Shown here: positions 1-64,000 of the stretch, in pieces
Numbering within the stretch: position 1 is the stretch's first letter
How the letters are laid out: each line of letters opens with the position of its first letter
Assembly: GCF_037042905.1 (NCBI RefSeq)
Contig: NC_087251.1
Location: 49,105,358-49,169,357, forward strand
Direction of reading: 5' to 3'
DNA length: 64,000 bases
Source: Lytechinus pictus
Lineage: Eukaryota
Position numbers and translations under genes: made by a program
Notes under the pieces: model-generated
What the model was told of the DNA's origin: nothing
Seen by the model: the letters and a program-made list of their open reading frames with translations, nothing else
Database searches by the model: none

Positions 1-623
1 CCACCCACCCATCTATCCTCCTATCCATCCATCCATCCATCCATCCATCCATCCATCCATCCATCCATCCATCCATCCATCCATCCATCCATCCATCCAT
101 CCATCCATCCATCCATCCATCCATCCATCCATCCATCCATCCATCCATCCATCCATCCATCCATCCATCCATCCATCCATCCATCCATCCATCCATCCAT
201 CCATCTATCCACCTATCTATTCATCCATCCATCCATCCATCCATCCATCCATCCATCCATCCATCCATCCATCCATCCATCCATCCATCCATCCATCCAT
301 CCATCCATCCATCCATCCATCCATCCACCCATCCATCCATCCACCCATCCATCCATCCACCCATCCACCCACCCAACCATTCATCCATCCATCCATCCAT
401 CCACCCATCCATCCATCCACCCATCCGTCCACCCACCATCCATTCATCCATCCATCCATCCATCCATCCATCCATCCATCCATCCATCCATCCACCCATC
501 CATCCACCCATCCGTCCATCCACCCATCCATCCACCCATGCATCGATCCATCCATCCATCCATCCATCCATCCATCCATCCATCCATCCATCCATCCATC
601 CATCCATCCATCCATCCATCCAT

Positions 624-658
<35 letters not shown>

Positions 659-703
659 CCCGTCCGTCCATCCATCCATCCATCCATCCATCCATCCATC
701 CAT

Positions 704-739
<36 letters not shown>

Positions 740-1045
740 CCATCCGTCCACCCACCATCCAGCCACCCATCCATCCACCCACCCATCCATCCATCCATCC
801 GTCCGTCCGTCCGTCCGTCCGTCCGTCCGTCCGTCCGTCCGTCCGTCCGTCCGTCCGTCCGTCCGTCCGTCCGTCCGTCCGTCCGTCCGTCCGTCCGTCC
901 GTCCGTCCATCCATCCATCCATCCATCCATCCATCCATCCATCCACCCACCCACCCATCCACCCATCCACCCACCCATCCATCCATCCATCCATCCATCC
1001 ATCCATCCACCCATCCACCCACCCATCCATCCACCCATCCACCCA
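1..1045. repeat. Compound tetranucleotide microsatellite (CCAT)n/(CCGT)n/(CCAC)n, intronic in WARS1
   Basis: Directly visible. A pure (CCGT)n block at about 797-907 is embedded in (CCAT)n. It explains the spurious MDGW-repeat ORFs. Confidence 0.98.
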
Positions 1046-1270
1046 TATATAAGTATACATTTTTAAAACCTTTCTTGCATCACCTTCCAGAAGTGATCTA
1101 TCTTTTGCTTTGTGCTCCTTACTAAAGGTATAATGTTCTGAAATTAACATGGCTTCGGTAGTTCATAAAGTGAAGTAAAAATGTAGAAAGGACGTGGGGT
1201 CAAAGTAAAGACACAAAATTATCATTTTTATTTTTGGGGGCTACTTTTTGCAACCTACTGCCTAAATATG

Positions 1271-2468
1271 AACAAGTGGAACGCCCATGGCAGTCTCGCC
1301 TGCATTACGCAATTTAATATAGCAGCAGTGCTAACTTTGAAAACTACTATAAAATAATCATTCACAAAAACTCCATTCATATAATGACATAATACCACGT
1401 TCATTGACCATAAATGACATTTGAACGGTGACTTAAGACTTGTCAACTACATCCATGTCCACATTTCAATCACTCTATCTATAAACTTTCAAAGTTATGA
1501 TGGCAATTCAACAATTACCCCAACATGGCCTAAGTTTATTGACCTTAACTGACCTTTGACCTTGGTTTTGTGACCTGAAACTCACAGGGGATGTTCAGTG
1601 ATACTTGATTACTCTTATATCCCAAGTTTTATGAACTAGATCCATAAACTTTCAGAGTTAGGATGGTAATTTAACAAATACCCCCAACACGGCCAAAGTT
1701 CATTGACCTTTAATGACCTTTGACCATGGTCATGTGACCTGAAACTCGTACAGGATGTTCAGTGATACTTGATTACTCTTATGTCCAAGTTTTATGAACT
1801 AAATCCGTAAACTTACAGAGTTAGGATGGTAATTTAACAAATACCCCCAACACGGCCAAAGTTCATTGACCTTAAATGACCATTGACCATGGTCATGTGA
1901 CCTGAAACTCGCACATGATGTTTGCTAATACTTGATTAACCTTATGTCCAAGTTTCATGAACTAGATCCATAAATTTTCAAAGTTATGATAGTAATTCAA
2001 CAAATACCCCCAACTTGACCAAAGTTCATTGACCCTAAATGACCTTTGACCTTGGTCACGTGACCTGAAACTCGAGCAGGATGTTCACTAATACTTGATT
2101 AACCTTATGCCTAAGTTACATGAACTAGGTCCATATACTTTCTAAGTTATGATGTCATTTCAAAAACTTAACCTTTGGTTAAGATTTTGAAAATAATTCT
2201 CCCAACATGGTCAAAGTTCATTGACCCTAAATGACCTTTGACCTTGGTCATGTGACCTGAAACTCAGGCAGGATGCTCAGTAATACTTGATTAACCTTAT
2301 GTCCAAGTTTCATGAACTAGGTCCATATACTTTCTAAGTTATGATGTCATTTCAAAAACTTAACCTTAGGTTAAGATTTGATGTTGACGCCGCCACCGCC
2401 GTCGCCGCCGCCGTCGCCGTCGGAAAAGCGGCGCCTATAGTCTCGCTCTGCTATGCAGGCGAGACAAA
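1271..2468 (+). mobile_element. Helentron-associated (HINE/DINE-1-like) non-autonomous element, copy 1
   Basis: Starts AACAAGTGG, then subterminal IR GTCTCGCCTGCA. Internal tandem units of about 163 bp contain TGACCTTTGACCT. A (GCC)n tract precedes the 3' hairpin GTCTCGCTCTGC-TAT-GCAGGCGAGAC and an A-run. A second copy lies at 9656-10618. Confidence 0.75.
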
Positions 2469-2624
2469 AATTGAATCAGCTTGTAATGTTGCAATGAATG
2501 GGGATTGCCTTGGGCTCTTTAGAGCATTTCAAGGGCAAAATTGCCCCAAGCCCCCATCCTCTTTTTTTCACTCATACATTAAAAAGGTATATCATTTTAT
2601 GGAACTGCCCATTACATCCCTTAC

Positions 2625-2737
2625 CTGATCTATTGCACATGGAATGAGACATGGGATATCCTTCTTTGTCCCAAATATCGCTGGGAATGAATTGCTAAAT
2701 GATGGAGAGGCTTGAATGGCTGGAAAGCTGATTTTAC
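2625..2737 (-). CDS. WARS1: Tryptophanyl-tRNA synthetase (cytoplasmic), coding exon 6 of those visible; gene continues beyond window start
   Basis: AG/GT-bounded 113-nt exon encoding [38 protein letters not shown] (AIDQ motif of eukaryotic TrpRS). Phase 1 in, phase 0 out. Confidence 0.96.
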
Positions 2738-3405
2738 CTGTTGGAAATTGAGAAGGGAGTGGAAAGATCACATGAATATGATCACATGAATATGATCCCA
2801 TAAAAGATCATCAGAATGATATTATTCAATATTTGAAAATAACTTCTCATTTCTAGTCAACATTATTAACAAATCTGAACCTCTGTCGACAAGTTCACTC
2901 GAAAGTACAGCACAATAACAAAACATTTTTTTTGGGGGGGGGTGGGTCTAATAAACCACTTTTCTACTTCCTACACATCAAAATGTTCTTAGATGATCTT
3001 TGTTGGTTTGCATGGTGGAGTTTATAATGTGGAGAAGGTTTACGGTTCAACATGTGTAATGTGAAGAAGGAAGGAAATACAGGCAGAAAGATTTAAATTG
3101 AAAGACGAGATAGGATGAAAAGAGGAAATTAGAAGTATTCTTTCTTGAAAGTGAGTGAAGTCCTGAAAAGGACTGTAAACCAGATGAGATGAGCTGAATA
3201 TGGCTTGAGTAGCAATGGTTTGAATAGTAGCAGGATGAGGTGAAGAGAGGTTACTCGACGTTTCGGGCAGGCTGACTGTCCTGAAGACCGATATTATTGG
3301 CAAAGCCGCTCATACACCATCATCTTGAATCAGCATGGTGAAACAATAACCTCCAAGTAACTTGGGTGGTCACAGTTCAAAATTATTTCCATAGAAAACC
3401 TTTAA

Positions 3406-3569
3406 CCCTATCTAGGCCGGGGTATTTTGGGAGTTCATATGGCTCAAAAGTTGCGCAAGACTTAAAAGTAAAAAGTCGCAGAGCGTCGCGGTAAAAAAAT
3501 TTGTGCGGTGAAAATATTGCGCGAATCGTTGAGGGGGGGGGGGGGCTCCGAGCCCCGGCCTGGATAGGG
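3406..3569. mobile_element. piggyBac-type MITE
   Basis: TTAA at 3402-3405 and 3570-3573. TIR CCCTATCTAGGCCGGGG / CCCTATCCAGGCCGGGG (16/17). Confidence 0.8.
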
Positions 3570-4401
3570 TTAAAATGATGGTCAAATTGTTATCATAGCT
3601 GCTTATGTAAAATTATATACAAGCCTTGCTGTGCAATATCATAATGCAGGGAATAATGATTGGTAAAGATCATCATTACACTGAATGGCTTTTCTTCATG
3701 GAATATCAGAGGTATCCCACCTGTTTGGGCCAACATTGCCCTCATCCAGTATTCATGAAATATATTATCTAAGTCATAGAATATTGCTGGTATCCTATTT
3801 TAACACTAACCAGACTGGGATTTTTTGGTGTTGTACGTTCGCGTGACCACGCCAAAATTTGGCACGCATATTTCTTACCACTTAAACTACAAGCCAGTTT
3901 AAAAAATAATTATGAATATTATTATCTTTTATTTATTATGAATAAAATATGCAAATTTATTCGTGAAAAAACATTATTTGCAAATTTAACACCCAATTTC
4001 ACTTCAAATTTTCTTCTTTTTTTCCAGATTTAATCTTTGTAATCTAATTTAAACATTTTCACAAAGAAAAATTGTGAAACCCAATTTTTTCCTTATGTAT
4101 TTTTTTGTTTTTAGAATTTTTTCTTTCATATAGTACTTTTAGGATTAAACCCGTTAAACCATCCTATATAAGACAGTGGTGCTCAAACGTTAGTGAAAAT
4201 CAACATATTCAAAAAGTTCAAGTTCTGCCATGGTTTAGACATCTAATTGTGAAGTCAGCTTATGAAATATTACATTCAATAAAGTTTGTTTTTCTGGGCA
4301 TGCCATACATTGTAGTAGTTGTGTACATTCGAGGAGTGCATTTTGTGGTGGGATCACTAACTTTTTTAGTGCTCACAACTGTAAACAAATATTCTACTTA
4401 C

Positions 4402-4502
4402 CTATACAATCACTGTCACCGAAACCAAATATACCCTTCACTTGGTTATATGTTACACACTTCTGTACTTTTAACATGTTACGGTAGAATTCAGGACATG
4501 AT
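4402..4502 (-). CDS. WARS1: Tryptophanyl-tRNA synthetase, coding exon 5 (absent from ORF track)
   Basis: 101-nt exon ttcatcag|...|gtaagt encoding [34 protein letters not shown]. Phases (2 in, 1 out) fit the neighbouring exons. Confidence 0.96.
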
Positions 4503-5619
4503 CTGATGAAAGAAAATAAGGCAAATGAAGCCAAAATAGAAGACTGAACAACTTCAGTAAAGTATTAATTACAATGATTGCAACAATGGACATAAAGATG
4601 AAGCATTAGAGCTGCATAAACTTTTTTTTTTTAACAATGTTTAGTGGAAAAATAAATACTGTATATGTTTATGATAAAGTAAATATCATCATAACATATA
4701 AATAAATAAACAGATTAGTCAAATCACTTTTTAAAAACGAAATACTACAAATTTATTACATGCCTGTACATTAATAATAATTGAGAAGAAATGCTAGTTG
4801 CATCTAGATTTTTTATGCACATTGATCGTATCATTCACCATGATTCTAGCTGGAGTCATCTCAGGCATAGGCCTCATTGGGCTAATTATCATAAGATCAT
4901 TTATTTATTTGATCAATTTCTTTCCTTTTTAGGCGATTTTCATTTCATCACTTTTTCTTTACTTTTTTTTTAGCAAATACTATTATTTATTTTTGAAGAG
5001 ATTTTGGTTAAGATGTACAGTATGTGATATACAGATCAATATATAATATAGAAAGTGTACTTAACTCATATTGTCAATGATTTTCTGTTACTTGTAATTT
5101 TGTTTGCCCCCCCCCCCCCCCCACTTCACTTGTGCGCCTTGAGCATCTCTCACAAGATGGATGTGGCACCTCCCAAATTGCATATTATTATTATAATATG
5201 AGTTGACAATCATTTTGAATTGATGTTTTCGGATTGTCTGACTTTATTTCCATAAATCATGGGGAACCATACTAAGCTTCAAACTTTCTGCATATTTCAA
5301 CTCAAACTTCATCTCCACTTCCTGGAAAGAAGAATTAATTTGCATGATTTTCCTCAGAGCTGGGAATCTAGTCATATTTGAACAGTCCATCCATTGGTAT
5401 ACTCATGCTTGACTTAAAATTACTTGGTCTAATTGACAGGTTGAATTCTACATTTCATTTTTTCAACAACCAGTTCATCTATTTAGGATATTGTTTAATT
5501 TCCACTAGACCCAATAACCAGTTTGTCCAAGATCCAGTTTGGATAACCCTATTTAGTACTTGGGATAATTTCAACATGGTTATAAAGAGAACATGTTAAT
5601 CAGACCAAATACATTTTTT

Positions 5620-6035
5620 ACGAGTACCGAAGTGATATCACAATTTTTTTTTTTTTTTTTTTTTTGGGGGGGGGGGGGATTTCAGCATTTTTTATACCAT
5701 ACCTCCGCAGGGCATGATGAAAATTGAAAATTGAAAAAAAAAAAACAGCATCCCAAATTTGGTGGGAATCGGTCCATGGTGCCCTCATGAATACATAATT
5801 AGCCCCACTGAAGTCAATGTATCATTAGCCTGGTTCATAAAAGATCTAGGCCGATAATACATTGATTTCAGTGGGGCCAATAATGTATTCATGAGGTCAT
5901 ATCTTGGGGCCCCATGGACCAATTCCCACCAAGTTTTGGGTTGTGGAGGTATATCATTATCAACCGTAATATGGAGAAAAAAACGGCGAAATAAAAATTT
6001 AAAAAAATTGACGATGTCACACACCAGTACTCTAT
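5620..6035. mobile_element. Degenerate foldback MITE
   Basis: Imperfect inverted arms (GGTGGGAATCGGTCCATGG / CCATGGACCAATTCCCACC; GCCCCACTGAAGTCAATGTAT / ATACATTGATTTCAGTGGGGC) and GAGTAC...GTACTC ends. Confidence 0.55.
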
Positions 6036-6133
6036 AATTCAAAGTGGCAATTAGACCTTCTACCAATTATGGTAAATCAAGTGAAATGAAACATGGACCA
6101 AAATAGTTAAGTCCAAATGAAGTTAATAACCTG

Positions 6134-7146
6134 GGGCCCGTTTCTCAACACATGGACATGTTAGTCATATATCTTTATCCACCAGCCACGGAGTTAGTTC
6201 CAATCTTACTAAACCTGTTTCTCGAAAGGCTTCCTAAGTAGAATACATTGATATCGAGAGCAGACGAGACGTAGCCTTAGTCACAAATTAGCATAATTTA
6301 CAAAAAAAGAAAAATTATGACAAAATTGCAAATATTGTGATGAATTGGGAAATAAATCTTTTAAAAATAATAGCACAGGTGAATTATGCATCATACATAC
6401 TTAGACCATGAAGACTAGAGCATTCAATTGCACAGAAAATTAAATTATGAATAATTCATTTCATGACTAAAAAATCACTTGTGGACGTTGAGATGGGTAC
6501 CCCCGGGATATCCAATTTTGATAGTTTACGAAAGTAAACCATAACGGTTTTCTTTGTAAAATGATAATTATACGGTCTTTTACGATTCCAAACGTAATCA
6601 AAATATAGTTTAACGAAACATTTTTAATCATTTATACCGAAACATACAATATTTGACAAATTATATGCATAAATTAAAGATAGAATTTATCCAACTGTAT
6701 AGGGGTTTGAAAACAACAAATACGAGTTCAGTTATGGATGGCCTGACGTGGTAGAATCTTTATCAATTAAATCATTTTACTATTTCAAAATGAATGGTTT
6801 TGTGGCGTTTTACCAACGGTTTTTATAGTTTCTTTGTATTACAATTATCATTGAATGCATTAACCCACTTGTTTTGTGATGTAATTTCAACCTCTATGAT
6901 TGATTACGTAAGATTATAATTTTAAAATTTCTAGGCACTTTTGCATGTCATAGTCTACCCACGTGATTACACTACGTCATCAAAGAAAGAAGTTAAGACA
7001 GGTTCGGAGCTGTCATAAATATATAGTGAGGTTGTTGTACCCGATCTTGGTAAAGAGGGCTTCGTGAAACGGTTAGCGGACAAGTAGCTCACTATCTCCG
7101 ATTTAGTCAAGAAGTTAGACTTATGACGGTGTTGAGAAACGGGCCC
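6134..7146. mobile_element. PIF/Harbinger-type MITE
   Basis: Perfect 17-bp TIR GGGCCCGTTTCTCAACA with a 3-bp TSD CTG on both sides. Confidence 0.8.
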
Positions 7147-7241
7147 CTGGGGCACATTTCAAGATTGGCCGACAGCAAGTTAGAAAATCACTGAAAAGTG
7201 ACCAAGTGATTTCAGACAAAGCATGCATGTACAGTACTCAC

Positions 7242-7424
7242 GCAATATAATTCATATCTGAGAAGATGAAAGTCTTGTTGACATCAAACCCGCAGGCGAT
7301 GATGTCCTTGGCATTCTCATAACCCAGCTTCTGAGCTTCCTCAGCTTTGAGATCCTTCCACAAAAACTTTTCATCGTCAGTCAGCTGAATGACTAGAGGC
7401 ACGTCAAATACATCCTGAAGCCAC
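7242..7424 (-). CDS. WARS1: Tryptophanyl-tRNA synthetase, coding exon 4
   Basis: 183-nt exon encoding [61 protein letters not shown], with tcttag| and |gtgagt boundaries. Confidence 0.97.
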
Positions 7425-7879
7425 CTAAGACGAGAGAATGGGATAAATTTACATCTGACATGAATTTTTTTTTTTCGTAATCCCTCCATCCCGCTGCGCC
7501 TCGGAATAGTTTACTAGAAAGATGGCGCATAATAAATGCTGTGTTTATTATTATTATTACTAACTATCAGCAGTGAAAAAAAATCATCACAATGGAGACT
7601 GCCAATACAATTAAGCACAAAGGGGGAGAGTGTATTATTATTATTATTATTTTGACTTGGCTCACTTTTATTAGATAAGCAGTTTTCAGCAGCTTCTTTT
7701 TGCTATCATTATTTGGAAAAAGAATCTACACCTGGCTTATTTAGATAATTTCTCAGATAATTGCATATTATCTCCAAGAATCATTTGGCACACATTTGAG
7801 TTGTCATTTTAATGCATTCTGCTTGAGGTCATGTTGAGATCATTGCAACTGGCATTCATGTTTACAATCACATACTCAC

Positions 7880-7999
7880 TTGGTGAAGATAAATGGAATA
7901 AGATGACCAACATGCATAGATGTAGAAGAGGGTCCTCTTCCAGTGTAGAGAAAGAAAGGTTTCTTTGCTTCATAACGTGTAAGGATTTGATGGACATCT
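7880..7999 (-). CDS. WARS1: Tryptophanyl-tRNA synthetase, coding exon 3 (HIGH motif)
   Basis: 120-nt exon encoding [44 protein letters not shown] is the class I HIGH motif. Confidence 0.97.
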
Positions 8000-8398
8000 C
8001 TGCAAAAATCAAAGTTAAAAAAATGAATTTACAATATCTAACATATAAATCAACACACAAATTTAATGATAATCATTTATTGCATCAAAAAAATAAAATA
8101 CAAACATCACATTACATGCAATATCAATCAATATACAATTTTGACAATAATCATATCTTATTTGAATAAATTTCAAATTCATGGTTTAAATTACTATATA
8201 AACTAATTAGTTGACTAATGTAATTCAAAATGTGAGATAACAAGTCTTTAAGAAATACAAAAATATTAAAAAAAATCAAATCTAAGAAAGACAAAGGTCT
8301 GACTCACACTCTTGATTTTCTCATCCACTGAAAATGAATAAGCTTTGTGTGAGCAGCTATTCATAACCAACATTAGAACTAGATCCACTTATACATGT

Positions 8399-8914
8399 AT
8401 ACAAATAGCGAATAGGCATGAGTGCGATGGTGCGAGATTTCGCATGAGGTGAAAGAAAGATGCTCTATTCAACGAGGCGTGAGCCAAGTTGAATAGAGCG
8501 TTTCTTTCTTTCACCGAATGCGAAATCTCGCACAATTGCACGAATAAGAATATTCGCTATTTGTGTTGTACAACGCCTCGGAATTTAGCGAAAATATGAA
8601 AAAACAAAGAGTTTATCCCTATAGTAATCTATGAAAAGGGAGCAAAAATACCGAAAGCAGAAAGCAAAATCCCACAAGCGCACATGACCTTGGGCAGCCT
8701 TGCGCATTTAGCCAGCTGGCTTATACGCGTATTGTTCATTTTTACCGAGCGCAATGAATTAAATCGTATTGTGACGTCACCCCCTAAAGCCGTGCAACGG
8801 TACATTTTGGACGGTACATTTTGGATGGTACGTCTTTTGTGCAACGGTAAGAATGTTTGACATTCAGCCTCCCATTTGCTCGCGTACAACAAGCTAAGTA
8901 GGCGTTGTACAACA
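8399..8914. mobile_element. Hairpin-plus-IR non-autonomous element, CryptonV-like architecture
   Basis: Imperfect hairpin of about 165 nt at 8401-8564, centred on GAGGCGTGAGCCAAG. A perfect 15-bp IR TGTTGTACAACGCCT follows (8564-8578 / 8900-8914). No TSD seen. Family assignment is from recalled architecture only. Confidence 0.45.
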
Positions 8915-9279
8915 TAGAAGATGTACATGTATAGATAAATTTACATGGAGAAGAATGAATCAATGTAGAGACTTCACATTACACCATGTATGCTTTCATG
9001 GATATATCATCTGAAGAATGCATAAATTTGATTTTAGATGGTCCTATTAAGGACCAAACACATATATGCCCTCGAAAGCACACAGGGTGTACCGTCAAGC
9101 CTCTATTATCTATTAATAGAATTAATTTATTTATTTATAAACTAATTATTTAATTTATAATTTAGAGATTTACTATCATTTCTTTGTTTGATTGAATCAA
9201 TCTTGCCTGCATATGATACATTTAAACATTCTCCTCCACTCCTTGGGGAGTACTACAGCTTGCCATCTTAATTCTTCAC

Positions 9280-9388
9280 CTTTGTGAAAAGAAGATCCCT
9301 CTTCTAAGAAAATGATGTGGCTTATGACCAGTTATTTTCTCAAATCTCTCCAGTAATGCATCATCTATCTTGGTGCTCCCAAATCGAA
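9280..9388 (-). CDS. WARS1: Tryptophanyl-tRNA synthetase, coding exon 2 (absent from ORF track)
   Basis: 109-nt exon encoding [37 protein letters not shown], with gacag| and |gtgaag boundaries. Confidence 0.96.
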
Positions 9389-9529
9389 CTGTCAATATTA
9401 AACAAAAAATAATAATTTTAATATGATACATAAAATTTCGAAACAGTTTGAAAACAGTAGGCTAATTTTTATAACACTGAAAGGTTTACACCAAAAGTGA
9501 TTACTTCATCCACATGTTCTTTTCATAAG

Positions 9530-10775
9530 CATGTCCCTGGGAAGCAGGGGTGCTGAAGCACCCCCAAGATTTTCCTGGGGGGTGCTGCGTGTATTTTTCT
9601 CCATAGGCAGCACCCCTGGAATTGTGGTAGGTGCGAAAACAATGATAAATGTAACAACAAGTGGAATGCCTCTGGCCGTCTCACCTGCATCACGCGATTC
9701 AATATAGCAGCAGTGCTGATTTTGAAAACTACTATAACTCGCACAAGATGTTCAGTGATACTTGGTTACTCTTATTTCCACGTTTTATGAACTAGACCAA
9801 TACACTTATAGAGATATGATGGCAATTCAACAAATACCCCCAACGTGGCCAAAGTTCTTTGACCTTACATGACCTTTGACCTTGATCATGTGACCTGAAA
9901 CTCGCACAGGATGTTCAGTGATACTTGATTACTATTATGTCCAAGTTTTATGAACTAGACCAACACACTTTCAAATTTATGGCTGTAATTCAACAAATAC
10001 CCCAATTTGGCCAAAGTTCATTGACCCTAAATGACCTTTGACCTTGATCATGTGACCTGAAACTTGCACAGGATGTTCAGTAATACTTGATTACTATTAT
10101 GTCCAAGTTTCATGAATCAGATCCATAAACTTTCAAAGTTATGATGGTAATTCAACAGATACCCCCAATTCGGCCAAAGTTCATTGACCCTAAATGACCT
10201 TTGACCTTGGTCATGTGATGTGAAACTCATGCAGGATGTTCAGTGATACTTGATTAACCTTATGTATAAGTTTCATGAACTAGGTCCATATATTTTCTAA
10301 GTTATGATGACATTTCAAAAACTTAACCTTAGGTTAAGATTTTGATGTTGATTCCCCCAACATGGTCTAAGTTCATTGACCCTAAATGACCTTTGACCTT
10401 GGTCATGTGACATGAAACTCAGGAAGGATGTTCAGTAATACTTGATTAACCTTATGGCCAAGTTTCATGAACTAGGTCCATATACTTTCTAAGTTATGCT
10501 GTCATTTCAAAAACTTAACCTCAGGTTAAGATTTGGTGTTGACGCCGCCGCCGCCGCCGCCGTCGCCGTCGGAAAAGCGGCGCCTATAGTCTCACTCTGC
10601 TATGCAGGTGAGACAAAAATTACCTAAAATTTTTAGTGAAGAAAGCCCCCCCCCCCCTTTTTTTTGCTTTTAAAAATCTCATACCAAAATGGCGTTCATT
10701 TTTTGTGAAACCGTTTTTTTGCTTGTCAAATTTACATCAGCACTCCAAGTAAAAAAAATCGTTCCCAGGGCCCTG
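9530..10775. mobile_element. hAT-type MITE hosting HINE copy 2
   Basis: 8-bp TSD TTCATAAG (9522-9529, 10776-10783). TIR CATGTCCCTGGGAA / CAGGGCCCTGGGAA. Same family as 32147-34409, in the opposite orientation. Confidence 0.8.
9656..10618 (+). mobile_element. Helentron-associated (HINE-like) element, copy 2
   Basis: Same layout as 1271-2468 (AACAAGTGG start, ~163-bp tandem units, (GCC)n, 3' hairpin), nested in the hAT MITE. Confidence 0.75.
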
Positions 10776-10989
10776 TTCATAAGCCATGAATTTCTATGTT
10801 CATGACATCACTTCTGTCTTCCAAACAAATAACATTAAATAATAATTCTGATTCTTAAATCTTGACATTCAGTAACAATGGATGTGACAGTAAGAGAAGT
10901 ACATGGAAATTCAATAAAATTCAAGTTCATCTTATCAAAACTGATAGGATATTCTGACATGAGCAACAAAAAAAGGAAAATGCAAAAAA

Positions 10990-11141
10990 TAATCATCATC
11001 ATTATCATCATCATCAACATTTGATCATGATCATCATCATCATCAATCCATCATCATCATAGTCATAATCATCATCATCATTATCATCATCATCAACATT
11101 TGCTCATGATGATGATGATCATCATCATGATCATCATCATC
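10990..11141. repeat. Imperfect (CAT)n trinucleotide repeat
   Basis: Directly visible. It produces the Met/Asp/His runs in the ORF track. Confidence 0.9.
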
Positions 11142-11176
11142 GTACATCTCGTTGCACATCAAAGTTATAAACTTAC

Positions 11177-11354
11177 GAATAAGTTTGTCATAGTCTATTC
11201 CTTTGCTGGATGAAGTGGCTACATTCCACGGGTCGACAATATCTTCCTTCGCATCATCATCTGCACCATCACCCTGTTCAGAAGCTTGGTTCACCTCACC
11301 AACCTTCAAATCTTCTATTTTAGCCTCAATAGATTCTGCCTCCCCAGACATCAT
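11177..11354 (-). CDS. WARS1: Tryptophanyl-tRNA synthetase, first visible coding exon
   Basis: Acceptor tttag| before 11358, ATG at 11354, donor |gtaagt at 11176. Encodes MMSGEAESIEAKIEDLKVGEV...KEDIVDPWNVATSSSKGIDYDKLI, with the VDPW and GIDYDKLI signatures of eukaryotic TrpRS. Confidence 0.92.
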
Positions 11355-12890
11355 AGCACTAAATGAAGATGTCAAAGAAAGATATCTTGTCATATAAAAA
11401 ACTCAATTGTATCAGAATGGGGTAATATGCAGAAAATTCAGAGTCGTTCTCAAAAAGACGTCACCATTCATTGTCCCAAAAGACTCCCAATCATGTTTTT
11501 GGCCTGTATCCTTGCAATCTTGCATTATTTCTGGGGTTTGGGGTTTTTGTAGTAACATGGATGGTAAGCATTAGCATTAGCTTGAAAAAAATTTAAAACA
11601 TCCATAACAAAACCATTCAATATACACATTTGAAAACATTTTGCTAATTTTGCAAGGTTTCTATGGATTTTTAGTTGAATAATGACAGGCATGAGTTGCC
11701 ATTACAGCACACACATGCTTGGTGGCTAGTAATGCCTTGGCTTAAAATTGTGAACAAGTTTGTCAACTTCCATACCATCAATATCTGTAATAAATTCTTT
11801 TGAAATCTGCATTTATATTCGGATCTGGGCGTTGCTAGTTTTTTTAGGTGGTCTATCTCTGACAGATCACCTCTTAATTTCGTCAGAATTTTCTTTATTA
11901 TTTATTTCTTTATTCATCTTTTCATTTTTCGCACCTATGTTTGTCGCCAACTTTTCTCCAAATCGACTGTATCAATTTCGCTGAATCTTTCGTCATATAT
12001 AAAGTCTATCGTAGACGCGCTCTACTAAGCTTTTCAAGGTCATCTGATCATGATGACGTCATCTACGCGCCATTTTGTAAAATTCTTTATTTGATCATAT
12101 CAACATAACGGATAATTAATAATCAATCATATTTACATCAAATAAACTATAGGTCAAATGTCAAAGTCATCAAAGGTCATGCAAAGGTCATGACGTGCGC
12201 GTCAAAATTGAAAAATGCTCATAATCGTCTATTATTAATTTTAGGTACGTTTCAGGTCATCTTAAGCATCTTTTTGAAAGGCAAGTCCTTTGGAACTTAC
12301 AAATCTGTGGGTGCTGTGATAAATTAATGATAAATCGTGATCATAGTTGGTTGTTTTAGAAAATTTCATGAATTATCAAATTGATATTTAATGCATGATT
12401 GAACATAAATTGCATTTTTTAGTGCAGCGTTTATCATATGGATCTCGTCATGGGGTTCATGGGAGTCAGGAGAATAGAGGGAGAGGGAGAGGTAGGATTT
12501 AAGTGGGTGAAGTAGGTTGATGGGGATAAAGGTTAACAGAACATTTAGCTCCCCCCCCCCCACTTCCCTCTCCCACCTCCCCTCCTGTTGAGATCGAGAC
12601 TGGTTGTATTACATGTATATATAAAGTCCAGAGCAGAACTTTACCTATCAATCATTTAATCAACAATTTATCAGTAAATCAACTCAATCAATGTGATCAA
12701 TCATCATAATCAGTCAATTTCTTAGTAATCATGAAATGAAAAAAAAACTGACCAATCAACCATCGGTCACTTGGCACTTTGGCAGTTAAGTTTTGAATAC
12801 CACCCAGGAAGTGAGACAGAGATGTCCAGAGGGGGGGGGGTACATGACTTGTAATTTGTGAAAGAACATGAAAATGAGAAATGCCCTTAA

Positions 12891-13296
12891 AGGTCAAGTC
12901 TACCCCAGAAAAAGTATGATTTTAATAGAGAAAAATTCCACTAGCAAAACAATGAAAATTTCATTAAAATCAGATGTAAAATAAGAAAGTTATGACATTT
13001 TAAAGTTTCGTTTATTTTCCACTAAACGGTTATATGCACATCTCAGTGACATGCAAATGAGACAGTCGATGATGTCCATCACTCACTAATTTTTTAATGT
13101 TTTTCATTGTTTGAATTATCCAATATTTCATTTTGTACAGTTTTGACAATAAGGGCCAACTTGACTGAACCATATAGTATTAAAACAATACTAATTCCAC
13201 ATGTTCAGGGAGGAATTAATCTTTGCCTCCCTTAACAATGAGGAAAAAATTAGTGAGTGGATGACGTCCTTAGTCTCCTCATTTGCATACTGACCA
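12891..13296 (+). mobile_element. Truncated Kolobok-type MITE (same family as 29107-29686)
   Basis: TTAA|AGGTCAAGTCTACCCC start, colinear with the full copy at 29107. Right end missing. Confidence 0.7.
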
Positions 13297-14059
13297 TACT
13301 AAATTTGCTTAAGAAACCAAAACTGATCTCAATTCTCAATTGATCATTAATTTAGCATAACACCCTTAACTTTGCAAACTTGTTCCAAAGGACCGACCTC
13401 TCAAAACAATGGAATGCTAATTCCTGTCCAGCATAGCCGAGCTCAGTCTCTCAGGTGGTGAGAAGTGTTGGGGGGGGGGGGAGTGAGGGAAGGGGAGGGA
13501 ATGGGATGGCCAAATGTTCTGTTGACCTTTATCCCATCAACATACTTCACCCACGTAAGTTCTGTCTCTCCCCTATTCTCCCGACTCTCATGAACAAAGT
13601 GCAGAGATCCACATGAAAAAGTTAAGACGCTGCACTAAAAATTGCAATTCATATTCACTCATGCATTCTGTAGGCTATCTGTATCGTTCAGTCAGCAAAA
13701 TACCAGGATTGGCACACCACGCTAACTTGAAGAGCACACTACGTGTAGAGTAGCTCGAAGTATTAATTGATATTTCATTTACTTTTGAAGGAGTCCAAAG
13801 ATAATGAGTTAACTATGTCTGCATTAAATTTCAATTTTAATAACTTATGAAATATTCTCATACAACAAAATAAATAAAATCAAATCAAACTGATCATGAT
13901 TGAGCATTAATTTATCACAACACCATCAACTTACTTGCCTCTCAAAAACTGAAAGAAATTGGAAGGCTAATTCCTGCCCAGCTTAATTTTCATACCCAAT
14001 GTTGTAGTGGGTAGTGCTCACTTAAGCATGAATGTGCTCTACTTAAACAAATAATTTTT

Positions 14060-16420
14060 TTCCTGGCTACTCCACTTGTACATATTTTCAATCTGTCTCT
14101 CTCTCAAGGTGTTTTTCCTGAATCGCTAAAACTTGCCAAAATTATTCCAATATATAAAAAAGATGACCCATGCCGGATTGTAAACTACCGCCCTATTTCA
14201 CTGTTACCAAGCATTTCCAAAATACTTTTCAAAAATTGTTTACAATCGTTTATACTCATTTTGGACACTAACAAATTATTAATCCCCAATCAATATGGTT
14301 TCAGAAAAAAACCACTCAACCGATTATGCAATTTTACAATTATATGATAAAATAACTGATTCACTTTAAAAAAAGGAGCACACTATTGGGGTATTTATGG
14401 ATTTATCGAAGGCGTTCGATACAATGGACCATCGCATATTACTGAGTAAACTAAAGACATATGGAATCAGAGGGATCGTACTATCTTGGTTAAAAGATTA
14501 TTAAGCTAATAGACGCCAATATGTTAATTTCAAATCCAAATCATCTAATATATGCCCCGTAATATGTGGAGTACCACAGGGTTCAATCCTGGGACCTTTA
14601 TTATTTTTAATATATATGAATGACATTATGAACACATCACCCTTACTTACATATGTTTTATTCGCAGATGACACCAACATATTTTATTCACACCACAACT
14701 TAAACATACTTGTTGCAACTCTCAATCAAGAATTAAAGAAATTATCAATATGGTTTAAATCAAACAAACTTTCACTTAACATAGATAAAACAAATTTTAT
14801 GTACTTCAAACACATTAATTCTAAACATATATCTCGCGATAATATTTATATCAATGATATACCCATTAATGAAAAACAAGAAACTAAATTTTTAGGTGTA
14901 CTGATTGATGCTAACATAACTTGGAGTAGTCACATTTGTAATATAAGCATGATGGTCGGAAGAGGCATAGGCATTTAAAGGAGAATGAAACCCTTGGAAC
15001 CAGCTGAATCCATATCAAAGAGAAAAATCAAAGAAACATATTGTTGAAAGTTTGAGGAAGATTGAATGAATAATAAGAAAGTTATGAGCATTTGAATATT
15101 GAGATCACTAATGCCATGTAGATCCTCGCATTGGCAATGCGACCAAGATCTGTGATGTCACACACGTACAACTCCCTCATTACTTTAGTACTTATTTCAC
15201 TTATATTCTCACTTTTATAGAGTCTATCACAAGGTGAGGTGTTCTCTTTATATATGGGAGGACAATTACAGAGGTTTCACAACATTATATCATTGATGAA
15301 TCGTTTGTCATATGATTAGAATGAGCAAAAAGAGATGTTTTGGGGTATATTTTCAGTGTCCAAAAGGGGAGAGTTGTTCATCTGTGACATCATAGATCTT
15401 GGTCGCATTGCCAATGGGAGGATCTCCATAGCATTAGTGATCTCGACATTCAAACGCTCATAACTCTTCTATTGCTAGTCCTATTTTACTCAAACTTTTG
15501 TTGATCTTATTCTTTGATTTTTCTGCTTTCACAAAAGCTAACTTGCTCCAAGAGTTTCATTCTCCTTTAACATTATATCTCTCAAAGATCGTTACTTATG
15601 CTCTATAATTCATTTATCTTATCGTATATATATCTTATTGTAATATTGTATGGGGAAATAGTAACAAAATCAAAATCGATTCAATATTGCGCCTTCAAAA
15701 GAAAGCACTTCGCATTTGTCATCACTCCCATTATCTCGCTCATACTGATCCTATATTTCATGATTTTAAAACATTGAAGATCTATGATATTCACACTTAT
15801 CAAACTGCTATTTTTATGTACAAATTTTCCACCAACACTATACCAACACCCTTCAGAAATATTTTTGTCTATAAGAGAGACATTCATTCATACCCTACTC
15901 GACATTCATCTGACTTTCATTTAACAAACCCAAAACTAATAATTGCTCACAAAACAATACGGCATCACGGCCCGGATGTTTGGAACAACCTACCGAATGA
16001 TATCAAACAAGCTGCATCTCTTATTATATCATTTAAAGCTTCACTAAAGAGGTACCTTTTATCAAAATACTTATAAATTCTCACCTGCACATGCACTCAC
16101 TTGCACACACTTCATCTTGCCCCCTTTCTTTTTAGTATATGTTAAGCCATATAAGTGACATCACTTTTAAATAATAAAGACCCGGTATTTTTATTATGGT
16201 TTTCATGTAGCCTTCTCTTTTCCCCTGGCTGCTCTTATTTCAAGCTTTCAGCTTACGATAGCTGGCCTCTGCATTTAAATTTATTTGTTATTGTTTACAT
16301 GAATTATGTCTATATCTACTTAACTACTATTCAATTGTCACCTTTGTAACTTGATCATTATGTATGTTTTATTTTATATCATTGTTATAAATTTGTAATT
16401 TTGATTTATTAATAAATGCA
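14060..16420 (+). mobile_element. 5'-truncated, decayed non-LTR retrotransposon (CR1/L2 group) reverse-transcriptase region plus 3' UTR
   Basis: Frames give NYRPISLLPSISKI, QYGFRKNHST, FMDLSKAFDTMDH, GVPQGSILGPLLFLIYMND, LFADDTN, YCNIVWG and LQKKALRI. Stops and frameshifts are present, and a MITE interrupts at 14979-15566. Confidence 0.93.
14979..15566. mobile_element. Kolobok-type MITE inserted in the LINE
   Basis: TTAA TSD (14975-14978, 15567-15570). TIR AGGAGAATGAAAC(C/T)CTTGGA and long internal inverted arms. Confidence 0.82.
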
Positions 16421-18155
16421 GAAATACCTGCTTAAAAAAAATAGTTTTCCAACTGTTTAGTGTCATTTGAAAGTGACTTTATTGGCTTTCCATATATTTA
16501 GAACTTTTCCCCCAAAAGTGATATATTTTTTGTTTGGCAGCCATTTAAAAAATGTATAGTTTTCTTGAGACGTTCAGTATAATGTGTCCACTAACAATAA
16601 AACATGTAGATACACAATAATATAACTGTGACAGTAGAAAACACAATCCCATAATCTTTTTTTCCGTAATATTGGACAGAATAAATAAATTCATCCTAAA
16701 ATGGGGGTGTTTTTGTAAATAAATAAATGTTAATAATATGATTGTTCCTAGTAAATGTTTAGTGATTCTACATGTATCAAAACCAACTGAACTATTTTTA
16801 CTTCAAATACAGCAACTTAAAATAGGTTTTAATCAGGCGGCCCCATTTCCCCCACTTCAGTGGGGCAAATAAGGCCACCTGACAAAAATATTTATGGCTC
16901 ATTAATATGCAAATTAGCCTGATTATTTCTAACATTTCCAGAAGCCCATTTTCGCAACATCTTCTGTTCTCCCGCTCGAGATTTAACATCTCCCGCCCAG
17001 GCCCTGTGTTTCCCGCTTGAGATGTGTTATCTCCTGCTTAAAATTATCTTTCTCCTGCCCAAACACCTTTTCATATCCAAGCCGATATTCAAGTTAAAAC
17101 TTAAGTAGAGCGTCAACGCTCCGTGCGATCTCTAGCTAGCATCATCCCTCCTTAGGCCCTCCTATGGCCTTCGTGTATGATTTGATTCATTTAATTGTTA
17201 ATTACTTAGTCCCATCCTAAGACGTACACTTCCCCCTCCCCCAAAAAATAATTATAAAAAAATATTGACCAAGAAAAAAAGAGAAAAGGGTGAAATATGA
17301 TATAATTTTTTAATATGATGATTGTCAAAGTCTATCACAAAGTTTGATTTTTGAAATAAAAATGTCAAAAATTTGGTTGCTCACTTCGCCTGCTCGCAAC
17401 TTTTGATTAATTTTACGCGATACGCCAAATATCTAGCCCCCTCAAAATTTTTGGCTCATTTCGCTACTGGTGCCATCATATATTGAAAAATTAGCCTGAG
17501 ATAGCATGAGAGAGCATCTAGAATCCTAGAGCTTCCTGGGTCTTTTAGTGAGACCTGGACCCCGGCCACAAGGTACTTCGCGCTCGTGATGTGCGCTTTG
17601 CGCACTCAAGTTGGAGTCTCGTTTGCTAGGGGATCAAGGCGGGAGAATCTCCAGATCAGAAGGTTCTTGGGGTTGGAGTCTCTGCATTTCTAATGGATGA
17701 TGTCGGTCTACTCTATATCTAGTAATAGACATCTAATCACGTTTCCACTGCTTTACATTAACAAGATATAATTGGAATTATAAAAAAAGTGGCCTTACTT
17801 TTGCTTGTCAGATCAGCAGCTGATAATGATCTAATCATGGCTGATCGGCTGCTTCACACCAATCGCCGATCATGCAAAATGTATTGGTGTGATAGTTGGC
17901 CATTTGAAATACCTCTTGGCACAATTTTTAAACAGTTTTAAAGTGAAAGCAATTCCAAACCACGTCCTGGTAGATCGTGCAATTAATCTGAGATCTCTGT
18001 GGCTTCTATTCATTTTTATTTTCCTTTCCGACAATGTTGGGAAAATGCATCATTTATATTTTTTCTTAGAAAGCAAGGGTTCATACGGAATGGTATATAA
18101 AATAGATTTGAACTCGTTAGCCCCTCAAAACAATTTTAAAACATGTTAATGAATC

Positions 18156-18231
18156 GTAAAATACTTGCATCGGTCGATAAATATCATAAACATTGCTTTA
18201 TGATATTCATCGACCGATGCAAGTATTTTAC
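18156..18231. repeat. Near-perfect hairpin (35-bp stem, 6-nt loop)
   Basis: 18156-18190 matches the reverse complement of 18197-18231 at 34/35. Loop is CATTGC. Confidence 0.9.
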
Positions 18232-20477
18232 AATCCATAATATTTTTCGGCCAATGCAAGTATTTTTTTAAATCTAGGTTGGCAGCTATACACCCGTGTG
18301 GTATCTAGGTATTGATAACAAAGACTTCAAGATGGCGACCAAAACAGACTGGGTAAGCGAACTCTTGTGCTCTTAAATTTCTTTAGATTTCTTACTATTT
18401 ATTGAAAAAAATAATTTAAAATATCAAATTCGGGGGGGAAATATTGTTTTGGCCCATTTACGTTAGTTTGGGCTCAAAACAATTTATACAATCTGTGATT
18501 TAGATCTACTTTCACCATGGGAAATCCTAGCCTCTACAGAGAGGAATGATCTCCCGGCCCAGGCTCCATGGGGAGTAAGCCTACGTTAGTGGGTGTCTGG
18601 AGAAAAAAATATTTTTCTTATTTCAAGAAAATATCACATTTTCTTTGTGAATTTGAAGAGAAATGACCTTCAGACTGACAGAAATGTAACATTTTTTTTT
18701 AAATCCAATTATTGGCTGCAAAAAAAGAAGAATGAAATAGGTAAATTTTCAGCTTTTCTCTGCCATAGACTGTGTAGGCCTAGTTAAGAAATGGACACAC
18801 ACAAATCCAAATTTTTAGCTTCCGAGAGCTGTTATAAATTTATTATTATAGCCAAAAACTTGTCCATAAAGAGTCCAATAGGATTTTTTATGCTCTTTCT
18901 GATGGTATGATTTTTATAAAGATTTGGAAACCAGATCACAATGAAAACTTGCAACAAAGTGAAAAAAATTGTACAAAACAGAAATTTCATTTTCCCATAG
19001 AAAACGCATGGGGCAATGGCAATCTCAACACACACACAAATACGGGTTTGCAATCTATCTCTAAGTCTAAATCTTTATTTCAAATAATCCTATAAGTATA
19101 AACTTGTCCTTACTGTCAAAACAAGCCCCTGAATTTTCTCTTTCCATACATGCCAAGCCCAAAAACACAATTAAGTTAGGCCCCGGCTAAGTTAGGGGCC
19201 TAATTTGGCCTAATCAGTTAATAAACTGATAATCAATTCAGACAGTCAGATCACATTTTTCTAGCACCCTGAATTTCCCGAGAAAAAATGTGCCATATTT
19301 TCCCCTAAATCAGCCTGTTTTATGCTGACACTTTTCAGTGTGGCCTGATTTTTACTCTCCAGGAGCCTCCAGGCTAGGAGTGGGCGGCCGCGTCAGATAT
19401 ACTACTGTATATTAGTCCGGTCTGTTAGCGTCAAAAACACCCTACTTGTGGACACGGTGGACAAAAGCATGATTTTTTCTCCAGACCTTTGTTTATGTAT
19501 GAGAATTAAAAATGGGGTATGCTCCAAAAAATCTGGCTGCAGGAACAGTGAAAAAAATGGGTGAAAATGTCAGAATTTATGAGTTTAGATTGGTCTGATA
19601 TATAGACTAGCGCTAGTGCAAAACTCAATAGCAGTGCATTATTTTGCATTGGTTTAGTTCTTGAATTCAGACCCTTTTTGAACAAATATTCTGTTTGTAC
19701 TCACATCTCAATGCACTAAATATCTGAATGCAGATGCTAAACAAGCCGAAGGGTGGTGGTGGAGGGGGTTGAATGTTGGTGTGTCTGTACATATTTTGGT
19801 CTTGGGGTAAAGATGTGCCATACACATTTTTTGCATGTGTTGGAAATTGTGTTGCCATGGTAACAGTGTATTATGACAAAAATAAGGTAAAAATCTTGCA
19901 GTTAGAACTACTTCCTCTGTTTTCATCAGATTCTCATGAAATTTGGCACACATATTGGTCTTGAGGTGAAGATGTCTAAGACACATTTTTGTGTGTCTTT
20001 CGGAAATTTTGTTGCCATGGTAACAACATAACATTTGGTGAAAATTGGGGAAAAAACCTTACAATTCAAATTGCTTCATCAGTTTTCAATCAATTCACAT
20101 GAAATTTGGCACACACATTGGTATTAAAGTAAAGATGTACAAGGCACTTTTTGTGTGTGTTTCAGAAATTGTTTTGCCATGGTAACAACATATTATATGG
20201 CAAAATTTAGGTAAAAACCTTGCAATTTGAACTACTTCATCAGTTTCAAACCAATTCTCATGCATGAAATATGGCTCACACATTGGCCTTGAGATAGAGA
20301 TGTGCAAGAACCTTTTTTTTGCATTTGTCAGAGTGCATTGCCTTGATAACCACATATAGCCAGAAATGCAGGGAAAACTCATCAATTGTGGATCAATCTA
20401 CTTCTCTGTTTTCAGCCTGTGCTCAGAAAAGTTTACACAAATATTCATTTTTGGTAAAGATTCATATTCAGTGTTAA

Positions 20478-21048
20478 AGGGGAATCCAGCCTTGGTCATA
20501 AAATGTTGTGTGGAAAAGGAGAAAAATAAGAATGGTGAAAGTTTGAAAGCAATCGGACAAGCAAAATAAAGTTATGGCTGCTTTAAAATTAAGATCCCTA
20601 AGGCTACTAGTATGTAGATTTCAAATTGACAATGGGTAAGTAAATTATGACAAGGGGCGAGGCTGCAAGGACAACTTTCCCATTGGCCTTGTACTTTGAT
20701 TTTTGGTTTTCTCCTAAATTCCATTGGGGCCGTAATATAAACCTGTTAGTATAATGTTTTATGTCCTCATGAAAGAAAGATACAATTTGAAGTAAAACTT
20801 TTGAAAAAGACATTTTAGTCAATTAATTATTTCTGTACATGGAAGAGTGGTCCTTCCCTTACATCATTATGACATCACGTATGCGGCCAATTTGAAGTCT
20901 TCATGGGTGTATAGTGATTACCAATGTTTACAACTTTTATATATTCACAACTTTCTTATGGTTTGTCTGATATTGTTTAAACTTTGACCTATTGTCTGAT
21001 TTTTCCTTTTCCTCTAAAAACAAGTGTTTATTTGGGTTGGATTCCCCT
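20478..21048. mobile_element. Kolobok-type MITE nested in left arm of foldback element
   Basis: TTAA TSD (20474-20477, 21049-21052). TIR AGGGGAATCCA. Absent from the mirrored right arm. Confidence 0.82.
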
Positions 21049-23861
21049 TTAACATCATAAAATAGCGCAGGGTATTCATGGTATTAATCACATTCAATAA
21101 CATTTATAGGTTCTTTTTTTTGGGGGGGGGGCGGAGGAGGTCCTTAAAAACTGACAACATAAAAATATAGAAGGTTAAAGGCCATGGCCATTAGGAACTT
21201 AAACACTCTTAAAGAAAGCACCCCTTCCATTTTTTTTTTTTTTTTTTTTGGGGGGGGGGCCTTTAGAAACTTGCCACAGAAAGATTAAAAGGAAATAATT
21301 ACAACTAGGAACTGAACCCCCCCCCCAAAAAAAAAAGGGGGGAAGAAAAATCCTTTACACTTCAGTGTATTAATTTAAAGCCTAAAACATTCTGGTTTGA
21401 TAAAAGATCATTTCCGGTGCCCAATTAATCAACGTTTTATTTATCTCCTACTCAGTATTTGTTCATTTCAGTTCTTACTCTGACTTTCTTACATCACTTT
21501 TTGCACTTTTTGCACTTAAGAGCTTTACCATACCTTCTTGTTTTGTTTCCTCTCCCCCCCCCCCTCTTTTTCTCCCTCTCTAAGTACATTTTTCTTTGCT
21601 ATTTTAAATCATTATTATCTAGCAACAATTATTCCATTTTGAATGCTTACACCTACACTGAAATATAATACCATGACATTTATTATTTTCTTCATAATCT
21701 TTTAAACAATATTTTGGCTACACTCTGTCCTAAGTAATACTATTAGCTATATTTAATGTCTAGTTTAAAGAATTGAAGAAATGGCTGCCATGATATTATA
21801 TTTTGGTAAAGGTGCATCAAATTCATAGTTGCAGCATTCAGAATGGAATAACTGTTGCTTGAAAAAAAAATGGATTTAGTTTTTTTCCGAAAATCCTCTG
21901 TGAAAATTTTAGTTATATCACTGAGTTTTCCCATTCCTGCAGTTACCACCATCTGAAAGGGATATGACTAGAATATATGTAGAGAAATAAAAGTCATCAT
22001 TTGCTCAATGAACAGTGAATACGTCCGTCCTTACTCCAATGGAAAATTATTTGCATTATTTGTGACAGTCAGATCTTGCATCCAACAATTTTGCTACTGA
22101 AACGTAATATTCATTTTTTGACAATTGGAGATGTAGGATGTATAAAGCAGGGGGCTGTCACAGAAATATACTGAAAAAATTAAATGAAAGAAAATAGAAG
22201 GCAAAAATTTTATTGTGCACATATGCATATTTTTGATATGGTATGTTATTGAGTCATGGATTTGCAAGTGAATTTCTAAAACAAGTGCAGAGATTTTTGT
22301 ATATATATATTTCAATAATTAGTTGCATGATTAAGGTACACTTTATAATATGTCAGAAAAAATATACTTGGAGAGAGAGAGAGAGGGTAAAAAAGAAGAG
22401 AGGAACCATAAGATGGTATGGTGAAGCTCAAAATCAAGAGTGATGTGATATAGTTAAAAAGAAAGAGTAGGAATGGAATATGAATAACAGACTGAGTAGG
22501 AGAATATAAATAAACAATGATTAATTGGCTACTGTAAACAATTTTTTTACCATAGCAGAATGCATTAAACATCAAATGAACGGTCTGAACTCTGAAGTGC
22601 AAATGACTCTTCTTACCTTTTAATGGGGGGGGGGTATTTTTCTGCTCTCAAAAAATATATCAGCCCCCTATTTTTTCAGGGGGGGGGGTTAAGTTCCTAG
22701 TCATAATCCTTTAACTTTTACTTTTATGAGGTCATTTTTTAAAGACCCCCCCCCCCAAAAAAAAAGGGAGTAGTGTCTCGCTTTAAAATCCAAAGACCCC
22801 TGAGGGGCAAAGGCGTAGACTGGTTGAGCATGGGGAGATAGAAGTGGTATGGGGAGGGGTGCACATCTTGGGGAGGTGGAACTAAGGTTTGGAAAATCAG
22901 CCGTTGAAAGTAGAAGGGGTACACATTTTGTTTTGCTTGCCAGTGTTGGAACTCCTTTGCCACAGCGGAAGGTTTCACATTCACCCAGTGTACCCCCAGC
23001 CTATGCCCTTGAGGGGATGCTTATTTCAAGAGTGTTAATGGACACCGCCTTTAACCTTTATTTTGATGTCAGATTTTAAGGACCAATCCCGCTCCTCCCC
23101 CAAAACCTAGAAATGTTACTGAAGGTGATTAATACCCCCACACTCATATATTTTAATGCAGTTTAGAATTTGATATGAATCTTTACCCAAAGATGAATAT
23201 TTCTTCCAACTTTTATGAGCACTGACTAAAAAAAGGGGAAGTTGTTTGATCCACAATGAGTTTTCCTGCATTTCTGGCTATCATATGTGGTTACCATGGC
23301 AATATACTCTGACAAATGCACACAAAAAATGGTTCCTGCACATCTTTACCTCAAAGCAAATGTATGAGCCAAATTTCATGAGAAATGGTTCAAAACTGAT
23401 GAAGTTGTTGAAATTGCAAGGTTTTTACCTAAATTTTGCCATATAATATGTTGTTACCATGGCAACACAATTTCTGAAACACATACAAAAAGTGCCTTGT
23501 ACATCTTTACTCTAATACCAATGTGTGTGTCAAATTTCATGAGAATTGATTTAAAACTGATGAAGCAGTTTGAATTGTAAGGTTTTTTTCCCAATTTTCA
23601 CCAAATAATATGTTGTTACCATGGCAACACGATTTTTGAAAGACACACAAAATGTGTCTTAGACATCTTCACCTCAAGACCAATGTGTGTGCCAAATATC
23701 ATGAGAATCGGATGACAACAGAGGAAGTAGTTCTAACTGCAAGATTTGTACCTTATTTTTGCCATAATACACTGTTACCATGGCAACACAATTTCCAACA
23801 CATGCAAAAAATGTGTCTTGCCCATCTTTACCCCAAGACCAAAATATGTACATACACACCA

Positions 23862-26734
23862 CACGTACGTGCATAGCGCCAACTTAATGTGTTCCGCCAT
23901 CTTGCTTGTTGGTTGCCGATAAAATGCGCATTTTCAGATTTTTTAACGCTCAGTTATTACCCATGACTGAAACATTGACCAATCAAAAACTAAGATTCTA
24001 CAAGAAATATGAATATTCATATACGAAAGTATAAACATAGATAATTCAGTTTTATGTGAAATTTAAACCCAATACTTCAAAATATGGTTAGTTTTATGTC
24101 TCTAAAATAACCCTTAAAACCAGAATTTTATTACTAAAAAATAAAGGTTTTCCCAAGTTGCCATGGTAACGCGGTCTGAGATATAAAAGCTTAGCAAACA
24201 CTTCATTTCAGTGATCGAGGATGTATTTGTTTACGGTATACGTCTGCATAAATTATAACATTTTTTTCCAGACCATGGATGAACTTTCAAAAAGAGACAT
24301 TTTAGGCAATTTTTTACGATTTCCGGCAATTTTCTGACACAGGCACTTTGAAGAGGTAATTTTTACAGAATTAGAAGAAGACATCATGGATTTTCCTAAT
24401 ATCACGACGGATATGCAACTTACTTGTAAACAAATCAAACAAAGTCTATGATACATTTTCGATAATGCAAAAAGAGACATTCAAGTCTCTGATTGAGAGC
24501 CGCAGATTGAACATTCGCACGGCGCAATGGTAGCGTTTTCACCGAATTCGTCGGGGCGAAAACTCCAAGCGAGCCGTACCACTCACCAGTCCCGAACGCT
24601 GCGCTGTATGTTTGATGATTTATCTGGTGCCATTTCGTGCTTATAAATTTGTTTTTTCTACAATGCCACTATCTCATTAAAATTGTTTGTCATGATAACA
24701 TTGGAAATATTATCGTTTAATGGCCCAAAGGATCGACTGTAATAAAATATACTTTGAAATATTGTCAGAGAGTGATTAGTTAGGTGATGTTTATGGTCAG
24801 AATTTAGTCATGGCTTCGGTCGAACTTACGCGAACGCGGTCACTTGCTCACGGGGCGAGTCGGCCTGGCCCTTTGGTGGAAGGCCGTTAGGCAACGTGCA
24901 GTGCAGCTAGAGCAGAGTTGGGGAGTTATAGGTATAAAAATACTTTGAAATAAGTGATCTGCAAATATTTTTGTCTTATCCCTTTGGATTACTTAGATAA
25001 GAAATTCAAATTCTCAAAGTTTAAATCAAATTTTAGACAGTGACAACAAAGAGTGTATGGGGGGGGGGGTGGGTCTTGCATGCCCCCAATTCACGAACAA
25101 GAAAAAAAAGGAAAAGGTAAGAGAATCTTGCGAAATTGTTCAATTGGATTTTTGTAACCAAAAGTCAAAATTATGCTTATGTCGCTTGCTTGCAACTATA
25201 TATTTTATAAATTTTGCCTGATACGCCATATCGTAGTACCCTCAATTGTTTTCACTTGTTACGCCACTGACATGACTGATATAACATCTACTATTATGAT
25301 AACATTATTTGGTTGCGGGATCAAAGCATCAGCTATAGCTAAACATTTATACTTTATGCCTGTTCAACTTCCAATACAGGTTTAGGCCTGTATTTATGAG
25401 ATGTTAAGATCTATGGGTGCCTTTATTATTTTCATTTTCAATTAAAACAATTATTAATTATGTATTAATTTAGTATTAACCTCGATGATACATTTTATTG
25501 TGTTAAATCGTACAATTTCTGTTGTATTAAGCCCCTTATTAAGCCCTTTTAAAAACATGCTCAGTAGCAGACCCCCCCCCCCCATATATAAAGACAATAG
25601 AAGTGTATATAGAATTAATTGACCCCCCCCCTATTGAGGACAAAATGAAATAAAATACTCAAAATAATCGACCGCCCCCCCCCCCCCCTTTGACGAGGCA
25701 GCTGTCGGTGGCCTGATGTCTTCATTGACTTCTTTTTGCTTGTAAAAATAATATTAAAGAAATAGGGGCTACCGGTACTCTAAGTGTCCCCTATGAAAAT
25801 TGATTTGGATCTGCAAGTGCATGAGGCTGCGCCCCCTCCAACGTCATAGCTACCCCATATCTTTAGGTTCTAGCTCTCATATTTTTCAGCTCCCTGATTT
25901 TTTGGGAAAAAAAAACGAGGCGAAAGAAAAGAGTGAAATAAATGAAATACGATTAATCAAAATTTGAGTTGTTTGAAAGAATTATACTTATCAGAGAAAC
26001 TAAATTAAATTCTACAACCATGAAGAATAACAGCAATCTTGATAAATTTTTTTTTTTTCAAAATCAGAACCAATCAACCTTTTTCTGATTATTCTGTCAC
26101 TTTCCATATTTTGGAGAAAAAAATAAAAGTGTTCATCGACGCCCTGTACTGCATGATGAAACTGTATCCCCACTCGGCCCTCGTAACCCCCCCCCCTCCC
26201 CCCCCCCCCCCACAATGCCCCTTGCTCATTTCTCTTATCTCACCTTGACCTTAATTAATTAATCTTAACTATTTGGCGGTACAGTCAAACGTGACTGGTC
26301 GCCATCATAGTTTCATCCCCAACAAACAAGGAACAAACAATAACAATTCTGTTTTTCGACACAACATCATTCCTTTCAATACGCGTAAGGCTATACGTGG
26401 GCATGCACAAACAACGTGGGTTAACAAAAACTGACCCGCGTTTGGACTGAAATTGTGATTAAAATAAAAATGTTATAAATATGAAAAAAATATGTGTATA
26501 ATGAAGGAGATTTGATAAACGGAAAAACATCAATCGCTAATTCATAAAAATGCTGGAAAAGATTTGACAGAGGTTTTTAACAACGGTAATCAAGGGGAAT
26601 TAGTGTATGGGTGAATGGCGTTCAAGTTTTAGCCGAGCGTTAGCCGGTGAGGGCGCGGGCCAAATCTGCCTGAATCTGGCAATATGGCGTCGTCCATTAA
26701 GCTGACGTTAGCCAGCGGCGACTGCACGTACGTG
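23862..26734 (+). mobile_element. CAC...GTG DNA transposon with asymmetric RSS-like ends (Chapaev / Transib / RAG-like), non-autonomous
   Basis: 12-bp TIR CACGTACGTGCA. 4-bp TSD ACCA (23858-23861, 26735-26738), verified against the empty mirrored site at 19771-19790. A distal shared block is offset by 12 bp between the two ends. Confidence 0.82.
24275..24605 (+). pseudogene. Decayed ORF near left end of the CAC element, possibly a transposase first exon
   Basis: ACCATGG Kozak context. Reads MDELSKRDILGNFLRFPAIF*HRHFEEVIFTELEEDIMDF...KQIKQSL*YIFDNAK, then frameshifts and ends at a possible GTATGT donor. No diagnostic motif recognised. Confidence 0.35.
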
Positions 26735-27664
26735 ACCAACATTCATCCCCCTCCATCACCACCCTTCGGCTTGTTTAGCATCTGCATTCAAATATTTAGT
26801 GCATTGAGATGTGAGGACAAACAGAATATTTGTTCAAAAAGGGTCTGAATTCAAGAACTAAACCAATGCAAAATAATGCACTGCTATTGAGTTTTGCACT
26901 AGCGCTAGTCTATATATCAGACCAATCTAAACTCATAAATTTTGACATTTTCACCCATTTTTTCACTGTTCCTGCAGCCAGATTTTTTGGAGCATACCCC
27001 ATTTTTAATTCTCATACATAAACAAAGGTCTGGAGAAAAAATCATGCTTTTGTCCACCGTGTCCACATAATTCCGCTAACAGACCAGACTATATAGCCTA
27101 GGTACCGGTACGGTACCGTGCGCCGTTACGTGTGGAGATCCAGCTGGTAATCGAACTTCTTCTGAGTGTATTAAGTTAGTGTCTATTTACATGTGGCTAA
27201 TCATGAATCAGACAACTTATAACATTCGAGAGTGAATTAAAAAAAAACCCACTCTTATCAAACCATAGAATAAAATACATCAGAATAATTTGTTTTCTCA
27301 CCAGAGCAAGTTAATGCAAAATTCCAGGCGGGTTTTTTTTCTCGGGACTCAGACTGTTGACACGTTATTGCATCAGTCCTGCATGCATGCGGCGCATGCG
27401 GCCTGCGGTAGTGTTCACATATGGAATGCTGAATTATTTTTGTTCTTTTTCAAACGTAATTTCGAAATTTGAATGAAATATTAGATACAGAGAGATTTTT
27501 AATTTTGATGAATAATCGGGCATATAAATACTAAACAAATGATAAGAGCGCAGAGTGCGAGGTGATTTCTGTTTGTTGCTGATAGTTTAGATCTGAAAAT
27601 TCAATTTCAAATAATGCGACTTTTTGCGAGTCAATTTTGTTATTGCATTGACTTAAATACAAGA

Positions 27665-28982
27665 CAGGCGCGTAGCCAGGGGGCGGTCACCCCCCCCCCA
27701 AAAAAAAAAAACGCTCCCAAAAGAAAAGAAAAAAAGAGGAAAAGGAGAAAAAGAAAAAGCGAAAGGAGAAAAGTGAATAAAGGTATAGCTCTTGTTGTTT
27801 TTTCCTTCTTTTTGGTCAAAAGAATAACAACATAAACGAGACGTTCTTCTCTCTTCATGTTATAAATTTGCTTCCGCGCGGGAAAAATATCAAAATTGCC
27901 ATTCTCTTTTGTTTCCCCACATCTTTTTTCTACTCTATGTTTCCCCTTCCCGGCCGTGGGAATCGTATGTTCTTGCCAGAAATTATAAAGTATACATGGG
28001 TGTAAAAAGTATGAAAAGTATTTTTTTTTTATTATTGCATTGATACAAAATTTTGGCTCTTCTGTTCGGAGCGGGTAAACATTACCGTCACTCCCGAGTC
28101 CCCAAGTGCTTTTTCTTCCGCTTTTCAGCAAGTAATTTTTGGCAAAGTGTCTGCTCAAAGGGGGAGGAAATAAATTCGTGCCATGCTAGTTGCAATAGGT
28201 ATGTATGATATTTAACTTTATTCTATATCGCTGCACATCCATCTCCTGTCTTATTTTGCGTCATTGATTTGAAATTTTGAATATCGCTGAAGCTTCGTAA
28301 TATAAAAAAAGAGGCGCTTAATATGAGCGAAATTTTTTTTCTTCCAAAATGAATCACAGAGGTTTCAGCCGTGCTTCGCGAGCATGGGAAATGAAAAGTC
28401 CCTCCCGAGTCTAGCTTGCATCATCCCTTTCACATTTCTTCTTAATTGAGTTATATATATTCTAAGATATATCAAAATTAGAACAGGTTAAAGTTTCAGA
28501 TAAATTTCTAAAAATCAGAGCTTCAACGCCATTCGCGGACAGGAATAGGGCCTATTTTCTTCTGTATATACCAATTTTCTACTCTGTTTTGCGACTTGAG
28601 TTAACGAAATTTAATGTGGATATACTTTTTACACTCAGATCTGATGTGACCAAGATAGGAATAATTGTATTATTTTTTCTCTCTCTTTTTTTAAACGTTA
28701 TAAGCTTCCGCGCTTCGCGCGGAAAGAGAAATTATTTCAAATTCTCCAATCTTTTCCCATTTTTGGAGAGCTCATAATTCCTTTCGAAATTTTTTTTTTA
28801 AATCACAGCAAGTCAATATTCGAGTTGATAAGGGTACTAGAGACGCCTTCTTTTGATTTGAATTTGATGAGATATCAAAAAAGGGGGAAACTCACGCGCT
28901 CTGTAAGTGTTGGCACCAAAGGTTGGCACGCTTCGCGTGCACTTACCGCCCCCTCCAAAATTAAATCCTGGCTACGCGGTTG
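27665..28982 (+). mobile_element. hAT-type MITE, copy 1 of an inverted pair
   Basis: Ends CAGGCGCGTAGCCAGG / CCTGGCTACGCGGTTG. Body mirrors 29085-31238. TSD not recognisable. Confidence 0.7.
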
Positions 28983-29106
28983 AAACAGTTTAAAACCCAA
29001 GGTTAGCTTCAGCAAATTATCCAACAGGCAATGTGAGCACTATAAGCACGGAGCAAAAATTGCATTTTTACTTTAATGTCATTACAACCGCGCAGCCAGG
29101 ATTTAA

Positions 29107-29686
29107 AGGTCAAGTCCACCCCAGAAAAATGTTGATTTGAATAAATAGAGAAAAATCAAACTAGCATAACGCTGCAAGTTTCATCAAAATCGGATGTAAA
29201 ATAAGAAAGTTATGACATTTTAAAGTTTCGACAAAACAGTGATATGCACATTTCAGTGGTATGCAAATCAGACAGTCGATGATGTCCCCCACTCACTATT
29301 TCTTTTGTTTTTATATTCATTTTGTTTGAATTAGACAATATTTCATTTTTTACAGATTTGACAATAAGGATCAACTTGACTGAACCATATAGTATTGAAC
29401 AATGCTAATTCCACGTGCTCAAGGAGGAATTAATTGTTGTTTCACTTGACAATGAGGAGAAAGTTAGAATATTTCATATAATAAAATACCGAAATAGTGA
29501 GTGGATGATGTCATCAGGCTCCCCATTTGCATACCGGTATAACCGTTTTGTGAAATTAAGCGAAACTTTAAAATGTCATAACTTTCTTATTTTACATCCG
29601 ATTTTGATGAAGTTTTCAGTGTTATGATTGTTGGATTTTTCTATTTTCATTCAAATTATTATTTTTTGTTGAGGTGGACTTGTCCT
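29107..29686. mobile_element. Kolobok-type MITE
   Basis: TTAA TSD. TIR AGG(T/A)CAAGTCCACC. It interrupts the host exactly at the TTAA seen uninterrupted in copy 1. Confidence 0.83.
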
Positions 29687-30256
29687 TTAATTTTGGAGGG
29701 GGCGGTATAATGCACACAAAGCGTGCTTATATACTCAACGCTTATCCTATATCAACTCGAATTCAATTGACTTGTTTTTTTGTTTTTTTTACATCAAAAT
29801 GGGAAACGATTAAAGAATTTGAAATAATTCCTCTTACCGCGCGAAGCTCGGAAGCTAAAACGTTTTATAAAGATTAAGAACAGAAGTGGTTAGGACTACA
29901 TGCTTGGTCACAAATTTCTTTAACTCTCAAAATATGCAGGAAAGAAATATTCCTTCCCGCGAATGGCATTGAAGCTCTGAATTTTAGAGGTTTCTCTGAA
30001 ACTTTAACCTGCCCTTATATAAATCGATTACGTAGTAAAAAAGGAAATGTGAAAGGGATATTATGCAAGCTAGAAGAGGGACTTTTCCTTTCTCATGCAC
30101 GCGAATTTGAACGGAAACCTCTGTGATTTATTTTGGAAGACTAAAAATTGTGTAATTTCGCTCTTTATTAAGCGCTTCCTTTTGTATATACAGCGATATA
30201 GAATAAAGTTTCCCTGATCGTACATACTTTTGCGTATATTAAAAAAATATATATAT

Positions 30257-30429
30257 GCCGTGGCCGAGTGGTCTAAGGCGCCTGGCTATACATGAAAAAG
30301 TCCGGGGTTCGATCCCCGGCCGCGGCAGCTATGCCCGTGAGCAAGGCTTTCAATCTACAATGCTCTTTTATCCTGCTTTCAAATAAATGGAAATGCAATA
30401 TGCATTATTGATAACTAGGTGTGAACTTG

Positions 30430-30434
<5 letters not shown>
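30257..30434 (+). mobile_element. tRNA-derived SINE
   Basis: A box TGGCCGAGTGG (30261-30271) and B box GGTTCGATCCC (30306-30316). No proper anticodon arm. SINE-type body GCCCGTGAGCAAGGC, ending in (TA)n. Confidence 0.8.
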
Positions 30435-30469
<35 letters not shown>

Positions 30470-30471
<2 letters not shown>

Positions 30472-30825
30472 TAAAGATTCACGTATTGGCTTCTGTAGGT
30501 AACAAAATAATGCTGAAGATAATGCTTTCATTGCCAATAAAGTTTTTTATTGTTTCCTCAAATTTTCGACGGTCCTCCGTCTTCTTCAGGAGTTTAACAA
30601 TGTGTGGTATCAATCAGAGAGCGCATCCTCAGACAGATGTTGCTATGATGACTGGCTGAGGATGCGCACCCTTCACAGAAACAACTCATAGTAACGCTAT
30701 TTTGTAGTAATCACATTGTTACGTAACAGTAAAGAAAAAATATTGCGCAATAACCTTACTCGTTACGTAACAATAAGAAAATTAAGCGATGAGATGATAG
30801 AACGAAGATCAAATTCGTGTTGTGC
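30470..30825 (-). mobile_element. Penelope-like element terminal-repeat (pLTR) fragment between two (TA)n tracts
   Basis: Carries a minimal hammerhead followed by AATAAA on the minus strand, plus a 12-bp IR GCGCATCCTCAG (30621-30632 / 30656-30667). Flanked by (TA)n at 30434-30469 and 30826-30845. Confidence 0.65.
30551..30600 (-). ncRNA. Minimal type I hammerhead ribozyme (Penelope-type)
   Basis: Minus strand reads CUC-CUGAAGA-A-GACGG-AGGA-CCGUC-GAAA-AUUU-GAG: both conserved core boxes, a 5-bp stem II, a palindromic AAUU stem III and a CUC/GAG stem I. Confidence 0.72.
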
Positions 30826-31841
30826 TATATATATATATATATATAGCACAACACGAATTTACGATCCTTTAATTTGAGCAGATAATTTGCAAAAAATTGC
30901 TTGCTGAAAAGCGGAAGTAATAGCATTTGGGGACACAGTGACTGACAGCCGAAAGTTTGTGTCAATGCAATTAAAAAAAACAACTTTTCATACTTTTTAC
31001 ATTCATGTATTCTTTATAATTTCTGGCCAGAATATCGATATTTTTTCTCGCGCGGAGCGCGGAATCAAAACTTTGAATGAAGAGTGAAAAGAATTTCTCG
31101 TTTAGATTTTTATTATTTTGAAAAATTTTTTTTTTTGCTATACCATTTTCTCCCTTCGCTTTTTCTTTTTCTCCTTTACCCCTTATTGGGGGTGTTTTTG
31201 GGGGCGACCGCCCCACCACCTCCCTGGCTATGTGCCTGTGTCATTGCAGTCCTGTACGTGTCATTGACCTGAAGTTTTTCTATTTTCCGACTATGCTCCT
31301 CCAATTATTTCGATCACTTTCCTCTCGATCTTTTTTGCACCTTTCTTTTTCTTCTTCTTTTACAAATGCTATGGCACGAAAATTGTTGATATTCAGAAAT
31401 GAAAACCAAAAGTTTTAAGTATTTTTTGTAATCATAAAGAGGTCCAGGACCGTCGTATACGCCTACATTTCACCGCGGCGTAAGTGACCCCCCCCCCCCC
31501 CGGGGGATATCTCCCCCTGGCCCACTTGTCGGAGAGGGGGTGCATGCATTTTTGCAATATCTTCCTTCTAGTTGATTTGCATCATTGTGCTATTTCAACG
31601 TTTAAAAGAATTTATATTGTGATATGTGATGGCCTATAATTTATAATCATTATTTTGATAGCACTATAGTCCATCAAAATAACGATACCATTTTTTCAAT
31701 CTCATATTTAACAACTGAGCAAATGAGCTTTCATTCAACAAAATATGGACTTATTGGTTCTTTATAGATTTCTTTTCCTTTTCTTCTTGAGCTTAATTTA
31801 TTGATCATTTGTCTTTATCATCCCTCTGTATATCATATGGA

Positions 31842-32106
31842 GGGGTCGATTGCACGAAAGGATCTTTGCAAGAACTGTCTTTCGTGTCGCCCGTTTTTTT
31901 ATGATGCGCCAACATATTCACTGGTCCGTTAAAATCAACAAAATCTCAGTGTTTATAGAATGATGTAATATCTCATGAAATTGTATAAAAATTGATTGAA
32001 ATGCTAGCTATAACGATATTTACTCGTTTATCATAAATTTCAGAAATATCCCGCATACAGCGAAGATGGGCGACACGAAAGACGGTCCTTTCGTGCAATC
32101 GGCCCC
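31842..32106. mobile_element. Harbinger-type MITE
   Basis: TIR GGGG(T/C)CGATTGCACGAAAGGA plus a second IR TCTTTCGTGTCGCCC. TSD unclear. Confidence 0.7.
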
Positions 32107-32146
32107 ACATCATTTTAAACTTTCAAACTTTTTCAAGGCTCGCTCC

Positions 32147-32244
32147 CAGGGACCTGGGAACGATTTTTTCAGTTGGGGTGCTGAAATCTCTCCTCAGAGG
32201 TGGGGGGGGGGGGGGGGGCAGACACAATTGACTTTTCCATAATT

Positions 32245-32298
<54 letters not shown>

Positions 32299-34409
32299 GA
32301 CAGTCACTTCTTAGCTTTCTTCTTATAAAAGAACATAAATATATAATTAGATAATTCAAGCGCGAAGCGCGAGCTATTTTTTGTGGAAATTTCATGTATT
32401 TTGTCCTGAAAATTGAAAATTTTGAGCAATGTTTGTGGTCCAAGATGTGTATGTAACAAATAATAATTGTGAGCGCGATCAGCGCGAGCAGATATTTTTT
32501 ATATATGCTCTGGCCTGATCGAAAGGGACGTGTTATAAGGACTGCTTGCAGTTACCCATGAAGACGATACATATATCAACAATCAAATAATGCGAGCGCG
32601 AAGCGCGAGCTGAAAATTTGACATTCCGACGTAAATACTGGACATTCTAAGCACGTTTTTTAATTATGAACAGGATAGGTATATATACAATTGATGCGAG
32701 CGCGAAGCGCGAGCGGAAACAAAATTGAGATTTCAGACCAAAAAACGAGAGATTCTAAGTACTTTTCTAATCATGATGAGGATAGGTATAAAACTATTAT
32801 CGATGCGAGCGCAAAGCGCGAGCGGAAATAAAAATGAGATTTCAAACCTAAACACGAGACATCTTATGCACTTTTCTAATCATGAACAGGATAGGTATAT
32901 ACAATTGATGCGAGCGCAAAGCGCGAGCGGAAACAAAATTGAGATTTTGGACCTGAAAACGGGACATTCTATTCATGTTTTGTAAATCAAGAAAATGATG
33001 GGTAATTGGATATATTCTTAAATTAATAATGTGAGCGCGAAGCGCGAGCAGAAAATTTTGATATTCTGAACTGAAATTCCACACTGAATGTAAAATGGTT
33101 TGAACAGATAAAGAAAACTCAGACGAACATAAGAATACAGATTTGATCAAAATCAGACAAGGAATATCACAGTTATTGCATTTTAAAGATTAGCATTATT
33201 CCCCACTTGTTCTTTTGTATTTTATTATATAAAATTAGGTTTATTCAATATTTTCCTTTCAAGAACCAAAACAGTTGAATTGACAATTGATTTAGTCCAT
33301 TAGATATTCTTTGCTGCAACTTATGTCATTATAAGGGAGACATATCATTCATTCTGGTTTGAAAAAAAATGAAACAATTTTGATTCCACAAGGAACAGCT
33401 AGGATAGAGGGGATGTGACAGCATCAGCCCACCTATTGAATATTCATGACGACATCCATTTTCATAAAATATTGCTAAACTTTAGAATTAAATAACTTAA
33501 CTAATCGTTATCAGATTTTGATAAAATTTATTTATTTTGATAAAATGTATTTGATATAAATATTTTCAGCCCGGAGTACCCCCCCCCCCCCAATCAAGCT
33601 GCGTATCTGAATAAACATGCGTGTGCGTGTTTAGAGTTAGGCCTAGTATCTGGGCATTCTAAATACATTTTTCATTATAAAAATCAATAATGCGAGCGCG
33701 AAGCGCGAGCAGAAAATATTTGATATTACGATCTGAAAGAGGGTGAATTTAAACACTATTTCAAGTAATGTGTCGGAAAATTCTGAAGTGGGGGGGGGGG
33801 GTGTTCTTCAAAACGTCATTCATTTTCATTACATTTCTGTCATTTATCATACCTACCACTAGATTTCTAGGAGGTGCGCTGCCTATGGAAAATAACACAC
33901 GCAGCACCCCCAAATTTTGGGGGTGCTTCACCCCCAGCACCCCCGCTTCCCAGCCCGTAGGGCGAAAAAGACTGTGAAATTTGATTTCTATTGTCTGACT
34001 TGTAATTTTTGTATACAATACACGGGCGGTCGGGCGAGCGCTCACTTGATTCGACATAAAACCTGGAAGTTTCAAGTCCAACCACCCCATGTCCCTCCTT
34101 GCTATCGAAGAGTGTGTATGGTTATCACGTATTGCGCGCGACCACGTCTGTATCGGAGTGCTGCCCCGCGGCTGGAGCTGGATTGAGTCGCGTTATAGGA
34201 GGGATGTGATTGGAATATGTGAAAGACTATGTAAATGATTTGCGATTGTCGGATGTGATAATTATGTACATTATAACATATTTTAAAAAATACAGGGGGA
34301 ACCTGATTTCGTGGGGGTGCTGCCTCTGGAAAATAATACACGCAGCACCCCCAGGATAATTTCTGGGGGTGCTTCAGCACCCCCAGCACCCCCGCTTCTC
34401 AGGTCCCTG
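32147..34409. mobile_element. hAT-type non-autonomous element
   Basis: Perfect 8-bp TSD CTCGCTCC (32139-32146, 34410-34417). TIR CAGGGACCTG(G/A)GAA. Internal GCGAGCGCGAAGCGCGAGC repeats. Confidence 0.85.
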
Positions 34410-34543
34410 CTCGCTCCCCTCGCTCACGACGCTCCACATCCCTCCAATAATTACACACCCCTTTAGAGACGATTTTAGTCATCATTATATTGTCCAACTA
34501 TTGAAATTTGCTCGCTTGCTCGCATATTGATATTTTCTGTAAT

Positions 34544-37500
34544 CAGGGCCGTCGCTAAAGGAGGGGGTGGGGGTGTGACACATCCCCCCACTACTTTGGA
34601 TATCGCCGGTAAGTCTGCGCGCCCGTCGGGAAAAAATGAAAGAAAGGGGGAAAGAGGGAAAAAAGAAGGAAGGGAAAAAGAAGAAAGAAAAAGAGAAAGG
34701 AGAGAAAAAAAAAAAAAAAAAAGAGAAAGGAAAAAGAAAAAGAAAAGCAGGGGCTGTTGCATGGGCGGAAATCCCAGGGGGGACAGGGGGGACGTGTCCC
34801 CCCTACCAAAAATAGTAGGGGGGACACAATATCAAATGTCCCCCCTACTATTTTTGGTCTTTTATGATGGAAAAAAATGCATCATTCACATTCGAAATAA
34901 TACATGTCTTTTGAACTAAATGACCTTACATTTTGGGTGAAAACTTTTTTTTTGCTTGTCAAATTTTCCAGAGTGAATAAAATAAGATGAGGGGAAGACT
35001 TGGAAAATAAAAAGAATCTTTCATGTCACTATATAAAATTTTCGGTCGCGCTTCGCGCTCGCATTGCCTGTTAGGTGATTGTTCAATATGGATCTTAAAT
35101 ATCAAGTTTGGAAGTCAATATACATTACACATTTCACCTCGGAAATCGAACTTTCATTATTTTGTGTGATTTACAAACTGATTTTTAAAAGGTGCTCTGT
35201 TAAAATGATAGCTTTATGGTCTGAATATTGAAATTTTCTGCTCGTGCTGAGCGCTCGCAAATTTCGATTTATTAAGTACCTATTATTTTGCGCTCGCATT
35301 AATGGTTAAAAAAATATTTTAACTGATGCATTCTATTCAGAATTACAAAAGTGCTTGAAATGTCCAGTTTTCAGGCCATAATATCATCAGATTCCCCCCC
35401 CTCATTAGGCATTAATAAATAAGATATTAATTTAATGATTAAATTGTCCCTTTTGTTTCATCTCGCGCTTAGCAAGAGGGATAGTAAGATAGTCATCATT
35501 TTCATATGACATGTCCTAAGGATGTCCCAGTCCTATGTCAAAACTCAAATAATAATGAAAAATATCAGCTCTTTATTAAGTGCGATCCATATCCACCTCA
35601 CGATTTTCCTACAAAGTGCTTGAAATAAATAGCTGAAATTAACTTTTTTTTTTCAGATTGGAATATCATATAGTTTAAGCTCGCGCTTCGCGCTCGCTCT
35701 GATTTTTCATAATAAAAGATGTGTAGAATGCCTAGATTCTAGGTCTGAATATGAAACACGCCCGCGCATGTTTATTCAGATACTCAACATGTTCTATATT
35801 TAAATCGTTATCCAGTTTCAGATCACAATATCAAAAACTCTGCTCGCGCTTTGTGCTCGCATTATTAATGTAGGAAGATCCCCTATTACTCATTCTTTTC
35901 ATGATTTACAAAACATGAATAGAGTGTGCCGTTTTTAGGTCTAAATCTCGATTTTTTTTCCGCTCGCGCTTCGCGCTCGCATCAATTGTTTAATTATATA
36001 CCTATCGGTTTGAATTACAAAAAGTGCTTAGAATTTTCATTCCTTAGGTAAAAATGTCAAAAAATTTCAACTCGCGCTTCGCACTCGCATTATTTAATTG
36101 TTGAAATATGTAACGTCTTCATGGCTAACTACAAGCAGTCTGTAACAGGTACCCTACCCATCAGTTCATTTCTGCTAGCGCTTCACGTTCGTAGTAATTA
36201 TTCATTTACATACACATCTTTTTCAGGATAGCAAACATTGCCCAGAATGTTCAAAATTTTAGGAAAAAATACATAAAATTTCCCCCAAAAAAAATTGCTC
36301 GCACTTCGCGCTCGCATTATATAAATAAGGATTATGATATTATATATCTAAATTTATTCATAAGAATAAAGCTAAGAAATGACTATTAGGACTACCCCTT
36401 CAAAGAAACCAAAAATCATCTTCGAGCGGCCGATCGGGGAGAATATGGCCGAAAATAAAATCCGCCCCCCCCCCCTATTGGCGAAGGCTGGATCCGCCCC
36501 TGCTTAACAAGTACCTTTTCGATCAGTTCAAATTAAACGTATGTAAACATTTTCTGGCTGCACTTTGCACTCGCATTATTAATGTAAGGAAGACCTCCAA
36601 TCACTCATCCTTTTCATGACAGAACATGAATACATGTAGAGTGTTTCGTTCTTAGGTCTAAATCTCAAAATTTTCAGCTCGCGCTCCGCATCAATTGTTT
36701 AGTTATATACCTATTATGTTTAAGTTACACAAAGTGCTTAGAATTTCCATTCCTCAGATAAAAATTTTAAAAAATTTCAGCTCGCGCTTCGCGCTCGCAT
36801 TATTTGATTGTTGAAATATGTAACGTCTTCATGGCTAACTGCAAGCAGTCTTTAACAGGTACCTTTTCCATCAGATCATTTCTGCTCGCACTTCGCGTTC
36901 GTAGTACTTATTTATTTGCATACACATCTTTTTCGGGATAACAAACATTGCCCAGAATGTTAAAATTTTAGGAAAAAATACGTAAAATCCCCCCCCCCTA
37001 AACAAAAACAAAAAAAATTTGCTCGCGCTTCGCGCTCGCATTATATAAATATTGATTATGATATTATATATTTATGTTGATTTATAAGAATAAAGCTAAA
37101 AAGTGACCACGAAGACTACCCCTTTAATGAAACAAACAAAAATCATCATCGAGCGGCCAATCGGGGATTAAAATATGGCTGAACCCCCCCCCCCTATTGG
37201 CAAAGGCTGGATCCGCCCCTGTGGTCCCCCCTACCTTTCGGGACAGATTTCCGCCCATGGGCTGTTGGACCGACACCTGTCAGAAAAAATGATAAACTGT
37301 CGGGTCACGCAAGAATGTTCCAACTGCCTCATCTACCGACTGCACAGTGATTAGAATGTCCCGATGTCATGTCTAAATCGCCTTAAAGAATGTGAACACG
37401 CAATTTGTATACCGACAGTGATTAAAATTGCCCGGTTGTGGGTCTAAATAACCAAAAAATGTCAGCTCGTCACATCATTCATTCTGTGAGAAAGACGCCT

Positions 37501-38884
37501 GTCTGAAAAATGATAAACTGTCGGGTCACTGCCACATATACCGACAGTGATTAGAATATTCCAGTTTTAGGTCTAAATCGCCATAAAATATCTGCACTTT
37601 TGTACCGACAATGATTAGACGGCCCGGTTGTAGTTCTAAATCGCAAATATTTTTCGGATCGCGCTTCGCGCTCGCATCATATATTTAGTGAGATCCAAAT
37701 ATCCTCTCCACATTTTCCCTTTAAGTTGGACAGTGCTTAAATTTTGCCTCAGAATATCGAAAATTTCCGTTCGTGTTTCGCGCTCGCATTAAGTTACACA
37801 GGTTGTTAAATTGCAAATAGCGCTCTTGAGTTTGTTCTTCAAAAAAGTGTGAAACTATTAACTTATAAGTGAAAATGTTAAGTTTTAAAGTCAAAATATC
37901 AAAAGCTGTCAGCTCGCGCTTAACCGACAGTGATAAAAATCACTGCAGTGGCCCGGTTTAAAGTCTATGCCTCCAAAATTTTCAGCTCGCGCTTCGCGCT
38001 CGCATTGTTTTTTGAGATACACAGCTTGTTCAATTACAGATGCAGAAACTAAGTTTGTTATAATGTAAAAACGTGTAAAAATGTTTAGTTTTCAAGTTAA
38101 ATTATCCAAAATGTTTAGTTCGCGCTTCACGCTTGCTCCATATTGATTAGTTACATATATATTTTATTCATGAGTCACTGCAAACGGTTAATTAACATGT
38201 CCTTTTCCAGAACAGTTAGATCACGCTCGCATGAATTGTAATATTCGCATATCATTTATGCAAAAAATGCTTAGAATGTCAAGTTTTCTAGTCGGAAATC
38301 AAAATGTTTATCTCGCGCTTCGCGCTCGCATGTTTGGATTGGTGAGAAATCTATTATTTCATGGTTCACTGCCAACAGTCTTAAACTGGTGTTTTTGCTG
38401 GCCAGTAGGCCTATTATTAAAAATTTCAGCTCGCAATTTGCGCTCACGTGGATCGTTTAGTTAGATACCCTTTTAGTTTATGATAACAAAACTGGGCACA
38501 ATGTTCAATTTTCAGGTCTAAATATATAAAATATCCAAAAATTTGAGCTCGCACTTCGCGTTCGCATGGTAATTTATAATATTCCGGCCACATAAAATAC
38601 TTTATCTTGCTTCTAAGAATGAAAATTTAGTTAGGACTAACCCCCCCAAAAAAAAATTGGCGGCCTAGACGTGGAGACTGATCATGCGGATAAAAATATT
38701 CCCCCTCCCATTTTTGAAAGCTGGAACTGCTCATGGGCGACGAAAGAAAATGTGACTAAGGAGAATATAGAACAAGAACAAGATTCATGCATGGTCGCGG
38801 GACGTCGGTAATCGGTACTGATATTTGTCGGTAATCAGGGCCTCCACACCCCCCTACTGAAAAAGGCCTATAGCGACGCCCCTG
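34544..38884. mobile_element. hAT-type non-autonomous element (outer member of a nest)
   Basis: TSD TCTGTAAT / ACTGTAAT (7/8). TIR CAGGG(C/G)CGTCGCTA. Confidence 0.78.
34760..37259. mobile_element. hAT-type non-autonomous element nested in 34544-38884
   Basis: Perfect 8-bp TSD GGCTGTTG (34752-34759, 37260-37267). TIR CATGGGCGGAAATC. Confidence 0.85.
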
Positions 38885-39685
38885 ACTGTAATTCATTATC
38901 TTATATCCCAACAAATCCATAACAATATAGCCATCGAAAAAAATATGATAGGCCTTTAATTGAAATTAGAACCCATTAATAATTTGCCCGTATATATGTG
39001 ATAATTACATACCATTGTCTAGTAGGTATTAGGGACACCATTTTGTTTTCAAACTACTGAAAATTTGCTCGTATATAATTCATTAAATAACAACAAATCC
39101 ATTGCAATATAATCGTTAGTTAGGCCTTTAACTGAAAGATGGTAGTACTATGTACTCGGTCATATCCCCGTATACATATGGAGTGGGGGGGGGGGTGGGG
39201 GCCCAAATATTGCTATCACCCCCCCCCCCACACACACACACACACAACTCGGACCGGATTTACGCCAGTTGATGTCAGTAAACAACAAAATTTATGAAAG
39301 CTCGAAGCGCGCCAAGCATTTTATTTTTTATTTTTTTAGGTATAATTGACATAAAAACAGAGAACTTGAGCAGTTAGAATATAGGGCTATCCTACCACTA
39401 AGGCGATTCGAGCGCGGGAGTAGAATTTGTATTTCTTGAATTATTTGTTTACTAGTATTTGTAAATTTGTCAATTCCCCTTCTCTTTGGTTTTTTTCCCG
39501 GCCACATCCCCCTAATCTTGTTTGCTTCTCCGTTGTTGTTGTTGTTTTGTGTGTTTTTTGCGCCACCAATGCGGAGGGGAATATGACCAGTGCACTTGAT
39601 CCGCTGATATACTACTATAGTATTTCAATATAATTCGAAATGTTTGAAACACTGCAGATCAATTCATTTATTTTCATGTCACCGA

Positions 39686-42267
39686 CATTGGCGTAACAGG
39701 CGGGGGGGGGGCAGGGGGGGCAAGCTGCCCCCCTGGCGGAGCTCACCGGGAAAATATAAAAAAACGGGAAAAAGAAAAAAAAGGGGAAGAAAGGGAAAGG
39801 GAAAGGAAAGAAAAGGGGATAGGGAAAGGAAAAGGGAAAAGAAAACTAAGAAAAAACATAAAAAATGGAAAACGGAAAGATAACGGGAAAAGGAAGGAAA
39901 GAAGAACAAGTGAGAAAGAACAATTCTCCCGATATACAAATACATTAACCTGATTAGTAAGACAGGGAAATAAATTAAAGATGACAAAAAGGCAAACAAA
40001 AGCGGGAAATAAAGGCAGAATGGAATTAGCCAAAATATAAATTGGAAAATAAAGAATAGGGACAATAAAACGTACACTACCGGGCTGCCGAGGATTGAGA
40101 TAATGACGGGAGAAGAAAAATGGATGGTAAATAGCATAATGTCGTATGAAAGTCTATCATAAACTTGCTAAATCTCCAAAGGCTCTGTCCAAGAGTCAAG
40201 ACCCCGTGCAGTGGGGGTAGTGGCATAACTACGTGGGGCATGGGGGGCACGTGCCCCCCCCCCCAATCGGCTGGCCAAAAAAAAAAAAAACGGGAAAAGG
40301 GGAAAAGAGGGAGAAAGGAAGAGAAACGTAGTGGGGAAAGAAAAAATTATTGTTCATGATAATGTTATATTTTGTTATATTACATAAAAAGCATTTTTTC
40401 ATAACTTTATGAAACATTATTTGCTCAGGGCCTATGTCTTCATTGTTCCTGGTGCTCGCACAGACTGATTAACGAGATATATAATGGTGATGTACTAAAA
40501 CCTCCCGTTTTCAAATCAATATACTGTACACCAAATGTATATCCTCGCAATTCGAGTTATTACTGTTTTATGTAATGACATTCGCTTCTTTTTCACGACT
40601 ACTTAAAGTGATTGCCCTATTTTAAGGTCTTAATATAAATCATTTCCTGTCCGTGCTAACGTTCGCATTAGTTTATTGGTGAGGTGTCTGCTCTTTATGA
40701 ATTCCTAAAATCGGTCTTTAAAATGTCAATTATCTGATCTCAATATCAAAAAATTTCAGCTCGCGCTTCGCGCTCGCATCATTTGGTTAGTGAAACAGGT
40801 ACGGTCTTAGTAAATTCCTGCAAACAATGCACCTCTTCAGGTCTGAATTTCCTAAGTTTTCCTAATTTCCGCTCCCTAAGTGACTCGAAATTTTTGCTGG
40901 TGCCCCCCCCCCCCCCAATTAATGCCGTGACTCACGGTACACCACTGAGTGGGGGATCTTCATCTCTAACCTTTAATGGGTTCTATAACGGGCCCCTATA
41001 TGGACCCTTCCTGCATTAAGCTTTACGTTGAAGCACTGGCGTACTAGGGGGTGGTTCCACAGCCAAGGGGAAATAAAAGAAAATAAAGGAGGCAGCGAAA
41101 TGAGATGAATGAAAAAAAAAAATGACATGATATTTGCTCTAATGATGTAAAAATCTATCACATAATTAGAATTTCATTTTAACAGGCCATTTTTCTGGCT
41201 CGCTTCGCTCGCTGGCGACTTTTTACAAATTTTTCCACATTTGCTATGATGGTGTGCCCCTCACAATATTTGGATGATTACGATACACAACTGCATTGAA
41301 TTTATGTGTTGTGTGAAAGCTATATAAATATACACGCAATTTGATTAAAATAAGTGGCCATCTGTGAGGTTTAAAATGGCTTTGATATCAAGAGGTTCCG
41401 GGGCTCTGCCCTGGACCCCACCCATAGAGCACTGTTATGTGGATGAGTTTCGACCATGGCCCCCAAAAGTTTTACAACCAAACAAAAAAATGAGGAAAGA
41501 AAGGAAAGTGTATTATATTTTTCTGAATATTACGTTAAAATCTATCTTCATGTTAGATTCTCATGAAAAGGTGATTTTTTTTATCTCGCTCGCTTCGCTC
41601 GCTCGGGACCTATATTAAGCTACTTCTTGCCACAAGCGCCATACTCGCCCCCTCGAGCCTATAGAGCTTTGCCCTGATGCTCACAATCATAACAAAATCC
41701 TGTTCACCGTGGCGTACAAAAAAAGAGAGAAAAAAGGAAAGAGAGGAGGGTGAAATATGATATCATCTTTTTAACATTATGTCAAAATCTATCACAAAAT
41801 TGGATTTTTGCAATAAAAATGTCAAAATTTTTTGCTCGCTCGCTTTGCTCGCTTATATATATATATATATATATATATTTGCCCGATACGCCTGAGACGC
41901 CCTCGAAATGTACCTCGAGCGGGCTTGTCAGGATAACGTACTAATACAGGGCAGGAGAGGTGGTCTTGCACGATTTCCTAGGAACTTTTCTTTCCTATCT
42001 TTCCTTTACTTTTTTTAACTGATATAGATTGAACAAAGCAATTATTCTTTTTGAAAAAAAAGGGAAAGCAAATTTACAAGGCAACAATAGTCAAAACTGA
42101 CTAGTTTGCCTATTTAAAATAACAACAACAACAGCCATATTGCCCCCTCAAAATTTGTGCCTTATGACGCCATTGCCTGTTCCATGGTATGACCGGGAAA
42201 TTTTTGGCTCTTGCCCCCCCCCCCCCCCCCCCCCTGGGCCTGGCCACCGACCCCTGTTACGCCGCTG
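39686..42267 (+). mobile_element. hAT-type composite element immediately upstream of FBXO28
   Basis: Perfect 8-bp TSD GTCACCGA (39678-39685, 42268-42275). TIR CATTGGCGTAACAGG / CAGCGGCGTAACAGG. Confidence 0.83.
40218..40947. mobile_element. hAT-type MITE nested in 39686-42267
   Basis: 8-bp TSD AGTGGGGG (40210-40217, 40948-40955). Ends TAGTGGCATA / TACACCACTG. Confidence 0.75.
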
Positions 42268-42295
42268 GTCACCGACCCCACCCATGGGCTATCGC

Positions 42296-42356
42296 CTCCA
42301 ATGGCGTGCCGTAATTGGTAAAAACTAATAAATATTCATTGTTAACAGTGACGTCA
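42296..42356 (+). promoter_or_regulatory. FBXO28 proximal promoter motifs: CCAAT, inverted CCAAT and palindromic CRE
   Basis: CCAAT at 42298-42302, ATTGG at 42314-42318 and TGACGTCA at 42349-42356, about 90-150 bp before the ATG. Function is inferred. Confidence 0.5.
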
Positions 42357-42448
42357 TCATCAAAGGGAAACTCAGAAACAGATCCGAATTATTTTCGCAG
42401 TACCGGGTAGGCCTATATATGTGACCTTGTAAGATATATATTTTCGAG

Positions 42449-42586
42449 ATGGCAGAAAATACTCCTTCGTCTTCATCATCATCGTGTAATGAAGAATTTC
42501 AAGTGACTCTCCAAACGGTACCCGACGTTGTTCTCAGTCACGTATTGTCGTATTTATCCTACGAACAAATTAGTCAAGTACGGTCG
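42449..42586 (+). CDS. FBXO28: F-box only protein 28, exon 1 (F-box; absent from ORF track)
   Basis: MAENTPSSSSSSCNEEFQVTLQTVPDVVLSHVLSYLSYEQISQVRS|gtaagt. Shows the F-box pattern L..(L/V)P......(I/V)LSYLS. Phase 0. Confidence 0.92.
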
Positions 42587-42747
42587 GTAAGTTGAACGTG
42601 ACGTGAAAGAAAACGTGTGGGACAATGTGAATGAATGATGCGGCGCCGCGCTGAATTCTGATGACAAGCTCACAATCACAAAGTTTCATGACCAGCGGCA
42701 GCGCCAGTAGCTCCACCGCCGGTACGGCGGTGCACGTGCTGAAGATC

Positions 42748-45700
42748 CAGCGGCTAACGGGGGGGGGGGGGGGGGGGGGGCAGGCTGCCCCCGGCGGATT
42801 TCACTGCACTGGTAAGAAAAAAAAAAAAGCCAAAAAAAGGAAGGTGGGGGGAAGGGGGAAAAAGGAAAGGAAACAAGTGAGAAGAAAACTAAGAAAAAAC
42901 ATACAAAATGGAAAACGGAAGGAGAGTGAAAGTGGGAAAAGGAAGGAAGAACATGTGAGAAAGAACAAATCATTCCGAAATATAGGCCTACTAATATATT
43001 AATGTCCATGCGCAATGAGTCGCCATCGGCGGGCTTCAACCTTCAATTTTGCAACAAAAAATAAAATTCTTACCCAAATCTTTGTATGAGATAAAAGTAT
43101 CCACCAATCCTTTCAGATATATGAAAAACTTTTCTCCTGAAATAGCTACATTTTTAAGTAAGAACGTCATGAATTACGTACATGTACTTCCGGAACGGCG
43201 ACACAATGACGGGTAAATTTTTAGTTGCCGATTCGAAAAATCCAATACATTCACTACACAAACATATTGCGCATGCGCACACACACACGCACCGATCGTA
43301 CACATAAGTGCATTGACTCAGCTGCGTTGTTGAAACCGCTCCGTGGGTTGAGATATATGTTGAGACGCCACCCTCTCTTGTTTTGATAACAATTGTCACC
43401 CCCCGTTTCAGAATGAAATGATCGTGAGAATTTTTTTTATAATCTATATTTTGATACCAAATATTGGTAACTTGAGCGGGCAGCTTTGGAAACATCGATT
43501 GCTTAGTGTGGGCGTCTCAAATCGTTGCCCGAGAAAAATGGCAGCTAAAATTTGCACCGTACGGACCAAGTTTGCAAGTCTGACTTTGACTGCACTAAAC
43601 TCCTTTTTCTTTTGCTGGATCTTTTAACCAAACATTGCAGCATTTCAGGGAATTACTGAGGATTAATATCAGCTGCCACAAGACACTTTTCAACTTTGCA
43701 AAAGATTTCTAGAACCATTTTGGTCAAGCAGTGACAGGTGAGTGGCGCAACAGTAAAAAAATTGCACATGGTGACTCACTGCGCATGGACGTTAGCATGA
43801 TTAGAAAGAAAGGGAAATAAATTTAAAGATGACAAAGTGGCAAACAAAAGCGGGAAATGCAGGTAGAATGGAATGAGCTTAAAGCTAAATTTGAAAATGA
43901 AGAAAAGGGACAAGAAAAAAAGAGAAAGAAGAACTTAGTAACATGACCGGGCTGCCGAGGGTTCTAAATGCGGATTAATTAAATTGAATATTCGAGTAAA
44001 TTGTCATTGAAATCGACCGTAATGAGTTATAATTTCTGCTTAAATATAATGGAAATTATTGCATTAGGACCAGTATAATTGTAGAGTCCTTGATTTGCAA
44101 CTGTTATATTTGATCAGTTCCACAGAATTGTTAATTATTATGTTTTTGATTTGAAAGTGGTACTATATTGTTAGAGGAATGCACGAATACCGGTGTTAGT
44201 TATTTTTAGTGATGCGTCGGGCAACACCCACTTTATACGTCCATTGACACACTTGAAATAGCAGCCGACAAGACCATTTGCCAGTGGACGCTATACGTGT
44301 TGGTGTTGGCATAGCCATGTTTTAGACGGCTTAGATATGGGCATGCTGACGTGGCTTTGTAAACGACGCCATGTTTAGGGCGTGGCTTACATGTATATAA
44401 TGGAGATGTCTAAGCTTATATACACCACCTAGGGGATCTGTTGTATACGAATAAAGAAATACATTCAACGCTAGTCACCGTCTCCCGACTCTGATTTGTT
44501 GGCTCAAAAGGGGTGTCGGATCACAACATCCAAAACGTAATCTTCAGAGCATTTTCCAAGGTGTTACAATTCTGCTCTCGTGGACCTGATTCGTAGGTTC
44601 CTGAAGCCTTCATGGCATGTGTAAAGCTATATAAACTTATACGAATTCAAATGGGTAGCGAGCTGCATGTAGCTGTCTACATGCAGTGCACGAGGCAGTG
44701 CAGTGGTGCTGGCCTGCGCCTGGGTATGTATCATATCATAGATACAGCGCAGCTAGCCAGGATGGATGCACACACCCTTTTGATAGTTCAACTGATCCAA
44801 GACCAAAGAATTAAGTGTTATGTTAGCGTTGGATCAATGTAACACTTTACATGTACATTTAACCAGTCTTAAATGAAGAAAGGGCAATGCAGGTTACAGT
44901 ACATTATATACATGTACATTTATTAAAGATGATTATAACTTGATAATGATGATGACAAATACATGAGAGTAAGTCAGATGGTGACTGTCCTCTTAAGATG
45001 AAGATAAACTCTGCGGTATAAAACATAAACTCTTCTGTAGCTCTAAAACCAGAACTCTAATCTATCTGCATGCTGGAACCAATCTCTAAAACAATTCTCT
45101 AATCCGAGTTTGGTTCAGAAGTGAACTCCTGGTATATTGTTCTGGTTAAGACTCGACAGCCACACAGGTGTTGGTCAACCTTGGACGCTTGACCAAAACA
45201 ATCTGTACGTCATAACTTAATTCTGAATTGGGGCAAGTGGACCTTATAGTAAGGAGGAGGAATGTAGTCAATAGGAAACCCATAAAATGTGTGTGCGTCA
45301 GAAGTGTAGCTGGAAGACGAATGAGTAATACCTTCTTAAGAAAATGTGAGTTGGTAAACAAATAGGGCCATATTCTGAACTCAGGGTTTAAATTAAACCC
45401 TGGTTTAACAATGGAGAGCCAATTGTACCACAAATCTCTATTAGTACATGTTAAATGTATTAACTATTATAACAGTCTCAGAAGGATAACTGCAATATCT
45501 TCATTATAAAAGCAAAGGGAAGCAAAATAGTAAATATAAGAAATATACAATATAAGCAGAAATTTTGAGTTATTGGCTCCCCATAATTTTAGCTCTGAGT
45601 TAGACCATGGTCTAAGTTAAACCTGACTTTTTTCTGTTACATTTCCTGTAGAAGTATTGATGAAATATTGATTGTGTATTGATATATTATTGAATATGTG

Positions 45701-46790
45701 AGATATGTCTTGTCATCGCATAACATTAGAATGCCCAAGAAACAAGTTCCAGGGCATCAACATATTTACTAAATATCTAGTTCCAGGGCTTCATGATTAG
45801 TCATGTTATTAGTTCCAGGGCATCATATTTACATAAAAAAGATTTAGTTCCAGGGACCCCCACTTTCATAATGAGCAGTTCCGGGGCCCCTTAATTTTGA
45901 CTTGCCAGTGGCACATACCTTCTACATATTGGGTTGAGTCCCCCCCCCCCCTATGGACCCTTCCTACATTAAGCTTTATGTTCAATCACTGGCATACAGA
46001 GGGGGGGGGGGGTCTTGGTTCCACATTCAAGGGGAAATAAAAAAAATATATATTGGAGGGAACGTAATGAAATAAATGGAAAACAATGAAATGTGTTATT
46101 TGATGAATAAAATGGAAAAATCTATCACATGATTAGAATTGCATTTCAAAAGGCCAAATGTTTTTAGGCTTGCTTTGCTCACTGGCGACTATTTACAAAT
46201 TTTCCCACATTGCTATGTTGTGCCCCTCAAAATATTTGGTTCATTACTTTATTGCGTTGAATTATATGTTTTGTGTAAAAACTATATATTCGCAATTGAT
46301 TAAAAATAGTGGCAATCTGTAAGGTTTAAAATGGCTTTGATATCAAGAGGTTCCGGGGACTCAGCCCAGACCCCGACCGCATAGCACTGGCGTACAGATG
46401 GAAGGGTTGGGCCATGGCCCCAAAAAGTTCTACAACTAAGAACAAAACAGAAAAGGAGGCAAGAAAAGCAAAGGAAAAGTGTAAGATATGATGTTATTTA
46501 CTGAATATAATGTCAAAAATATCTCAAAGTTATTTTCTCATGAAAAGGTGATTTTTTTTTCTTGCTCGCTTGGGATTGACATTAAGCAGCTTTTTGGCAC
46601 ATGCGCCACAGCTGTGCCCCTCTTTTTTTTTCACTCTTCACGCTACTGCCACATAGGGCTTCGCGCATAATCATAAAAAAGAATCCTGTTGAAAGTGGCG
46701 TACAGACCAAAAAAGAAAGAAAAGGGTGAAATATGAAATTATTTTCTGAACATTATGTAAAAATTTTAAACAAGATTGGACGTTTGTACT
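42748..46790 (+). mobile_element. Second, interrupted copy of the 39686-42267 element in FBXO28 intron 1
   Basis: Starts CAGCGGCTAACGGG. 43795-43960 matches 39950-40095, and 45950-46790 matches 40995-41820. Right end not found. Confidence 0.65.
43003..43791. mobile_element. TTAA-targeting MITE
   Basis: TIR of about 24 bp, (T/C)GTCCATGCGCA(A/G)TGAGTC(G/A)CCAT, with flanks TTAA / TTAG. Confidence 0.72.
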
Positions 46791-47192
46791 AAAAAAAAAT
46801 CTACCAACTGAGCCAACACACCGGTCAAGATGGCGGCATTACATGAACCATATTTTATATTTTGTCACTGTTCCTAAAAAACCTATTGGTGTAGCATTTT
46901 GCAAAGAAAAGTAAGATTTTGATAATCATAATAAGTATCCTAACCTCATATTCTTGTGAGTGAATTATTTGGGCACTTTATTGACTGCTGAATTATTCAA
47001 GCATTTGTGCAATTCTGCTGATTCATTATTGTCTTTACAAAATAATTTGATATAATGACCATCTTGAAGCACTAGTGCTTTTCCACAATACACCAACTTT
47101 GATATTATATTCTGTATATCATATTTTATGTATCATATTTTTTCTATATATCATTATCATATTTTCTAATTCTTACTCCCCATTATGTACAG

Positions 47193-47441
47193 TTATGTGC
47201 AAGATTCAACCTCATAGGTCAACAGGTGCTTAACCAAGGCTTCTCCAAACTTGACCGCTTCCACAGCCAATGTGCCAAGGAGCTCAAAGCCCAACTGCCA
47301 CGCAGAGAATCAGAACGAAGGATGCATCCTCTCGCAAGGCATTGTGACATTCTCTCTGCTGTCGAGACAAGGCTGTCACTCCTTGCAATGACCTACACAA
47401 AGTACATTGACCTACAGCTCTGCTGCTTCATACCTGGAAAG
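47193..47441 (+). CDS. FBXO28: F-box only protein 28, exon 2
   Basis: LCARFNLIGQQVLNQGF...LKAQLPRRESERRMHPLARHCDILSAVETRLSLLAMTYTKYIDLQLCCFIPGK. This is the highly conserved FBXO28 signature. Confidence 0.97.
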
Positions 47442-48029
47442 GTACACTGTAGTTCTTGAGTCTGATTGAACCTCATAATTATCATTCATTGATTTGGATT
47501 TGTCAGTCAGTTCCTTTCATTTTCTTTTAATGAAAAAACTACAATTCATTCTTATGGTGTAGATGGGAATAGGCTCTGCTTATAACAAGCATTGTTTCCT
47601 AACATTCATTCAGTAGAGGAAGTGTGAAAGCTAAGTTCACATGAAGATATAAAATATAGGTGATTGTCGCCTAATTGTCGTACTGGATGTCTTTTTTGTG
47701 TTCCCTCATTCATTTTATACATGCATGCTTATATTCCAAAAATTTCAGGTGAAAATGAGTTAATTTCTTATGGCAATAGTTACATAAGTTATTTCATAAG
47801 ATAGCATATGATATGAATTGTTTTCTGTTACCAGAGGGGAAGGGGGTGCTTTGCACTGCTGGCCCACTACCAAGAGGGAGTCTTGTTCGTAAAGGGTTGT
47901 AACTCCCAGTGGACTGTAGAAGAACAACTGATGATTTCCTTGGTAAATGCATGAGGGCACCTTGTTTACCGGTAACTAGATTTGGATGGATACATATGTC
48001 ATCCTCTCTATGATATTGAATTTTCTTAG

Positions 48030-48228
48030 GTTATTGATGAAGCATTTAAAGTACTCCACCTGGTAAAATTCACCAAGGTCCCTCCACCTACACATGAGCT
48101 CCTGCAGGAGCTAAGGGACCTCTCCTCCATGGCCATGGAGCACTTTGATGAGAAGATTGTTCCTGACCTCAAGAAGAAGTCAGGAGTTGAGGTTCGTCCT
48201 TCCAACCTTGTCAACCACACACTTTCAA
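48030..48228 (+). CDS. FBXO28: F-box only protein 28, exon 3
   Basis: VIDEAFKVLHLVKFTKVPPPTHELLQELRDLSSMAMEHFDEKIVPDLKKK..., with cttag| and |gtgagt boundaries. Phase 1 out. Confidence 0.97.
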
Positions 48229-48396
48229 GTGAGTTGCTGTATTTAGATTTTGATTTTGGGATGAAACTGCTGATGTTTTTATATTTAAGTGATATTTAAA
48301 TGACATCTAGATAGAGCACCCAAGCATGTATGTCCCCTTTCTTTTCCTTTCCCTCACTCTCTTTCCCCTCCCTCCCCCTTTCCCTTCCTTTTAGTT

Positions 48397-48430
<34 letters not shown>

Positions 48431-48850
48431 CATGAGAGTATTATAATAACAAACGGGGGGGGGGGGGGGAATTTCTCGGTTTCTATGATGGTTTTGCTTG
48501 CTTTCTTCATCCTTAGTTAAGAACTCTTTGTTCAGGAAACTTGTCTGTGTTTTTCTTGTGTTGCATACGCTGGACATATTTTCCAAGAATGATAATGAGT
48601 GTATGAGTTTATGGATATAAATGAATAGTTGTTTTAAAAGGTAACGACAGAAGTTGTCCCTTCAATAACTACATTTGGTGGTTGCCCCTCGAGTGTTCTG
48701 TGAAACGTCAAATAAATATTGAAAAAGTAGCAAAAAATAATTTGTTTTATTTGACTCGTTTGTTAAACCCTATCAGGTCATAGTCTGACGGGTGAGTATT
48801 TGATATCAAGCAAAATAAATAATCATTTTATATTTTACTCTTTCGTTTAG

Positions 48851-49293
48851 CTCTATCTGGTCGTAGTCTGAAGGTCAGCTCATCTCTGTCAGTTCCTTCA
48901 GGAAGCCGAGAGCAGTTCGGCAAGCTTCACTCACAGTACAAAGCCACCCTTGCCTCCTTTAACACCCATCGAAGAGAGCTCCAGTCCTGCAAGGCCGAGC
49001 TCCAGGAGATGCGCAAGATCTCCGATGAGCAGAACAAGAAGATGACGCAGCAGCAGCAGCTGACCACCGAACTGTCTAGTCGGCTGGCCTCTCAGAACCT
49101 GAGGGTGACTGAGCAGGAGAAACGCATAGCAGAACAGGACAAGAGACTCGCTGCCTTGGAGCAGAAACTTGAGGCCTTGTCAAAGCCATCCCAGAGAACT
49201 GTTGCAGGTGTTGCAACCAAGAGGAAAGCTGATGACATCTCTGGAGGAGGTGATGGTGCTGGAACACCATGTAGCAAAAAGGATAAAGTCTAG
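48851..49293 (+). CDS. FBXO28: F-box only protein 28, exon 4 (coiled coil, basic C-terminus, stop)
   Basis: Phase-1 acceptor gtttag|, in frame with ORF 49009-49293. Spliced CDS is 1029 nt = 342 aa. Confidence 0.93.
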
Positions 49294-50110
49294 CTGAAGA
49301 TAAACCTCCTTAGCTCTCTTTCTATGTACCTGAGGGTATTAAAAGACTATTAACAGAAAACTGCTATTTATCGATTCACTGGTGAATGACAGTAAGTTAT
49401 TTGTTTGTTACAAAATATCAAACAGAGGAGCCAAACTGTTCTGAGAGATTAGTGATCAAATTGGTTTCCGTATTATTATCTGTGTATCCCCTTGTGCATG
49501 CGTAAGCTTTGATTTTGTATTCTCAAATTTTTCTGTGTGTAGATGAATAGAAGAGCTTTCAGCAGATATTTCAGGGCAATATATAAATGGAGAAAGTTGT
49601 TATTTCTTTGAAATTTTGTTGCTTAGGCAGGGTTTTTTAAGGGAAAGGGGAATTATGGTAACATCAGCAAAATAAGTCGGTCATTTTTGGCTGTGTTAGA
49701 GCAAGAAAAGAAGAACAAGGCAAGAAAATAGTCCACTGGGAACACTCTGTTGAGTTGAAAGTTTATCACAACAGTTTTGTTTTATAGCCAGATCTAAACT
49801 TATTTATTTTTACAGTAGATCTATCTCTGTCCAGCTGTCACTTCAATTTAAGGTAGCAATTGCAGCACAAAAAAGGAGGTGCCCTGAATTGCGAAAAGCA
49901 ATAACAAAACATGTTTTTCAATAATCTTGTAATTCAATTAAGTATCACCATTACATACAAAGACATTTGAAGTCACCGTCTGTATCTGTATAAAAAAATC
50001 ATGTTGGTGGTATTGAAGAAATGAATCATGGATCTATTTGTAATTTCACGAGGTGCTTGACTGCCCTATTACGCCTATCTAGTTCTCAATATGTTTGAAA
50101 GAATTGTCAC

Positions 50111-50564
50111 AATAGACCAGTTCGTAGTTACTCATAGACAATTTTGGTCAAATGACCTTTCATTTCTTTCATTATGATAGGCAGATTTCAAAGCAAGATG
50201 TTACGTAAGCTTGCCTTACATAGCAGGATGAAAAAATTGAATAGACCAGGTGACTAGAATAGCACACCAATGAACACTTTATGAAGGTATTTGTTGCATT
50301 CCTACTTTGAATGCATATCATAGCATGTTGCACGATGCACTTGGCAAACTGTAAAGTACCAGTCGTTCGTGGACGCATTGTTGTTTTTTGTGGATGTAAA
50401 TGAAAAACACAATTCAAAAGAATATATGAATAATCAAGACATCAAAGTTGGTGCTTATCTCATTAGATTTTAAACCACCATGTCACTTTAGTACAAATGA
50501 CCTTCCTCTGATCATGTGTAGAATCTTTTGATCATGCGCAGAAAGGAACTACGAACTGGCTTAT
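50111..50564. mobile_element. MITE downstream of or within the FBXO28 3' UTR
   Basis: TIR AATAGACCAGTTCGTAGTT / AATAAGCCAGTTCGTAGTT. Confidence 0.65.
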
Positions 50565-52740
50565 TGTCATGAACTCTGCATACATGCACTTCTAGTCATT
50601 TGTAAATTAGCACTATCCCCAAGTTATATTTCTACTTCTGTCACTGTCTACTCTTTCCAGTTATATAGAAAAATGTATATGCCTTACCAAGCATTTTTCT
50701 ACAAGCCCCTCCCACCCCCCCCCCCAAAAAAAAAGGAACAATGATGGAGCCAGTTTTACAACTGCGATGAGATGGTAAATGCAACACTTTGATAAATTTG
50801 ATTGTAAAGGCCCTTGGAAATATGTTTTGATAGCAGGTTTTGAAGTCACAAATTGGAAGGATACGACGCTCAATAGGGCATACATGCATTACAATTTTAC
50901 AAGGAAAAAAAAAAGTTTTAATTTTCAGAGTGAAATACGTATTTTGAATGCTCCGTACAGGTTGCCATTTTCACTGCTGTCCTTGAGACTTCACTTCTTA
51001 TCTACTACCTCTTTGGATATGAACATGGAGAGAAATGATAAGTGGTCCTTGATAGATTTGTCCTAGATTTCATGCTTTAAATAGTTGAACTTTTATCAAT
51101 TTTGTAATCATGAGTTATTCAAGTGATCAGGCAGTAAGGCTTTGGAACATCAGCAACTGCTTTCCACTGTTGGAAAAGACTTTTAATTTTCATTTTACGA
51201 TTACTCACACATTTTTTTCACGCTTTCCTTTATATGTTTTTTTCTTTCCTCTTATTCTCCTTTGTTTATCCCTGTCTCCTTGCCAATTTTCTTGGCAGTT
51301 ACTGAATCATAAAGTTGAGAATCCATTTAGGTTTTATATTATCTTGCCCATTCATAATATTGCTCCCTCTCTCTTTCAGTCCCTTTGGCTTTGTTATCAG
51401 ACATTACTCATGAGGGAGAGAGAAACGATTTGTAAACCTTCTTTGTTCATTACATATTTTATTCAAATTGGCAATGGTTACAAATTTCTTTTTATTGTTT
51501 TTATCAGAATAAAAAAGACGTTGATGATGCTTGTTTTTGGGAGTTAATAGATTTCCTAATTTGTATAAAGTGCTTTTAATGTTCCCATCATATTAACAAT
51601 TCAAAGATTTTTATATTTTATTTTTCTTTCAATATTTTTGAGGAGTGAATGGAAGATACTGATGCGACAAAATTTGATAATGTATGGGAGTAATTTATTA
51701 TGTTTATTTTGATGTATTTTGTATGATTTTTAGGGGTCAGCATCAAAGTTATTGCATAAAATTAAAAATACAAAATATGGTCACATAATAGTTTGTACTG
51801 AACTGCTTTTCATTCAAATTATTGTATCTAAATCAATCATGAAGTAAAAATATTAGAATAATATAATCTGAATAGGACATTGAAGGGCCTTGATTTGTTA
51901 TGAACTTTTTAGACTTTTGTGCTCAAATAATTTCAGTGGCATGCCCAATAGTTTCAATGGCATGCCAAATGTGTAAATGCAGAATGTAATTCTGTCTGTC
52001 GTCCTTGATCTTCCCATTTTTGCTAAAAATGAAGTATGCATTCAAGATATTTATATGATTATATAAGCTAGGTCATATGACAGATTTTTTTGTTTATTGG
52101 TACACTCTCCCTGCCTTTGCACAATTTGTTATACAAAAGCATGACAAAATTCTGTGTATGTCTTGTGTACAAATTTTCTTTGGTCAAGGTGTGAAAAAGG
52201 GTTGGGTGGGGGGGGGGGGTGGCTGATCCCACACTTTTTCCAACATACAAAAATATAAAATTACCATTACCTGGGCGTTATGATATGTGCAGAGCTGCCA
52301 AGTAGTATGGATTTTCTGTATTTAGTACCAAAAAATGAGAAGAATACTGATGGTTTCATGCACAATACTAATTTCTAAAGTTTCAGTTTTATGTTGTATT
52401 ATGTGTTGTCCTAATGTACTGATTTTCAGCTTTGAAAATACTCAAATGTTCTTGTTCAGGTTGGTAGCTGTGCATGTGCCTGTAATCCAAGCTACGTGGG
52501 GAAGTTACAAATTAATGCAGAGGTTTGTGCCCTGGTCACGTTTTTGTACAGTGACATTAATGAACCCTGGTCACATTTTTTGGATGGTGACGTTAGCAAA
52601 TCAGTCCTAGATGTAAATATTCATATCTGATTGATATTCATCTGAAAAAACTCTGTTACACACACACACACAATTCTGATTTTGATTTTTTACATGGTCA
52701 CCCCATCCCCCAACCTTTCAAATTTAAAATCTGTTCCATG

Positions 52741-53300
52741 CTGGGGGGGGGGGGGGGCACTTCCATTGACGAGTGGATACCTTGCACAACCATGGGGTCT
52801 CGAAAAGCACCCTAAACACGTATTTTCCATTTTCTGAAAATGCACCCCTTAACAAGTATTGGCGTGTGAAACCCTACCCTTAACAAGTATTGGAAACAAA
52901 ATGATACTCTTAGCAAGATCCCTGCATTGACCCCCTAAACAAGAACAGCGATATTTTTATTGTTATGTCACGGACGTCAGTCGTCGATTTTACCTTCACC
53001 TACATCATTGGGTTTAGTACAGCCCCACCTTTCAATCTCGCACAAATCGTACTCTAAACACGTAGTGTTGACTCTTGGGGCAAAAGTACATCCTTTATAA
53101 AACATTTTAGTCTTAACTTTTTACACCCTCGCAAATTTGACCCTAAACACGTAGCTTTCATAGCAAAAATAGATACCCTTTTTTCCTTATTTTCTTATTT
53201 TAGTGTTTTTTCTTGAAAAAGACATCCTTTTACGTGTTTTTTTGGTCGCGCGCGAATGGTATCCACTCGTCAATGTAAGTGACCCCCCCCCCCCCCCCGG
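52741..53300. mobile_element. MITE with G-run termini and 8-bp TSD
   Basis: TSD GTTCCATG (52733-52740, 53301-53308). TIR C(T/C)G(n)-CACTT(C/A)CATTGACGAGTGGATACC. Confidence 0.8.
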
Positions 53301-53847
53301 GTTCCATGGTCCCTGATATGTAGAAGCTTAAAGTATCTATAACATTTTATATGTATACTGAATACACATAGATGAAAGATTGATGACTGCAAAAGAAAAC
53401 TTTCAACTCAATTAGCAACAACCTTCGGGATATATTGTATAGATTACCATAGCCAGCAGCAGTAGCCTCCATGTTAATGTACTAGTATAAAAATTTGATG
53501 TTTGTTGACTGTTATATGATTCATGCAAGAATTAGAGAATGGTTTTGTAATTAGTTTTGCTGAAGTGCCACATTTAGTGTTGGAAATCAGGGGAGCATTT
53601 CATGAAACAATTGGTCTGAATTTCAATAATTATTTGTTACAAGCTACTGAAATGCATGCATCTGATTGGTTCAAAGCAACTTTGTCAGTGAAAATCACTC
53701 TTTGTTCCATGAAACATACTGCACCACTATCCAACACACAAAGGAAGTGAAGAGTCATGGTTCAACCTGTCCAAAGAGCAGCTCTTGTCCTTTAAAGCAG
53801 GTCCTTAAAGACACCAGGCAGGGGTCGATTGTAACAGAGCCCCGTAA

Positions 53848-54330
53848 AGGGAAGTTCACCCTGACAACAAATTTTATTGTAAAAATATCAGAAAAAAATA
53901 CTAGAGAATATTGGTGAAGGTTTGAGGAAAATCTGTATGAGAGTAAATGTTATGATTTCAATTATTTGATTTGTGACGTCATATGTTAGCATCTTTCCTA
54001 CATATCGTATTGTTAAAAATCAATGAAATGTCATTTTATCAGAAATTTGAATATGGTTTTTATTGAACCTTCAGTATATCAACACATAAATGATTTTACA
54101 CCTGATTTTAATAAGGAAATTTTAGAAAGTCTTCATGAACCATTAAAAAAAAAATGAAATTTATACATTTTATATTACATGACTAATGGGTCAGCTGCAT
54201 GTTTTTGAAGCCACAAATCATAAATTTGAAATTCTAATAACTTTCTTAATCTTAATTGGATTTTCCTCAAACCTCCAATATTTTTTGTCTGCTATTTATA
54301 AACAAAAATTCTCCAGGGTGAATTTCCCCT
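53848..54330. mobile_element. Kolobok-type MITE
   Basis: Ends AGGGAAGTTCACCCTG / CAGGGTGAATTTCCCCT, with flanks GTAA / TTAA. Confidence 0.7.
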
Positions 54331-55729
54331 TTAAGCTTTGAATAGGAGGCCATTTATTTGGCCCCAATATTGCTATTATTACCATGTATACTGTACGCTA
54401 CTTCCAAAGACATGGGTGGTGTTTCACAAACTGTTCGTGAATGAACAACTACGCATAACAGGAGCGTGTTCTTGGGTGCCAAGTTAGCTACATAGGGATG
54501 TCATTAGCACAAGAAGTTCACCATTTGTCTGTAAAGTCATGTGTAATTTATGAACAACTTCATAAAATGGCTCCCTGGTGCTTCTCAAGTGGTTTACACG
54601 TCACTAATTGAAGAATACTTTCAATTAGAATTTGTTAGTGAATGATTACTGTCTACCAATTTAGAAGGGTGCAAGTGTTTGGGTATATTATAGTGATGGA
54701 GGAATATTCTTTCATTTTTTACAGATATATTTATAAGGTCACATTGACTAGGGAGCATTTCATGGAGCAAAGGGGTCAATGATTTTCACTGACAACTGTA
54801 ATAAGCTACTGAAATCCTTGTATCTGATTGGCTCATAACAAATAAGATGGTGAAAAGAACGATTTGCTTCATGAAAAACACCCCTTATTACTACAAATTT
54901 GCACTTAAGTCTGAAAGTAATTTTTGCAACATTTTGATGAAGATTTGACTTTATTATATGCTGACTCATTGCTCCTCCTTTCCACCGAAAACAGAAATAC
55001 CATGTACATTTTGTCGGTCATTTTTTCTTCTTAATTACAGATGATGTCCTGAACTTCATAATAAAAACTGTAGACAATTTGACGAATTCATATTGTTTGA
55101 AATCCATTCATTTTGCTGTGGTCTTCAGTCAATTCATGTTGGCAGTGTTTTTATTTTTAGGGGCCATCTTTAGGTTCTTTTTTATTTAGTGCAAGTGGTG
55201 AAATTGTAATTTTAAAATAGTTTGCAGCACATATAAGTTGAAAATTTATTATTAGATGTTTTTATAATAAAAATTTCTGTATGTACAGTATATGTATGTA
55301 ATTTCATGGCTGCAATTTCATGCAGTGCAGAATTTTAGAATTTTTAATTGGTTGTGAACCATTTTGTAAATTGTATGCTATCTCGCATTTCACAACTAGA
55401 ATCGTTCACATAATAGGCATATATGTACATGTATGTGCGGTTTGGCTATAATGAATGACAATTGATGCCCCAATGCCTGGATGATGGTGACCTTCAAGGA
55501 TATAGCTGGCCTCAAGGACACCTTTTGCCATGCTTGGCCTTGTCTACATTTCCGCAAACCTTGGATAGAATTGTATTTTTTTCAGCCTGCATTAAAATAA
55601 TATTCTACTTTTATATAGAGTTTATCACACAAGAATGACGTCTTGAAGCGCTTCACAGATCAGAGTGGATATCTCCTTATTTGTGATTACCTCACGCTCC
55701 CCCCTCACACACACGCACATAACATAAAC

Positions 55730-56035
55730 GGTAAATTGCCAACCCGTCCACTCACCACATGGTTTACCTTCATTTAGTCTTATGCCTATTCGTCCTTCAA
55801 AATTTCATCTAACATCCATTTTATTTTCATTCATTTTGCCCATTCACTTAGTCCAATCAGACCAAATGGTATATGGAATAAATGGCTATTGGACCAACTG
55901 GTTATTAGATGAAATAGTGAGTGAACGAAATGGCAATTAGACCATGTGGATAGTGGACGAACTGATGGTAGACCAAATGATAGTAGACAAGTTGGTGATT
56001 GGACAAATTGGCATTAGACCAATTGAAAATAAACC
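55730..56035. repeat. Short element built of inverted ~15-20-bp subrepeats (TAGACCAA/TTGGTCTA-like)
   Basis: The left half carries GTCCACTCACC/GTCTA-type units. The right half carries their complements (GTAGACCAA, GTGGACGAA). Confidence 0.5.
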
Positions 56036-57074
56036 ATATAAACACATACAGGGCAAGTGTGGAGAATGATTTGCACTCACTTCACCGACTTGATCACACA
56101 AGGGAATTGATTTAACATAACAATTACTACAATACACAAGCATATCCTTGGTTATAATGCATTTTCTATATTTAATCATATACATGTAACAAATTAACCA
56201 AAATGAAATAACATGAACATAATATACAAATTATGTTATAATGCACGCTACAATACTGTAGTTAAATTGAGCTAATATAATATGGCATTAACTGAAATTG
56301 AAACTTAAGTATATTTTATTTAAAGGGGCACTTTAGGCTAAAAAAATTATGATTTGAAGCAGATACAACACTGATATTTGTCAGAGTCAAATGAAAAATA
56401 AGTTATTGAATAATTTCAAGTTTTCATTTACATTTTGGTGGAAGGGTTGTATGCAGGTCATGAAATTCAAAATAAGCGAGCTGTCATGTCCCCACTTGCA
56501 TTTCTTTTATCAAATGAAATCGTAAATGACGTACATCATTTTCATTTTTTTTTTTTCAGAAAAGTTACAGCAATGATGATCTTTAAATCCACAAAAAGTT
56601 GGTCATACTTTTTCATTTTCGGAGCAGAAACGGGGGGGGGGGGGGGGGGGGTGTCCATATTAATTTCATACATGTATGCGATTTTGATGCAATGAACAGA
56701 ATTCCAGATAAAAGACATACAACCTTCCTTTCTTCAATGTGTATCTGAGTTTTCTTTTCCCAGTACACAACCTACACATTAATTGCTGTCCATCTTTTTA
56801 GAAAAAAAAAATTAGTTATAAACATGACTAATTCATGAAAAAGAAAAGAGTTTAATAAGTGTGACTTTGAATCAGAATGAAATTCCCAGTTGTGCATGAT
56901 GTACAGTTCATCACCGCATTGGTACAATCGTACTAAAGAGGACATGTACTACTGCGTGCTAGTAAAGATTGCACGTTACATACCATGTTTCTGTTATGGT
57001 AACTCCCACATGAACTCGGCAGGACAGCTTGTTGCTGGTATATATTAACCAATTACATAGGAAACATTTTATAT

Positions 57075-57222
57075 CTAAGTTAATCAGGCATAGTGGCTGA
57101 CCTTATAGATGACAAAAATTACTCTTGGGTATTTTTATGAAAGTGGGGACAGTGGCAGAGCAGGATTTGAACTCACAACCCTATGATTAAGAGTCCAACG
57201 CTCTAAGCACTAGACCGCATGT
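57075..57222 (-). mobile_element. Degenerate tRNA-derived SINE head (Lys-CTT-like)
   Basis: Minus strand GCGGTCTAGTGCTTAGAGCGTTGGACTCTTAATCATAGGGTTGTGAGTTCAAATCC shows A and B boxes, but the acceptor and T stems are broken. Confidence 0.6.
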
Positions 57223-59382
57223 GCATGCAGCATTTAAGCCTGAATCTTATTAAAGTCACACTTAATTATTGTGAAACACCAAGTTTAAAATTACATGGGA
57301 TGCTAAAGTAGTGGAATATGAGAAAGCACTATTTATGTAGACGTATGACTTATGTGATTCTCAACTTAAATGTATATAGAAAGAGCATTATTATATGAAT
57401 ATTAAGGAACCGTACAACTTGAAAGGATCCACATAGTAAATGCGATAACATCATATATTAGTAATAAGCTATGTATGTTGGGACAACTGACAAGTGACAA
57501 TTAAAAATGAGTGACATAGTAACCAACAATTATTTCCTTTCATGTTAATTTACAAATGAGATCATCAAAAGCATGAAGAAAATTTTCAGTTCATCTTGGT
57601 GTTTAAAATTTTCACAATAATAATAGGTAGCAACATCTTGAGCTAAATTGATACTAATATCAGTGCAGTGTCAAATATATCTTGGATAAATAGCAAAACT
57701 GGGTTTTTTTTATAATCATAAATGTATATCTGATGCTTTAAACCAATAATATGAGGTTTTACAATATTCAAAAAAATATAATCATTTCTAGTCCACAGAA
57801 CTGAAACAAAAAAGAATGAAACAAAAAAAAAGTACTTCTTAATGAAATGTTGCAAAGTCATATTGAACAGATATATGAAATAGCCTCTGCTCATGTTTAT
57901 CATTGTCTAGTTTCTACACTTGTTTTTTCAGACATCAACCAACAGATTTTTTGGTGAAATAAACTTGGTTAAATAAAATCTCATGGTAAAAATACCTCTG
58001 ATGGCTGTGCTATGACCTACACTACATATTAGAATTTAACCATTTCTTTTCCAAGTAAGCAGATACAAAAATTACCTCTGCTTACAATTATCACTTTTTA
58101 CAATATTTCTACAGATTTTTTTAAATAATTAAATCCATTTTTGTAGGAGCCACATATTTTTTTTTTACAAATTCAATAGATAAAACAAACAAATGAATTC
58201 AGTAGAATAAATTTTTATTCAATCTAAATTATGCAAAAAAAAAAACAAATATGCCTTGATAGCAGAGCTATGTTACTTATTAGAACTTAATCATTTCTTT
58301 TCTGAAACATGAGGAAAACACTTCTGTCATGGAAATGAAAAGTTAAAAGCATTCTTCTTTTATTTTGGATAATTTGCTTTAAGAAACTAGTTCACGTTTG
58401 TAAACTATTCTTCAACAAAATCATTGCACTAAACTGCAATGTGCATTTCCCTGTACACCTTCATCCATACAACATACAGGTATTGATTGCTCTTTCATAG
58501 CAAGATCCCAAAATATGTTTGTTATTCATGTTTTTATTCTTTTAGAGCTGGAAGTCGGCACTAAATACTGCAGTAGAGATATGCAATATGATGAATATAA
58601 AAGTAATAAGCCAAAGTAATGACAAGCAACTAGCTTAAATACATAAGCATGTATGTATTTATGAAGAGCTGACTCATGATTCACTGTATTATCTTTTTAA
58701 TACAACAAATATATACATGTATGTAATGAATGATTTATTTTCTTTCCATGATCCAAAATTAAAATAAATCTGTATAACTACAAAATATATACTCAGATAT
58801 CTTTCATTTCTACATAGCTTCAGTATTTTTAATTAACATTTCATCAACTACTTAAAAACTGCATTCGTCTTGTCAACTATTGAAAATAAACATTATAATC
58901 ACAAGTCTTCCAGCATTTAACAAAAATCTACATTATTTTCAAGTAACAGACTAAACTATTCTAATGAAATCATAAGAAATTTTAGCAAATTAAAAGGATG
59001 CATTTATTAAAATATTGAATAACTTATTGAAATATACCTCACTTTTTATCCACTGGTACTTTTCATGAAAAATTCACCTACGTTACCTCAATATAAAAAC
59101 AATGTTACTTAAAATTATACATTACAGAATGATAAAAGAACTTCTGAGAAACGATTAAGGATTTCTTTTCCAAAATCCCATTTTTCCATCAGTAATGACA
59201 AAATCAAGAAGCTAACATTTAAACAAATTACTTCATGTACACATATTTAACTAAAAGAAATTTCCAATGATGCATACAAAATGTTCAGTCTATGAAAATA
59301 AATCCAGTTTCTTTGCCAATTCTTTGTTCAGCTAAACATTCAATTTAGCTATACGACTGACTCACAACCATCAAATCATCTG

Positions 59383-59492
59383 TTAGGTAATGGGACTAAC
59401 CCGAAGCTTGCTTTTCTTGCGCTTGGCCAGAGCTGCCTGTCTCTTCTGCTCTATCTCCTGTTGACTGCAGCACCTTTGGACTGTTGTGCCAC
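59383..59492 (-). CDS. ETAA1: ETAA1-like protein, last exon (RPA32C-binding motif; absent from ORF track)
   Basis: ccctag|GT GGC... encodes GGTTVQRCCSQQEIEQKRQAALAKRKKSKLRVSPIT*. This matches the C-terminal CS.EEI..KRQ.AL.RR motif of ETAA1. Phase 1 fits the upstream exon. Confidence 0.85.
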
Positions 59493-60813
59493 CTAGGGAG
59501 TAAGAAATGTATAATAGGTAAGATTTTAGCAGCACTTGGAAACATCAAAGAGAGCAACCAAAGCAACAGTCACACTGTCAATGAAATGAATCGATGGATG
59601 GTATGTCATTTGAGATAATGTAATCTCTTTGGTCAGTCTGGAGTCCGTTTAGCCAGTGTGACTGGGAAGATGAAGTACAAGGAGAATCAGACTATTGGCT
59701 TCAAAGGAAAAGTTTATGATTTCAGGTAGGCAAAAAAAAAAATATTCTAGGGGGCTATTTTACATGACCTACTGCCTAAATCAGTAACATTAAATAAGCT
59801 TTTACATTGCAATGAATGGGATTTTCTGGGGCACTTTCTTACTTTCAAGAGCTCTTGGGCATTTTGGGGCAAAATCACTTTGAGCACCCATTGTAAATTT
59901 TCTCTGATGTCAGGCTGATTTTAATACAAAGAAGTAAAATAATATAAAAAACATCAAAGAATCATTATGATTTTTTTTTTATTCTATTTTTTATGTTATA
60001 TCAAATGAGAGTTGCACCCTTTAATTTCTTGTAATATGAATTCCAACAAATGTCATGTTAAATATAAATACATTTTAAGAATTCAACTTGTGCAATGTAT
60101 AGGAATGCGTATTATTTCATACTTTCTTCTAATCAATTCTTCAAGATACTACCTAGATTTACAGTATATGATCTAAACCTCTGTCACAGGTCAACTTCAC
60201 CACAAAGGCAAGATGATTTTGATAAATAGAGAAAATTCAAACGACTATATCATCTCAACAAACCAGACACAAAAGAGTAATAAAATTATATTTGTTTAAC
60301 ACATCAGTTATAAACACATATCAAGGGCAGTATGCAAACGAGAGAGCTGATAATGACACACAGTCCCTTTGTCTTTTGTACATGTATTTCACAAGATGTA
60401 GAAGATAACTTGACTGTTTCATGAATGTAAAAATCAACATTTTGGATGATTCTTTAAACTTATGATTCAATATATAGTACTCCTTTATACTTAATCTACA
60501 AAAAGTAAACATTTTCCTATTTCATAATAAAAACGATGGAAAAAAGTGAGTGTGTGAAGTTATCAATTAATTCCACACCCTAATTTGCCTAACACCTGTA
60601 TTTGGAATTAATCTTTTGTGATTTCAGCAAAAGTCTTTTCTCATAACTGTCTTACTTTACATGTACATCGGATGACGATAATTTTCAGTGTTTCACTCAT
60701 TTCGTTGTCAGTATTTGGCTTGTTTGAAATTTCATTATTTAATCAAATCAACTTGTTAATTAGTGGATTTGGCATTCCCTAATGGTGATTGAATCATTAA
60801 CTGTGTTGCTTAC

Positions 60814-62477
60814 CTTCCTTCACAGGTGGTGGGACTGGTTGAGAAAGACTCCTTCCGCCCTGTACAGCAGGTTCCACACTGACATTCTTCATTTCCATTA
60901 TTGCAGTCTGGTGATTAGTGGACTGTCTAGTTACAGGACTTTGAGCGGTTGATCTGGTCAACCTTGAGTGTGTTGTTCCTACAGCTTGATTTGTGGATGT
61001 TTGTGGTAAATTCTTCGGTGTAGGACCTTTGGCATAGCACTTGTTAGTTGTGTAAGAATTCGTGCCTTTTGATTTTGAGGATGCTCCTGAAGAATACTGA
61101 GCTCTAGTGCTCATTGAATGCATCTGTGGCTTGCTCATTGTGGGTTTACATGAAGCAGCTACACTGTTTCCACTAGAATTTCCTAGAAATTGCTTTTGAG
61201 TACTGTTGTTGGACCCGACAGGAACGGTTGATGGGGCTTTCTTGGAGTATTCTTCAAAGTCAGAATCGTTATCTAGAAGAGCTAGAAGCATGTCATCAGG
61301 CAGGCTGTTGTCACCAGCAAACAAATCATCCAGACTGTCATTGAAAGTTTGACCTTTGACCGGAGCTGCACTTAGGGCATCACTCATTGGAGGAACTCTT
61401 GCAGGAGCTTGTGGCAACTTATTGCAAGTGGTGTAGCGATTACCAGCCTGTGCCACAGCAGTTACTGTTTGCCCAACAGCATGCTGAGGAGCGGTCCTTG
61501 AGACTGGGGGAGGAAAAGATGCTTTGGCAGGGACCTTCTGTATTGATCCAGTTGATATATTCACATTGGCATTAGTGTGTACATTGTTCTTTGTACCCAA
61601 TGGCTTCACATTGCTGAAAGACTTTGCACTATGATGAGTTGATGTATTTGGTTTAGTTAGAGTAGGTACTGCCTTCGAGTAAGAGGTTGATGTATGAGAT
61701 CTGGAAGTATGCATCTGGCCTTTCCTGTAAGGCATGGTTGTTGGTTTCTGAGATGGCTTCTGTGATTCCCTTGGTGGGTATGTATTGTTTGTAGAGACAA
61801 GGACCTGTGCTTTTGATAGAGTTGTCAGTGAAGGTTTTGACACACCTGTTGCACCTCTGGTCACAGAACTTCCATTATTCAGTTTCTCAGTTGTCTGTAC
61901 ATGACCAGTGGTTTTGCTTTGAAAGTTCCCATTATTAAGGACACTTTGATTAACATTTTGGCACATCTTGCTTTGGACATTAACTGTTAATCCATTCTGA
62001 GAAGGGGATATCATATCAGCATCCAAGAATGGGGATTTGATGTTACCATTCTTCTGCTGCATCCGCTGAGTCAATGCTTCCTTTTCCACTTGAGTGGCTA
62101 TTCTGATGATGGAATCCTCATCACCCCAGTCATCACTGTCCCAGAAGTCACTGGAGAAAGAGCGATTTGAACTCTTCCTTCTCTCCTTCATCGCTTGTCT
62201 TGTCTCCATGTTACTGCCGTCCACGTTGTCGGTTAAATCATCATCAGCAAAGAGATCTTCTAGGTTGTCACACTCCATGGCTTCAGCATCCCCACCACCA
62301 TCAGGATCAGTTGCACCTTCCGTTGTCACAGCTTCACTATCTTCTGCAGGATGTTCAGAGTGTTCCCCAACAGCCACAAGATTGCCTGTCCATTCTGTCA
62401 ACATACGCAGATCATCCAAGACACCTTTGTCTAGGCCTATCCTGGAAAGCTTCCTTCCGGTAGTTCTTCTTGCCAGT
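60814..62477 (-). CDS. ETAA1: ETAA1-like protein, large disordered penultimate exon
   Basis: 1664-nt open exon (ttacag| ... |gtaagc), S/T/N/Q-rich. Contains acidic-hydrophobic motifs LEDLFADD, DDWGDEDSIIRIATQVE and LDDLFAGDNSLPDDMLLALLD. A large penultimate plus short final exon is the ETAA1 layout. Confidence 0.8.
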
Positions 62478-63985
62478 CTGTAATGCATACATAAAACAAA
62501 CCTCTGATTACTCATGTATCAGTGATAAAGCATTTGTATTAGGGAATTCAAACTCTCTCATTTCTCTACATGGTGGCTAAAATCTATTTTATAACATGAT
62601 TGAAAATTCAACAAGTTATTACAAAAGTTTGTCCTATTTTATAATGGTTTTCATGAGTGCATCCAAGATTTGTTCATATAAAAAAAGAAAATGCGAAACA
62701 GAACCCCCCCCCCCATGCATAATCATTCAATGAAGCATGGTTTTGACAATTGATGTTTGTTCATTATTCAATGGATCACAGATTAAGAGTCACAAGTATG
62801 CATACACATGGGCTATCATACACAATTATACAATCTAACATTATAAAATCTACCTATGAAAATATTTATCCTATAAGATATTTGCTACTATTACTACAAG
62901 TGTACATGTATATCTCATCAAGCTGTTTTCTTATCTGAATAGATTTGAATTTAAGTCTCAATGTGATCCAGATATTTGGATAAAACTATATCAAATCATT
63001 ACTAACATGAATTTTTGTTTATGCATGTTAACTTATAACCAAAACTCTTCAGGTTTGATTTGGGGAAGAAATTAAGATGAATGGAACGAGACACTGTGGT
63101 ACTATAATGCTATCATTAGTGAGATGAGCAAAAATAGGGGATAAGATAAATTACAGTTTACCAGAGATCTGCATGTCATTTTGACTGAATATTGATCCAT
63201 TTTTTCAATGAAAATCCAATTAAATGCATTCAGTATTAATGCCATGCTAGGCAATAGTAAGACCAAGGTAAACTCTTTTGAGCAACAACAAATGTGTTTT
63301 GGGAGATGTTGTAGATCGCATAACTTTGTCTAAATATGTTAAATGTATACGACACAAATTCTTTTAATATTGCCACTTTTATGTATCTGTGTTAAAATAG
63401 ATTGATACCATCTTATGCACTTTCCAAATTTTCCCTAAATAATACTTTTCGTGATTATAATATAATACCCGTACTGCCATAAATTTTCATTTATCAAAGA
63501 TTAGAACCAATGTTTCAAAAAATCAATAAAGGTCCCATAGTCTGGAATAATATCCCAATACATTTAAGAAATATCCCTTCTTTAGATAGTTTTAAAAAAC
63601 AAATTCACGCCCTATCTTTTGATTTTGCGTGATCTTAATTGATTTACTATACGTTGTTAAATACATCTTTGTTTACGTGTCTTCACCTTCATCCATCTGT
63701 TGTTGTTTGTTTTCTTCTGTAATAATGTATTGCTTTAACTTATGTACAAAGGGGTTAACGTTTATAAAGCTTCTAGCTTTTTTTGTCGTCCCCTATTCCC
63801 ATAAAACTGTTTGTTATGTAGTTGTATTCACTGTCTTTTTATCTTTGTTTTTGATAATTCTCTTGGTTATGTACACATGTTTTTATGGTGAATGAAATAA
63901 ATGAACTTGAAATTGAATAAATGTCTTGCAAAATAAGTGTATGTTAACTTCAGATACCTATTGTACTTTACATAAGGTACATTAC

Positions 63986-64000
63986 CTCGCAGGCCGACGT
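63986..64000 (-). CDS. ETAA1: ETAA1-like protein, 3' end of an upstream exon (partial)
   Basis: ...CGT CGG CCT GCG AG|gtaatg. The phase-2 donor matches the phase-2 acceptor at 62477. Only 15 nt are visible. Confidence 0.55.

What the first reader, a model, noticed from the sequence alone, without database searches (positions are those of the whole stretch)
23862..26734. Transposon with asymmetric RSS-like ends (heptamer + 12/24-bp spacer + shared nonamer): candidate RAG-like/Transib/Chapaev relative
Seen: the left end reads CACGTAC-[12 bp]-AACTTAATG-TGTTC-CGCCATCTTGC (23862-23905). The right end, reverse-complemented, reads CACGTAC-[24 bp]-AGCTTAATG-GACGA-CGCCATATTGC (26734-26679). Both ends therefore share a terminal block and a distal bipartite block offset by 12 bp, about one helical turn (11/23 if the shared preceding C is counted). 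The first 10 bp form a perfect palindrome. The TSD is ACCA (4 bp), confirmed by the empty mirrored site at 19771-19790. Known: V(D)J RSSs are CAC heptamer + 12/23 spacer + nonamer. Transib/RAGL elements have CAC ends and usually 5-bp TSDs; Chapaev has CAC ends and 4-bp TSDs. As I recall, amphioxus ProtoRAG TIRs carry GCCATCTTG 27 and 31 bp from the heptamer; here that exact 9-mer lies 27 bp from the left heptamer, and an 8/9 variant lies 39 bp from the right one. Inference: this is a non-autonomous member of a family with 12/23-like end asymmetry. Caveats: the nonamer is not ACAAAAACC, GCCATCTTG is also the common YY1 site, and no transposase is recognisable.
Basis: partly seen in the sequence, partly recalled or inferred. 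Interest (0 to 1): 0.86.

Follow-up and report, generated by a model that had tools for sequence, protein, structure and literature searches.

The report
Sea-urchin Chapaev transposon, ProtoRAG-like ends
This is a young, non-coding copy of a cut-and-paste transposon from the Chapaev group, whose enzyme folds like the immune-system recombinase RAG1, and its two unequal ends resemble those of the amphioxus RAG transposon.

Summary
Window 23862-26734 is a 2,873-bp transposon with the ends as written, a 4-bp ACCA duplication and a paralogous empty site. It has no ORF over 78 aa. The genome holds 112 left and 106 right ends (0 in controls). The 4-bp duplication is perfect in 10 of 10 pairs checked.

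Related families in the same genome share the 12-bp tip CACGTACGTGCA. One 7.3-kb relative carries a spliced gene for a transposase with Pfam DUF1280 and the C(2)C/LH/H(4)H motifs. An upstream ORF on the same strand matches the RAG1 N-terminal region. The predicted fold matches the RAG1 core (Z 28.5), ahead of BbRAGL and Transib. This is not Transib or RAGL: the duplication is 4 bp, not 5, and no RAG2-like gene was seen.

The asymmetry is conserved. CGCCAT starts at base 34 in short ends and at 46-47 in long ends, although the spacer sequences have diverged. The short end (CAC heptamer, 27 bp, GCCATCTTG) equals the published ProtoRAG 5' TIR design, whose 9-mer is a YY1 site.

Open points are which enzyme moves this family, the second end of one family, and any functional pairing rule. 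Earlier scan notes cover other RAG1-like transposons, but not this family.

The parts
23858..23861 (.). Left copy of the 4-bp target-site duplication, ACCA
   Evidence: The empty paralogous site holds one ACCA.
23862..26734 (+). Non-autonomous Chapaev-clade transposon, family A, 2,873 bp, 38% G+C, with no ORF over 78 aa
23862..23873 (+). Left tip CACGTACGTGCA. It includes the CAC heptamer and a 10-bp palindrome, and is identical in families A, B, B2 and E.
23881..23889 (+). First half of the subterminal module at the short end, AACTTAATG, 12 bp after the heptamer
   Evidence: Related forms in other families appear.
23895..23905 (+). Second half of the module, CGCCATCTTGC. It holds the YY1 consensus CGCCATNTT and the exact ProtoRAG TR5 9-mer GCCATCTTG, 27 bp after the heptamer.
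   Evidence: passages of PMC7481187 and PMC8289069.
26679..26689 (-). Second half of the module at the long end, CGCCATATTGC, with GCCATATTG 39 bp after the heptamer
26695..26703 (-). First half of the module at the long end, AGCTTAATG, 24 bp after the heptamer
26711..26722 (-). The 12 extra spacer bases (GTCGCCGCTGGC read inwards) that make this the long end
   Evidence: by direct comparison of the two ends.
26723..26734 (-). Right tip CACGTACGTGCA, read inwards
26735..26738 (.). Right copy of the target-site duplication, ACCA
19777..19780 (-). Paralogous empty site with a single ACCA (TGGT on the + strand), inside an inverted duplicate of the flanks

Best explanation
The element is a non-autonomous cut-and-paste DNA transposon of the Chapaev clade. 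That clade belongs to the CMCT group, which also contains Transib and RAG1. The element codes for nothing and must be moved in trans. The enzyme would be a DDE transposase with a RAG1-type fold, like the one encoded by a 7.3-kb relative in the same genome. Each end has two conserved parts: a 12-bp tip beginning with CAC, and a subterminal module of about 23 bp (ARCTYARTG, about 5 bp, then CGCCATNTT). The module lies one helical turn further in at one end than at the other, with CGCCAT at base 34 versus base 46-47. Integration makes a 4-bp staggered cut with no target preference. I infer three further things. The tip is the cleavage site. The module is a cis-required binding site for the transposase or for the host zinc-finger protein YY1, as in amphioxus ProtoRAG. 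The unequal spacing favours pairing of one short and one long end, as the 12/23 rule does. The end anatomy, copy number, target duplication, family relations, transposase fold and a spliced transcript form are shown here. Mobilisation in trans, YY1 binding and a pairing rule are inferred.
For: Mobility. There are 112 left and 106 right ends against 0 control matches. By hand I paired about 92 of the 100 listed left ends with a right end. Of these, 86 pairs span 2,770-3,073 bp. The six longer pairs are the same element with nested insertions. Copies are 94.6-100% identical. The 4-bp duplication is perfect in 10 of 10 pairs with both flanks fetched, with no consensus, and there is an empty site. 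No ORF exceeds 78 aa.

Relatives. Pattern CACGTACGTGCAM found inverted pairs. Family B (3.4 kb) has 4-bp duplications in 2 of 2 copies read. The third relative read, the 7,285-bp element in L071, lacks a clean one.

Transposase. L071 carries a multi-exon gene that equals P0001 (567 aa). The only named source calls P0001 an uncharacterized Lytechinus pictus protein. P0001 matches Pfam DUF1280 at 2e-17. An upstream ORF on the same strand matches RAG1_imp_bd at 23.6 bits, against a cut-off of 23.3. D112, D182, L265, H266, H498 and H503 are invariant across 50 homologues, and C201, C204, E520 and E524 are nearly invariant. Of 10 long homologues, 10 have DUF1280, 6 match RAG1_imp_bd at E<=0.01 (4 above the cut-off) and 7 match a RING finger family at E<=0.01. 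The model has pLDDT 93.6. Foldseek ranks 1-44 are RAG1 or BbRAGL chains (E about 2e-13), followed by HzTransib, then Hermes at E 0.05. VIA-align gives RAG1 Z 28.5 (448 residues, 3.6 A), BbRAGL 25.4, HzTransib 25.1, P element 14.0 and Hermes 9.0. Contigs of two runs carry the gene with 8 introns removed, all with CT..AC ends, meaning GT..AG on the gene strand, and 0 mismatches.

End design. CGCCAT starts at base 34 in A-left, B-5' and B2-5', and at base 46 or 47 in A-right, B-3' and B2-3'. In one search (66 matches, 2 in controls) I judged 61 to be family ends. CGCCAT starts at 34 in 10 of them, at 46-47 in 46, and at 40, 44 or 49 in 5. Spacers differ between families (10 of 21 bases identical between A-left and B-5') while their length is kept. 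A and B share no other similarity.

ProtoRAG. Its TIRs are CACTATG, then 27 or 31 bp, then GCCATCTTG. The 9-mer lies in a YY1 site that bbYY1 binds, and it promotes recombination (passages of PMC8289069 and PMC7481187).
Against: No autonomous copy with family A's own ends was found, so the enzyme that moves family A is not identified. Only one intact copy of the L071-type transposase exists.

L071 itself lacks a clean duplication. Its flanks are GTAC and GGGT, and it fits GGGT only if two extra bases are allowed.

Family D has 31 long-type ends, but no matching short end was found, apart from one D-like short end with GGCCAT at base 34. I could not read D's flanks, so its status as a terminus is inferred.

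Five D-like copies have other spacings (40, 44 and 49).

A third Chapaev-like lineage (L074 and L075, three copies) starts with CACGTATGTG but has no CGCCAT module, no inverted repeat and no duplication.

The B-5' motif reads CGCCATTAA, which is not a full YY1 consensus. Seventeen family A copies carry CGCCATACT at the long end.

The families are related, so shared spacing could be inherited rather than selected. Nothing here tests binding, cleavage or pairing. The Chapa-type ORF was not covered by the spliced contigs.

A RAG1-like fold is a trait of the whole CMCT group (passages of PMC12730594), so it does not single out this family.
Confidence: 0.8

Rival explanations
1. The element is an ordinary Chapaev transposon, and the 12-bp difference between its ends is a neutral insertion or deletion inherited by related families. 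On this view it has no role in pairing, and the CGCCAT motif is a leftover promoter element of the autonomous ancestor.
For: All families carrying the design share the same 10-12-bp tip, so they descend from one ancestor. Spacing variants at 40, 44 and 49 exist. Subfamilies with a changed CGCCATNTT still amplified, 17 copies in all. In ProtoRAG the same site also acts in transcription (passages of PMC7481187). In L071 the gene starts next to the long end.
Against: Spacer sequences are close to random relative to each other (10 of 21 bases identical). At least three unrelated long-end spacers exist (A/E, B and D). Yet lengths stay at 21 versus 33-34 bases, and the 6-mer and 12-mer stay intact. 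Non-coding families with unrelated interiors keep the module at both ends, which is what a cis requirement for movement predicts. A promoter would be needed at only one end, and not at all in non-autonomous copies.
Confidence: 0.3
2. It is a non-autonomous Transib or RAG-like (RAGL/ProtoRAG) element moved by one of the RAG1-like genes in this genome.
For: The end design matches ProtoRAG: a CAC heptamer, 27 bp, then GCCATCTTG. The genome holds 17 matches to the Pfam RAG1 core, three of them open frames of 612-624 aa.
Against: The duplication is 4 bp in 10 of 10 family A pairs and in 2 of 2 family B copies read. Transib and RAGL make 5 bp (passages of PMC4411706 and PMC7481187). None of the RAG1-core matches lies near an end of this family. 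The relative that shares the tip encodes a DUF1280 protein, not a Pfam RAG1 protein. No RAG2-like gene was seen in it.
Confidence: 0.04
3. It is an EnSpm/CACTA or Mirage element moved by one of the Transposase_21-type proteins of this genome.
For: The genome has 12 Transposase_21 matches, eight of them in open frames of 657-914 aa. These superfamilies belong to the same CMCT group and also have CA..TG termini (passages of PMC12730594).
Against: The three loci fetched (L068-L070) contain no CACGTAC motif. The duplication is 4 bp rather than 3 or 2. The relative with the same tip has DUF1280 plus a RAG1 N-terminal-like ORF and no Transposase_21.
Confidence: 0.04

Closest known systems
Chapaev DNA transposons (CMC/CMCT group; one of four clades of the 'Transib superfamily' in Kapitonov and Koonin 2015, PMC4411706)
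   Same: CAC...GTG termini and a 3-4-bp target duplication (passages of PMC4079192). The relative's transposase has the C(2)C, LH and H(4)H motifs. It also has an N-terminal zinc-finger region like that of RAG1 (the Chapa domain), and homologues often carry a RING finger.
   Different: In what I searched I found no description of Chapaev ends as a tip plus a YY1-type module set at two discrete distances. Repbase entries could not be consulted. This copy is non-coding.
ProtoRAG / RAGL-B transposon of amphioxus (TIR = TR1 CACTATG, TRsp of 27 or 31 bp, TR5 GCCATCTTG; YY1 binds TR5)
   Same: The heptamer starts with CAC. The identical 9-mer GCCATCTTG lies exactly 27 bp after the heptamer at one end. 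The two ends have unequal spacers. The transposase has a RAG1-type fold (BbRAGL Z 25.4).
   Different: The long end has 39-40 bp rather than 31. The duplication is 4 bp, not 5. No RAG2-like gene was seen. There is no match to the Pfam RAG1 core. The heptamer differs after CAC, and the tip is a 10-bp palindrome.
V(D)J recombination signal sequences (12/23 rule)
   Same: A CAC heptamer plus a second conserved block. The block's distance differs between the two partners by about one helical turn (12 versus 24 bp to the first conserved block).
   Different: The second block is not the A-rich nonamer. These are transposon ends, not gene-segment signals. No pairing rule has been shown.
Transib (HzTransib)
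   Same: A RAG1-like fold (Z 25.1) and CAC termini.
   Different: Transib makes 5-bp duplications and lacks the N-terminal Chapa-type region (passages of PMC4411706).

Membership tests
Chapaev | Termini 5'-CAC ... GTG-3' | tested here: met
   Both ends start with CACGTACGTG read inwards. This holds in 29 of 29 left and 30 of 30 right loci.
Chapaev | Target-site duplication of 3-4 bp | tested here: met
   The duplication is 4 bp in 10 of 10 family A pairs, and the empty site holds one copy. Among the relatives read, it is 4 bp in 2 of 3.
Chapaev | DDE transposase with C(2)C, LH and H(4)H motifs | tested here: met
   These are not in the element itself, which is non-coding. They are met in the relative L071/P0001, which has CLFC, LH and HILEDH. 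L265, H266, H498 and H503 are invariant and C201 and C204 nearly invariant in 50 homologues.
Chapaev | N-terminal Chapa domain (RAG1 N-terminal-like zinc finger) | tested here: met
   ORF L071:6299-6841(-) matches RAG1_imp_bd at 23.6 bits against a cut-off of 23.3. Six of 10 long homologues match it at E<=0.01, four of them above the cut-off. Its splicing to the core exons was not shown.
Chapaev | Phylogenetic placement among reference Chapaev transposases | not testable with these tools
   No Repbase or RepeatPeps reference set was available.
Transib / RAGL (ProtoRAG) | 5-bp target-site duplication | tested here: not met
   The duplication is 4 bp.
Transib / RAGL (ProtoRAG) | Transposase recognised by the RAG1 core profile (PF12940) | tested here: not met
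   P0001 matches only DUF1280. None of the 17 genome matches to PF12940 lies at L071. The fold is nevertheless RAG1-like.
Transib / RAGL (ProtoRAG) | RAG2-like kelch gene inside the element (RAGL only) | tested here: inconclusive
   No further long ORF appears in L071. No kelch profile search was run, and a gene of many short exons could be missed.
Transib / RAGL (ProtoRAG) | TIR = CAC heptamer, fixed spacer, then TR5 GCCATCTTG at 27 and 31 bp | tested here: inconclusive
   The short end matches exactly (27 bp, identical 9-mer). The long end has 39-40 bp (passages of PMC8289069).
V(D)J RSS | Heptamer CACAGTG, A-rich nonamer, 12 or 23-bp spacers | tested here: not met
   Only CAC and the offset of about 12 bp are shared. 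The second block is not A-rich.
EnSpm/CACTA | CACTA termini, 3-bp duplication, Transposase_21 domain | tested here: not met
   The termini are CACGT and the duplication is 4 bp. The relative has no Transposase_21. Three Transposase_21 loci lack the tip motif.

The most novel reading that the evidence does not exclude
The bipartite, unequal ends of this Chapaev lineage are homologous to the ProtoRAG TIR (heptamer, 27 bp, then the YY1 site GCCATCTTG). If so, a signal built from a CAC tip plus a distal module, with a one-turn offset between partners and help from host YY1, existed in the common ancestor of Chapaev and RAG/Transib transposases. That would mean the root of the 12/23 rule predates the capture of RAG2.
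Probability: 0.25. Interest if true: 0.85.

Novelty: new member of a known kind. Interest (0 to 1): 0.66.

Why it matters
How the asymmetric 12/23 signals of V(D)J recombination arose is still debated, with RAGL TIRs and the 'Transib seed' idea as rival sources. Here a recently active RAG2-less transposon with a RAG1-type enzyme lives in a laboratory sea urchin. Its ends carry the same heptamer, 27-bp spacer and GCCATCTTG design as ProtoRAG. They also show a one-turn offset that is conserved between families. A transcribed candidate transposase and more than 100 natural substrates sit in one genome. This makes it directly testable whether end asymmetry and YY1 dependence are older and wider than the RAG lineage. 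If the resemblance is convergent, it still shows repeated recruitment of YY1-type sites by this group of transposons.

Tried and rejected
1. Autonomous family A copy. All six long left-right pairs (3.6-28 kb) are the 2.9-kb element with nested insertions. I found no coding copy with family A's own ends.

2. Transposase_21 loci L068-L070. They have long ORFs but no CACGTAC motif and no clear inverted repeats. I rejected them as partners.

3. Pfam RAG1-core matches in the genome. None lies near an end of this family, and I did not follow them further.

4. Paralogue lineage L074/L075. It is 49% identical in one exon and has three copies. The 6.68-kb shared unit starts with CACGTATGTG but has no inverted repeat, no duplication and no CGCCAT module. 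It gave no third test of the end design.

5. Second end of family D. Patterns found only one D-like short end. My pattern failed to exclude family A right ends, so they filled the list.

6. A sequence search of P0001 against solved structures found nothing. Only the fold comparison showed the RAG1 relation.

7. RNA evidence. No RNA holder was listed. Raw RNA runs X20 and X23 gave almost no reads on the exons.

8. Earlier scan notes hold nothing on this genome or this protein.

Full report
**What is in the window.** Read inwards, both begin with CACGTACGTGCA, and the first ten bases are their own reverse complement. At the left end, AACTTAATG follows 12 bp after the heptamer and CGCCATCTTGC starts at base 34. 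At the right end, AGCTTAATG follows after 24 bp and CGCCATATTGC starts at base 46. Aligned, the right end is the left end plus 12 extra bases directly after the shared 12-bp tip. ACCA flanks both sides. An inverted duplicate of the flanks elsewhere in the window serves as an empty site. The left flank matches 20467-19777 and the right flank 19780-19447, and the two matches overlap by exactly four bases. The 2,873-bp interior is 38% G+C and has no open frame over 78 aa.

**It is a mobile family.** The window lies in an 812-Mb assembly. The 44-bp left end occurs 112 times (95 exact). The 56-bp right end occurs 106 times (67 exact, 31 of the listed ones with one mismatch). The reversed control patterns match 0 times. 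I paired the listed coordinates by hand and got about 92 left-right pairs. Of these, 86 span 2,770-3,073 bp. Six longer pairs (3.6-28 kb) are the same element interrupted by other insertions. Sixty fetched loci are 94.6-100% identical to the window copy over about 1.7 kb. Flanks diverge exactly at the tips. In the 10 pairs for which I held both flanks, the 4-bp duplication is perfect in 10 of 10. The sequences are ACCA, GACT, ACTT, GCCT, AGGG, ACGG, ATAG, CATA, CTAC and GTGT, so there is no target consensus. Two right-end variants are shared by many copies: CGCCATACT in 17 copies, and a change in the 5-bp linker in 13 copies. Both arose before amplification.

**Relatives and the enzyme.** A search for the 12-bp tip followed by A or C excludes family A. 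It gave 53 matches against 35 in the control, including ten inverted pairs. Six pairs are about 3.4 kb apart (family B). Of the three elements fetched, two have 4-bp duplications (AGGC and TGAC). The third is a 7,285-bp element (L071) with flanks GTAC and GGGT, which fit a GGGT duplication only if two extra bases are allowed at the left junction.

L071 shares its first 870 bp (89%) and last 775 bp (72%) with family B. Between them it has 5.6 kb of different sequence. That stretch holds a run of minus-strand ORFs. One of these exons retrieved a single database protein, P0001 (567 aa). Its only named source calls it an uncharacterized protein of Lytechinus pictus. P0001 maps back to L071 exon by exon. 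It matches Pfam DUF1280 at 2e-17 and nothing else. It contains CLFC, LH and HILEDH. Passages of PMC4079192 give the C(2)C, LH and H(4)H motifs as characteristic of Chapaev transposases.

Upstream on the same strand, a 180-aa ORF with a start codon matches the Pfam family for the RAG1 N-terminal region. The score is 23.6 bits against a cut-off of 23.3. This is the 'Chapa domain' of Kapitonov and Koonin (passages of PMC4411706). That paper places Chapaev in one superfamily with Transib and RAG1.

A full-library search found 2,869 representatives at E<=0.001. In an alignment of 50 of them, D112, D182, L265, H266, H498 and H503 are invariant, and C201, C204, E520 and E524 are nearly invariant. Of ten long homologues, all ten have DUF1280, six match the RAG1 N-terminal family at E<=0.01 (four above its cut-off) and seven match a RING finger family at E<=0.01.

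**Fold.** The AlphaFold2 model of P0001 is confident (pLDDT 93.6, pTM 0.90). In Foldseek against the PDB, ranks 1-44 are RAG1 or amphioxus RAGL chains (E from 2e-13 to 3e-10). HzTransib follows (1.5e-6 to 9e-5), and the next family is Hermes at E 0.05. The second aligner gives mouse RAG1 residues 467-1005 Z 28.5 (448 residues, 3.6 A), BbRAGL 25.4, HzTransib 25.1, P element 14.0 and Hermes 9.0. A sequence-only search of the PDB found nothing. A RAG1-like fold and the C(2)C/H(3-4)H motifs are traits of the whole CMCT group (passages of PMC12730594). Two earlier notes of this scan on other genomes report the same fold. The fold therefore places the enzyme in that group. The 4-bp duplication, the Chapa-type ORF and DUF1280 are what point to Chapaev within it.

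**Expression.** Contigs of two runs from one study carry the gene with eight introns removed. The run kind is not on record. Every intron has CT..AC ends on the plus strand, which is GT..AG on the gene strand. The exons show no mismatch, and depth is 2. The contigs stop at 5347 and do not reach the Chapa-type ORF. Two raw RNA runs gave almost no reads on the exons. Because the run kind is unknown, a processed DNA copy is not strictly excluded.

**Is the asymmetry more than an accident of one family?** In family B and in L071, CGCCAT again starts at base 34 at one end. At the other end it starts at base 47. Between the tip and the motif, the short ends of A and B agree at only 10 of 21 positions. 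A and B have no other detectable similarity.

I then ran a pattern search that allowed CGCCAT to start anywhere from base 24 to 54 after the tip. It excluded family A through base 13. It gave 66 matches against 2 in the control. Five are artefacts: three read outwards from an end into its flank or are chance, and two come from a head-to-head pair of A copies. Of the other 61:
- 10 have the motif at base 34 (short ends of B and L071).
- 2 have it at 46 (variants of the A right end).
- 44 have it at 47 (10 long ends of B and L071, 31 ends of a further family D, 3 of a family E).
- 5 D-like copies have it at 40, 44 or 49.

A 3.09-kb subfamily of A has one more spacer base at the long end than the main family, which puts the module one base further in, as in B, D and E. 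The long-end spacers of A/E, B and D are unrelated in sequence but equal in length to within one base. The block before the motif is also kept at a fixed distance: AACTTAATG, AGCTTAATG and AACTCAGTG, with weaker forms in B.

So there are two discrete classes, 12-13 bases apart. They are kept through heavy sequence change, and in non-coding families with unrelated interiors. This is the pattern expected for a cis-acting requirement with a length constraint.

**Evidence that cuts the other way.**
- Family D has no matching short end in my searches, apart from one D-like end with GGCCAT at base 34. I could not read D's flanks.
- A more distant Chapaev-like lineage (L074 and L075) encodes Chapa, RING and core regions and is present in three near-identical copies. 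It starts with CACGTATGTG but has no module, no inverted repeat and no duplication.
- The B short end reads CGCCATTAA, which is not a full YY1 consensus.
- All these families share one ancestor, so they are not independent in the strict sense.

**Comparison with ProtoRAG.** Passages of PMC8289069 and PMC7481187 state that ProtoRAG TIRs consist of TR1 (CACTATG), a spacer of 27 bp (5' TIR) or 31 bp (3' TIR), and TR5 (GCCATCTTG). They state that ProtoRAG prefers the unequal pair. They also state that TR5 lies in a YY1 motif (CGCCATNTT) bound by amphioxus YY1, which represses transcription and promotes recombination. In the window copy the identical 9-mer lies exactly 27 bp after the heptamer at the short end. 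The long ends of B and L071 also carry CGCCATCTT. The long-end spacing differs from ProtoRAG, at 39-40 rather than 31 bp. The resemblance covers the motif, its orientation and one spacing. Whether this is shared descent or repeated recruitment of YY1 cannot be decided here.

**Literature.** No paper in the searched library holds both 'Chapaev' and 'YY1'. The only paper with 'Chapaev', 'RAG1' and 'heptamer' does not describe Chapaev ends, judging from the passages I saw. Repbase reports could not be consulted, and supplements were not read.

**Verdict.** It is not a Transib or RAGL element: the duplication is 4 bp, there is no Pfam RAG1 match and no RAG2-like gene was seen. It is also not an EnSpm element.

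Three things remain open. The first is which enzyme moves family A; the L071 protein is the only intact candidate sharing the tip and spacing. The second is the other ends of families D and E. The third is every functional claim about YY1 and pairing.

The element is a new member of a known superfamily. Its interest lies in the conserved, ProtoRAG-like, unequal ends, and in having substrates and a transcribed RAG1-fold transposase together in one experimentally tractable animal.

Noticed in passing
window 19447-20467 versus 23173-23861 plus 26735-27067: An inverted duplication of about 1 kb surrounds the insertion site (90-98% identical). The left flank 23173-23861 also matches itself at offsets of about 165 bp (74-76%), so it is a tandem array.
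   Followed up: partly
L074:1141-7821 (G000:C7) and L075 (G000:C6); a third copy on C15: A 6.68-kb unit, 99% identical between copies, encodes a Chapaev-like protein whose first exon has a RAG1 N-terminal-like region followed by a C3HC4 RING finger. It starts with CACGTATGTG but shows no inverted repeat and no target duplication.
   Followed up: partly
G000:C17:10317326-10317348; G000:C4:22082221-22082230; G000:C21:1002354-1002363: Ends lie tip to tip. Two family A copies face each other with left tips 3 bp apart. At two other places, two ends share a single copy of the 10-bp palindrome. This may reflect insertion next to an existing tip, or joined ends.
   Followed up: no
L071:93-100 and 7386-7393: The coding element has flanks GTAC and GGGT. 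A GGGT duplication fits only if two extra bases (AC) sit at the left junction, and these are the reverse complement of the last two flank bases. Unexplained.
   Followed up: no
G000:C4:10350969-10356782: One family A copy is inserted into another, 94 bp from its right tip. Other copies carry foreign insertions whose junction overlaps are 4-11 bp.
   Followed up: partly
G000:C182:16498-18156, C233:18651-20309, C4:15674907-15676589: Open frames of 612-624 aa match the Pfam RAG1 core strongly (227-250 bits). There are 17 matches in the genome, most of them broken. They are probably RAG1-like or Transib genes.
   Followed up: no
L068:2669-5224, L069:2580-5321, L070:3061-5382: Uninterrupted ORFs of 774-914 aa carry Transposase_21. 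One also carries DUF1258. No terminal repeats are evident within 8 kb.
   Followed up: partly
L071:1001-1500 and 5751-6000: These short stretches inside the coding element have very high depth in all four runs, and reads run on into unlike sequence. They are other abundant repeats embedded in the element.
   Followed up: no
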